Of a DNA stretch of 64,000 nucleotides, positions 1-64,000 are shown one piece after another. The notes below the pieces were generated by a model, which was not told the DNA's origin, did not search any database, and worked only from the letters and a program-made list of their open reading frames with translations. Position 1 is the stretch's first letter. Each line of letters starts with the position of its first letter. Position numbers and translations under genes: made by a program. The stretch comes from Isurus oxyrinchus (taxonomy: Eukaryota), in NCBI GenBank assembly GCA_026770705.1, contig JANJGN010000011.1, positions 146,630,001-146,694,000 of the forward strand. The letters are read 5' to 3'.

Positions 1-773
1 CTCCTGGCTGGTCTTTTCACTGAAATGTTCTTGTACAATTATTTTTAGAAAGCTTTAGATTTAAATTGAATAATTCCAGGCCAGTGACTTATTCACCCTC
101 TCGATGAGATTATTAGTGCCCAATTAAGTCTAGTTTCTTTTGTTGGTGACCTACAACCCATAAAAACAAATTAATTTCTAGTTAGCTCACACAGAAACTT
201 TTGCAGCCAATGGAGCGGGAAGGTTTTCATCCGTGAGATTATTCTGAATTTACAATAAAATGATAGTGTGCTACCTGATTTCCCTTGTTTTGTGGCTTCA
301 AATACAGGGTATTTCCTATTTTGCTCTCTGAACATAAACATAGCCGTAAAGTGTATAAAATTATGGTATGATAGCTAGTTATCATCCATGGCATTTTATA
401 CTTGCATAGCTCATCCCACTTGGGCTGGTCATCAGCCCATTAGCTCCTTAATTGGGAATACAGATTTCAGTGCTCCAGCTATCAGCAAAGCAAATTTTTA
501 ACTAATGTTTTATGTGCGCACAGAGATTCCTCTGATTTCTGGAAACTGTGCCATGCTCTTCCCAGCTGTTGCATGATATGTCAGCCCAGTGAATTTGCTT
601 AACCAATAAGTGAAGCATAGGAAGCAATTCAAAGGCCTTGACACATTACCTGACAGCTATTGCCATGCTTTCTGCACTCCTGCATTATAGGATTATAGCT
701 AAATTCTGGCAAAACTATGCACTGACTACACTCGCAAAAATAGTCATGACTTGGAAGAATTGGCAGCACTACA

Positions 774-903
774 TGTCCTCTCTTCCCCCTGCATTGTATA
801 AAGGACCTGCCCATTGTACCAATAGCTTTAATCCCAGCTGTCCTCTCTTACCCCTGTGTTGAATAAAGGGCCTGCCCATTGTACCAGTTGTTTTTTTCTC
901 AGC
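774..903. repeat. Imperfect tandem duplication, 2 x ~65 bp
   Basis: Unit tgtcctctctt-cccctg...ataaagg-cctgcccattgtacca...cagc starts at 774 and again at 839. Confidence 0.8.
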
Positions 904-1404
904 TAATGGCTCTTCCCGCTTCACATCGTATCCCCCATCAAAAGTTTGGAATAAAGCCTACGTCCTCCTTAAGGCATGGTTTGGACTGGACAGATTTTCT
1001 GTTAATTTATCTGACCTGCTTTTCTGCCTTGTATTTCCCAGTAGACTTGAGTTGTCTACAGTGATTGTCACTGGCTAATGAATATTATACTAAGTTGTCT
1101 TCTTCAGGACAAGCTTACAAAAGAAAAGCTATGTGTTAGCCTGAATGGTGACACTATAGATGGCTGAATAGAAAATAAGTGAAGCCGTCAAAAACAAATA
1201 ATAATTAGCATGCAAGTGGCATGGAATGTTCTTATTGATCAGTGTGTGCCTCAACTGAGCTAAGGCCATAAGTATCCTCTTTGGATTTTGTTCTATGCAA
1301 TGCAGTGTCAGCATCCAAACAAATTGTGTCTTCCTACTTTAGTTAGCATGTCTGCATCAGCATTTACAGACCATTTTAAATATTGTGCAAATTTGCTAAG
1401 GATG

Positions 1405-2120
1405 CCATAAGTATAGAAGGTTGAAGGTGATTTGATCGTGGTGTTTAAAAAGAGGTAGATAGGTAAAACTATTTCCTCTGGGGCAAACACAAATAAGGGG
1501 ACATTAAGATATTGAGGGGGGAAATCAGGAAGCACGTTGTCACATACACAATAGTAGAAATCAGGAATTCTCTGTTTTTCTAAAGGCTATTGGTGCTGGG
1601 ACAAATGCAGCTTTCAGGATTGAAAGTGGATAGATAATTGCTGGTAAGGGTATCTTTTATTGTTAGGCAGTCCCTCGTGATCAAAGATGGCTTGCTTCCA
1701 CTCCAGTTTGATGGGTTCCGAGATGGCTGATGAGTCTAGAACATGATCTGCAGACTCTGCCAGACTCTACCCCAGGGCAAGTAGTGCTTGAAGGGTCAGG
1801 TAGATGAGTTGTTTGGAGGTTTGTGCGCTCACTCCAACGCCTTGACTTTACCTCTGCAGGTTCCTGATGAAGTCTCTTGATGTGTTTGGTGCCTTCCTGA
1901 ATGAATCATCTCCATTTTGTTTGGCCATAAGCCAGGGACTCAGTGGGGATGTTTGATCTCTTCAAGAGATGTTTTGAAGACATCCGACAAGCGTTGGTTT
2001 TGGTTAGGGTATCAAGGGATATGGAACTAAGATAGGTAAATGGAGTTGAGTTACAAATCAGCCATGATCTAATGGAATGGTGAAAAGGGCACAAGGGACT
2101 GAATAGCCTTCTGTTTCTAT
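1405..2120 (+). mobile_element. Decayed CR1-clade LINE 3' fragment, interrupted by an RTE insertion
   Basis: Typical CR1 3' motifs (gaaggttgaaggtgatttgat, gtagataggtaaaactatttcctctg, agccatgatctaatggaatgg...ggactgaatagccttct) on both sides of the insert. Confidence 0.7.
1655..2000 (-). mobile_element. RTE-clade LINE 3' end with 13-bp TSD
   Basis: Minus-strand peptide LKRSNIPTESLAYGQTKWR resembles an RTE ORF C-terminus; RTE-type 3' tail (rc tggaagcaag...gagggactgcctaa); TSD tggtaagggtatc 1642-1654 / tggttagggtatc 2001-2013. Confidence 0.75.
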
Positions 2121-4812
2121 CTGTAAGGAACAATTGCACTATGTTTTCAGCGTTATTCAGAACTGTTATAAGTACAGCGAACCTCCGATGGTAAGAGTAG
2201 TACTGGTGAATAGGAATCTGTGCTGAGAAAACACCAGCACCACATGCCGAAGTTTTGACAACTTCAGTTAATGAGACTCACCAGTGTCTGATGACATGGA
2301 CATGATAAATGCACTGGCCAGTAGCCATTCATGCTGCACAATGTGGAGTCTTATTTTGCATCATGAGATCACTGGTAAGAATGCTGTTTGAATTCTGGCA
2401 AATTGCACCTACCCCATTTTTAGGAGTTTATTATAGATTCAGTAACATGAGACTGCACTCTGAAAGGGAGCTCTCAGCTCAAAGTTCTTTACACTGTCCA
2501 GGACTGTACAGTCAGATAAAAATTGATACTGGTTGACAGTTGACTATACTTCCTCGTGGATCATCAAAATAAACCTTAAATACCCATTTAAGTGACACTG
2601 GGAAGTTTTCTAGACTATAATTTGAGCTTTCCATTCTGAAGAATGGGTAATGTTTTTGCATACAGGTATGATCTTTGTGCATGCTATGTTTACTTGTGTT
2701 AATTTTTTGAGACTATCAGGCTCCATTTAAGAAGGTTTGAGGAAAATGTTGTGAATCTAGCATCCTTCCCTGGTGTATATACTAGGAAATTACAGGATAG
2801 AGTGCATGGCCAACTTGATTTTCTGAGCAAGACAATCCCAGGACATGGCTGCAACAATGAGACCCATGCTCCTGTCCACAGTGGGGAAGCTTTTCAGATG
2901 CAGGCAACCAACCCAGTTCGCCACCCACCCTGGGAAACTTCTCAGTGGCAGGAAGTTGTCCCGATGCGTTGACTCCCCTATTTTCCCACTCCCACTCTTC
3001 CCCCCCCCCCGGGCCTCCCTCAACGCCTGTATCCACGGGGCCAGGAAATTTCCAGTTCCATTGTGTCAGTGCCTGTGGAGTCCCAAGGTACACAATGCAA
3101 TTTGGACAGTCTTGACCATTTGTTTCCTATATTATGAGGGCCTAAGGCAAATTGGTGATGATGGAGCAGATTGCCAAATGGATAAGTGAATGTGTCCTGC
3201 ACCTGTTCTGCTGCTGCTTTGCATCTCTCCAGTGCATTTCAATTCATAACAAATATTGTAAGGCTGCTAAATGAAACAACCCTCGTATATATACAGCAAT
3301 TACTCTCTAGATTTAGCAGCAGCACTTGACAGTGCCTTTAACTGATTACTCCAGAGACCTAATGCAATGGCTTCTACATCAAGACCGCACCCCTAAAGCT
3401 TTAATATTTTGTCATTCTGCTTTAGTTTGTGAACAATGTAGAAAGAAAATGAAGGGTAGTTACCCACCTTGTAGAGTTGTCTTCACTCTGTACACCCTCC
3501 ACAGTCCCAGCCCTCCATCCCTGCAGGATATAATTTTGGTGATTTTAGTGCAAAAGTTTCAGTTTGGCTTTGGTCAAAATGAATTGGCTGAATGGCACTT
3601 TATATAAACACAGAAGTAAGAAGCCAGAGCTGGGTATCTAAAGCATCATCGAGACATTTATATCTGTATGCAGAGGTTTTCCCAGAACTTATCAAGCCAG
3701 GCTATACCCCTATGGTATGTAAAAGATGCAAAACCTCTTACGAAATATTTGGGGTAATGAGTGATTTTTTTTAATGGGGCATTCTCACCTGTTGATGTAC
3801 ACCCTGAAATAATTGTTTAAATTTAATCATCGTTTCAGTTTTCAGAAATGACGTCCCAGCAACTCCTTAATTATCAGTTAAGTTGATTGCAAAGAAGCAT
3901 TAATGCATTGAATAAGGAACTCATTTTGTGGGTGGTGTTCCCATCCCTTCAATTAGGAAAGTAGGGTTTTATCAATTTACTGAGAAACAATATGCCAGTC
4001 ATTTGCAATGCTTTTAGTAAGGGTTTTTGAGCCCTGCTTGAGAAGTAGACTAATAAGCCTGACTTATAAACCACATTTTAAAGCAGCAATTGTTTGTTGA
4101 AGGAACATGCAATTAATGACCATTAACCTAAGCTAAGAGAACACTGCAACTAAAATGTGACTAGTTAAGTGGAAAATTGAAATGCATATTTAACTTCAGA
4201 AGAAAGTGATGATCTGTCCAGTAGCATGAATTGTGCTGCAAGACTTTTAATGCTTTACTTATGGATCACTCTTTATTATCAATTCTGTAATTAGAAAAAA
4301 ATGCTTCAAAATAGCCTTATTTCTTGAATTCTCATCCACAAAATACCTCTTCTACTCAATATTAAAGCCAAAAAAAAGCATACTCTGATGAACTTTCCTA
4401 ACTCATATGACATAGGAGCTCTATGGTTGGCGGAGGGACAGTTTTGCCGGATACAAATGTAGGTGCTAGATATCCCCGTTAATCCAATCTTCTGATTTTC
4501 TTCTTTGACTTTTTAAAAATCGAATATATACCCTCCTTCTCAGTTAAATTGTCTGAGCTCTCATAGTTGGCCAAAGGTCCAATTTTCATAGATCTTGTAG
4601 TCACTAAATATGAGGATGCCCGGTATTTCATGGAATGGTAGCAATAATGACTTCACTGATTTTTTTTTAATAGACTGTAGACAACAGTACCCAATTAGAC
4701 ACTTTGCTTTTTCACTGGAGGTCCTGGGTCAAGGAGATTAGCTCAGAACTAGATGCTCACCAAATCGTTCTTGTTATCAAGTCATGTTTCTATTCATTCT
4801 GTATGGTTTCAG

Positions 4813-6325
4813 ATTTGGGAGGTTCACAGTGGCTGCCCTTCAGTCGAAGGTGGAACAGTACGAACGTGAGATGAATCGTCTAAAAAGGGCATTGGAACGG
4901 AGTGACAAGTACATAGAAGATATGGAGTTCCAGATTGAACAACTGAAGGGAAAGAGAGAGGAGAAAGAGAACAAAGATGGGAAATTCAGTCCAGTTTTGC
5001 CACCTGCTTCCCTACAGGATGGAGAAAATGGAAGCAGCGAACAATTATGGAAGCATTGTAATGACCTCAAGGAGAACAGGATCGTAGCCATGAGGAGAAG
5101 CCTCAGTAATATTAAGCAGCCGTTAGTCAACCAGTTAGATGGTGCAGTATCAACCTCTTTTAACTTCTCTCATCAGCAAGATTTACGTGGAACAGTGTCT
5201 GATTCGGTGCCAGTAAGCCAGGCCCTTGCTGATAATGGACTTCTAACAACAGCTGATGTTGAGAATGATGCTTTGCGTTTGTTCCAGAAGACTGAGGAGA
5301 AGGAAGGTGGATGCACTCGACCTGCGGATGAAAGTGAGATACAATTTGAACTCCCTAGTCCTTGTACTCCATCCACATCACTTGGTGCTCTCCACCTACA
5401 GAGCACAGATGATGAAGTAAGTCCCCTGATGAAAAAAAGAACTCGAAGAAAGAAGCTGACTCACTTCAGAAAACTTTGTTTTGATGGTGCTGGTTGGAGA
5501 AACATGTGTTCTGCAGTGCAAAATGTTGATTGCAATAGTAAGCAGAATGCAGAATTCACCTCCTCCAATAGCCTGATATTTTGGGATTCTTGTCAACCTA
5601 TCCCGACTGAAAGTGCCCTTAAAAGCACTCTAAAGAAAAACGTGCAGACTTCTCAAGTTGAAGATCCCCTGGTCAAATTAGAGGCCAAAAGGCCAAACTT
5701 GATCAGTAGCCCAGTTACTGAAGGTCCTTGTTTCCCTGAGTGCGGCACTGTACGTTCTAGAACATCCAGCGAGACCTCAATGGATGCAGCCTACCGAGAA
5801 AAGATATCTGAGCTGGACTTCATGTTGGATGAGACTGAGAACCTTAGAAACCCTCAGTGCTGTCTGATATCCGAAGACCTTTCTGACCTTGACATGTCTT
5901 TGACAGCGGATCTAGCGCAGTGCACCGAACTTTTGAATGAAGCTGAAAAAAGATTAGAGCAGAAAATGCGTCAAAACCAGCCGCATGCTTCTACCTCAGA
6001 TACCAGGGATATGATTGCAAATAACGATGAGCGAAGTGTGGTTTCCAAGCCCATAGTGCCTCCTGTTGCTTTAAACATAAAAGAATCATTATCTTCAGAA
6101 GAGAAAACTTCTTTCCAGGGTAGCTTTAGTTCCCCTTTTCTTTCAGTAAGTTCTGAACTATCTGGCCTCCAGCATAAGAAACCATCTTTCTGGAACAGCT
6201 GTTTAGTACCTGAAAATGAAAAAATGCTGGAAGCAACCAACAGATGCCAGACTAGTAAACGAAAGCCACAGTGTTATGGTGAAGAGTTATCCAGTCCCTC
6301 TAAGTCATCAAAAAATGATTTCTGA
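4813..6325 (+). CDS. OBI1: OBI1 (RNF219, ORC ubiquitin ligase 1), terminal coding exon; upstream exons not recognised in the window
   Basis: Acceptor tttcag ends at 4812 (phase 2). FGRFTVAALQSKVEQYEREMNRLKRALERSDKYIE and RTSSETSMDAAYREKISELD match motifs recalled from human RNF219; C-terminus SSPSKSSKN; stop TGA 6323-6325; neighbour is POU4F1, as in human. Confidence 0.93.
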
Positions 6326-7949
6326 TTTGAAACCTTTATTGCAGTTAGAATTTTTTCCTCTGTGGAATTTTGAAGCCATCTGATCACCTTCATAATTTTC
6401 CTCCTTTGTTATGAGTGCCATCTTATGAAGTATTATTTAGCCAGCACAGTTAATTATGCAGCCGAACAAAACCCAGTGGATACAGGTTTTTTGCTTCTGC
6501 GTTCAACAGCCTATAATTTGCCTCTCATTAAATGCGCAGAAAATCACGTTCCTGGGGAGTGCAGAAGCAAAATGTTTGGTCTAGTGTGTCAAACACAATT
6601 TAACTATTAAGCAACACACATTCCTGAGACTTGACTTTGTTTCTGATACCATATTTGTCCAGCAGTAGATCTTTTCCATTATTAGGGTGCCACTAAGCAA
6701 GGAGAACTGTGCTTTTTTTTTTAGTTTAGTTTAAAACTGGAGTACAAATTTACTTAAATGGCTGATGAAACTAGAAGGTCATTGCAGTAAAGGCAAGTGA
6801 AGAAGAACAAATGCAGTAGCGAGAGCTTAGATGGTATATGTTGAAAATAGTTGAGAAAATGTAGTTGAGCTCCAGTTTATAAAGGTGGGATATTTGTGCT
6901 TTTGCACACTGCAGCTGAAATTTAAATGATGATCAAATACTAAAGAACTGGGAGAGAAATGAGCACATTGATAAAATTCTTGTGCTCATTCATTTTGTAT
7001 TCAAGTCACTAGTGGAGTTGGAAAACTGCCAACAGTATATCTTCAAGTTGGCAGCTAAAAGTTACAATTTTAAATCTGGTAAATTTTATTATTAAAAAAA
7101 TTCCTTTGTGGGTCAATCAACTCTTTTGAATGTAGCACCCAACTGAGTTTGTTATGATTCCAAGAGTGTAAAGAATGTGATGATGCTTAATCTACACATC
7201 ACATCTGACCAATGCTTTAGAGAGTATGATTCTTTAAAAAGCAGTAATGGTTTGGAACACTTTGCTAAATGGAGAATGGCCCACTGATGCAATAATGCTG
7301 CAGACATCCTTTTGTATGCAGTTTTGAGCTTAATCGTGAATGAATTTAAAATGCTAACATCTGTTGATTCAATCAACTTTTCAAAGGGCTTATTGGAAAG
7401 GGTGCTCACGGAACTTTGAGTAATGTGACTTTGAGGTTGCTTCACCCATCAGTCAGCTGACATGAAGTGGTGTTGGTAACTGTTAAGGGCACCCGAAACC
7501 CACCTGCTAATGGTAGCTGCATGAATTATGTACCCTAAGGGAAGGAAGGGGAGAGTATAATTTACTCTCTGTGCAAAACTCTGTGCTTAGAGATTCTGGA
7601 ATATAAGGAGTCTATTTTATTTTTATAAAATAGATTCTTCCGGCAGAGCAACGAATAAAGATGTGATCTTCTGCTAAATTCCCTTTTTCCCCAATGAAAT
7701 CAGAATGAATGTGTTGCTATGCAGACTGGGTTTTACTTTTTGGTTGATTGTTTAAAGCATCATGTGAAAATATTTAAGAAAAAAACTTAAGATGTTTATT
7801 TGTGATTTGTTGTCTTGTGCTTGAGAAATGTATTTTTGTAGACATAATGTTTGTTATTTCCTGTGCATGTCATTTCCTGTACATGTCTTCAACAGTAGAT
7901 GAAAAGTGAGGGAGAAATTCCATTTTCAACTGTGACATGCTGTTCATCC

Positions 7950-7955
7950 AATAAA
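7950..7955 (+). terminator. Likely OBI1 polyadenylation signal
   Basis: AATAAA followed ~25-70 nt later by a GT/T-rich tract; alternative AATAAA at 7654 and 8829. Confidence 0.5.
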
Positions 7956-9517
7956 GGTCTTCAAACATGTCATCACTGTCATGTTTCAGGTCAGGTTTTC
8001 TTTCAGTTCTTTCATTTTGTGTTTATGGCAAAGAGGCAGTTCCCATAAGCGCATCAAAAGTCCCTTTGCTAGCTCCTCCGTGGATCTTTGCTATGAGTGG
8101 TATAGCATGCCACTATGTTGTTAGCCCTTAATTACAGGATATCACAGGTGCTCACCATGTTATCTTATATTTCAAAAGATCCCATTTTGGTGGGTTCATG
8201 CTAAAACCAGTAGATTTATTTAAAAGGTAAATACAGAGAAGCAAAAAGACAGCAAGATACTAACACCAATAGTCGTATTAACATGTCCTCTATACTGCAT
8301 GTTACACAGTCCAATAACCTGTAAAGGTTTTGATTGAAACTATCTTTCCCAACATTTGTGGCTGCAGTGTAATCCCTTTGCTTCTGGGTTTAGGCTGTGA
8401 TAAGTGATGCAAAATTCCCATCAACTGCACTTGACCCAGCTGTCAAAATGAACTAAAACTGAGCAGCTAATCCAGCGTCTTTGTCAGACTAAGTCTTGCA
8501 TGTCACAAATGCGTGATGTTAAAACATTCTTAATGCTTATCACTTGGAGTGATAAACTTTGTCTATTTTCCACCAATCTGCAAATTCGCACACTAGCATT
8601 TCCAAGAAAGACAGTACCAAGCAAACTTTGAAATCAACTGTTAAGTTCATGCAGTGTTATCAACTGCAAAATCTAGTTGCTCCTTTATTGAAACTTGACA
8701 TATTAACAGTTTAGTATGTAGGCTATTTCCTTGACATTTTTAGCTATGTCTAGCTAAAACCATTTTTTCCATTTGTTTACCTTGTGTAAACTCATATATA
8801 AAACAGACATTTTCCCTGTTTGGCACAGAATAAAAGTGTTTCAATGACAGTGATTAACTTTTCTTTTTGTTTGATCAAACTCTGTTTTGGTTCTCAGATG
8901 TGCAGATCCATGCTGTGTAAGTGGAAAAATATAGACGATTGAAAGGGCCACCTTTCAGATGTGCCAATTTTTAGATATGGGAGTACAACTATTTGTAGCT
9001 GTTTGATATGTGTGCCATAGTATCCCTATCCTAAAGCATAAGGATTTATGTCTGGTATATTCTGCTAATCTGCTGCAAGCAGCTTGTTTTGTCAAAAGTT
9101 AGAATGTTTCCGATTTTAATTGGACTACAAATATATTTGAAACATACTTGAGTTCCTTTCAAAATTTGACGTAGTGCGCACAGTTTGTTGCTGGATTCTA
9201 AAAATCCTTTGGGAGCTCAAGAAATTGCCACTTAAACAATTTTTCATTTATTAGTCAAGAAGTGCCAGACGTTCTCGGAATATTGGCAGACTGAATCACA
9301 ACAGTTTGTTGACAATTGGGGGCTGACGGATGACAAATTGCTGCATTTATCCACGTATCTGTGTAGTTGTATTATCATTACTTTTGTTGTGAATACCTAG
9401 TTCATGGTTCATATTATATTTTAGGGGCAGTTTTTAGTTCTGGGATGATTAAAGTTTAAGTGTAGAAAGCGGGATAAATGCAACTAAAGCAGCTTGGAGT
9501 CTTACACTTAAAAAAAA

Positions 9518-10421
9518 TGTTGGGGGCCATGTTGACTTAGGTGATTAACCGTTAGAAATGGAAGATCATTAAACAGCAGGTGGGCTTATTTAGCTGGAGA
9601 GCTGGAGGTGTGATGTCAACACTGCTTGCAAAGAAATGCAGTCCAGAGGAATGTTTTGTTTTGGGAGTTAGATCTAAATTAGTTTAAAAGCCTTCAGTGA
9701 ACTTTGAAAGACTGCGTTGACATGGAGATGGGTGAAGCTTAAGAAGGTTCTCTGGTTTCAATTTATCTGAGTGTTCTACAAAAGGGGAAGGGGTTTCCTG
9801 CAAAGGTGCTGCTGTTAATGGACTTCAAGCAATTAGGGCTCAGAAAAGTCCGGGGGAACGGTTTATAGCTTAGTACAGGGAGATTGGAGTTTGGCAAAAC
9901 CCAGGGGCAGTACCAGCTTTGTGAAGCTAGCGACCTGCGGACGAGTTGAAAGTGCGCTGGTAATTAGAGGTAGGAGTATAGCTTTTTAAATCCTGTGGAA
10001 AACAGTCTCGGGAGGAGAGCTTTGAACCCTCAGGAGATGAGGCAGTCTGAGTCAGAGGCTAGATCTTCAAAGTGAAGAGTTGAAATCCCTCGTGAGGGAG
10101 ACAGAGTTTTAATGAAATGTTGTGGCCCTCAGTGGTCACTGATGTCTGGTTAGGTTGCTGAGAAATCTGTGGGATCTGTCTTGGTCGCATTGCCATTTAC
10201 TTTGTAGCGTATGTTCAACCGCATTTTGCCTGATAATTCATATTTACCTCATTAATTCTGGATGTTAGAGTATAAGACAGATATTGAAGATTGTTTTTCT
10301 TTTCTGACTTTGTATAGTAGAGAGTTTATTTTGTTTAAAACCATGCAATATTGCATTCTCAATGAGTAACTGGGCTTTCAAACTTTGCCTACTTTAAACA
10401 AAAAGTAACACGATTGTAACA
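9518..10421 (+). mobile_element. Possible solo LTR-like element
   Basis: Purine-rich block bounded by TGTT...AACA; no matching TSD found. Confidence 0.3.
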
Positions 10422-11339
10422 CCTTACTATTTATCATGTCTATATTTGTTTATTTTGTTGAATTTAAGCTCTGACAAAAATATATCTGTATATTAGTGTA
10501 GCATTTTTGGGTTTCCTAGGAATACTTGAGCAGAATTGTTATTTTATTGTATTTCTTGTATATTAAACCCATCATTTTTATTACAGCACACTGAAAATTA
10601 GAGAGATTTGAAGTGCTAATCGGCCACTCAGAACAGGTGGATTAGTGATTAAAAATGTTTATCGATAAGTTTCTGTAGCTTTGAGATGATAACATAAAGT
10701 TGGGTATAATTTTAAGCCTCTCTTGGCATAGAGATGAAAGTTGTCCAAAATAGACTGGGAGAATGGGTTAAAAGATAAGATGCTACATAAGCAGGTAACA
10801 TTTAAGCAAATATTTCATAACTCTCATCCTTCTCATAGAACTTCATTTCTCAGTGGAGTACATCTTGGTTGAAACAGTTAAGGATGGCGTCAAATTGAAA
10901 GAAAAGGCACACAATGCAGCAAAGATTAGTGGTGAAAGCAGTGAGATTTCTGGGTTCAGTGATACTGTCTTGGGAGGGAGGAGCATCAGTGTTTCTGGTT
11001 GGACAGGAAGCCCTCAGGCAGAAGCTTGAGAAAGGAATAGGAGCACATCACCAGTGAGCTTAACGTCTGGAGTCTAGACAATGGGATGTGATGGCAGTGC
11101 TGGTAAAAGTATAATAACCTCACAGGACTGGTCAAGGTGAGTGAAAACATTCTCAGTACATCTCATACCTCTGATTGAACAATGCACCAAACCCACATCA
11201 CTTACCAAGTACCATGCACTGGCCCTCTAGACTCGAGTCTGAAAATCTCACTACATCTCAGCAGCTACCAATGCTGTCAGTATCACATTGGCCCCTCTCT
11301 GCCTCCACAGACAATCAACTTTGGAAGGACATCACCCAA

Positions 11340-12712
11340 GCAGTGCCATGCAATCACCAACTTTTTCTGCCCTCTCACTGGAAAAAATGGTGCTCAACTG
11401 GGCTACCCAGCGAATCTAATTATTTCCCTTGACATTTAATGTCCTTACCATTGCTAAACCCTGCATCACGGAGGATGCTGAGCCTTAGGGTTACTATCAA
11501 CCAAAAATTTAACTGGGACAGCCACATAAATACTAGCCAATATCTTCCGGCCGGCGAGCAGGGGTGGGGCCCACTCCCGGACGCATAAAATGACGCGGGG
11601 TTGCATCATTTAGATTTTCAGTTCAGGTGCACAGCCGAATCAGCTACATGCCTGCCGAACTGTGAACGGCCTATTAAGGCCATTAAAATACTAATTAACC
11701 TGATTGATGGACCTGCCCGTCCGACCTTAAGGTTGGTGGGCAGGCCAGGAGCCTAGGTGGGCCTCGGAAAAAGCATGGAACCTCATCCACGGGCGGGATG
11801 AGGTTTCATGAGAGTATTTAAATTTTTTTATCAAATGCTTAAGTAAAAGTTATGGATATGTCCCAACTCATATGGCAGTGTCACATGAGGGAACATGGCA
11901 GGGAAATTTTTTTATTACCTTTATTTCAACTTTTGAATCGGAGCCGATCTCTCTGAGGCCGCACTTTGCCTCAGAGATCTCTGCGCTCTTTCACGCCGCA
12001 CTCCCGGCTGAGGGAATCCCCCTGCACAGGGAGCGCATAGCGCTTCCTGGCAGACGTCGCGTTGGATGAGCCTTAATTGGCCCACCCACTTAAAATGGCA
12101 ACGCGCCCCCAATCGGGAGCACCGATCAGCTGCCACACTTTTCCCCCCACCCCACTGGATGAGGGGGAAATTTAGCCCACTGTGACTACAAATGCAGGTC
12201 AGAGGCTGGGAAATTTGTAGTGAGTAACACACCTCCTGACTTCCCAAAGCCTATCCACCACCTACATGGCACAATCCAGCAGTGTGATGAAATACTCTCC
12301 ACCTGCTGGGATAAGTGTGGCTTCAACAACAATCGAAGCATAACACCATCCAAAGCAACCCACTTTATGGCACCTCATTCACCATCTTACATGTTCATTC
12401 CCTCCCATTGTCACACATTGGTGTAGTGTTAGCATACAGTATGCACTGCAGCAACTTGCAAGGTTCCTTCAACAGTACCTTTGAAATCGATAACTCTACC
12501 AGTAGTAGCAGACCACCTGCAAGTTCCCCTCCAAGTCACGCACCAACTTGACTTGAAAATATATCAATTTTCCTTTGCTGTCACTCAGTCAAAAATATGG
12601 AACTTCCTTTCTAAGCACTATGGGTGTACCTACAGAAGGCAGCTTCTCAAGATCAATTAGGAATGGGCAACAAATGCTAGCCTTTCCAACCCTCACATTC
12701 CGTGCATGAAAA
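11340..12712 (+). mobile_element. Decayed CR1-clade LINE (RT C-terminus and 3' tail), split by a TIR element at 11535-12178
   Basis: ttactatcaaccaaaaatttaactgggacagccacataaatact joins to gtgactacaaatgcaggtcagaggctggg across the insert; tail caattaggaatgggcaacaaatgctagcc. Confidence 0.8.
11535..12178 (+). mobile_element. Non-autonomous TIR element (Harbinger-like MITE), copy A
   Basis: Right TIR ggaaatttagccc, degenerate left TIR; TSD act/act; homologous to copies B-E. Confidence 0.8.
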
Positions 12713-12912
12713 GAGATATTCAGGGCACTGGAAAACCTATCAAAGATTGCCTCCTGTCACTGACTAGGAGCATGGAGGAGTCCAGTGGTGTTTATTGTTG
12801 ATTGCTTGCCAAGAGGATGTTGCAATGGGAGGTGTGAAATGGATGTGACAGTGAGGAATGCTGGCTCCATGGTGTGGGGAGGTTATTGAAGTGAAAGCAG
12901 AATCCCTCAATT

Positions 12913-13019
12913 CTCTCTCTCTCTCTCTCTCTCTCTCACTCACTGTCTCTTCCCTTACACAGGATCCAGGATGTCTCTTTCCCCCCCCCCCCGCCCCCCC
13001 CCCCCCCCCCCCCCCCCCC
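12913..13019. repeat. (CT)n microsatellite followed by a poly-C tract
   Basis: Directly visible. Confidence 0.95.
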
Positions 13020-13344
13020 ACCTCCTGCACCTCTATAAGCTCCCTCCCTCCTCAGAGCTTCCCCTCCCTGCTTCCTCTTTCTCAATTCCTGGTCATGCTG
13101 TAGGACAGGAGGCACTGTAAAAACTGCCTGCATACCGGCTCTCCTCTTTGGCAGAAACTGGCAAAAAAACCCGCAACACGGTGCTTCTTCCACCAACCTT
13201 GACTATGCAAAACTAACCGAGAAAGATCTTTCCTGCAGTATTGTGGAGTGGCTCCTTAATTAGTACAGGCGCAGGTACAATCTTGCAGCTGCGCGCCTGA
13301 TATTTTCTGAGTGATGCACAAAGTTGAGTGCTGGAGGGGGAGAT

Positions 13345-13595
13345 GATGGTGTTGTGATAAAGTCACTGGACTAGTGATCTAGAAGCCCAGGCGATAATGC
13401 TCTGAGGACACAGGTTCAAATCCCACCATGGCAGCTGGTGGAATTTAAATTAATTAATAATTCTGGCATTGAAAACTAGTTTCAGTCATGGTGACCATAA
13501 AACTATCATCAATTGTCATAAAATTTCACCTGATTCATTAATGTTCTTTGAGGAAGGAAATCTGCTGCCCTTACCGGGTCTGGCCTACATGTGAT
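13345..13595 (+). mobile_element. tRNA-derived shark SINE fragment
   Basis: B-box ggttcaaatccc plus body gcagctggtggaatttaaatt...gaggaaggaaatctgctgcccttacc. Confidence 0.7.
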
Positions 13596-14854
13596 TGAGG
13601 GGAAAAAGGTCTTGTGATGTAATGGTAGCACCCCTACCCTCTGGGCCAGAAACAAACTTGTTGGCCATGGAAGGAGTGTTCATGATGTAATTCAATGGGC
13701 TGATAATCAACCTGGGAACCCTTCCATCAATTCCCACTATTCCTTAAAGGGGAATTAAAAATGTCTGAAGGTGTACTGAGAAAACCTCAAGGACTGGACC
13801 TGCACGGTCCAAGTTTCCAATCCTGGCATCGCATCAGTTTGTCCCACTGTGTGGCCTTAGGATGGTGTTGGATCAAAGTACTCTATGCATGCAGGGGATT
13901 CACCTTTAAGCGCCCATCTCATTCAGCAATCCCAGATCGGCCGCTCAGGAAGGGCCCAGTGGCCAATCATGAAATGCAGGTAAGAAGTGACACTATAGCA
14001 ACGAATCCCTTTTAGGAAGATTTCTAGCTGTTATCCTTAATCCTTTTTAAGCTGTCGACGACAAAAAGAAACACACTTTAAACTTATCATTTAAACTAAA
14101 ATTGACCACTTTTTTTAAAAAAAGCCATACGATGATAGCTTTAAAAAGATAATTAAACCACAATTAACCAATTGTTAACATTTGATTGGAATAACTTAAT
14201 TCTCCAGATTGTAAAATGAGATTTCTGCTGATTTAGTGATCTTTGATGTTTCAGTCACATTCCTAGGTTATTGTATTATTTTTCCCAAACTATTTTTTCC
14301 TGAAATAGAGTGTGAGGGGTTGGAGATGAATTAATTGCTGAGGTGAATAATATCTGTAAATAAGAATAGTAGGTGTACAAGAAACAAAATCTACATTTGG
14401 ATTTCAAAATGTGAACCACATTTTAAAAGACGTATTGCATATTCAAGCCATTGAATCTCCCTGCAGTTTACACAATTTGATGTCAGGCATTGGTAAATCA
14501 TGTTACCTCCAATATTACTCTCGTTAATTGCATCATTATTAATTGATATGGTAGTGTTTTTATCCTTTTTTCAAAAGCTTATAGAAATCTAAAGTGTATA
14601 TATTATGAAGAGTAATATTTGTGTTGGGTAATTCCAGATATGAGGCAGGTGCAGCCCAATAGCTCTAAACTTAAAAAGGTCTGCACATACATTACAATTC
14701 ACCCAGTCCACTATTATTCTACAGGAAGATGCTCACTTTCATGTGTGTTTTGCTGCAGTGAATGATTGGACTGTGCTGATTAAAATCTGTACTGAAGTTG
14801 CATTTTCTCTGTAAACCTGAAGAAGTGTTAATGAATGTTTTTCCAATTTTGTCC

Positions 14855-15175
14855 ACCCTTCTCGCAAAGACTTTGACATTGGTTGAAGCGTGACTCTGTG
14901 GGTATAGTCACACTGCTACTTAGCCTAAATGTCTATTCTTCAGATGTGGCCTATATGATGATGAACATCAAGGCTGAGGCCAGTCATGTCCTTACCCAGT
15001 ATTCACATGTGTGCACTATCTAGCTGGGATCACTGGGTTGCAACCAGAAGCAGGAAGCTTGTTGGATTTGTCCCTTCCCACCATAGGGATACTAAAGCCA
15101 ACTGTGGTGCACCTACTGTCACCTTGAATGTAAACACAGACCTGGAAGTAAACCTTGGACTTTCTGGTGTATAAT
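14855..15175 (-). mobile_element. Old SINE-like repeat, probably related to 49385-49660
   Basis: Loosely shared blocks between the two loci (tcactgg...aggagtagaa/agcaggaa...tttgtcc). Confidence 0.35.
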
Positions 15176-16237
15176 AACTCATTTGCATGCTGCCTATGCT
15201 ACTTGAGCTGGTAGGGGTAGGGGAGAGAGATCTGTTAAGCACCTTCAGGGCCTGTGAAGTTTTTGTTCAGCAGAAGTTTTAGTTTGTTTATTTGAAGTCA
15301 CTAACATGATATTTACGTAAGGTATCCTTATTTCATACAGCTCCCAGTGATAAAACTAAAAACAATTGACATCCAGTGCAAACAGTTGTGGATAAACAAA
15401 TATCAACATATTATTAAAACGATCAAAGTGTTTGTAGTACATTACAGAATTGGTATTGCTCTATCATTTGTTATTCTATGGTGCATCATCGAATTTATTT
15501 CACCACTATAAAAGCTCCACCATTTTCAACAGCGTAAGCTTCAGTTTTGATGGCAAATGAAATAATAATAAGCTGTTGCTTCTTTTAGCATTCATCAATT
15601 AGTGAATTTCTAAGGAGAATTATTGTTCTGATGACTTTACCTCCTTTCATGTTTTAACTTGTAGCAAGTATTGAATTAAAATTTTTGGTGTGGCTGCACA
15701 GCTTGTTGTGCTTTGGCATCACAACAAAAGAAAATCAATGTGTGAAGGGTTGTCCTGTTGTCTGAGGTGATTTACTCACCCAGTGCTTCCAACAGTTATA
15801 GTACAGTTGATATCAAACTTTGAACATTCTTGTTCTTGAGTTCTCTTCCTGAAGGCAGATCCTTGGTGATTATTTGCTGAACCATTTTCTTTATTATGGG
15901 TAGGGCAAGCAGGTAGACCCCATGTCTACCTCAGCTGGAACGAGGAAATGAGCTCCATGTGGTTCATGTTAATCTGAACCACACACTAGCTGAGCTAAAT
16001 GACTCTCCAGTTTGAACATTACCTTGATAAACAAAATAACAATCTTATATTTAAGAAACATCATTCACAATATCAGCATAACTCAACATGCTTCATGACT
16101 GTTGAAGTACTTTAAGAATGAATTTACTGTTGTTATGTAACCAAACGCATCACCCAAACAGTCATCCGTTTGTGTATGACTGTCTAATTTGTTACATGGC
16201 AGTTGAGTTCTAATTTTTTATTGTTTTATATAGTTTA

Positions 16238-16470
16238 TTTTATTCTTTCATGGGATGTGTGTGTTGCTGACTAGGCCAACATTTATTGTCCATCCCTAAT
16301 TTCCCTTCACAAAGTGGTGGTGAGCGTCTCAGTCCATGTGGTGTAGGTACACCCACAGTGCTGTTAGGACAGGAGTTCCAGGATTTTGACCCAACAGCAG
16401 TGAAGGAACAGTGATAAAGTTCCAAGTTAAGGTGATGTGTGGCTCAGAGGTGAACTTGCAAGTGGTGTTC
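16238..16470 (-). mobile_element. CR1-clade LINE 3' end, same family as 11340-12712
   Basis: Reverse complement of the tail seen at 12560-12712. Confidence 0.75.
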
Positions 16471-16569
16471 CACCAAACAACAAGCTTGCGCTGTTGAAAA
16501 TTATGGAGCTTTTACAGTGAAGAAATAAATTCAGTACTACTCCAGGAATATCGACTATAGGATAACAAA

Positions 16570-17165
16570 TCTAAGAACATTAATCACGAAATAGGCTATC
16601 TGGCCCAACCAATCAATATTGATATTTATGTCCCATCTGAGTCTCCTCCCACCCTTTCTCATCTAACTTATCGACATAATCCTCGATTCCCTTCTCCCAC
16701 TTATGCTTATCTAGCCTCTCGTTAAAGGCACCTATACTACTTGCTTCAACAATTCTGTAGTAGCAAGCCCCACATTCTCATCATTCTCTGGATAAATAAG
16801 TTTCTTCTGAATTCCCCATTTGATTTCTTGCTGACTGTCTTGTATTGATGGACTCCAGTTTTGCTCTTCCTCACAAGTGGGAACACTCTGTGTCTCTGCT
16901 ATCAAAACCTTTCATAATTTTGAAACCTCTATCAAGTTACCTTTCAGCTATTACTTCTTAAGAGATGAGGACCTGAACCTTCTCATCCTTTACTGATGAA
17001 TTTAATCTCACAATTCTGCACTCATCCTTCTTAATCTCTTTTGTACCCCCTGCAGTGCCTGTGTCTTGGTTTTATAATATGGTGACCTAAACTGTACACA
17101 GTAGTCCAATTATGGCCTAAAAATAACTTCTCTACTTTTCAATTTTATCCCTCTAGAAATAAACT
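16570..17165 (-). mobile_element. Decayed CR1 LINE 3' fragment
   Basis: Minus-strand CR1 hallmarks (ttcataattttgaaacctctatcaagttacctttcag; aaactgtacacagtagtcca). Confidence 0.7.
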
Positions 17166-17302
17166 CTAGCTCTTGATTTTGAGAAGTAACAAGGACAGAA
17201 ACTGTAAATAAATAAACATGCTTAGCTCAGCACATTTTTGCTGTGTATCAGACATTTATACCCACTAGTTGATGGACCTGCTGAGTCTCCACTTGACTAG
17301 TG

Positions 17303-17890
17303 TCAGCCTTGTGTCAGTACTAGCACACTCACCTCTGAGTCAGAAAGTTGTGGATTCATGCCCTAGGGTGGAATTTTCTGCCCCCATGGACCGCTAGGAT
17401 CATCCAGTCCCACCCAAAGTCACTGGACTTTTGGCTGGGCCACTGAATCTCCCCTGGCGGATCCCACCATGATGGAGACGGAAAATCCCGGCCCTATTCC
17501 AGAGACTTGAGCACCGTAAACTAGGCTGATACATCAATGCTGCACTGAGAATGTGCTATGCAGTTGGAGTTGTCATCTAATGGATGAGACATTTAATTAA
17601 CACTCTGTCTTCCCTCTGAAATGGACTTAAAAGATCCCACTGCACAACGGGAATATGAGCTTGGGAGTTGTCCCTATTTTCCTGGCCAATATTTATCCCC
17701 CTATCAACATCATTAAAAAGAAAAGGTCTGCTCATTATCTCATTGTTCTTTGTGGGACCTGACTGTGGACAAATTGGCTGCTACATTTTCATTATTACAA
17801 CAGCGACTATACTTCAAAGTAGCTCATTAGCTGTGGAATATCTTGGAACTTCCTGGCATCATGAAAAGCACTATATTGTTGCAAGTTCTT
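17303..17890 (+). mobile_element. Deu-domain SINE (SacSINE1/AmnSINE1-like) carrying a short TIR insert
   Basis: tRNA-like head, ggatgagac...aaagatccca, cctggccaatatttatccc, L2-like tail ctatattgttgcaagtt. Confidence 0.75.
17366..17493. mobile_element. 128-bp MITE with the same TIR type as copies A-E
   Basis: gggtggaattttc...gaaaatcccggcc; TSD cta/cta. Confidence 0.75.
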
Positions 17891-18639
17891 TATGCTTTTT
17901 TAAGGGAACACTTTCTTTTTAGCCTGAAAACATTGGGGTAAGAGTAGTTTAATTGTTTTATAACACATTGGTTCTTGATATATGTCCTATTTATTTTAAT
18001 GTTTATGATTTTAAAGTGTTTAATCTTACTGTTTTTTGGCTGTAATTGTATAGACATGATGAATTCAGCAGAAGGGATTCCACATTATAAAGGGCTCTAT
18101 ATTGGAAATGTATCACTTACTGTAGGGCTGATTAATGGCAAGTTTTTAGTGTGAAGTGAGAGGCAGATACAAAATGGGTGGCAGGGGCCACAAGCTGTGG
18201 AGCTGTCCTCAGCTGTGCCTAGAGGCAGAATATCTTGTTTTGGAAAGCTAACTAATGAAAGCAGACTTGACAAAGGACACATTAAACTGTAGTGTCAAGT
18301 CAACACAGAAAAACATATTCTACTTGAGCTGCTTTCCTATGGTACCACCCTGCTACGTGACTTCCTCTGCTGAAAGAAAACAGTGGCCAACTCATTTAAG
18401 TGAATGATCAATATGGCACAACAGTAGAGTGGAAGGCTGATGACTATCATAAATTTGAGCTGTTTGGGTAAGAATGGCACCGCTGATATTACAGCAGTTA
18501 AAAGCATGTTAGGTGACTTGGGACATTGATACACTCAACCGTCTTGCAAGGCTGCCAAAGATTCCTTTCATGTCGTTCAATAACAACAAAATTTGTAGTG
18601 CTTTGCTTTAGTATAACATAAATTACAGCCAGCCATCAT

Positions 18640-19580
18640 TTATGACCTTAATCACCTTTAGACTCAACTATTCTAATACTATACAAAAACAGAATTACCT
18701 GGAAAAACTCAGCAGGTCTGGCAGCATCGGCGGAGAAGAAAAGAGTTGACGTTTCAAGTCCTCATGACCCTTCGACAGAACTTGATTTCGAGTCCAAGAA
18801 AGAGTTGAAATATAAGCTGGTTTAAGGTGTGTGTGTGGGGCGGAGAGATAGGGAGAGAGGTGGTTGTGTAGACAAACAAGCAGTGATAGAAGCAGATCAT
18901 CAAAAGATGTCTAATACTATCTAATACTAAAATATTCTAATACTATCTTGGCCAGTTTCTCACACTGTGTCCTCTATAAGCTTGAGTTCATCCAAAGCTC
19001 TGCTGCCCATGTTGCAACTCACACCAAGTCCCATTTGCCCAACAACAATGTGCTTGCTGATGCACATTGGTTCCCGGTCTTGTATTGTCTTAATTTTAAA
19101 ATTCTCCTCCTTGTTTTCAAATCCCTCCCTATATTTTAACCTCCTCCAGCCCTATAACATTCCAAGGTTCCTACATTCCTTCAATTCTGGCCTTACAAGT
19201 GTGGGGGGATGAACTTCACCACTGGAATAGGTGACTGAATCGTGCTGTCTGCTATCCATGCAGCCAAAATCTAGGCCATAATGTTCATAGGCATGGACTG
19301 ATATAGGAACTAGAAATTGGTGTATGGATGGAGTTAAGACATGTACATTGAGAAGTGCACCAATGTTATTTCTGCATCCAAGTCTACTTAATGTCGGCAC
19401 TGCCTAAAATGAGAAAATGTTACATTTAATATTGCTAAAATTGTTCATCATCTTGATAGAAATCACTACAGTTCTCCAATTTTAGCCTCTTGTAAATCAC
19501 TGATTTTCATATCTCTTTATATGGCTAAAATCTTATTTGATAATTCTCCTGTGAAGCACCTTGGGTTGTTTTACCCTGTT
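18640..19580 (+). mobile_element. Decayed L2-like LINE 3' fragments
   Basis: tagactcaactattctaat; peptide KLEFIQSSAAHV...HWFPVLYCLNFKILLLVFKSL typical of L2 RT C-terminus; tail gtgaagcaccttggg. Confidence 0.65.
18683..18909 (-). mobile_element. Penelope-like terminal fragment containing a minimal hammerhead-like motif
   Basis: Shark repeat aactcagcaggtctggcagcatc; minus strand agtt-CTGTCGA-agggtc atgag gactt-GAAACGTC-aact; flanked by repeated tctaatactat. Confidence 0.6.
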
Positions 19581-19629
19581 TTTTTTCTTTCAAGTTGTTT
19601 TAGATATATGGTGAGCAACTGATAAAAAA

Positions 19630-20072
19630 GAGAAATGTGCATTTATACAGCACCTTTCATGACCACCAGACATCTCCAGACACGTTAGAACCAATGATAT
19701 GCTTTTAAGGTATAGTTATTGTTGCAATGTGGGAAAGATGGTAGTCAATTTGCACTCAGCAAACTCCCACAAATAGCAGTCTGATTATGACCAGATAATC
19801 TGTTTTTGTGATGTTGATTGAGGGTTAAATATCGTCCAGGACACTGGGGATGACTCTCCTCTTCTTCAAAATAGTTTAATGGAATCTTTGATATCCAACT
19901 GAGAGGGCAGAAGAGGCCTTGGTTTAGCATCTCACCTGAAAGACAGCAGCACTGGCAGGTCAGCAATGGAGTGTCAGCCTAGATTTTTGTGCTCAAAGTC
20001 CTGAGATGGGAATGTGACCCCACTAACTTCTGACTCAGGGGCAAGATGTTACTAACTGAGGCATGGCTGACA
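19630..20072 (-). mobile_element. Deu-domain SINE (SacSINE1-like), near full length
   Basis: Reverse complement of the 17303-17890 family. Confidence 0.75.
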
Positions 20073-20084
20073 TAACTGTTAAAG

Positions 20085-20292
20085 AAATAACTTGTATTTA
20101 TGTTGTGCTTTTTCACAATCTCAGAACATTCCAAAGCACTTCACAGCTAATGACGTACTTTTGCAAGTGTAGTCACTGCTGTAACATTAATGCGCAGCCA
20201 TTTAGACCACAGTGAGAGCCCACAAACAACATTTTAATTATGTTGGTTGAGAGTTAAATGCTGGCCAGGAGAACTCTCCTGCTCTTCCCAAT
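20085..20292 (-). mobile_element. Deu-domain SINE 3' part; resumes at ~21397-21460 after the inserted TIR elements
   Basis: Same motifs as 19630-20072; atggaatattttatatccac...catctgaaagacagc continues the consensus after 21396. Confidence 0.6.
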
Positions 20293-20966
20293 GGCCAAGA
20301 TTTTGCAGTGGTAATGATGGTGAAACTAACTCAGCATTCTCTGTCATTACGTCACGGGAGCTAACAGAAAATTCAGGAGCCCGCACATGTACAGAATAAT
20401 GCAGAGATCCAGAAGTTGATGTCAGTGATTCTGTGAATCTCCAAAGGGTATGCTTTTGAGGCACCCTAGAAATAAAATCAGCAATAAATCAAATGAACTA
20501 ATGAGAGCTCCCACTCTTACGCTGCGAGTCTCAATATAAAAACCTTTGAAAAAGTTGCACCTTCCTGAATGAGATACAACTTCATAATTATTGCCAAACA
20601 CCCTGGCCCTGAAAAGCTAGTTTTAAATTTATGAAATGTCAAATTTCTCCGTGATAAAGCTTTCCACATTTTTTTTAAAAAGTAATTTAAGTTTGTTTAC
20701 CTTGGATTTAGATAGCATAATAAATGGTTGGGATTTATTTTAGCTACTTGGCAATTTAAATTAAAAACATTTGAACCTTGCTGTGTGTGAACACTTCAGT
20801 GTGATTGGTTGTTTACCTGTTTGCTGACATCACTGTTGCTGCATGCCAAGGTATCCCCTTGGTTTGGCACCACATTTAAATAGTCTTCAGGAAAATCGCA
20901 CCGCAGAAATCACTAGATTTTTTAAGGTATCTTGCTTTGAGGTCTGCACCACTGACCACACCCGTG

Positions 20967-21396
20967 GGCCAGGATTTTCTGGTTGTCGGGCGTGCTTGGC
21001 AGGGGCAAGCAGGAGTGGCTGTGAAACTGTCACATGAGCAGGGACATGTTAAAGATGATTTTGAAAAGTTTTAAACTTTATTTAAATCACTGGTCGAAAC
21101 CTCATCCTGTCCATGGATGATGTTTCGTCAAAAATGCAAAGGCCGCCTGCCCTTTTCGCCAGCCCGCCAACCAACCCATTGGACAGGCAGTGAAAAATTT
21201 CAATGATTTAGTTCATTAAGGCCCTTAATAGGCCTGTGAATTGGTGGCAGGCGCACTGCTGATTCCCGCATGTGCCCACCAACTGAAATATGCGAGTGTG
21301 CGATGGTGTTGGGATGCTCACCCAACATCATCACGCGTCATTTTATGCTGGTTTGGGTTCAGTGTGCGCCCACCCGCTGTGCCAAAAATTCTGCCC
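20967..21396 (-). mobile_element. Harbinger-like MITE copy B, internally deleted
   Basis: ggccaggatttt...aaaattctgccc; flanks gtg/atg. Confidence 0.75.
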
Positions 21397-21491
21397 ATGG
21401 AATATTTTATATCCACATGAAACTGGAATGCTGCTTAACCTCTCATCTGAAAGACAGCTAATGACATTCTCATCTAATTAAAACATCAGCC

Positions 21492-21920
21492 TTCTGGGAG
21501 CCACACTTTAGGAAGGATGCGAAGGCATTGGGGAGAATGCAGAAAAGATTCACCAGAATGGTTCCAGGGATGAGGAGCTTCAGTTATGAAGATAGATTGG
21601 AGAAGTTATTCATGCTTTTCTTGGAGAAAAGAAGCTCAGAGGAGAATTGATGGAGGTATTCAAACTCATGAGGAGTCTGGGCAGAGTAGATAGGGAGAAA
21701 CTGTTCACACTGGTGAAAAGATGGAGAATGAGAGGGTACAGGTCAGAAGTAATTGGCAAAACATGCAAAAGCGATAGGGCAGAAATATTTTCCATACAGC
21801 CAGGGGTTAAGATCTGGAATGCACTGCCTGAGACCATAGTGGAAGCAGGGTCAATGGAAGCATTCAAATGGGAATTCGACTGTTATCTGAAAGGGAAGAA
21901 TGTGCAGGGTTACGGGGAGG
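21492..21920 (+). mobile_element. CR1 LINE ORF2 C-terminal fragment
   Basis: Peptide EVFKLMRSLGRVDREKLF...IWNALPETIVEAGSMEAFK. Confidence 0.85.
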
Positions 21921-23084
21921 AGAGCTCATTCGGAGATTCAATGATCAGCCCAAATAAGTCTCTTGCAGGGGACTTGAACCTTCTGACTCAGGGGAAGTGT
22001 TGGTACCAGAAACAAGACAGTTGCCCGCAACAGCGAGTGCTCTCCCAGTCCTATTGTGATATCTCTGCTAAAACCGAGGCTCAATGATGCCACATATTCA
22101 ACCCTGGTCACTAGATATGGAAGACACAATTTATCCAGGATTGTTGACCAGTTCTGAACCGCTGTCGATCCCACTGTAATACTGCCTGAGCTGAAGGGCA
22201 TACAGCCCGTTGTTGTAGCGCAGTGACAACGATAGTTGCGAACGGTACTCCAGGATAGGGTGAACTCAAGGGAGTTTGTGATTGTTTTTTTTTTACAGCA
22301 CCGCACACACTGTACTTCCATCTCAATCCCTGGCTGGGCAGAAAGCGTAAACCCCAGCTATAAACCCGATCCTGTGCAATTAAACCACTTAAAGCCACAG
22401 ACACAGAAAGGCTGAAATTCCGGGTCTTTTGCATTGGCGCAACGATTTCGTGCTGCTGTCTGGTAATGGGATTCTGAATCCTTGTTTCATTTGCGTGTGG
22501 TGATAAGACACCCATTCAAAGTTGCCCCCGGAAAGTGCAACTGCAATCGAGACGGCCCCTTTAGGGATTCAGGTTGGAATGCAGGAAGCTTCGAATTCAG
22601 CCCAGCCACCTGGAAAAATGTTGGCCCCACTCCTTTAGAAATAGCATTTTCCCCACTTTCAACTGCGCTCATATTATCCGGTTTCCGTAAAGAGGGCGGT
22701 GTCCTCAATACCGCCTCCTTGTGACTGAAAGTACGTATTCACCCCCATGGTCATTATGTGAGGCTAGATTCGGTGGGTTTTTTTGCCATGCGGCGTAAAA
22801 CCATGGGTCGACACTTGCACCGGGAATGTTTAAAGAATCCACCACATGAATAAAAAGAATAGCGAGGATGCTTAAAAAGAAATACAGTATTTCGATTTCC
22901 GGACGTGCTTTGCTGTTTATCCATATGTCACTTTAGATTAAATCATAAACTTTTTGACAACAAACATTTGTGGGTGTTGATTTATTTACTAAGATTTGTT
23001 TTCGATGTCTCTCCGTTGTCCTATTACTGCTGAAAACCAACAGATCAATGCTGGCGTTTCACCCCCGCGCATAACTTTTTAACA

Positions 23085-23165
23085 AATTAATTAATCCTAA
23101 TGAATTAACGCTTCATTTATTTAAACGCACCGCAGTTCATGAATTAAAATTTCATGGAGTGATTA
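23085..23165. promoter_or_regulatory. Cluster of POU4F/homeodomain-type sites, candidate POU4F1 autoregulatory enhancer
   Basis: AATTAATTAAT, CTAATGAATTAA, CTTCATTTATTTA and TTCATGAATTAA within 80 bp. Confidence 0.5.
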
Positions 23166-25839
23166 AAGCCTTGTAAAAGATGCATGATTTCGTTAAAAAT
23201 TCCTAATAAATCAGACCAGACTAGTTCATGACAAGGCAGCGGCTTCTCGGAGAGCCGCTCTCTGAACTTGAAGCCGGTCTTATAATGGCTTTGAATTTCA
23301 AACAGGGCAGTCGCTCTTCATTTTTGCAAGACAGGGTCTTCTGCTTTGTAAGCGGTAATGAGATAACAATGGGTATCGCAGGACGTTCTATGCAATCAGA
23401 ACACTGGCATTCTGATCCCAAGCAGGCTTGCTCTTATCTTTCCCCAGAAGGGGTTCACCAGCAAGCACCCTGGGATGAAAACCACAATTAAGGCTTTCAA
23501 TATTTAATACTACAACATTATACACTTTGGATGAAATCGCAATTATGCCGGCCGTATACACGCAGTTAGCTGGTCTTTGCTGATGGAAAGAAATGACTTA
23601 TTTGAATACCTCCATGCGATTAAAGCCACTATTTCATTGTTATTTCATTTTTTTTGTTTGTTAACATTTCAACCTTTACAGGAGCGCCAAACAAATTATA
23701 CAATCCACCCTATTTTTATATGCACTTCAATCGTGGGGCATATTAACCAAACCAAGTCATAGCAACTCCCAATCTAGATGTTTTGCGTTGAACTGAAATT
23801 ATGGAAGGATATACGTCTCTGTTTTTAAAGTCAGGCTATGAAGTTTAAGACACATGTAAGCGCCGATTGTCTGGTCTTCGACCTTTTTGGATGTTTGTTA
23901 CATGTTAATTGCTGAGTTAGAAACCGAGCAGCCAATGTGAAAACAGATCCTCTCTGGCTGGTTTCTGAGTTCGTGAAACTGATTGTGTGTAGAAAATATA
24001 GTAGAATTTTAAAACGGTTTCGCCTGAACCCCATATTACATCTGTAGACTCTTAGCAAGGGGGAGGGGCTTCCCTTTGCTCAATGTAAATTTCATGAATT
24101 AATATACCTCGTTTTTGTGAATGTTAAGTTACATGTATAGTCATCATGTACTGTTGTTGACAACATGCTTTGCACTGTGTTATTTAAGGCGTTTAAGCTT
24201 TTATAATAAGTATAATATATTTAATATAGTTTTCTGGTTCTTAATACATAATAGCACCATTGCACCATATTTTATCTGAGTCAAGATTACAAGCCCCAAA
24301 ATAATTCAGTAGTTGTTGAAATCTCTGATAAGTTGGCTATGGTCAATTAAAGATGTTTGCATTAAGAGAGCGGGTATAATAATATGTTAGCATGTACCTT
24401 AGCGTTCGGGGCGTTTCACTATATGCACAGTTTTACAGCACCATTACATTCAACTATTCTAGGCAGCTATTTGTGGAAAAATTTTATTGAAGGATTGTTC
24501 AAAACGACTTGTGCCTTATTAAAAATAATTAAAAATAAATCGACCCGAGAATTGCAATCGCACATTCCTGCACTCAATTCTCAACAGAATAATGATCCAA
24601 CAGCAGGAGCTGAACGTTGGCCATTATATATGCGCGGCTTTGTAGAAAAAAAAGTTCCACATTCTACACTCAGAAAGACACTCCCACCAACCCCAGCACC
24701 ATCTGTCCCCACCCCCGTCTCCACCCCAGTAAAGAAGCAAATAAATTAAATGGCACATTCATTCTGTGTCTTGAAAAGCTTTTAAAAGTTGAGACCATCG
24801 ATTGTGTTTTCAATACTTTTAGAGCAATTTAAAAGGGATGGGTAGAAACCTAGAACTGTTTGCCGTTTTTTTTAACCACTTGAATGATCTTCTGTAGGGA
24901 GGCAGATGGATAGTTTTGAACGGTGGGCCACACAGCATTTAAAAACGGGCTAGCCTGACCTGTATTTGGCCTGAGGAGCCATTACCTTATTTACTTGAAG
25001 AAGGTACAGAAATGTCAACTCGTTACCTTAAGGGAACGCAACAAAGCTGCCTACATAAGTACTTTGCTAACAAAATGAAGCCTCGAGTGTTACATAATTG
25101 TATGCCTCTGTCCTTATAAAACGCCAGTATCGTGCAGCTCCATGACAAAAATAAATGGCGCTTTTAAAGTAATAAAACGTCCCAAGGCATTTCACAGAAA
25201 CACTAAAACAAAATATGACATGGGGCCACATTGTGAGCTACTAGGGCAGATGACCAAAAGCTTGGTCAAAGAGTTGGTTTTAAGGAGCCTGTTAAAGGTG
25301 GAGTGAGAAGTAGAGGGGTGTAAAGAGGATATTCCAGAGTTTAGGGTCAAAGCAATTGAAGGCCATTCAATGGTGGGGCGATTAAAATCGGAGATTCTCG
25401 AGAACTATACACACACAAACATCTATATACAAACGCCCATCGACCAACTGTCACGCTTCAAAGTGTCATCATTGGTTATGGACGGCAAAAAAAAATGTAT
25501 TTGAATAAAATAGTCATTGGTGTAAAGCCTGAGATTTACAGCAATTACCATTGCCCTGTGAATGAGATTATCAGTTTACAACCAGCTGGTCACTGCGATT
25601 TTAGAGCATGGTTTGAAAAGGACAGGCCAAGTTAGACATCACAACAAAGTCTAGATCCCAGGCTAGTGATAAACACTATCGACGATCATGTAGTGTGCAA
25701 TATAAAATATATTAGCAGAGCTGCTCTTACATTGCTCACTGTTAACCACTGCTGCTATAAGGGGGAGGTGCTGTTTGTAACAATCTCAAACCCAGCAGAA
25801 TCGTCTTTGAATTAATCCTGACAAATTGGTTAAATGAAA

Positions 25840-26014
25840 ACCATGCGGATGCTGGAGATCTGAAATAACAGAAAAGACTGGAAATACTCAGCAGGTCTGG
25901 CAGCATCTGTGCAGTGAGAACGACTCATTCACATTCCAAGAAAAGTCATATTCAACTGGAAACGTTAACTATATTTCTCTCTTCACGGGTGCTGCCAGAC
26001 CTGCTGAGTATTTC
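25840..26014. mobile_element. Penelope-derived inverted-repeat element
   Basis: Perfect 25-bp inverted repeat at 25881-25905 / 25990-26014, same family as 18683; degenerate GAAACGTTA core. Confidence 0.65.
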
Positions 26015-29000
26015 TTGAAAAATAAGGTTTTCTCTTACCAGCTTCAAATGGGTAAATGCTTTCATGTTTAATTACACAGGTAAATCAACAACTCTTATAT
26101 AATGCCTTCCATGTACTATAACTTCTCAACACATAAGCGTTATCAAACACAATGTGGCTAACACGTCAATGAACCAATCTTTGCGTGTAAGATAGGGGGC
26201 ATCTTTTACCTTTATTGTTTAGAGTTTAGGATACGACTGTCTATAGTGAAGACCAATGTATATATGTATTTCTCTTCCCTCCTTTACCGATTATGTCCCC
26301 AACAGTACTTAGTCTAGTTAACCAAAACCTTCTGGTAAAGCATTTTGAAATCCAAGACTTTAATTCAGACTCCACCTCCGAATGTGAAAAACGGCAATGC
26401 TTGCAGCGGTGGCTTTAATTTATATTCAGTACTATTGTTCACAATAATATAAATAGAAGGTCTAGTTGCTGTAATCATTCAAAATTTGTCGATAAATACG
26501 AGGACATGCCCAGAATTTCTCCCCATTTGCCAGTCCTCGGTTCAGATACATGCTTTACTGTAATTGTTGACGGAAGTCAACAAATATACAGAAAACACGT
26601 TCTAAAAAATCTGGAGTTCATGTCTTACATTTTTCTCTATAAAATCGTTTCCTTTAATTTTTTTAGTTCCCTGTAGTTCAACGTTAGACGAGGCATGATT
26701 TACTATTATGTCCTGTCATTCTTCATGTATGGTCATTCGTGTTGTCCACCCTAAAGGAATCTATACACGTATTGACTCAGGTGCTTACGCTAAGCTACGA
26801 GCTGAATGTTCTTCACTTTAGGAACTTGCAGGAACTCAGTGCGCAGGTTTTTAAGTTAGGCACAGGCCTCTGATGGAAACTGTTCTGTGAGCATTGTAAA
26901 CGCCGGATCTATTGCAGGGCATGTTTAATAATTTAATTATGAACTTCATGAAGTTATGTTATTTTCCGTAGTGTGGGAATACAGGAAAATGGCGGGCAAG
27001 AAAAGATGGGTCTCACGAGTCTGTCTTATACTGTCATAGTCAACATGTACAGTTCAGGACATCCTTCCGCCCCCTCCCACACAACATCCTGAGCGAAAAA
27101 CAGAGGGAGTGAGAGAGACAGAGAGAGATCCTGCTATCTTTTCTGCTTTCTGAAGAACAGAAGATGGAGAATGATAGAATTTTCAGAAAAATATTTTGAC
27201 CAAATTGGTCTGTCATTTTTTCTTTCTGTTGTTGCTGTTGCTATTTCTTGTTTTATTTATTAGGAACAGAAACTCCACTTCTCAGTCCAGATTTTCCACC
27301 TCAGTTTCAATAGAGGGAAAATTATAGGCTAACAAGTGAAGAAGAGAACCGTATAATCCATTGCTTTTGGAATTTCATTCTGCTTGCAACTTGTTGGTTG
27401 TGTATTTCCTATCTGTTGTGACTTGTCACTATCCCAAAAAACCTGAGCCAACCTGATGCATATTTTGTACATTAGTTATAATAGCAACATTGCTCTACCG
27501 GAAATGGGAGGAGCAAAACACACATTAGATTCGCCATTTATACCCCAATAACTGGTGATGCTAACTACACTAGCATCGTACTGTTGTAGTAGCGTGTTTT
27601 TTAAAAAAACGTATTTATCTTCAGTGTAACAACTTGGAACTAGTCCGAAACTGATTTCATCTGCCAGGATTTATGTCAAATACTTGATAGTCAACAATCG
27701 GATGTTGATAACTCGCAGAGCCTTACGATAGGGAGACAGCCGCCGATATCTGAATCACTTGTAATCATATCAGACGGAAATTATTCTTGTGTCAGAAATA
27801 TCCAACCGCAGTGATAGATGGCGACTTCTCAGAAACTTAATAAGTTGCTAATGATTGATTAATGGAGCCACTCATATGCTGGCCAATGATGCTGTCTTGT
27901 TCACAACCATTGAGAGAAGCAGACCGCGTTTTTTTTACGTGATTTCTTGACTTTCATGTCTACCAGTGAAGCTTTTTAATTGTATATTATATTAACTGTA
28001 AAAGAACGTGTATACTGCCACAGATTTGAACCTATTACTGTGGGTATATTCGAATAGAAAGGATCCATGTTATAATCGCATATCATTGAAAATAGGATAC
28101 CGTGATAAATTATTAACAGAATAATACTATTAACCCTTGTATTCTTGTTTCAAACGTTTCTGCTGTTTGGCTATAAAATGTAAATACATTCAGTTTTTAG
28201 ATTGGAATCGAGCAAATGTTCCCACGCCACAGTACAATCCCTTTTTATCACATCCATCCCCATTGGCAGGGTCAATCAAACGCATTGAGGCAATACTGTA
28301 TTGGGAAAAAAACCCTGCAATATACACTGGTAAAAGTGTTGCTATAAAAACTGTTAAATGTTAGACTGTTAAATGTAAAGGAAAATTGTTTTATGAAAAC
28401 CTATCACGTTGAGATCTACAAAGGTGGGCGAACAAAAGCTGTGTGATAAATGATTCAGTCCACATGTATGGCTGGAAATCATATATACTGTTGTAACTCT
28501 CAGCATATATTACATGAAACCATGTATTGTGGAACGGCACACTGGCATTCAATATTCAAAATAACTAATTCTAGAAACTTTGGCATCAGTTGTTTTAATG
28601 GAACTTTAAAAGTTTAGATTTATACAGTAATTACGTCATTTTTTTTATTTGCTCGTCATTACAGAATAATGGTCATGATGTAAAAAGACTGGCCCTTATA
28701 TTGCGCTTTTCCTAAGCGCCTGACATCTTACAGTTTACAGCAATGATGCGCTTCTGAGTGTAGTCACTGATGTAATGTAGGAAATAGTTCTGGTCAATAT
28801 TTTGTTTAGTGAAAGTGAAGACTAAAACGCGACGCAGATTATAGAATAAAACACTTGTGAGCAACGAATCTATTATCAATCTATTCAGGTAAGTTTGCAA
28901 AGAGATTTTTGTTAATTATTTTCTTCGTTGTTTCTGTTCAAATCGAGATTCCGCATGTAAAAGACAGACTGATATTATTAATTGAATGCCGTTCTCGAGA

Positions 29001-29839
29001 GATGGAGCTTATGTACTAACACAGCTCAGAGTTAACGGGGCGCGGGGAGGTGGAGGTGGTGGGTTAACTGAGATAAAAGCTCTATGAAGTTGCCTCGCCG
29101 ATATAAAAAAAACTTCAGGAACACGTTTAATTAACTCTGTACAATCAACTCGATAAATTGGTGCCATTGCTATCTTTAAAACAACTTAGGTGTTGCAATA
29201 GGAATAGATTCCTACATTTGGATGAGGGGAGCGCGCGTGCGCAGTCGGCTTTCCCCCCCCCCAAGCTCCCCTCCCCGACGGCAATGTTTGTTTAATGGTC
29301 CTTGGACATTTTTTTTCAACCTTGGCAGACGACAGAAAGCGCTAGGAGAGGCCGGTGTCTGCTCCATCCCCTTCTTTGGAGGCGCCGTCGCTCTGGCACA
29401 AATGCTTCCGTTTGAGGGAGAGACAACTGGTCAATAACTAACATCATCGGATGGGCTTCGTCCTCACTTGTGTTGAAACTTGTTGAGCTGGTTTGAGAGC
29501 AGGAGGGTATCATTCGGAGACGCTTCAGGCAGGGCACGCACGAGACTTCAGGGCACCTATTCGGTTGCTGCGCACATCGAGGGAACCACAATCTTCAGCC
29601 CCCTTTGCCAGTGCACATGAAGACTTAACGTGAGCAAGAGACTTCATTTACCCTCGATCGTGGAAAGAGAGCCACCTCCTCTTTGCAATGTTTGCAATTG
29701 CTTCCTGTGACTGGAATAGTTATTTTCCACGTGCTCATGACCAGCTTGAAGTGGACGGAGGTTGTATTGTGGGAGCTGTAGTCTCCCCCTTCCTTTAACT
29801 TTCCAGCCTTGTCTATGTGTGTATGCTGTGTTGTGTTGT

Positions 29840-30330
29840 GTGTGGAGAGGAGGGGGGAAGGGGGTGGCTGGGGGGGGGGCGGGGCTGAGGGGAGTGGGAA
29901 CTGTCCATCAACCAGAAGGGAGGGCGAGCGCGCCTGCGCCCACTCCTCCGCCTGCCCTCCAATGGGCTGCGGCCTCTGCCTTGTCTCCGGGCAACCGCTT
30001 CCCCGCACGCGCCGCTCCGGCGGACGGGCGGGACGGCAAAATCTCGCGCGAGCGCAGAGAGGCTGGGCCGAGAGTGGGGAGCAGGTGTAAGCGGAGCATC
30101 TGTGTGTCCCAAGCAGCAATAGGGAGGCAGCACTCACTGAGACAGACACAGAGCAGCACCGGCCTGCAGCTTCACATAGATCTATTTATATATGTATATA
30201 TTTACCAAAAAAAAAACAAATGCACATATAAATATATATAATATGTGCTTACAACTTTTGCTTTCTCTTTAAATACTGTTCCAGCCTCATTTCCTCTCTC
30301 TCTCTAGCATCCCTATGTACAGTGTTCAAA
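29840..30330 (+). promoter_or_regulatory. POU4F1 CpG-rich proximal promoter and 5'UTR
   Basis: GC boxes and G-runs 29848-29900, CCAAT ~29959, dense CpG directly upstream of the ATG. Confidence 0.7.
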
Positions 30331-30453
30331 ATGATGTCCATGAACAGCAAGCAGCCAGCCTTCGGCATGCATCATACCCTACCTGAGCACAAGTACACTT
30401 CTCTGCACTCCAGCTCGGAAGCAATAAGGAGAGCCTGTCTACCAGCGCCGCCG
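30331..30453 (+). CDS. POU4F1: POU4F1 (Brn3a) coding exon 1
   Basis: MMSMNSKQPAFGMHHTLPEHKYTSLHSSSEAIRRACLPAPP followed by donor gtatgt at 30454 (phase 0). Confidence 0.97.
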
Positions 30454-30745
30454 GTATGTAGCTATCTCTCTCTCTCTGTCTGTCTCTGTTGTGAATGTAG
30501 AATAAGTAGCGCTGCAAGGCAATCGTTTGACAAATGCTGCTTAAAATGTTCCCATTCCTGTTCGTGTAAGCCGAGTCTCCACTATCTGTGTGCCTTTGCG
30601 AGATTGCAACTCTTTTTCTGCTTTCGTGTTGCAGGTTTAGATGTTTTCTTTTTGTTAAATGTTCTGTGACTATTCCCTGTTGAGAATTAGCTGTTGATCA
30701 TGTTTTCCTTTCTCTCTCTCTCTCTCTTTCTGTTTCTGATAGCAG

Positions 30746-31801
30746 TTGCAGAGCAATATCTTCGCCAGCTTAGATGAAACTTTACTCGCCCGCGCCGAGG
30801 CTTTGGCAGCCGTGGATATCGCCGTGTCCCAGGGCAAGAGCCACCCGTTCAAGCCGGATGCCACCTACCACACCATGAACACGGTGCCATGCACTTCTAC
30901 CTCGGCCGTCGCCCTGCCGCACCCGTCCGCCCTGTCCTCGCACCCGCACGCTCACCACCACCACCACCACCACCAGCCTCACCAGCCGCTGGACCCGGGA
31001 GAGCTCATCGACCACCTCAGCTCGTCCTCGCTGACCCTAGCCGGGGCCATGGCGGTGGCCGGAGGAGGAGGAGGAGGAGGCGGCGGAGGGGACGGCGGCG
31101 GCGGGGGAGGCGGCGGCGGGGGCGGCGGCGGCGGCGGCGGAGTGGTGTCCACCTCGTCGCACCCCCACGCGGCTCACATGCACAGCCTGGGCCACCTGAG
31201 TCACCACCACCACCACCATCACCACCACCACCATCCGCACCAGGCGGCCATGAACATGACCCCCCACCCTCACGGGCTGGTGGGCCACGGCGTGGCCTCG
31301 GGGATCCCCTCGGTGAACGACGTGGACGCCGACCCGCGGGAGCTGGAAGCCTTCGCCGAGCGATTCAAACAGCGGCGGATCAAGCTGGGGGTGACCCAGG
31401 CGGACGTGGGAGCGGCGCTGGCCAACCTGAAGATCCCCGGGGTGGGCTCGCTCAGCCAGAGCACCATCTGCAGGTTCGAGTCCTTGACTTTGTCCCACAA
31501 CAACATGATCGCCCTCAAGCCCATCCTCCAAGCCTGGCTGGAGGAGGCGGAGGGCGCGCACCGGGAAAAGATGAACAAGCCCGACATATTCAACGGCGGC
31601 GAGAAGAAACGCAAACGGACGTCCATCGCCGCCCCGGAGAAGCGATCCCTGGAGGCTTACTTCGCCGTTCAGCCCCGGCCCTCGTCCGAAAAGATCGCGG
31701 CGATCGCCGAGAAACTGGATCTGAAAAAGAACGTTGTGCGGGTTTGGTTTTGCAATCAAAGACAGAAGCAGAAACGAATGAAATTTTCCGCCAATCACTA
31801 G
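30746..31801 (+). CDS. POU4F1: POU4F1 (Brn3a) coding exon 2: POU-IV box, His/Gly tracts, POU-specific domain and homeodomain
   Basis: LQSNIFASLDETLLARAEALAAVDIAVSQGKSHPFKPDATYHTM; DPRELEAFAERFKQRRIKLGVTQADVG; EGAHREKMNKP, YFAVQPRP and RMKFSA favour POU4F1 over POU4F2/3; polypyrimidine tract and cag acceptor. Confidence 0.97.
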   Translation: MQSNIFASLDETLLARAEALAAVDIAVSQGKSHPFKPDATYHTMNTVPCTSTSAVALPHPSALSSHPHAHHHHHHHQPHQPLDPGELIDHLSSSSLTLAGAMAVAGGGGGGGGGGDGGGGGGGGGGGGGGGGVVSTSSHPHAAHMHSLGHLSHHHHHHHHHHHPHQAAMNMTPHPHGLVGHGVASGIPSVNDVDADPRELEAFAERFKQRRIKLGVTQADVGAALANLKIPGVGSLSQSTICRFESLTLSHNNMIALKPILQAWLEEAEGAHREKMNKPDIFNGGEKKRKRTSIAAPEKRSLEAYFAVQPRPSSEKIAAIAEKLDLKKNVVRVWFCNQRQKQKRMKFSANH

Positions 31802-31806
31802 CTGCA

Positions 31807-31844
31807 AGAGAGAGAGAGAGAGAGGGAGAGAGAGAGAGAGAGAG
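31807..31844. repeat. (GA)n microsatellite immediately after the POU4F1 stop codon
   Basis: Directly visible. Confidence 0.95.
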
Positions 31845-33481
31845 AATGAAAAAAAACAGAAACGGAATCCCCTTTCCTCCCCTTTTTCCTTTATTTTTGC
31901 TGACAAGACTCGTTCACAGACAATTTCTTTGGGGGACCAAGAGCAAGTTGTTCATCCGCACTGACTGCCAGACTTGGGTCACAGTACCTTTATTTTTGTT
32001 TGTTCCCACTGTGTAGCGGAGCAAGCGGAGGTTTTGCGAAGGGCAGGAACGTGTTCACGATTGATAATCAGGCGAGATCACCGGTTTCTGAGGCATCGTG
32101 GTGTTTGTGTTATTTTTCACGTTGTTGGTGAAGTATGCAAATCACAGGTAATTCAGACCGCCCGGTTTCTGTGCCGAAAATTCTAGATAAAACTGTAAAC
32201 GAGCCAGTCTGTTAAGGAAACAAAACGTGGAAGAAAAGTTGTTTGATGTTCACTCCAGTATTTTTTTCACTTCGGTCACCCGGTGTTTCAATGATGCTGT
32301 AATCCTCTTCCTCTTTTTTTATTTTGCGGGTGGGTGGGTGGGGGGTTGGGGAACCGTCATCTCGACACGTTTTGTTATTCACCAACCGAAGTCTGTTATG
32401 TTTTGTCATTTTCTTTCTGACTTTCAGAAGGTAATTTGTTACAAACAAAAAAAGCTCAGGCAGATCTGACAATTGCAGCGCCACTGTTGTCCATTTTTTT
32501 TGAGTGTCAGAGAAGGGCACTGTGGTAGCATCCCCTTCAATTTATCTGGGAGAGAAAAACAGCACAACCCGTGCTTGTGGATAATTTCGGCTTGATTTGC
32601 TGTTTGGGGCAGTATTTATGCAGATCATGATTATAGCGTCATTGTTAATTATTTTGGATTCTTAACCCCCAAAAAAGACAAAATATATATATAAAAAAAA
32701 TCACAGTTGACATTTTACCAATGGTAACCCTTTCCAAAGGTCTGCATGCTGATCAGATCACTTTTTTTAGTTAAATGTAACGGGCGTTAGCTGTCGGCAC
32801 TCCGTTTTGGTAATTGCACTAAAGTATGTTGCAAAATTTAGTATATTGTACTGGTTGGAAAACATGTTAGAATATTATGGTTTACGATCAAAATTCCAAG
32901 TGATTCTCGCATCGAAGCTTGATATAGGACTACCAAAAGTTTGCGCATAAAATATTCACACTAAATTATTGATTCTGTTTTGGGTAGGAATATCTCCTTT
33001 ACGGGCACCCTAAAATACGTGCCCAGAAGCAAAAATAACTGCATGAGCTGAGGATGGATACCGAATTTGGCGCCTATGGATTCGATATTAAAAAAAAAGC
33101 TATGCCTGCAGCGCAAACATTCTATGCATTGGAACTGAAATGAGCACTATAGGGTAGCTTGATAGACCTCGTGGATGGTGTGATTTCACTGTTAACTGCC
33201 TGTTTTCACTAGACACAACATTCTGACCGTGTTTATAATTGTACATAGGTGTTTATTGTAAATAACTTTTTAATTTGCGCACATGTATGTTTACAAACTG
33301 CAACCACGTGTGCATCATACGGAAAATAGGAAAGAAAAAGTCTCACTTTAAGTCAATCCCTGTCCAATGTATATTTGCCAAGCTTTCTCCTGGATTGTGT
33401 TTTTTAAATTTATTTACTTATTTATTTAAATTATTTCTGTAAGCCAAATACAACAGGGAGATGTGTCTTATCACATTTACT

Positions 33482-33487
33482 AATAAA
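33482..33487 (+). terminator. Likely POU4F1 polyadenylation signal
   Basis: AATAAA at the end of an AU-rich 3'UTR with a T-rich tract downstream. Confidence 0.55.
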
Positions 33488-33873
33488 AAATACCAAGGGA
33501 AACAACTGTCTCTTTAAAGGTGTAACATTTCTTTGCTCTTTTTTGGGAGGTAAAACTGGGGTTTAAGTGGTTAGATGTAAAAACCCCAGAAGTTTGCAAA
33601 CATCTATAATATGAAGACAGTTTCTAACTTTTCCATTCATGGTCTGAACCAAAAGATGAGAGCCTACGATCAATTGAGAATCTAAGCAGTTTAAACAGTT
33701 TAAATTCGTGGGTTTTTCTGTGTGAAAGGAACCAATAATTTTAAGAAGTAAAACATATGAAACTTTTTCCGGAAGTTTCCAACACACTTTTTTTCCTTTA
33801 AAATGTCTCAAAATTGGGACAATTGTGTTCTGCATGTATCAGCAGAACAGCTCACCAAGATAAATATAGGTCT

Positions 33874-33918
33874 CCCCCCCCCCCCCCCCCCCCCACCCCC
33901 CCCCCCCCCCCCCCCCCC
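33874..33918. repeat. Poly-C tract (~45 bp)
   Basis: Directly visible. Confidence 0.95.
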
Positions 33919-36530
33919 GAGTTCACATTACTTTACGCCAAGGTGTCATTCATTCCCCGTGGTAAATGTTGTAGTTTGCAGGGGCATTGTGAAGCACGTT
34001 TGTGATGCCACCTACTGCACTAGTAGAACATTTTCCATCCTGAATCTCAGTTAAAGCCATCAACGTTTCTGGTTAACTTTTGGGCCCCCTGTTAATTTTT
34101 TCGCGCTTCTTAAAATGGAAGTGTCGAATACACTATCATAAAAAATGCAACACTTCCGCGAAAACCCTGCTGAATCGAATAGGAATGTATGGGATGTATC
34201 ACTCAATCTCGCTGATCTCACTGGTATTGGTTGGAACAACCGCAATTGTTGGATTATGGAAGTACCCGAACTGTATACGTTGTCCAATTCTGTCAGTACA
34301 ATATTGCTGCAATCATTATTGATGAATAAATGAGATGATTCAAATAAGGACATCCATTGTTGTACATTCACACAAGAGATTGCATGCCGTTAAAACCCCA
34401 GGCTGTGAAGCAGGTAAGATTTCACAATTACATAAAGTATTGAGGGGAAAAAAAAGACAGTCCAAAATAAGGGGGGCGGGGCGGGGGGCTGAGATACAGT
34501 AAGTGACATGTAACGCCTTTGCTCAGTATAGCACAAGTTGGAAAAACTCAGATATAACACATCTAAATAATAATAAATTGGAGGAAAAATGGCCTGATCG
34601 CATTTTAGTGAAAAGTCTTGAAACATTAATTGGATTTCAACTATTATGCTAACTTTTTCATTTAAAAATAGGCGCTGACATTATGAAAGTTGAACTTTCG
34701 TTTCAAGATTATACTAATTATACTTTGAACTGTTACATTCCATCTTGATTTGGCTACAAGGAAACGCATAGCCTAGATGTGTTAAGTTCAAATTGTTATA
34801 TACCGTCTTTAAAATATAGTAAATTCCAGAAAATAACGGGTCACGGTCTTCAAGGAATAGCGTGAAAACTGTGGAATTCGCATGTAACACTTGTTCGGCA
34901 ATTGGTTTCAACTTATATTAAACCATCATAAATGAATAATAGACACTCACTGCCATGATCCTATTGATTTTTCTTCTTGTTTGATACCTTGGCTAATTTC
35001 TCTGCTGGTTCAACAAGATAAACGCGACAGTGCTGCAGAATAACCCAGGCACATTCCAGAAACCTTGGGGTTTGCACGAATAAATCACATTCTAAATTAC
35101 CGTTAAAACAATTCTCTTGATTTCGGTTCAGCCGCTCATACCATCATGTGCACATTTAGCCCGCTATTAAATTACTTTTAATGGGATGATCTCTTTTGAA
35201 TTCGAAATAGATGACTGGGAATGCTCTCCTGTACAACAAAGCAGTTTTGCGATACATTAAATCAGTATTGAAGAATTTGCTATTCGTACAAAGCAGGGTT
35301 TATAAAAAGACCGGTGCCGTAATCATTTTAAAACAAAATACCTTAAAATTGCAAATAATGCCTTTCGTTATGCAAGTTACGATTTTTATTTTTTTTATTG
35401 CCGACAAATATGAAAGTACACAACGCGAGTGAAATCTCGCCCTTATTACCTAATTTGTTATTAAATCCATTTTATTGTGCACAGCACAATTGCAACTGAT
35501 ACAGATCAGCCTGATACAGCGACACATCTCTCCAGCACGAGAGCTCGCTTATCGTAATTATTGCCTTTTGCATTGTCAGATCTAAGAGGATTCTCACAAA
35601 TGTAATTACGAATGCTTTGTAAATAATTCATGTTAAGAGATTCAACAAATTAATAAAGCGAATGATGACAAGAGGCTAATTAAAACTTTGGTAATTGTTG
35701 TCGCGACAGCTTTGTTGTGTGGCTCAGTGCAAAACCCTCTTTGAAAAAAAATCTGCTTTGATAAGAAAAAAGGTCCCAGTAGGCTGTTAAACACTTTGAA
35801 CTTTATTTAATTTACATTTATTCTTTAATTGCATTTAACAAACGATTTATTTCAATCCGTTCCTCTATGACTTTTATTCTCCACTTGCCTTGATGCCAAA
35901 TATTAAAGGAATATGGAAACTGCTCAAGTGAAGCGGTTACTGTCTCCCCCCCTCCCCCCCCCCCATAAAATAAATAAATAATTTAAGGAGAAAAGAAAAC
36001 ATCATGCGTGGCACACCAAATAAAGGACTTGAAAACACAGTTGAGCCCATTGCAATCAACCTTTGCTATCACCTGGAAGCGAACAGAACTTGAAAGGAAC
36101 AAACAAGGTTGTTTTAATTTCGCTGAAAAATCTTATTTTTTTTAGGAAATTTGGTCACCCAGGTTTAAATTCTCTGCAATTACTTTCAGCAATAAACTCG
36201 GGCACAATCCCTTCACATCACGACTCTCCTTTTCAGCTGTGAGCCTAAATGTGGTGCAATTTGCAAATTGTTGATAGGGGTAACAATTATGAATCAAATC
36301 GTTAACCACTGAATGAATAATACTCAATTCTAAGTTGATGTTGCCACGTGGATATCACGGATAAAAATTTGGCACTGATTTTTTTTTTTGCAAAAGTAAT
36401 CGACATTCGGAATCATTCCAACTCAATGATCCCACTTACTCGCCAACTTCACACTACATTTTTACAGCTTCTATTGGCTGACAATCAAGATTCCGAAGCG
36501 GCTTTGTTGAATCAACGACGATGCAAAAGC

Positions 36531-36548
36531 AACACTAGATGGCAGTGT
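36531..36548 (+). promoter_or_regulatory. CTCF-like motif
   Basis: aACACTAGATGGCAGTG versus consensus CCACYAGRKGGCR, one mismatch. Confidence 0.55.
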
Positions 36549-39500
36549 CAGAGGTCAAACTGGTGAGGACCACCTACTATTGCGCTAAGAACAGTGCAAT
36601 ACATGCCTGATATTTTTCCTTTAAATTCTTAAAGCTTGTGCCGGTAAACTTTCTGACATTCAGCCCCCACCCCGCCTACCCCCGCTACCCCCCAACTATT
36701 TCGCAATCCTTCCAAAACTGCTCCTTCCTAAATTTTATATTGGCCTGGCCTGTTATGGTTTCGTAAAAAGCAATGAGCAACACTCTCAACACATGGGTTT
36801 ATTTTGCATCGTTTCACTGCTTGATCAGTCTATGGGAAACTCATTTACACGAGGAATTCTCAGGCAGTCAGGTACTGACAATAAACATTTAATGAAGCTT
36901 GAGACCTATGTGTCCCGGGACTGTGTCAGAATAATTTAACTGTAACATTAGCATGACTTTTCCCACATCAAAGAGGTGATTGCAGATTATGGGAGTTTAA
37001 GAGGTGAAAACATACAAAAGAGCAATGCCTCAGATCTCTTCCTGCACATTGTAACCAAATTGTTGAGATTTTTTAAAAAAAATCATGAATATTGACATCT
37101 CAGAAGTTCATTTCTCAATAAATGGATCCAGTCTATATAGATATAAAGCGCGTTTAAAAATGTTAAATACAGTTAATGCAATATTAATCGCCTTTGGTGA
37201 TATAAAATGCATTATTTTCAGGCAGCAGCCTGATTTTTTCCAGTGCGTTGAGGAAAGGGGGCACAGCTGTAGTCTTTTGCCAGCAAAAAGCTATATTTAT
37301 TGCTATTGTTTGACTTTTGCCTGCCAAGACAAAGACATGTTAATGGGGTAAGGACATTTACTTTGTCTTAAATATCTAATATAAACCTTGAGCGACTGCA
37401 GGTTATTTTGTTTTCCATCCTAGTCATTGGGCACATTTTGACCGTGTGATTTTTAAGACGATAAAATGATTCAAACTGATTCAGTAAATAAGATATTTCA
37501 TCAAATTAATGTTAGTAACAGGCGACGCCGCAGAAACAGAGCAAAATGTAGGATGTACAACGATGTTAATGGGTTTAAACGTTTACGGAAACAATGGGTA
37601 AAATCACATCTGAACTTGAAAGAGCGAGCACCTGCAACATAAAGGAACATGTCTTTATAAATACTTTCTGTGCATTTTACCCACCATGGGCTGTGTATGA
37701 TGGTTTCCCAGACAACTCTTAACAGAGGAAAAGCACAGAGCGAACAAACTAACTCAAGATTTTATGGAATCGAACAATATCTACCTCACGTAAATTATGT
37801 TTCTTTCACGGTAAACTTAAGGCTATTTCCTAAGTTCACTTTTAACTGCGGCCGATGAATAACGACAGTATCTGATACGGCCTGTGTAGAAGTTTTCCAA
37901 ACTTTTGCATATTGTTACAAAATCCAACTGAACTTCGCGTTTAGTGTTTCAGCTCATATTTTACACAGAATGGTGGATCTGACAGCAAAATACACAGTTT
38001 AGAACGTAGTTAAGAAATATATTTTCAACAACCCTGTAAATAAGCAGATTATTTAGACTCATTACACCGTCAAGATATATTTTTAAGGAAACAGAATGCA
38101 TAGGCATCATTATTTCAATTTGCTTGCGCGGTCTAAGTGTAATTACGATGATATCTTACCTTTTATTGGCCAGAAGCAGAGGGTTCTCTAAATTATAACA
38201 ACAGTCTTACATTCCTAATCTAACCTGGACATCGTGTCGAAGGGACATTTTACATGAACATTGAACTTACATTAAGACACAAGAAGAGTCAGACAGTAAA
38301 AAATTGTCTGAATTCAGCTCTCAGTTAGAACTCCTGAACAGTAAACTTCTGCTTAGTAAACTGCAACATGGCGCATTATTCCTTGAATGATTTCTATTTG
38401 GAATAGTATTGGTAGATATTTCTATAACATAGCCATTAGCGAGAATACAGAGGGACAGGAGCTGTGTTACAGAACCGATGCTATAATTTAGATCACGTTT
38501 GCTGACTATGTATAAATATGTATATTAATTTATCTTTAAGAAAGAATAAAATTGTGTGCTTTAAGGGTGTTAGTCAACTTAGAATCTTTCCCTAATTTTT
38601 CTTTTGTTTTGATAGGGTTGCCTTCTTAGTTACCAGGCACCTGTATTAGCCCACAAGTCCAGCTGCTGCTTTGTCATTGAAGCACATCTAACAAACAACG
38701 GGCGAGTAAAATGTAATTTTAACGACTGCTTTGACTGCTGTTTAACCACCTTTAAAGACGGCTGGCAGATTAATGCAACATTGCAGCCGTTCTGAAATAA
38801 CCTCACGAAATGTAATTGCAATGTAGTCAGATGCTTGTTGACAAGCTCGGGTCCTCTTAGAAAAGTGTCACCATCAAATTCCATGCTACATAAATTTGTG
38901 CAGAGCATCCAGAAAACATGCTTTATGTAGCAGCGGCTCATTTGAAGTTTAAAATTCTACAAGGGGAGCTTGAGATAGCAGTTTCACTCATCTCTTTGAA
39001 CCTCTATTTTAAAGTGATTTTTATATAAAAGGCATTAGAGCTGGGATCCCTTTAAGTATAAGTCTGTCATTGGCAGTAATGCATTATTGAAAGCCTATCA
39101 AACAGCTCTGTGCTCTGACTTTACGAGGCGTACAGAAGATGAAGTCTGACTGTCTGACTGCACAAAAGCCTCTAATATGTTAATCGCCGTAGGGGATGCC
39201 TAAGGTACCATTTCAAGCTGCTTCGCACACCATATGTCGGGCCGTTTGCCACATGTATCTATTAATCAAAAGGAAACACGCCAGAATACCAGCCACCCCA
39301 CCTTTTCTAACCGTGCCAGCACCTCCCAAAACGATCGCAAAATTTCATGAAGAATTCTGACCTTTTCAAAGAGAACAGAATACCCTCGACAATGGCCAGC
39401 GGCCTCTCGCATCCCTGGCAACCCCGTAACGGCCACCTCAACAGTTTCGATTTTCATTTGCACATGAAATTGATCAAAAAAGCTCGAAGCCATCATTTTA

Positions 39501-40977
39501 ATAGGATGTTAGTTGCCTTAATTTTCTTCCTGCCTGCTACAAAGAAAATATGAAGTAGTTAGATAATGTTTGGCATTTGACAACATCTAGAACATATTGA
39601 CTGGTTTAGTAACCGGATTATTTGTGTCCTTATACGGAGACATTTTTAGTGCAATCTAAGATTGTGCAGTATTGTTGAAAAGACTGAGTTTATTTGTAAC
39701 GAAATTGAGAGATGCAAAATATAAATATTACTTGACTTCAGATGCCCATTTTAAAGGCTGATTGTGAACAACGATATTATGTTTAAGATGTTGGTAGATG
39801 ATTGTGTAACTGTCCATACGAATAAGGGGAATCTGCGTCTGCCAGGCGCTCCTGGGTTGCGAGTCGTGTGCTCAATGTTACCAAACCTGTGGAGAAATTC
39901 AACACCTATCACGTGTGCTGCGAAGGATCTGAATTCGAAGGTGTTGTTCAATGTGTTGGCTAGACCAGGAGTGACCTGAACTTCACTGGAGGTCTCATTA
40001 AACCTAACGCAACCCTCACCCAGACAGATCCTTGACAACGCCGACAAAGTTTACAAATAATTGCAAAACGAGTTCAGGTCAGTTTAGCGACATGCCAAAA
40101 AAGAGGTTTATACACTTCACTAGTCAAGTACAGCCAATGCAAATGGCGGCAATGAAATCGCAGCTAAAATTTGGCGAGCAGGCGTGGGGGCGGGGTGGTG
40201 GGGGAGAGGGGTCTGGTGGTGCGGTGCAGATCGAACTTTCAGATTTGTGAAATATTCCCTAACAGCAGCAACATTATGTCAAATTCGTGTGGCATCCTGG
40301 CAACAAGTTTTGGGGTTCGGCAAGTGGGCGAATTGTAGTCAAAATAAGGAACAAGAGCTATCTCCCCGCTGTGTCGCGGTCTCATAATTAACTCATGTTT
40401 GCTGATTACTGGTTGAAATGTTAATGTAACAGGTTCGCAATGGATGGGTTCCAAAGTTTATTGTCATTTTTAAGAAATAATCAATTGGGTTTTAAGAAGT
40501 CAATGCAATGCAAAGGCAAGTACAGTCGAACAATGCACTAAAGTTTCGATTTGTGTCCTCAGTCCATTTGGCCGAAGATGTGAGAAATGTCTTGAAATAA
40601 ACACACACACACTCACACTCCAAGTTCCCCGAGTGGAGAGAACGAGTTACAAACTGACTACCAACAAGAGACACTCAGTGCATCCTCGAATCATTTTCAT
40701 GCATACGAGCATGCAGTTTTTTTTCTGTTCTCCTAGAAAAAAATAGCCCATATATCTGTCGATTTAGGTTTCTAAGGAATCGTAACTTAATTCCTTTAGG
40801 CTATTCATCAGCACAGTAATTAAACTACCAAATGGATGTAAATAAAGTGAAATTGGTTTCATGACAGATGAGACGAAGAGGCCTTTTGACATGAGCAGTG
40901 CAGGACAATAATTATTTCTGCATGAGGCTATATAGAGAACGCCAGCTGGATTTATTAGATGCTACATATTATTTGCT

Positions 40978-40998
40978 ACCAGCACATCGGACAGGAAT
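40978..40998 (+). promoter_or_regulatory. RE1/NRSE-like site (weaker)
   Basis: acCAGCACa-tc-GGACAGgaat with canonical 2-bp spacer. Confidence 0.45.
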
Positions 40999-41102
40999 GA
41001 GCACAATTCAGCTGTCATTTTTTTCCCTCGCATTTAGCAATCTGAAAGTACAGATGAAATATTTTGGCTGAAAGATCGCGTGGTAAACCCGTGCCGAGAA
41101 AT

Positions 41103-41123
41103 TTCAGCACCGCGGCCAGTTCC
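41103..41123 (+). promoter_or_regulatory. RE1/NRSE (REST binding) site
   Basis: TTCAGCACC-gc-GGcCAGttCC versus consensus TTCAGCACC-nn-GGACAGCGCC. Confidence 0.65.
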
Positions 41124-42119
41124 CTTCCCTCTCACTGAAAGACCCACCTCCCCACGGCCGGGCGAGTGCTCAACTTTAAACCCAACAGCAATAAACAGGG
41201 GGAGAAAATGAACTGGTGCAGCACACGTTTTTTTTATTGAGACCTCCCCAGCTTTTAAAAATCGCAGCAGCTGCTTTCAGCATTGGGGAGAAACAGGGCT
41301 ACCAGGAGTGTACAAATAAAGACAGCAACCGGATAATGCGGTTTCACAGCCATGTGTCTTCAAGCTTTGTGCTCGAATCGAGTCAACAACATTTCGCAAA
41401 AGAAAAATAATTTTTGGTTAATAATCTCATAAATCAATCAATCCACTGTTGAAAAGATTTGACGCCATACAAACAATTAGTTGCTGAGGGGGAAGTGTTT
41501 TTTTTTACTAAGGATTACCTGAGAAAATCCCCATTGCACTACACCTTCTAAAAACGATCGAGATTTTTGCAGTCATTGGACACCCCAATTAATTAACGTT
41601 CTGAAACTTTTTTAAGCGCTCTTTTGCAACCTAAATGCTGGGTCTCTGAGACTCTGATATCAATAGCAATCCTGGGAGGGGAAGCGGGACGGTTTGGTGG
41701 AGAAAATGTCAAGCGGAAAGTGCCAGAGCAGATCCCTAGAAATCTGTATTCATTTTCAAAATCCTATTTGTTGAGTAATCTCAGCTATCATCACTAAATC
41801 TCGGGGCACTGATGTAGTTCGAGTTGTTGTTGACTTAACGTAAAAATTCAATCACTGGGGTTTTTGCATCAACCGGGCTACTTATTTGTCTAATAAATCC
41901 GTCATTTTGTAAGAAAAATATTTGAGCAGCCGTACTTGACCTCCTGATACCCAGAAGTCACATTTATTCCGGCAGGTTTGCAAATGTGGAATCGAGATGA
42001 TCATTTAACGCCTGTAGGTGCTGGGAGGTATTGTGAAAACTGGCTCAAAACAGCTGCTAGGAACGTGTCTATTCAGTAGGTCTGATTTCCCCCGTAGACA
42101 TTGTACAATCAACAGCATC

Positions 42120-42600
42120 CGTAAACAGAGATACACGCACAGTGCACTCATGCAACGCACACACGTACATGTAAATATAACATGTACAAACGTAAGTCGG
42201 TATATGTGCCCACGCATAAACACGCAGTGCATGCCCTTATATACAGTCACAACAATATATATATATAACATGCACAGACACAAGCTCATAAAACCTGCAT
42301 TGATAAACAAGCAAAGTACATATAGTACATACGCTCACACAATACGTACATACACACATACCACCTGATAGATGCAACATGTACACACAAACATGCAACA
42401 TATATATTTAAACGTGCAGGCACATAGCACACGCATAACTCAGTTAGCACATGCAAATTGCATAGAGGCCACAGCTCAATACGTACGGAATAGTGCCAGA
42501 GCAGATACATAGATAAAGATGGAACACATAACACGCAAACACATAGCACATATATGCAGAGCACATACATTTTACACAAGCAAAACAAGTTCACAATGCT
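42120..42600. repeat. Degenerate (AC/AT)-rich low-complexity tract
   Basis: Directly visible. Confidence 0.75.
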
Positions 42601-44654
42601 AAAATCGTGCTTTCAACACCCAAGTGCAAAACCACGCGCTTCTTTTAATATTTGAGTAGTAAGCAGGCTCCAAAAGGATTAGCCCATCCTATTTGTAGCG
42701 CAATCTCGTAGTATACAAGGTACCCTAAGGAACAAGGCTGTTTACGGCAAAGCCCTTCCAAATCTATTGCAGACATGCGTCAAAATAGAGGTCAACAATC
42801 GCTCCTCAATTTTAGAAATCCTGTTGCCGGGCGCATTTTAATCTTAAAACTAACAAGCACATCATTTGTATTTTCGTTTTACGTAAGCGATGTCATTTTG
42901 TAGGCGACTGCATGTTTTTTGTCAACATTTTCTGTGGCTAGAACAAAGGAAGCAAGAGGTCAGAATCTTTGATGCGCGGGATAGCTGTAAGGACGATCAT
43001 TATTAACTGGGGGAAAACATACATTACTGCCTTAATAAAACACAGGATAAGTTTAAAAAAATGCCGTCGTTGGTTTATGAGTCATGAATATTTGGAAACG
43101 CGAGAAGATGCAAATATTTCAAGGATTTAAACATGTATTTGCTTCGAAAGATTGCCGCCAGTTGCATAATTTGGCGGGTGAATTGGATTAACGCCGTTGG
43201 TTTACACAAAAGAAACAGCAAGAAAGATTTTGGTTGGAAGCCGAAACAGCAGGTGGTTGGCGGATATCGGGCAAAGGTGTAAGAGGGATAGGTCACATAT
43301 CTATTTTTCAATTGTTTAAAACTTTTACTATACTTGTTTATGTAATTCCGAAAGCTAGCTACAGAAATTACACCCCATTAGCAGATAGAAGAATATGTAA
43401 CAAAATAAGTTGCCCAAATAAGTGAGATATCACTTCAGACTTGCTGGACATCAACTAATTTTACGTACTCCTAAACCTCCTCCTACGTACTCCGTACTCC
43501 TAATTTTACGTTCTCCTAGTTGCTGTTATAATTCACTATAGGCTTTAAGGTTTAAGATTTTGTTGCAGTTTAATCAAAAAACCTGGTGTGAGTAGAAATC
43601 GTGCAAAAATCAGGGAAACATGTCAACAGACCCATAGGTTTCCGCCTAGCATTCCTCGGGATGCCTAACTTTCCAAATGAATCAATGAACATTCCTGAAA
43701 GTTGGGAGAATAATCTAATTTTACTTGGTAAGCTCTTGTCAGAGGCCTTTTTGATGAACTAACGCATCATTGGGCAGCTAGACACTCGCATTGAAAAGAG
43801 AATACTCAAAGTTCCAGTAAGACTTGTGTTGGTGAGCTGAATGGGCAGGAAACTTTTAATGGTACATACCATGACAAATAAAATGGTACATACCGCTTGA
43901 CGTCAACCTATGTAGACCTCTCACTTTCAAAGTTCCTGCGCAAATATGCAATCGCTCGTGATAAGGTGGTTTATATGTGACAGTCTACCACTTGTTCCAT
44001 TCCGCAACCTTTCAGTTATGTGCAATTTTTACCAATAAACACAAGAGTAGTGGGGATTGAGAGGGTTCATTTCATCCATGGAAATTCCTTTACATATTAA
44101 TTTTCATTTTTCATCAAACCACAATATAATTTGCATAGCTCTACATATTTTTTTTTTACAGATTTTCAGGTCTATTGCTCACTTTCTATATTTCACCTAA
44201 CAGGATTTCTATGTTAGTATGTTGTTTGGGTAATTATTTTTTTAAAAATCAACTTTCTGTATGTGTACATTTGTACTCACTGTTATGCTTTTCTATTCTT
44301 ATTTTTCCTTTGTGCTCCTCTTTAAGTTGTACAATTTCGTATGAGCCTTTTACTTGTCTACTTCTTTGCATCATATTGACTCTTTCAATGACAAACTTCC
44401 CAATTTGTCACATTAATTTCAAATTTGGGAGCACCATTTCCTACCCAGGACATGCTGTGATTTACGTACAAAAGAGTTTAGTTAGAATAAGCAGGACATG
44501 GTTGGCAAAATTATCTTCAGTTTTCCTTCAAGACAGATTCCTTCCATATTGTGCAATTTTTGAGGAAAGTGGTAGACTAACCAACCTTTCAACATTTATA
44601 TGCTTTAAGATTGTTGAGCCTAAGTGTACAGTGTGTGGCAATGATAACTAAAAT

Positions 44655-45170
44655 AAATAGGACCTTGATTTGTAAAGCACAAAGAACAAAACAGAAACAA
44701 TAAGATATGATACTGAGTTTATACAGGACACTGATTCATTTCCATTTGGAGTACTGTGTGCAGTGCTGACCATTTTATTAAAGGAGCAACATCATGGCAG
44801 TGGATATGCATCTGCTACTGAGCTCAAGACTGTAGAAGTCAAGTTTGTTATGCTACAGAAAGGAAGACAAAGGGAAGAATATTATTATGATGTTCAAGAT
44901 TATCAGCAATGTAAACTAAATAAACTGTCTGCCATAACTTAGCGAGTGACCAGGAGGGGATATTGGATGAAGCTCAGGAGAAGGAAGGTGCATGAAGAGA
45001 TCAGATATAAATTTTTCACACTCAGTGTGGTGAATGTTTAGAACATCATTAATTTTAAAAAGGCATTTGGATAGGCATTTAATGACAAAATCAATTGCAG
45101 TAGAGAGGTAGACGATTCTGAATTCTGTTTTGTTGGCATGGCCAGATGAGATCAAATTATTTTCTTTTAG
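44655..45170 (+). mobile_element. Highly decayed CR1 LINE fragment
   Basis: ttggagtactgtgtgcagt; tttttcacactcagtgtggtgaatg; aggcatttggataggcattta. Confidence 0.6.
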
Positions 45171-47157
45171 GTCCTGCTTATTCTTAAATCCTTAAAGTTG
45201 CTCACGAACTGCTTGAAAAGCATTAAGGGTTTGTTATTACTACTGCTCTATTTTTTTCTCATCACCAAGAAACCAGTAATATAAATTAACAAATTTTCTC
45301 TTAGTGTTCTAATACAGCGATTGAACTTTGGTGCATTTGGTTCGTCTATTCTCAGGGCCATATATTGGCATCACTATCACTCTAAAGACCATACCAGTAT
45401 GGAAAAGTACATAAAACCCATGGAGTCCAAAATAGACTTCCTGTATTAAAATCATTTCTGTAGAATCCATCAATTCTTTTAAAAGCAAAATAGTTGTTTT
45501 AAAAAGCATTATTAAAGAACTCGTGGAGCAAGCAGGAGTGTGCATTGGACTGGATGTATCATGTGGAAATAAACATTCTTGCAGACTTGATGGATTAAAT
45601 GGGCTGTTTCAGTGCTTGTTTCAGTACTGTTGCATTCTATCCATATAAGGTCTATTGGTAATATTGGTAATGAATGTAAAAATGGGCAATGTAAGTAGTA
45701 GTGAATAGTATATACTACAGGACAAACAGAACAAAATGGATACAATTAAGTAGCAGACTTAATTGGCTGTGAACATAAGTATAAAGAGTACAGATAAACT
45801 ATTGATGCACAAACCCACTCACAAGTAATTCATAGTGTGGATTATTATTGTCTGATTTGGAATATTGCTTTAAGTAAGACTGTATCTGTCAGACAGCATT
45901 TTTGGCCCTGAATTGCTCTGACTTCCATTGGACTCCTTGCAGGGCTATGGCTGGCGATTACTGGCATGTCACCAAGGCAGCAAAGGACTAGGATATGCCA
46001 GGTCCCTGAAGATTTCTGGAGTTCTTTCTTGGCGTTAGAAGGCACAAAGCTTCTGCAAACTCTTTACAAGAACAGTGGCACTAAAAAGGTACAGCCAGGG
46101 CTAGAGACTGAGAGTTGCAACTTTTGACCCCGAGGAAATACAGGTAAGACCATAGGCTGGTACGCCTAGAGAGATAAGGAAAGCACACACCAGGGAAATC
46201 CAAGCCTGAGAAATAGTCCAAACTCGTGAAGAAAAGATACAAGTTTTTAAAAAAGAAATTCAATTGGTACCATAGACAGGGGCTGAGAGGGGACTACATA
46301 GCATCCCTGGGGTGATGAAGAATTTATGTTCAGGGAGGAGGTTGGCAGATCTACAGTTTACAACATTAATCCCACAAAACTCTGGTGGGGTCAAAGCTGG
46401 ATGGCACAATTGGACATAACCCCAGTATAACTGCCAGGATTACCACCTGCAGATTTTTTTATCTTATTATTTTTGTAAATTTTTGGATTTGAACTTTGTT
46501 TATAGATCTTGCAATTAAAAAAATAAAATTAATTGGAACACTTGCCAATGTTGACTATTAGGTTGGTAATTACTGATAGTATTTAGTGACCTTTTTAATC
46601 AATGACAGCCGACCCGCCTATATTGAAATGGCTAAGAGTAAGATTGCTACTAGTGGTCCTGAAATCATATACTCAGGAATTGAACATCTCAAAACTGTTT
46701 ATTTCAACAATTTTATTCGCAAGCCATAAATTATGAAGCAAAATAGTCATTCACCCTGCTTACAAACAGAGGAAAATAATACCCTCAGTAATTGAGTCAT
46801 TATTAAAACGATGCATTTTGCTCATTAAAACACTTTGCTTCTGTAAAGAAAACATGTTTTTATTATGCATCAAGTTTCTGGAAAGATAAAAGAGCTATAT
46901 TTAAAGGTAATGGAATAAAATTAGTTTATAAAACAAATGTTTCTCATTATAGCAGTATGTGACCACACAGTTTAATGATGAAGTACAATATGGTGTAAGT
47001 AGAAGGTTCTCTTGCGAAGTACCAGCTGTTTACTAAATACATCTGACATTTTTCATAAGCTGGCTATTCAACATCATTCACTTATAATTGTAGCATTAAC
47101 AAGAGGACACAATTGAACACAAGATAAAATACAACATACCAGATTTTAAAAATAATG

Positions 47158-47560
47158 ATGAGTTTGCATTTATATTATTGTCCTTTTTGAAAACATCCTA
47201 AAAGGAATTACTCGGAAGTATTGCATAGGGAAATATGGCAGTCATATGCACAGACCAATATCCCACAAACAGCAGTGACATGATTAACTCTGATTTTTGT
47301 TTTGGTGATATTGATTGAGAGAAATTTTTCGGCCAGGACAACAGAAAATAAATTCCCTGCTCTTCTTCAAATAGTGTCATAAAATTTTTAACAGATGCCT
47401 AAACCACCATAATCGGGAAAGGGGGTTTGGTTTAATGCTTCATTCAAAGCATAATTCAATCCCTCTGCAATGCATTAAAGTGTCAATTGAGATAATGTGC
47501 ATATATTATTACTCAAGTTCCAGAATGGGGCTTGAGCAGAATGGAGCAAATGAGACTGGA
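47158..47560 (-). mobile_element. Old Deu-domain SINE fragment
   Basis: ttgcatttatat...tcccacaaacagcagtga...ggccaggaca...ccctgctcttcttcaaatagtgtcat. Confidence 0.6.
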
Positions 47561-50500
47561 AATGTGTTTCCTTTTTAAAAAAAAAACATGCTAACCATTC
47601 ATGAAAACATGAGTTCCCTTGCTGAAGGTGATAGTCCTTGGATAACTCTATGTGCATTTATGGCTTGTGGCATACAGTATACTGACAGGCTGATCATGTA
47701 ATAAGAGAATAAGCATTTTTAATTGCCACGAAAACAATTGGTATTAGAAGTCAATACAATAAACTAAACATCTCGAGCTGTAGATTTTATTAAATCATTA
47801 GTCATAAATGAAACATTTATAGTCAATATTAAATTGCATCTTCATATTGACATTTTCAGCAAAGCTGCTTTTGAACATGCAGTGAAAGGGGTGAACTCAC
47901 AGTGAAGACTTCTGTCTATCATTATCACTGCTACATTGCCAGAGGATATCTACTTTCCAACCTGGTAATCAATGCATCAATTAGCATAACTATTTGAGTT
48001 GTCATCTATATTAGATGTAATTAGCGCATAATTATATTCTCATTGTTATAATGCTTAATCATTGCACTCATATACAATTCATGCCAAAGCAAAACAAATA
48101 CTACTTTATTTTGCATGTATGAATGCGGATCCACCCTTTCAGTGCTTCACTTTTCTGCGATGTAGCATAAAAATAAAACAAACATAAAACTTCAGGTAGA
48201 TTTCAGTCCCTATAGCACTGTTTCAACAGCGAGGTATGTCTGCTCACACAGTTTCATTTAAAAAAAATCAACCTGCTTCACTAGCACAAGTTTAGATTCG
48301 CATCCAGAAGAGCAACAGAGAGATATGCTGCTGCGAATATAGTGAGCAATTTTTTAAGGCTATGAACTCTAATTAAGCCTTCACAGTAGAAGCATTTAAA
48401 GCAACAGGATGTGATAATTGCTGCAGACATTAATAATTTACCCCTAGATTCATTGTTTTATAGGACACAAATGAACTAAAATGGAGCTGTTTGTATTGTT
48501 GTTTTTATTGTTGTTTGTGGACCTTCAGTTTATTGACAACTTTTATAACCACTGGAATCAGGAAATGTAACCTCAGGAGTGAGTAAGATAGCCTAAAACT
48601 CTGTTGATATCATATACAGCATGTTTACAATTGACTATGCATTGGTTATATGGGAAACATTCCCTGTGGTAAGAAATTCAACCCCCACATCCCCTCCCAC
48701 CCCCCCCCCACCTTTTTTTCTAGCTTATTAGGAACACTGTTGAGCCAGCTGTAATGAACAAAAGGTTGCACCTTTGGCCAGATGAAATGCCCTGTCTTGG
48801 CTTGTTAACCAAAAAAGTTCAATGGAGACATGCCTTATGTCCTGATGAGATCTAATCACATGCCTTATGTTATGATATAGCACATAATTTAACCAGAGAA
48901 TAATATATATCTGGAAGTGAGATATAAGGCTGTAGTTAATAGGGAAGAGACCCCGGTAAACTGTTTCTAAATGTAATCTGAATCTGAAAAATAGATCAGA
49001 GCCTTTAGTTAAAAAAACTTAAAAAAATAATGATTCTTTTATTGTAACTCCTAGTTTATCCTGGTGACAGTAGGAAACTTCCTTCTGTTTGTGATATGCT
49101 GGCCAGTAAGTTCTGGAGGTTCACAACTCATGATGCACCTCTTCATCCCCAAACTTGCTGGCTGATTGATGCATTAATAATGGTGTTCATCTTGAACTCA
49201 CCATTACTTTTCCAGGAAGGTTTAGCCCAATTATTTTATCATATTGTTTTAAAGTACGGTCTAAGAACTGTGTAAAGCACTCTCTAACAACTGCATTAAA
49301 GCTAATATTAACTTAATAGTTATTTCAGCTGTATGTTATGCCAATTTACATGTGAATGCTGATTTGCATTTTTAACACTGCTCATTTTATTTCCTGAAGG
49401 CGCTGACTCTTTGCTGGTGTACAGTTTAAAGGGTGTCAGTCACCCTTTCTGATACCTACTTAAGTGGCCATTACCCATGGGGAATATTCACCTAATGGTC
49501 ACAGATGGACTTTCAACAAAAGTCACTGGATAACAGTTAGGAGTAGAAACCTTAATTTGTCCTTCCAAACCCTTGGTAATTCTCCCTTCCTATTTCTTGC
49601 CTGAGATGAGTGAACTCAGGGTTTGAAATAGAATTTTCCTTGAGCCCAGTTACTCTCTGGATAAACATTGGAAGGCCCCGAAATGACTTTTTAATGTGTA
49701 TCAACGTTGCTGCTTTTCCTGAAAAATATCAATTGTCCTATTTGCACTGTCATTCAATGAAGGTATTTAGGTTACTTGGAAAAAAGAACAGCTTTGCATT
49801 GCCTTCTTTAGTGTGAGAAGCTATTTTTTGTGTGCTGCATAATCAAACTACCACTTTAAACAATATGCTCCATAAGTTTGTGATCACTGAATGAGTGATG
49901 TTAAATGACTGCAACATCAAGTTTCTTCACTAAGGATTACAGGTGCAAGTTTCACATCCAGTTTTATGTATGCCAGTTAATTTGCATTTTTACCCACAAA
50001 TATTGTGAAAGTTTTAAGAGGCCTGGTTGCACTCGAAATTGGGTCACATGTAAATAATGCACTCTTTGCGCTTCAGCAGAGTTGTGATTGAGAGAACCTG
50101 GCGCAGCTTGAAACTGGTTTCAAAGTAGAAATTTGTTGCATATTTTTCCATTACCCTGGTCATGTGCTGCTATAATGTGCTTCTTTGCTGGTATGAGGCC
50201 AGCCTTGCACAACATTCATTGGTTCAGAATCTACTGATTTCTTCTGCTAACCTGTCAGTTTTAATGAGGTATAATGGTTTGAGGAATTAGCATGACATAG
50301 GTAAGCATGCAATGATAATTTTGCTAATTATAAGAAATGAAAGGGATGATTTCAGAGGAAAACATTTATAGGTTTATTTGCATGGACATTAATATCTCAT
50401 ATCAAAATCTGAAAATTACAATTTTGTAGAGCTCTGATTTGTACTGTTTTTAATATTGGAGATTCAAGTGTAAGTTTGTATGATGAATTAGGAACCCAAT

Positions 50501-53500
50501 CATGGACTATATATTTCAATTGTGTCTCATGATGAAATTCATACGTTGTCCCCAGAAGATCCCATGATGGGGGTGGGGGTCACTGTAGATGGTTGTTTTA
50601 TCTTAACATAATGGGTCTAACATTTCCATGACATCATTGGGGAATCTGTAAGGAATTCTATGGATAATGAGGATGGTCATTCAGAATCAACAGTAAATAT
50701 TTCATGAGGATCTACAGAAGAGAGAAAAGAAGGTGGTCAGAAAGGTGACACTCTTTCTCTCGGCTGTATGAAAGCCTTGCACATAATCATATACTGCTGG
50801 CTTAGTATCAGGTTCAAAAAACATTTTTGCGCTAATGAGCCAATTGGCGAATTTTTTTGTGGTCAACTGATTCCTCTTTGAACATTTAATGAATGTTGTT
50901 GATGTGATAAATCTTGGTGCTGGGAATGATGCAGCAGTCAAGAACTACCTTAGTGGTTTAATAATTAAACTGAATCAACACTTCAAAGCAATGGGGTGGC
51001 TAAATAAATATAGATGTTACCACTTTTATAGTGGTATTACATTTATTACATTTTACTTAGCAGAAATAATTAGAGCTTACACAAGAAGGGTTTTTGCATG
51101 GTGATAATTCCTTATTTAGTGTATTACATTATTGCAGGTCATTATATTTGAACAACTTTACATGAGGATAGGACAAAAGCAAACTAAATGATATCAGTGC
51201 CAATCAGCATTCCAATATTACAGGTGAAACAAAATTGATTTATCAAAGGATTCACCACACGATGTGGTGAACCATTTAAGTCTGGGAATGCGGTGTGTCA
51301 TTTTCAGGCTTCAAAATATTCCTGTTTCATTAAATAACACAACCTTGTGTTATCCTTCTCTCTTTTTTTACGTAAGTTTATGCTGTTAATTTTCCCTGTT
51401 CTTGCTTTCTTTCAAAATGGTGGTCATCAATGATTAGCGTAAGTGTGGAAACACGATAAATGAGGCAGCCTTCTGCATTTTGATACTTCTGACTTCTCAC
51501 AAAAGGATAGAAATTCTACAGCATTTCTTAAGAAATTATACATTTCCACCTAATCAAATAATGATGGAAACCTACGAGAAAATAAATAGTTGCAGTCTTA
51601 TTGTTAGACGTAGTAACTGTATGCAGTTTATTTTTATTATGCACTGAATCTGGATGTCAGCTTTAGGAACACATTTATAACAACATACACTTTAGACCTC
51701 TCATTATCATTTCCAATTTGCCTACTCCATTTTTGTATATAATACCAGCAAACAAATGCCACCACCACCCTGAAAAGGTTACCCAAGAACATCAGCACTC
51801 AAGAAGGTGGTTGACAGGATTTCAGTCTCTCAAGTGGGAAGATACTAAACAAACATCATCAAAATTCTTACCTATACCTATTACTTTACTCATTGTGTTT
51901 CACTTCTAGCCTATCTTATATAATATTCATAACTAAAATCAATAGAGTGGAAAAAAATAAGATTCTGCAATAAAAAAAAGTTAATCACATTTCAATATGC
52001 CTTTTCTCCCCCCACAGTGTGCACGAATCAGGGACTTGTAATTAAAGTGACTGCCACAATCTAAAAGCTCCAATGAATCATTTCTCCCAATGAAAGGTGG
52101 TTTCATGGAAAGCTATGTGGAGAGTGACAGCAACATGAAGTGGAATTACACAGATTGAATAAAACTTCAGTTCATAGCTATTGCAAAGTAAAGCACATTT
52201 GTCTAACAAAAGGTTTAACCTTTTTACTATCTGCATTTTTTATGACCAGCAGGGTAACTGCATTGGATATATTTAAGTAGGAGGACCAACATTCTGTGCC
52301 TGACATGTTTCACCTAATTGTTGTATGCTGCCTGTGATATGCAATAGCAACTGGTATATTAAGATATGCAGTCTGTTTATTTTAATTTGATGCTATTGGT
52401 CATAGCTTACATTAAACCAATAACAGACATTGCATTAGCGTGCAGCTGAGTCTAGTTTCCTATGTGAGATTGGATATTTGCACTAATTCTTTCAATTATC
52501 TTGTAACATTAATGATTTAATCACATAAATTTGATATGCAAACACTATAATATTGCATGATGTTAATTTTCAAAAAAATATTTGACTTACTAGCAGGTGG
52601 AAGGCATTAGTTGCAGTTGATTTAACCAATTAATTTCTTAAAAATCAGTCCTTATAAGAATCATTTATTGCATATACAGTATTTAGAAATCAAAATATTA
52701 TTTCAAAATGGATGAATGCAATTTTATTTTAGAGAAGACACATTTGTTTCGAAGCATAATCAAAGCTTCTGATTATAAAAGGAAATAATCTACATATTTC
52801 CTGTTGAGGTCATAAAAGTCTAAAGTACTCCTCTCTGTTCATTTCTATACAGCAATGTGGCTCTAACCTTCCTGCCTGACCTGAGTGCATTTGCAGTGGA
52901 CTCCAGGGTTTATAGCATCTGTCTACAGCTTTTCTGACTAGCCCCTCTGGAGGCCTGAGTTTTTTTTTCAAATTGAATATTATAAACCACACTGCAAGCC
53001 ACATCCGAGTTCTGTTTCTCTTTGTGCCCTGGATTGTCTTACTGCCAATGACAGCATTAAGCACCTTCATTAACATCCTCCCAGTGCATTCAGGTATCGA
53101 AATATCACTTTCTAGATCCAATGACAGTGATATTGTACTCCTGTCCCCCGTCAGTCAGATCAGTACTTCAAATGTCTTGCAGACTTAAATAAACTTGAGG
53201 CAGAGGTTTGATATTTTTATATTTGAGTCTTGTTCAACACATAGTTAGTTTGATATGTTATATATTTATATTTTATACAATATATAAAAATATAATGTTA
53301 TATGTTATATTTTATTAAATATATTATATGTTTATACATATAAAATCCCAGAATTGAAGATCTCTTATATTGCATGATAACCTTTATCTTTAAAATTTCT
53401 GCTAAAGTTGCTGCAAATGTCATAATAAATCAGCACCTAATGAACATGCTAAATGGCTTTTCTTGTCCTCCAAATAGACTCAGTCCTTGTTATGAACCTA

Positions 53501-55071
53501 CTTTAGTTACAGTGCAGAATTGCTATTTAATCAGATATCTACATAACAAAGCTTTTCCAACGTGCATTCAACTTCACAGAAAGTGTCTTGCACATGTTAT
53601 TTTTAATTATTTAAATGCTACAGAATCCTTTAATGCCAACTGACAGAATAGCTACTGCAAAACGTGAAGGTTGTTCAAATTCAAGTGTTTTTTTGGTATA
53701 TGGCTGTTCTAATACAAAGCTAATGCAGATTGACAGAAATGCACCACCCCTTCAGGAACCGAGCATCACATCTTCAACTGTAATCATCATTGCTTCTACT
53801 GTAGTAATGTCAGAGGGCTACAGGCTGCAGGTTGCCACTGAATTGGTGAGCAGTGTGCCATTTACTTTTACAATGTCCCTTGAATTTGTTCCTCATTGTG
53901 CACCTTGCAACTACCTGCTTCTCTGATGGATCAGATGTTCTAGACCATGGACATTTGACTGGCCGCCTTGAGGGTTTTTTTTATCCACCAGCAGGAAGAG
54001 GAAGTACTCACTGCAAATTGGTCTGGATTGCACTTTTGCAGGCATTATGCCATAATTCACACTGACTTCTGCACCGATGGGAACTTACACCAACATTTCC
54101 TGTAGAGCTTATTTGCTCAAGCAGGAATGTCAAAATCAGTGTAAAGCAAATGAAAATGCAGAGTCACTAATACGTGTAAAAGCAAGGAAACCTGATGTCT
54201 TCCATCATAACCCCTCACTCTCAGAACCTCCTTCCGCTGCTACAATTCTTACATTATTACTCAGTCCAGGTGTTTCATTCCCATCGGGGAGTGGGGGGTG
54301 GGGGTTGGGGGGTGGGGGGGGTGGGGGGCAACTCCAGCGACTTAGTGCTTCTGAACATTTGGAAGTTGCAAGGAACAAAAACATTTCAGGTGCGCAACAC
54401 TGAGACTGATAATGCTATGGTTAAGTAAACAAATTTATAAAAAGCTTAGAAAATTGATATCAAGCCCCAGAAATCTCCCTTGCTGACTTGAAGTGGCTTT
54501 GAGCCTGACTGGACCTACATTTTTAGGGGCAAGTCTACCCTAGTATTCAAGTATATCCAGGAAATTTGCATGAGCATGTCTTTTGCATGGACAAAGTTAT
54601 GTAAATGATTGGTAGAGGGTATTGGGGGTTGTAACTCGGATGTGGCACGAATGACCAAAGAAATTCATGTGTGGCAGTTTCAACACTTGTGGGATCAGTT
54701 ACATGCAAAATTCCTTTGAAAACTGACAATGTAACACTGCTCCCACACCATAGTTAGCCCAAAACCTTCTAGGAAATTGCAGGCCATAGTATGCAGAGGA
54801 ACTTCTGCACCATTGTGCGTCTACAACCAGTGATCTGCTAACTTAATATTTAGAACGACAGAAACATTTAATTAAACGGGGTATTATAATTATCACTAGG
54901 ACTGTCATTTTTAACATAGGTGACTGTAGCAATATTTCAATGCCCATCTGCCACTCACAAGCAACACACAGAAAAGGGATGGAGGTTTAGTCTTACATTG
55001 GTCACTCTAGCTGAAGGAAGGTATGTAGCCAAAAAAGTTGGTGAACCAAATATTGCAATTTAAAACATATG

Positions 55072-55715
55072 GGCCAGGATTTTACATTGGTTGGGCTGGC
55101 TCGGCGGGAACGGGCGGGGGGGCGATCGCAGAGCCAGCCGCCACCCGCGATCGGATCTGCACCACAAATTCACAAGGGCGAGCCAATTAAGATCTGCCCT
55201 ATGTGAATTGCAAACGGTACCACTGGTGCTACCTGTGCAGGCGGGGGGAGGAGGGACAGTCGGGTCTAGCACACAGTTCACGCATGCGCGCAAAAGAGCA
55301 CTTCAGTCTCCCTGAGGCACGGAGCTGCCTCAGGGATATTAAAACACTTTTAAGAAAAAAATATAAGGACAGTAAAAATTTAATGAATCATGTCCCCTCA
55401 TGCGACTGTGTCACATGAGATGGGACATGTTTTTATTTGCAAAATAAAGTTCTTATATAATCAGCATTAGCTTTAGGAAACCTCATCCTGCTCGTGGATG
55501 AGGTTTCCTAAAAAATATAAGGGCCGCTTGGCCTTTTCGCTGGCCTGCCAACCGTTAGGTTGGATGGGCAGCGTAAATTTGAAGTTAATTAGATCATTAA
55601 AGGCCTTAATAGGCTTTTCTATTATTGGTGGGATGCATGCCTGACGTCATCGTATGTCATTTTATGTTCTGGCGTGTTGGGCATGTGCTCACACGCCGAA
55701 TGTAAAGTTCTGCCC
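55072..55715 (-). mobile_element. Harbinger-like MITE copy C
   Basis: ggccaggattttac...gtaaagttctgccc; TSD atg/atg. Confidence 0.85.
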
Positions 55716-58700
55716 ATGGTATATCATAAAATCATAGCATGATATAACAAAGAAGAGCACCCTGTGCTGGTACAATTAATCCTACTCGTCCAAGTCAAGT
55801 TCATTTTAAATCAATGTACTCCAAATATGAGATGTCCCAGGATGGTAAAATACAGGTCTCAGCATGTGATTAAACCCTTGTTGATCTCAGTCGAGCCACA
55901 CTGAGGGGACCACCTGTTTCCTGATGAGAAAAGGGATGAAAAGATGCCAGAGAGTTCTCAGTGGGCCACAGTTCAAGATCCAGAAAGGTGCGACCAGGAA
56001 TCTGGGAATTGGTCACCCTTGCTGTAGTAGGTGCACAGTGAAAGAATCTCAGGAAGCTTGAAAGAAAGGGTGAGACACATTCTTACCAAATAACATATGA
56101 AAGAATGAATAAATAAATAAGTCATGCCTTGGAAGCAACCTACCTCTGTGCAATATCAGTGGTATCAATGACACCTCTCCAAGTTCTAGAACATTTTTGT
56201 CTGAGTGATTTCCTGGTCCAACTTTTGAAAAGGTTGTTATCTGCAATTGCACTTCAAAGAGCATAGGGGAAACAAAGATTAACATGATAAATTTTATCTA
56301 AGTCACAAACGTATATAATGATATCATGCCTCTTTTCACTTAGTACCATGAATAATTTCTGTGCAAAATTAGTCATTTAAGATCCACTTGTAATGCAGGA
56401 AATATTTATAACTAGCTTGCTGATGGAAGTTTAATATTCAAAAGAGACCAATGCTCTGTTTTTAAACACTTTTTTCATTTAATTTGTATTTTAAGTTCTC
56501 CATGTCCCTTCTTGATCCCAGGAAGCTCCAGCAATTGACAATTTATTGGATGCTGTAAGTTGCATCTTTTGGACATCTGACTACGGGGTCAACTTGGGGG
56601 AGGTAAGAAGAGTAAGTTTATGCTTCCTTGAGTCGGTTGAGACTAGTAAGTCAACATCCTAAAAGGAACACTGAGTGTTAATGTCAGGCAAAACTGCAAA
56701 TGGAACTTGGATCTCCTGAGGAGAGGTCAACACTTTACTGCTGCCCATGATTTCATTCTTGAAATTAAGGTGACAGTTTGTATAAGTACAACCAAAGATG
56801 CTTTTGAGTATGTTACTCTATTTCTTAAAACACAGCAGTATGAGTCTATCAGTAAATGCAGACTGTGTTTGGATGTGGATTCTGTCAAGCTCCCTTCATT
56901 TCCTGAGTGCAGCTTCACACTTTTACAGTCATGGCAACAGTGACTAAAAACCAAGACGGCACACTTAACAACAGTACTCTGGATTTCCAAGCTGGACTGT
57001 GACAACCAGTTTAATGGAATTTTGCAAAATAGGCATAAAACTAGTTATGACATATGCAGAGGCATGGCCTGTTCAGTTCATGTGCTTGAATAGTTCAGTA
57101 TATGTCACCTCTTTGCAAATGTAACTCTCAGATCAGGCCATTTTGAATTTAAGAATCATTTCAGAGCTTAACCCTGTCTAGATATAATGATGCCATCTAG
57201 ATGCTGATTTTTACGGGTAGTGATTTGTCATGGTTTGAGTATTTCTGCAACTTACTGTGATCCTGGGAATGCTGTCCTCATACTGGCCGTACAGTATTTG
57301 TGTGCCATGCTATGACTGCAGTAGATACTGCAGCTTATCTCAGTGCTCAAGTCGAAGAATTTATTACCTTCAAAGTTGCAATTGTTAAGCAAATTTTTCG
57401 ATAGCAGTGGGTTGGCTTAAGAAAGTTCCTGTTAGAATCATTAGTGCAGGAAGATTTTTCAACATCAATCTGCTGTTCTTGCATTTAATACATTTTTTTC
57501 TGATAACTGTCCTGTGACTTTTGACTAAATTTCTTGCGATTAATCACTAGACTTAATGATGAAACATCTGAAGCATTGCAGTCTGTATTTCCATTAAAAC
57601 AGACATATGTATATATATTTATATATATTTAGATATATAGAATCATATGAATATATCTATATATTGAGAGGCTGCTATTCTGATGGATAATAGCATACAT
57701 TTTCACTTTGTCTACAAAAGAAGAGATTAGACTTGTCTGTCCAATGGATATTAATGTCATTTGTACTGCAAGATCTAGAGTTAATGATTACCTCATTTGT
57801 GATGAGGTTAACAGCATTTATCATACTGCCTCAAAATAGTGCATCATGCCCTGCGAGTGACCTTGTTGGTGTCCAGAGAGTCATTGCTGTAACTTGCCAC
57901 GGCAGTTACAATAATGCATAAGAAAGTAAACGGATCACATACCTTGCGATTTGCAAGTATTCTATTGGAGCATAATAAGAAACATTTTGTTGAAGGATAG
58001 ATTTAACGCATTGCTATTCTTAATTGTTCTCCTGCACTTATTAGCAATTTTGAAAACAATGTTATTCCATCGTATTGCATTGTGGCATAACAATATTCCT
58101 TACCAAGCTAATGAAGACTATTTCCTTCATTTTTTTTCTATCATCAAAAAAAGTAATCAGTTTAAATTTTGAGAGCAAATTGGAAGACTGTAAAGAAAGC
58201 TAAAGCTTTTAAATAGTACAACAGCTTGCATTTACATGCCGTTGAAGCGTATAAGTTGAGCTTTGAAATTATTCCAAAAATGGGGGATCAACTTATGCAC
58301 TGAGTGTAAAATGTGATCTGCGATGTGGGTGCAGGTGATCGCCATTGTGAAATGTGGGGAAAAAAACCCCACTGGTAATTCATATTAAATTAATATGGCA
58401 TAATTTATTGAATAAATTAATTGTACAAAGATGCCTTTAACCACAAGGAAAACATTTGAAAACCTGACAAATTTGTTGTCTTTGGCACCCCTCACAAATA
58501 GTTCATTAAATTCATTCTGAGTCACTTTTGCTATGGCATCATCATAAAGATCCCACTCTGGATCAGATATGGCACTTTTGCTTTCAGAATTATCCGTCAA
58601 CACCAAATCATCTTCCTCTCCATCCTTTTATTTGGATATTCAACATTTTTGAATGATCTGATGATACTTGATGTACTAATAGCATCCCTTGATTTGATGA

Positions 58701-59105
58701 TGAAACCACACAAAACATCATGCAGGACAGCAAGCATATTTCCACTCTTTGTGAAGGCTTTCTTCTCCAACAATCATCCACCTATTTCATCCAACTCGAA
58801 CATGATCCTTGCTGAGGGACACGCCAAAAGATTGAGGTTTGGACATTAAACCTCCTGGCATAACTGCATTGTGGGTGTTATTTCTTAGCAGGTGCCTCTT
58901 GATCTCACTGGTTATAATGGAGATGAACAAGTCCCACAATACTAAGCTGCATTCTTTATGTAGGCCACCAAGATGCCTATTCCACACAATATTGTTCTAT
59001 TACTTCGCTTCATTCTCATTCGTCCAACCATTGTCACGGACATGCACAAAAACTCCTGCAGGGAACTTGATTTTTGTCAAGGTTTTGTGTTTGAAAACTA
59101 CCATA

Positions 59106-59182
59106 TGGTGGGATTTCCGGCCCTGCCTGCCGCTGGGATCGTCCGGTCCCGCCAAAAGCCAATGGGCTGGAAAATCTCGGCC
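59106..59182. mobile_element. 77-bp MITE remnant inside the pogo transposase
   Basis: tggtgggatttcc...ggaaaatctcggcc; similar to 17366-17493; flanks ata/aca. Confidence 0.65.
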
Positions 59183-59225
59183 ACAGGCTTTAGTTTCACC
59201 CTGTTAGCCTTGCAGGCTAGTACCA

Positions 59226-59589
59226 GCCAGAGTGGGTTGTCTTATGATGGGAGGCTAAGTGAATTGAACCAATTTTCTCTGGAGTTTAGAAGAATGAGGG
59301 AGCTTGATAGGGAGCTTGATAGGGTAGATGCTGAGAGATTATTTCTGCTGATTAGGGAATCTAAAAAATGGGGGCACAGTCTCAGGACAAGGGGCTGATC
59401 ATTTAGGACTGAGATGGGGAGAAAGTACTTCACTCAAAGGGTTGTGAATCTTTGGAATTCTCTACTCCAGAGGGTTGTGGACGCTCCATTATTGAATACA
59501 TTTAAGGCTAGGATAGACAGATTTTTGGTCTCCAAGCAGGCTTGACAGTCTCTATGGTCCATTGCTGCTCCTATTCCTTGTGTTCTTGT
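59226..59589 (+). mobile_element. CR1 LINE 3' fragment inserted in the pogo transposase
   Basis: Peptide LDRVDAERLF...GHSLR; tail gctcctattccttgtgttctt; TSD gtacca 59220-59225 / 59590-59595. Confidence 0.85.
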
Positions 59590-60661
59590 GTACCATTGCG
59601 ATTCTTGATTTATTATGTCCTGTAGTTTTCACTAGAACTGTTTTTGAACCTTTCCACTCCACAGTTTGGTAGCTGAGCATATTGAAATTCATGGGCATTT
59701 CATCCATGTTGCTGATGTGACCTAATGGACACTTGTGATTATGCCACTGTCTGATGATGAATTGCTGGGAATGGGTAATTTTAGCATCAAGGATTTTTGG
59801 TAGTTTCTCTAAGCGATATTGGTCTTCTGCCACAACACTGAAAGTTTTTGTTCCATAAAGCATCTACTCGAGCTATTGCTTTGAAATGTTTGCTGGACTC
59901 ATGGTTTGATCTGACCCACTTAAGTGAATGTATATGCATTACATTTCTTCATAAAGATGAAACTATTTTGACGATTTTCAGGGACCCATTTCGATGCATA
60001 CTTCTCAAGATCAGGCCAATGGCTGCTCCATTTTCTGATGACACATTTCATCTTGGACATCTTCTTCAGGGCAGATTCCTTCTTCTTCCGTTCTTATAGC
60101 AGTTTTTCACTGAAATCGATTTCCCTCACTACAGCACAGTTATTTGATGAATTAACGAATTTTATGACATTTAGCTCGAAACTAGCTTCCATACTTCATT
60201 TGTTTTGTTGGAAGACTCATTGTTTTGTTCACCATGCAGGGCCTGCTCTGTGTAGGCATGTCTTAAACCCCCAGGCACCTTTGCAACACAGCCCATATCG
60301 CCAGCTCAGTCCCTTGCACCCAGTTATGAGGTAAGTAAAACATGGATTTGTGGGACGAAAAATTGAGGCTGACTGCTAATGCAAGTTTAGCAGTCATGGT
60401 TGAAGAGGGTGTCGATTTATAGGTCAAGTATATGCAAAAACATGATCTTTAGGGCTGGAAAAATGGAGTTGCCTTCACGCTGGGTCGATTTATACACCCG
60501 ACTTTATGGTAGCTCTCCTTACCTGCAGGAAAATATTCAGAGCACTTTACGATAAGGAGGAAAAGGACATGATTGGCATTCAAAGTACATGGAGAGCTAA
60601 GGTCATGAATTATGGAATATCCACTTTAGGTTGCCAATTTAAATTATGTGCCAAATACGTG

Positions 60662-61362
60662 GGGCAGGATTTTCCCATCGGTGAGTGGGCCCCGCCCCCC
60701 CCCGCCAACGCCAACGTAAAGTGACACGCGATGACGTCGGGCAGAACTCCTGACGTCACCGTGCCCCATTTAAATGATCAGGTAAGGCGGGGGCACAGCC
60801 AAATCATCTGTGCGCCCGCCGACATGTCAATGGCCAATTGAGGCCATTGACAGAGTCATTAAACTAATTAATGGACCTGCCCGTCCAACCTTAAGGTTGG
60901 CAGACAGGCCAGGAGCCCTGGCGGGAATCAGAAAAAGCATGAAAGCTCATCCACGGACGGGATGAAGTTTCATGTAGGTTTTAAAAACTTTAATTAAAGT
61001 TTTTTAAAAAATTATGGACATGTCCCAACTCGTGACAGTGTCACATAAGGGGACATGTCAGGGATTTTTGTTTTCTCTATTTTTAATATTTTTTCCAGTA
61101 GGGCCAATCTCCCTGAGGCAGCCCTTAGCCTCAGGGAGATGAGTGCACTCTTTTGTGCGCATGCACGAAAGAGCACGCTCTCAGGTTTAGGGATTCCTCG
61201 CCACCTGCACAGGGAGCGCATAGCACTTCCGTGTGGACGTCAGGCTGGGCGGGCCTTAATTGGCCCGCCCATGTAAAATGGTGGTGCACTCCCGATTGGG
61301 GGCGCCGATTGGAGGCACACCTGCACTTCAACTTCACCCCTGATGGGGGGAAAATCCTGCCC
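60662..61362 (+). mobile_element. Harbinger-like MITE copy D
   Basis: Perfect 15-bp TIR gggcaggattttccc / gggaaaatcctgccc; flanks gtg/ttg. Confidence 0.85.
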
Positions 61363-61843
61363 TTGCAGTGCAAATATGTCTGCCATAAATCAGAAGTATC
61401 ATTTGGCTTCTTATTCTCAAAGGCTGATTCTGCAAAGCTGTAGTTGTGCTCAATTCACCAATCTGAGACGAGTTGCAACGGTACTTATTCTAACCATTTA
61501 TCCTGACTAATGCCAACTGGAATTCCCCTGCTATCTCCCAGTGGTGAAAAAATGAAATTCTTCCAGAGCATCGGAAGCAGTGTAGCCCTTTTGAAACATT
61601 TATGTCAATTCTGGATAAGTTAGAAAAAATTTAGGCAATCTGGTCTCTTTTCAAACCTGTTGGGTTATTTGTACTGTTTGTAGTGTTCAGTATAAGCAAT
61701 TTGACCCTGCCTCTTCTTGGGATTTCTTACAATTTCCTTATTTGAGTTCTGGGGCCACACCGTAACATTAGTTTTAGTGAAAGCCACTTTACATCAAGGC
61801 TAAAATTGCAGAATAAATGCCAAGCAATGTACCTTTAGTCAAT

Positions 61844-62552
61844 GGGCAGAATTTTGCCCTCGGATGGTGTGTGGGCCCCACCAGCTTGGCGACGGATGGA
61901 CAGCTGACCCCCGCCACCGAAACGGGGCCTGTCGCCATTTTGAGTGGGCGGGTCAATTAAGGCCCGTCCAGTGGCCTGCCCGACGGGAAGTGCAATGCGC
62001 TTCCTGTGCGGTGGGGGAGTGGGTGGGGGGAGGATTCCCCATTTGTCAAAGTGAGTTCTTTTGCTCATGGGCACAAAAGAGTGCACTGCTCCCTGAGACT
62101 AAGTCCTGTCTCAGGGAGATTTGTGACTAATAAGTAAAGTCTAAAAATAGATAAATATTGAAATTATTAACATGTCCCCCTCATGTGACAATGTCACACG
62201 AGATGGGACAAGTTAATAATAAACATAGCAAATTTATTAAATGTTTAAAAAACGGACATGAAACTTCATCCCGCCAGTGGATGAAGTTTCATGAATAATC
62301 TGCAGCCCGCTGGGGCTCCTGGCCTGCCCACCAGCCTTTACTTGGACGGACAGTCTTTAATTATCATAATGAGCCTGTCAATTGGCCATTGACAGGTCGG
62401 CGGGCGGACAGCTGATTTCGCTGTCCGCCCGCCTTCCTAAAAATTTAAAGGGACCGGGATGACGTCGGGGATTCCTCCCGAAGTCATCCTGCGTCATCTT
62501 CTCCTCGACGAGTGGGCCCCGCCCCCAAACCGCTGAGGGGAAAATCCTGCCC
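61844..62552 (-). mobile_element. Harbinger-like MITE copy E, inverted relative to D
   Basis: gggcagaatttt...aaaatcctgccc; TSD aat/aat. Confidence 0.85.
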
Positions 62553-63064
62553 AATGTTCCAAATTCGACCTCTGGTGCGAATTAGAATGGGCACAGGGGA
62601 CAAGTGTTATTGTGTGGAGCTGAAAATTGCAGGTGAGTAACTTTTAATGGGAAGCGGGCAATTAAAGGGGAGTGGCATAGAATGGGACAAAACCTCTGCA
62701 GGCTTTTGCAAAGCCGCAAAAGGTATTCCAAAACATCCTGCCCAGGCTCAAAGCGTGTGGGTTAAGAAAAGGCAGAAATAAAGATAAAGAACGGTGCAAA
62801 GTGTAGCCCAGCACTTGAATCCCTTTTGAACAGCTGCTGGAAATGAAGTGGTGCCGCATGAGGTGATAACAGAGCAACATTTCAGTATGCCTGCAAGCAA
62901 AAAAAGTGTCACCTTGTTTCAGGTCACACCTGAACATTCCTGGCACCGCATAAACATGCCTTCTACTGCGTGCCAGCTATAGGAGTTTGAGCAGCAGATG
63001 GCACAGCTCTGGACCTGACTGTCTGTTGGCTGGGAAGCTCGGAGAAAGTTCAGAGGATACTCAT

Positions 63065-63160
63065 TAGAATAGTTAGTATGAGGGGATGAGGGACTCAGGT
63101 TATGTGGAGAGTAGTGAAAACTGTGATTGTTCATCTTGGAGCAAAGAATGTTAAGGGGAG
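63065..63160 (+). mobile_element. CR1 fragment, cut by the Gypsy LTR
   Basis: gggatgagggactcaggttatgtggagag...gagcaaagaatgttaaggggag. Confidence 0.6.
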
Positions 63161-63371
63161 TGTGGTAACTGGATGTAACTCCCTCCTGTCAATCACGAGT
63201 CATGTGATGTACTGTGGGGGCTCTGGCCAGTGAGCTCTTAGCGCGGGCAATCCTTGGGTTGGGGCTTTTTCGGATGAGAGATCTGGTCGAGCGTGCAAGC
63301 TCAGAAAATGCCTCTGTAATAAAGTTTAACTGTTTCTTGATGAACCCAGCCTGCTCCGTAGAGACACCACA
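63161..63371 (+). mobile_element. 5' LTR (211 bp) of a Gypsy retrotransposon
   Basis: TGTGGT...ACCACA inverted termini; internal AATAAA; followed by PBS and gag. Confidence 0.85.
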
Positions 63372-63373
63372 TT

Positions 63374-63386
63374 TGGCAACGAGGGT
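63374..63386 (+). other. Primer binding site, likely tRNA-Ser(GCT)
   Basis: TGGCAACGAGGGT is complementary to ...CCTCGTCGCCA with one transition. Confidence 0.7.
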
Positions 63387-63450
63387 AAAATTAATGTGAA
63401 CTCTGCACCTCGTCCTGTTACTGTGAGTAAATCAATTTAAAAAAAAACTC

Positions 63451-64000
63451 ATGCCGCTGTTTGGAAGAATTGGCCCATATGATGCTAATATTGAAGATTG
63501 GAGCCAGTATGTTGAGTGCCTCAGGTTTTACTTTGTAGCAAATGAAATAACTGCCAAAGAAAAACAGAAAATGATCCTATTAAGTGTATGTGACAGTAAA
63601 GCATCTAGCTTGATTCACATCTTCACTGCTCCAAGCGCACCCAGTTCCAAGTCACATAGCGAATTAGTGAGCCTAGTGAAAACACACTTCCAGCCGAAGC
63701 CGTACATGATAATACAGCGCTTTAAATTCAATTCAAGAGTTCTGGCCTCTGGGGGAGTCCACGTAGTGAGCCTCAAGCAGTTTACAGAACGCTGTGACTT
63801 AGGAGATGTTTTAAACGATATGCTGCGGGACTGATTGGTATGTGGAGTCAACTACGATGCCATTCAGCACCGATTGTTTGCCAAGGTTGATATCGATTTG
63901 AAACATGCCCTAGAAATCTCCCTTGCCATGGAAAGTACTGCAAGAGACTCACAGGTTTTGCAACACACGGATAATGACGCCATACTTCATGTTGGGCGAA
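63451..64000 (+). pseudogene. Gypsy (Mag-like) gag with premature stop, runs off the window
   Basis: MPLFGRIGPYD...WSQYVE...YFVAN...LKQFTERCDLGDVLNDMLRD*LVCGV; the TGA at 63832 is consistent with a CGA>TGA change in RDRLVCG. Confidence 0.85.

Follow-up and report, generated by a model that had tools for sequence, protein, structure and literature searches.

Paired changes in the hairpins of a Harbinger-like non-autonomous element of Isurus oxyrinchus point to constraint at the DNA level

We analysed a window of 64,000 nucleotides (64 kb) from the shark Isurus oxyrinchus (assembly GCA_026770705.1, contig JANJGN010000011.1, positions 146,630,001 to 146,694,000), and all coordinates given here are those of the window. 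The long exon of OBI1 lies at 4742-6325, of which 4793-6322 matches the Cetorhinus maximus OBI1 at 94% identity and the OBI1 of several other sharks at 76-78%. A POU-homeodomain gene with two exons was found at 30232-31801, its POU exon being placed at 30743-31801 by Pfam, and from its sequence and its adjacency to OBI1 we take it to be POU4F1. Five copies of an element with terminal inverted repeats (TIRs) are distributed around these genes, copies A and B between OBI1 and the POU gene and copies C, D and E past the latter. Other repeats are also present. The interval 63427-63834 holds a frame of 135 amino acids with no Pfam match, which resembles the N-terminal part of Gypsy-type retrotransposon polyproteins. 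At 25881-26014 lies an imperfect inverted pair (73% over 135 bp) of a short repeat that recurs at 18685-18759, and these are presumably LINE-type repeat ends.

The sequence-only reading that drew attention to the family had placed its copies at 11535 (A), 20967 (B), 55072 (C), 60662 (D) and 61844 (E), and all five were located at these starts. With D as query, nhmmer recovered the five copies in the 64-kb window with E-values of 2e-25 or better, and a profile built from all five found no sixth copy there, so that the copy number, for this window only, is 5 per 64 kb. Copy D (60662-61362, forward strand, 701 bp) is a full-length, non-autonomous TIR element and the best preserved of the family. 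Its left TIR (60662-60676, forward) pairs at 15/15 positions with the right TIR (61348-61362, reverse), and it is flanked by GTG on the left (60659-60661) and TTG on the right (61363-61365), a target-site duplication with one mismatch. The duplications of the other copies are AAT/AAT for E (61844-62552, reverse strand, 709 bp), ACT/ACT for A (11535-12178, forward, 644 bp), ATG/ATG for C (55072-55715, reverse, 644 bp) and GTG/ATG for B (20967-21396, reverse, 430 bp). Over the five copies 13/15 duplication positions are identical, the duplication being exact in three copies and carrying one mismatch in two. The termini of the elements are GG or AG, and the TIR match is 82-86% in C and E and degenerate in A, where it is the left TIR that has decayed. 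About 270 alignment columns are missing inside B, from the middle of hairpin H8 to the right subterminal region. Pairwise identity among the copies is 55-71%, and C and B cluster in the tree with a support of 1.0. D and E stand tail to tail with 481 bp between them (61362-61844) and an inverted similarity of 62-72%, an arrangement that could form a large fold-back; they are separate insertions, since their target duplications differ.

The best reading of this family is a non-autonomous cut-and-paste DNA transposon, that is, a large MITE of the Harbinger/PHIS type. TIRs, target-site duplications and lack of coding capacity, three of the criteria for a TIR MITE, were found: no element frame of at least 80 aa had a Pfam match, and protein searches found no relatives of two D frames of 75 and 78 aa. 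The broad PHIS/Harbinger criteria given in the accessible text of PMC9179366 and PMC4482050, namely a 3-bp duplication and a TIR shorter than 60 bp that begins with A or G, also describe the element. In that of PMC4482050 the strict PIF/Harbinger group is defined by a TWA target duplication, and Pangu by ANT and a TIR starting with AG or GG. Among the five copies TWA duplications are absent (0/5), ANT occurs in two (E and A) together with the GG or AG termini, and no duplication is an exact CWG or TNA. T2/Kolobok elements have TTAA as their target. The PIF/Harbinger assignment first proposed is therefore valid only in the broad PHIS sense, through the 3-bp duplications and the TIR, but not for the strict group, because TWA duplications are lacking. 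An autonomous Harbinger partner does not lie in the 64-kb window, where 112/112 frames of at least 80 aa gave no Pfam match to a transposase or Myb domain. A SINE was rejected, as all five copies are without a B box or A8 run and TIRs are present. In the grey reef shark the most frequent DNA transposons are of Tourist/Harbinger type (PMC12498223, accessible text), whereas no such elements were detected in the elephant shark.

Copy D had been described as a series of about 12 stem-loops, which agrees with the 12 non-overlapping Watson-Crick hairpins that we counted at a score of at least 6. That these make up almost the whole interior was overstated: they cover 334/671 interior bases, and the 18 hairpins found at a score of at least 5 cover 432/671. 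The stems quoted for D are all present in the sequence, the ones called stem 1 and stem 2 with the qualifications given below. The leftmost hairpin, H1 (60729-60761), has arms of 13 bp and a loop of 7 nt, and is followed by H2 (60786-60820), the stem 3 of the sequence-only reading, which has a conserved loop. H3 (60825-60852) contains the left copy of a motif, GGCCWATTAAGGCC (60832-60845, forward), whose right, inverted copy (61252-61265, reverse) is contained in H12 (61246-61271). Between them lie H3b (60857-60873), a short AT-rich inverted repeat; H4 (60877-60907), a palindrome centred on TTAA with its core at 60885-60900; H5 (60908-60922), with arms of 6 bp; and H6 (stem 2, 60938-60974), the best conserved of all, which is present in 5/5 copies and has a loop of 7 nt. 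H7 (60979-61008) is an AT-rich palindrome, near-perfect in D, that aligns poorly in the other copies, and H8 (61017-61059) consists of nested stems with a 1-nt centre. H9 (stem 1, 61107-61140) has arms of 13 bp and a loop of 8 nt, and the series is completed by the hairpin H10 (61148-61173) and the short stem H11 (61212-61230), which shows an A-T/T-A change in C. In H1, H6 and H9 the loop is constant in length (7-8 nt), the centres of H4, H7 and H8 have 0-1 unpaired bases, and some stems are extended in single copies, H6 reaching 17/17 in C and H8 having 16-bp arms in E.

At a score of at least 8, hairpins numbered 10 in D, 7 in E, 6 in C, 3 in A and 2 in B, compared with a mean of 0.35-0.5 and a maximum of 2-4 in 200 dinucleotide shuffles per copy; the count of B falls inside its shuffle maximum of 3. 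Local folding gave z values from -2.4 to -17.1 over the five copies and both strands, and folding of D gave -17.9 on the forward and -14.0 on the reverse strand. Elsewhere in the window, equal raw hairpin counts were observed only in the 700-bp windows of 52851-53900 and 57051-58100. These hairpin-rich stretches near 53 kb and 57.6 kb were rejected as candidates, being TA-rich low-complexity tracts (53258-53336 and 57605-57664), a source of false positives in hairpin counting. We also rejected a fold-back of the whole element, because in 4/4 full-length copies the two halves, compared in inverted orientation, show no homology outside the TIR; in direct orientation they gave one marginal score, in C (p=0.047).

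The claim that both arms of the stems change together between copies was borne out. We scored covariation on sequence-only alignments, taking the 110 pairs of the stems defined on D and following them in the other copies. This gave 219 unchanged cells, 95 with a single change, 22 with a double change that keeps pairing and 15 with a double change that does not, and the 22 pairing doubles compare with 8.0 +/- 2.5 under column permutation (p=0.0002). With each of the five copies as stem reference the cell counts gave p<0.01. When CpG columns were removed the excess was kept for D (14 vs 5.9, p=0.001), A (5 vs 1.0, p=0.0008) and C (11 vs 5.6, p=0.035), and significance was lost for E (9 vs 5.2, p=0.09) and B (6 vs 4.0, p=0.21); of the distinct non-CpG events on D-defined stems, 5/12 fall in the AT-rich H7, where the alignment is unreliable. 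Counted by pairs with G-U admitted, a two-sided change is seen in 20/110 pairs where 11.5 are expected, a value reached by 0/500 shuffles, although relatedness by itself can exceed such shuffles; with slid partners the number of two-sided pairs was 4-11.

A second, curated set comprised 8 hand-picked gap-free helices (82 pairs, 297 cells) and leaves out H3, H3b, H5, H7, H10, the outer parts of H4 and H8 and, for each helix, the gapped copies. Here 246 cells are unchanged, 37 carry a single change and 14 a double one, and 14/14 doubles pair. The null expectation is 1.95 doubles; without CpG-type transitions the figures are 9 vs 1.03, and the curated p-value is optimistic, because the helices were chosen post hoc with the alignment already seen. 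Transversions are involved in 6/14 of these doubles, and paired CpG decay could account for 5/14. They tend to cluster at stem ends, as in the outermost part of H6 of copies C and B, and H6 alone holds 5/14. Each of the 14 is confined to one copy, and therefore an origin in the masters and an origin after insertion are inseparable. The two-arm excess is thus real but modest in number, and comes from five copies and a count made without phylogenetic correction.

The change in H2 from C-G in D to G-C in E, reported earlier as stem 3, is a clean two-arm change. For H9 (stem 1) the G-C/A-T change in E is equally clean, but the one claimed in A is ambiguous: the right arm of A is 2 nt shorter, MAFFT places a GG deletion there and not a G-to-A change, and a 2-nt deletion with one substitution fits equally well. 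The outer arms of H6 (stem 2) carry clean two-arm changes, but the inner pair quoted for it is mismatched in two copies. In D it is a C-A mismatch, with the left arm as in A and C and the right arm as in E, and in B an A-G mismatch.

It had further been proposed that structure rather than sequence is maintained, and this does not agree with the divergence of the different parts of the element. D served to define stems, loops and spacers, and these were scored in comparisons of the other four copies (E, A, C and B) alone, in gap-free neighbourhoods and with three MAFFT modes. Divergence was 0.29 for stems (95% CI 0.24-0.35) and 0.32-0.34 for loops, compared with 0.47-0.48 for spacers (95% CI of the lower value 0.43-0.51), although the spacer value may be inflated through misalignment. 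After Jukes-Cantor correction the values become 0.37, 0.42-0.45 and 0.73-0.77, respectively, and a circular-shift test of the stem mask gave p=0.009. Unpaired loop sequence is also kept, an example being TTAATT in 4/4 copies. Since the loops are conserved, sequence is kept and not pairing alone, and 246/297 curated cells show no change at all. The 37 single changes in the 297 curated pairs correspond to about 6% per site; as they bound the decay after insertion, most of the spacer divergence is probably older and arose in the transposing lineages.

Most hairpins have no sequence motif in common with one another. A 14-bp motif, GGCCWATTAAGGCC, is shared by H3 and H12 in opposite orientation. 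D and A each carry it at two positions that are inverted and not homologous to each other, and B, C and E have a single occurrence each (at most 2 mismatches). In the window 7/8 matches fall inside the elements where 0.78 are expected in all, the motif having been picked post hoc. Such a recurrence looks like that of putative subterminal binding sites. Another motif, TAAAATGRCG, showed no enrichment (11 matches vs 8.0 expected) and was discarded.

The explanation that we prefer, to which we give a probability of roughly 0.5, is that of a Harbinger-type MITE whose palindromic modules are selected as DNA, probably because proteins bind to them, and whose double changes were made by template switching. 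Mobilisation would occur in trans, by a DDE transposase and a Myb/SANT protein encoded outside the window, and each copy probably descended from a different subfamily master. In the transposing lineages the modules, arms and loops alike, would be under purifying selection as DNA, most likely as putative symmetric sites for transposition proteins or for host factors that boost mobilisation. Once a stem had changed, arm-to-arm copying through template switching in replication or gap repair would alter the other arm as well, so that symmetry could survive. After insertion, neutral decay would then produce the single mismatches. In this model the transposase family, the selection on masters, the binding of proteins and the template-switch origin of the doubles are inferred. 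A zebrafish protein reportedly binds a short palindrome.

In the accessible text of PMC8794818, where template switching is treated as a mutational process of RNA genes, its listed signatures are several compensatory changes, extended stems and inverted loops. The shark element has compensatory changes, present as clustered doubles, and copy-specific stem extensions in common with that process; loop inversion was seen in none of the 6 loops examined. A role for internal sequence has been described for mPing, whose internal regions promote or inhibit transposition, and the excerpted study (PMC9921582) favours effects of GC content or nucleosomes, with no common sequence-specific internal site. 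Among the points against the preferred explanation are the diversity of the hairpin sequences, which would not be expected if one protein bound them all, and, in the automatically defined stems, the frequency of non-pairing doubles (15 vs 22 pairing).

A possible though unlikely alternative is that selection acts on DNA structure only, the hairpins having to extrude as cruciforms or to fold in single-stranded DNA when the element is excised, when gaps are repaired or when copies are gained, with their sequence of minor importance. This would agree with the differences in sequence from hairpin to hairpin, with the joint changes of the arms, transversions included, and with the fixed loops of H1, H6 and H9. 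Selection for pairing would slow the stems too, a strand bias is not expected for DNA and none was observed, and PMC5172404, in its accessible part, summarises a stem-loop or fold-back model of replication that was put forward for the Angel MITE. It is the unpaired loops that fit badly, being conserved as well as the stems. Moreover, B lacks several hairpins but has retained its two TIRs and a duplication with one mismatch, so that the full set of hairpins may be dispensable if B moved after its deletion, and a single-stranded step does not appear in the accessible published descriptions of Harbinger elements. The more general notion of a eukaryotic cut-and-paste element that can spread only if the dozen hairpins of its interior fold, as cruciform or single-stranded DNA and less likely as RNA cargo, we regard as distinctly unlikely; if true, Harbinger-type transposition or MITE amplification would pass through a structured intermediate that has so far gone unrecognised.

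The neutral alternative, which the sequence-only reading had raised as correction of quasi-palindromes by template switching, supposes in its full form fold-back or template switching at the birth of the MITE and recurrent template-switch homogenisation afterwards, with an unselected interior. Part of it is taken up in our preferred explanation, as the origin of the doubles. The doubles are private to single copies and clustered at stem ends, the stem extensions are copy-specific, 5/14 doubles fit paired CpG decay, and template switching is able to create and maintain stems (PMC8794818, accessible text). As a complete explanation it is quite unlikely, and the slow stems speak against it. Stem and loop divergence is about half that of the spacers, whereas neutral copying between arms would revert or fix mutations and leave the rate per site unchanged, and so would not explain it. 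Single changes also outnumber double ones, 37 to 14, and in-place correction must therefore be inefficient; the lack of inverted loops (0/6) is a further point against it.

That the copies carry a structured RNA or precursors of small RNAs whose fold is selected, as had been suggested, is improbable. The very low folding energies and the covariation are what such an RNA would show. The strand bias of G-U versus A-C mismatches that had been named as its mark is, however, missing: G-T and A-C mismatches in strand-symmetric helices are balanced at 17:16 and 22:25 (p=0.77) and the shared ones at 2:2, in a test of low power, since most mismatches are symmetric decay after insertion. Both strands of the copies fold similarly, and the 0-1 unpaired central bases of H4, H7 and H8 are typical of DNA palindromes. 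Rfam gave no match at gathering score in the 64-kb window, and in 60600-62600 only three weak matches, all in copy E and 24-73 bits under the cut-offs. No tRNA was found, a Pol III B box and a poly(A)/A8 run are absent in 5/5 copies, and one lone match to a Pol III A box was found in the elements. The two-arm changes thus point to a constraint at the DNA level rather than to RNA. Retention of the copies as host regulatory elements near POU4F1/OBI1 is very improbable, for although palindromic Harbinger MITEs are enriched at open chromatin of Xenopus liver (PMC12676858, accessible text), the same modules conserved across independent insertions reflect the history of the family and not individual loci, and the copies show ordinary decay and deletions.

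A close counterpart in organisation is Harbinger-N12A_XT, a non-coding PIF/Harbinger MITE of 342 bp from Xenopus tropicalis, described in the accessible part of PMC12676858. Like the shark element it starts with GGGC, ends with GCCC and has TIRs and internal palindromic repeats, and palindromic interiors are therefore not new. It differs in being a nested end-to-end palindrome of repeated modules, with no evident sequence match when compared by eye, whereas the shark element is twice as long and consists of serial, mostly unrelated local hairpins in halves that are not homologous beyond the TIR; covariation is not reported in that text. PIF/Harbinger, Pangu, NuwaI and NuwaII (PMC4482050) and the Tourist-like mPing (PMC9921582) share with the shark element the short TIRs starting with G, the 3-bp duplications and the non-autonomous size, and serial hairpins are not among the features described for them in the accessible text of these sources. 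Palindromic interiors are also known in other vertebrate MITEs, such as the teleost Angel (PMC5172404, accessible text) and those of Kolobok/T2 type (Kolobok-N2_XT, PMC12676858). These are described as one large fold-back with other termini, in contrast to the dozen local hairpins seen here. In the accessible open-access literature we found neither an account of this family from sharks nor one of covariation within a Harbinger MITE, and the family may already be present, unstudied, in automated shark repeat libraries. A scan of GTDB with the H6 pattern gave one exact match, at 601-631 of locus L001 (contig CAYOZT010000187.1); it lies just past a bacterial ORF, extends only weakly to copy A (about 63%) and was set aside as a chance, terminator-like match. 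A blastn search of a phage collection with D gave no match.

Serial hairpins, two-arm changes and slowed stems are an unusual combination within a familiar transposon class, and the evidence points to DNA-level constraint in that class over a hidden RNA. It is not yet clear why some MITEs amplify beyond their parent elements, and cases in which the internal sequence plays a known part are few (mPing and Stowaway). An element with a dozen separable palindromes and measurable two-arm changes, which probably has many genomic copies, allows selection on sequence, selection on structure and mutation by template switching to be separated. It also calls for caution, as strong covariation is possible in a DNA element that gives no RNA signal.

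Two minor observations concern the insertion sites and the neighbouring repeats. The base following the duplication is G in 4/5 copies and the one preceding it is C in 3/5, which weakly suggests that symmetric targets are preferred, in a manner resembling the flanks of NuwaII. A second short MITE-like family has copies at 17366-17495 and at about 59107-59182, with similar termini, GG...ATTTTC and GAAAAT...GGCC; the two show 71% column identity, the second has a 50-bp deletion, and this family may be mobilised by the same transposase as the hairpin element.
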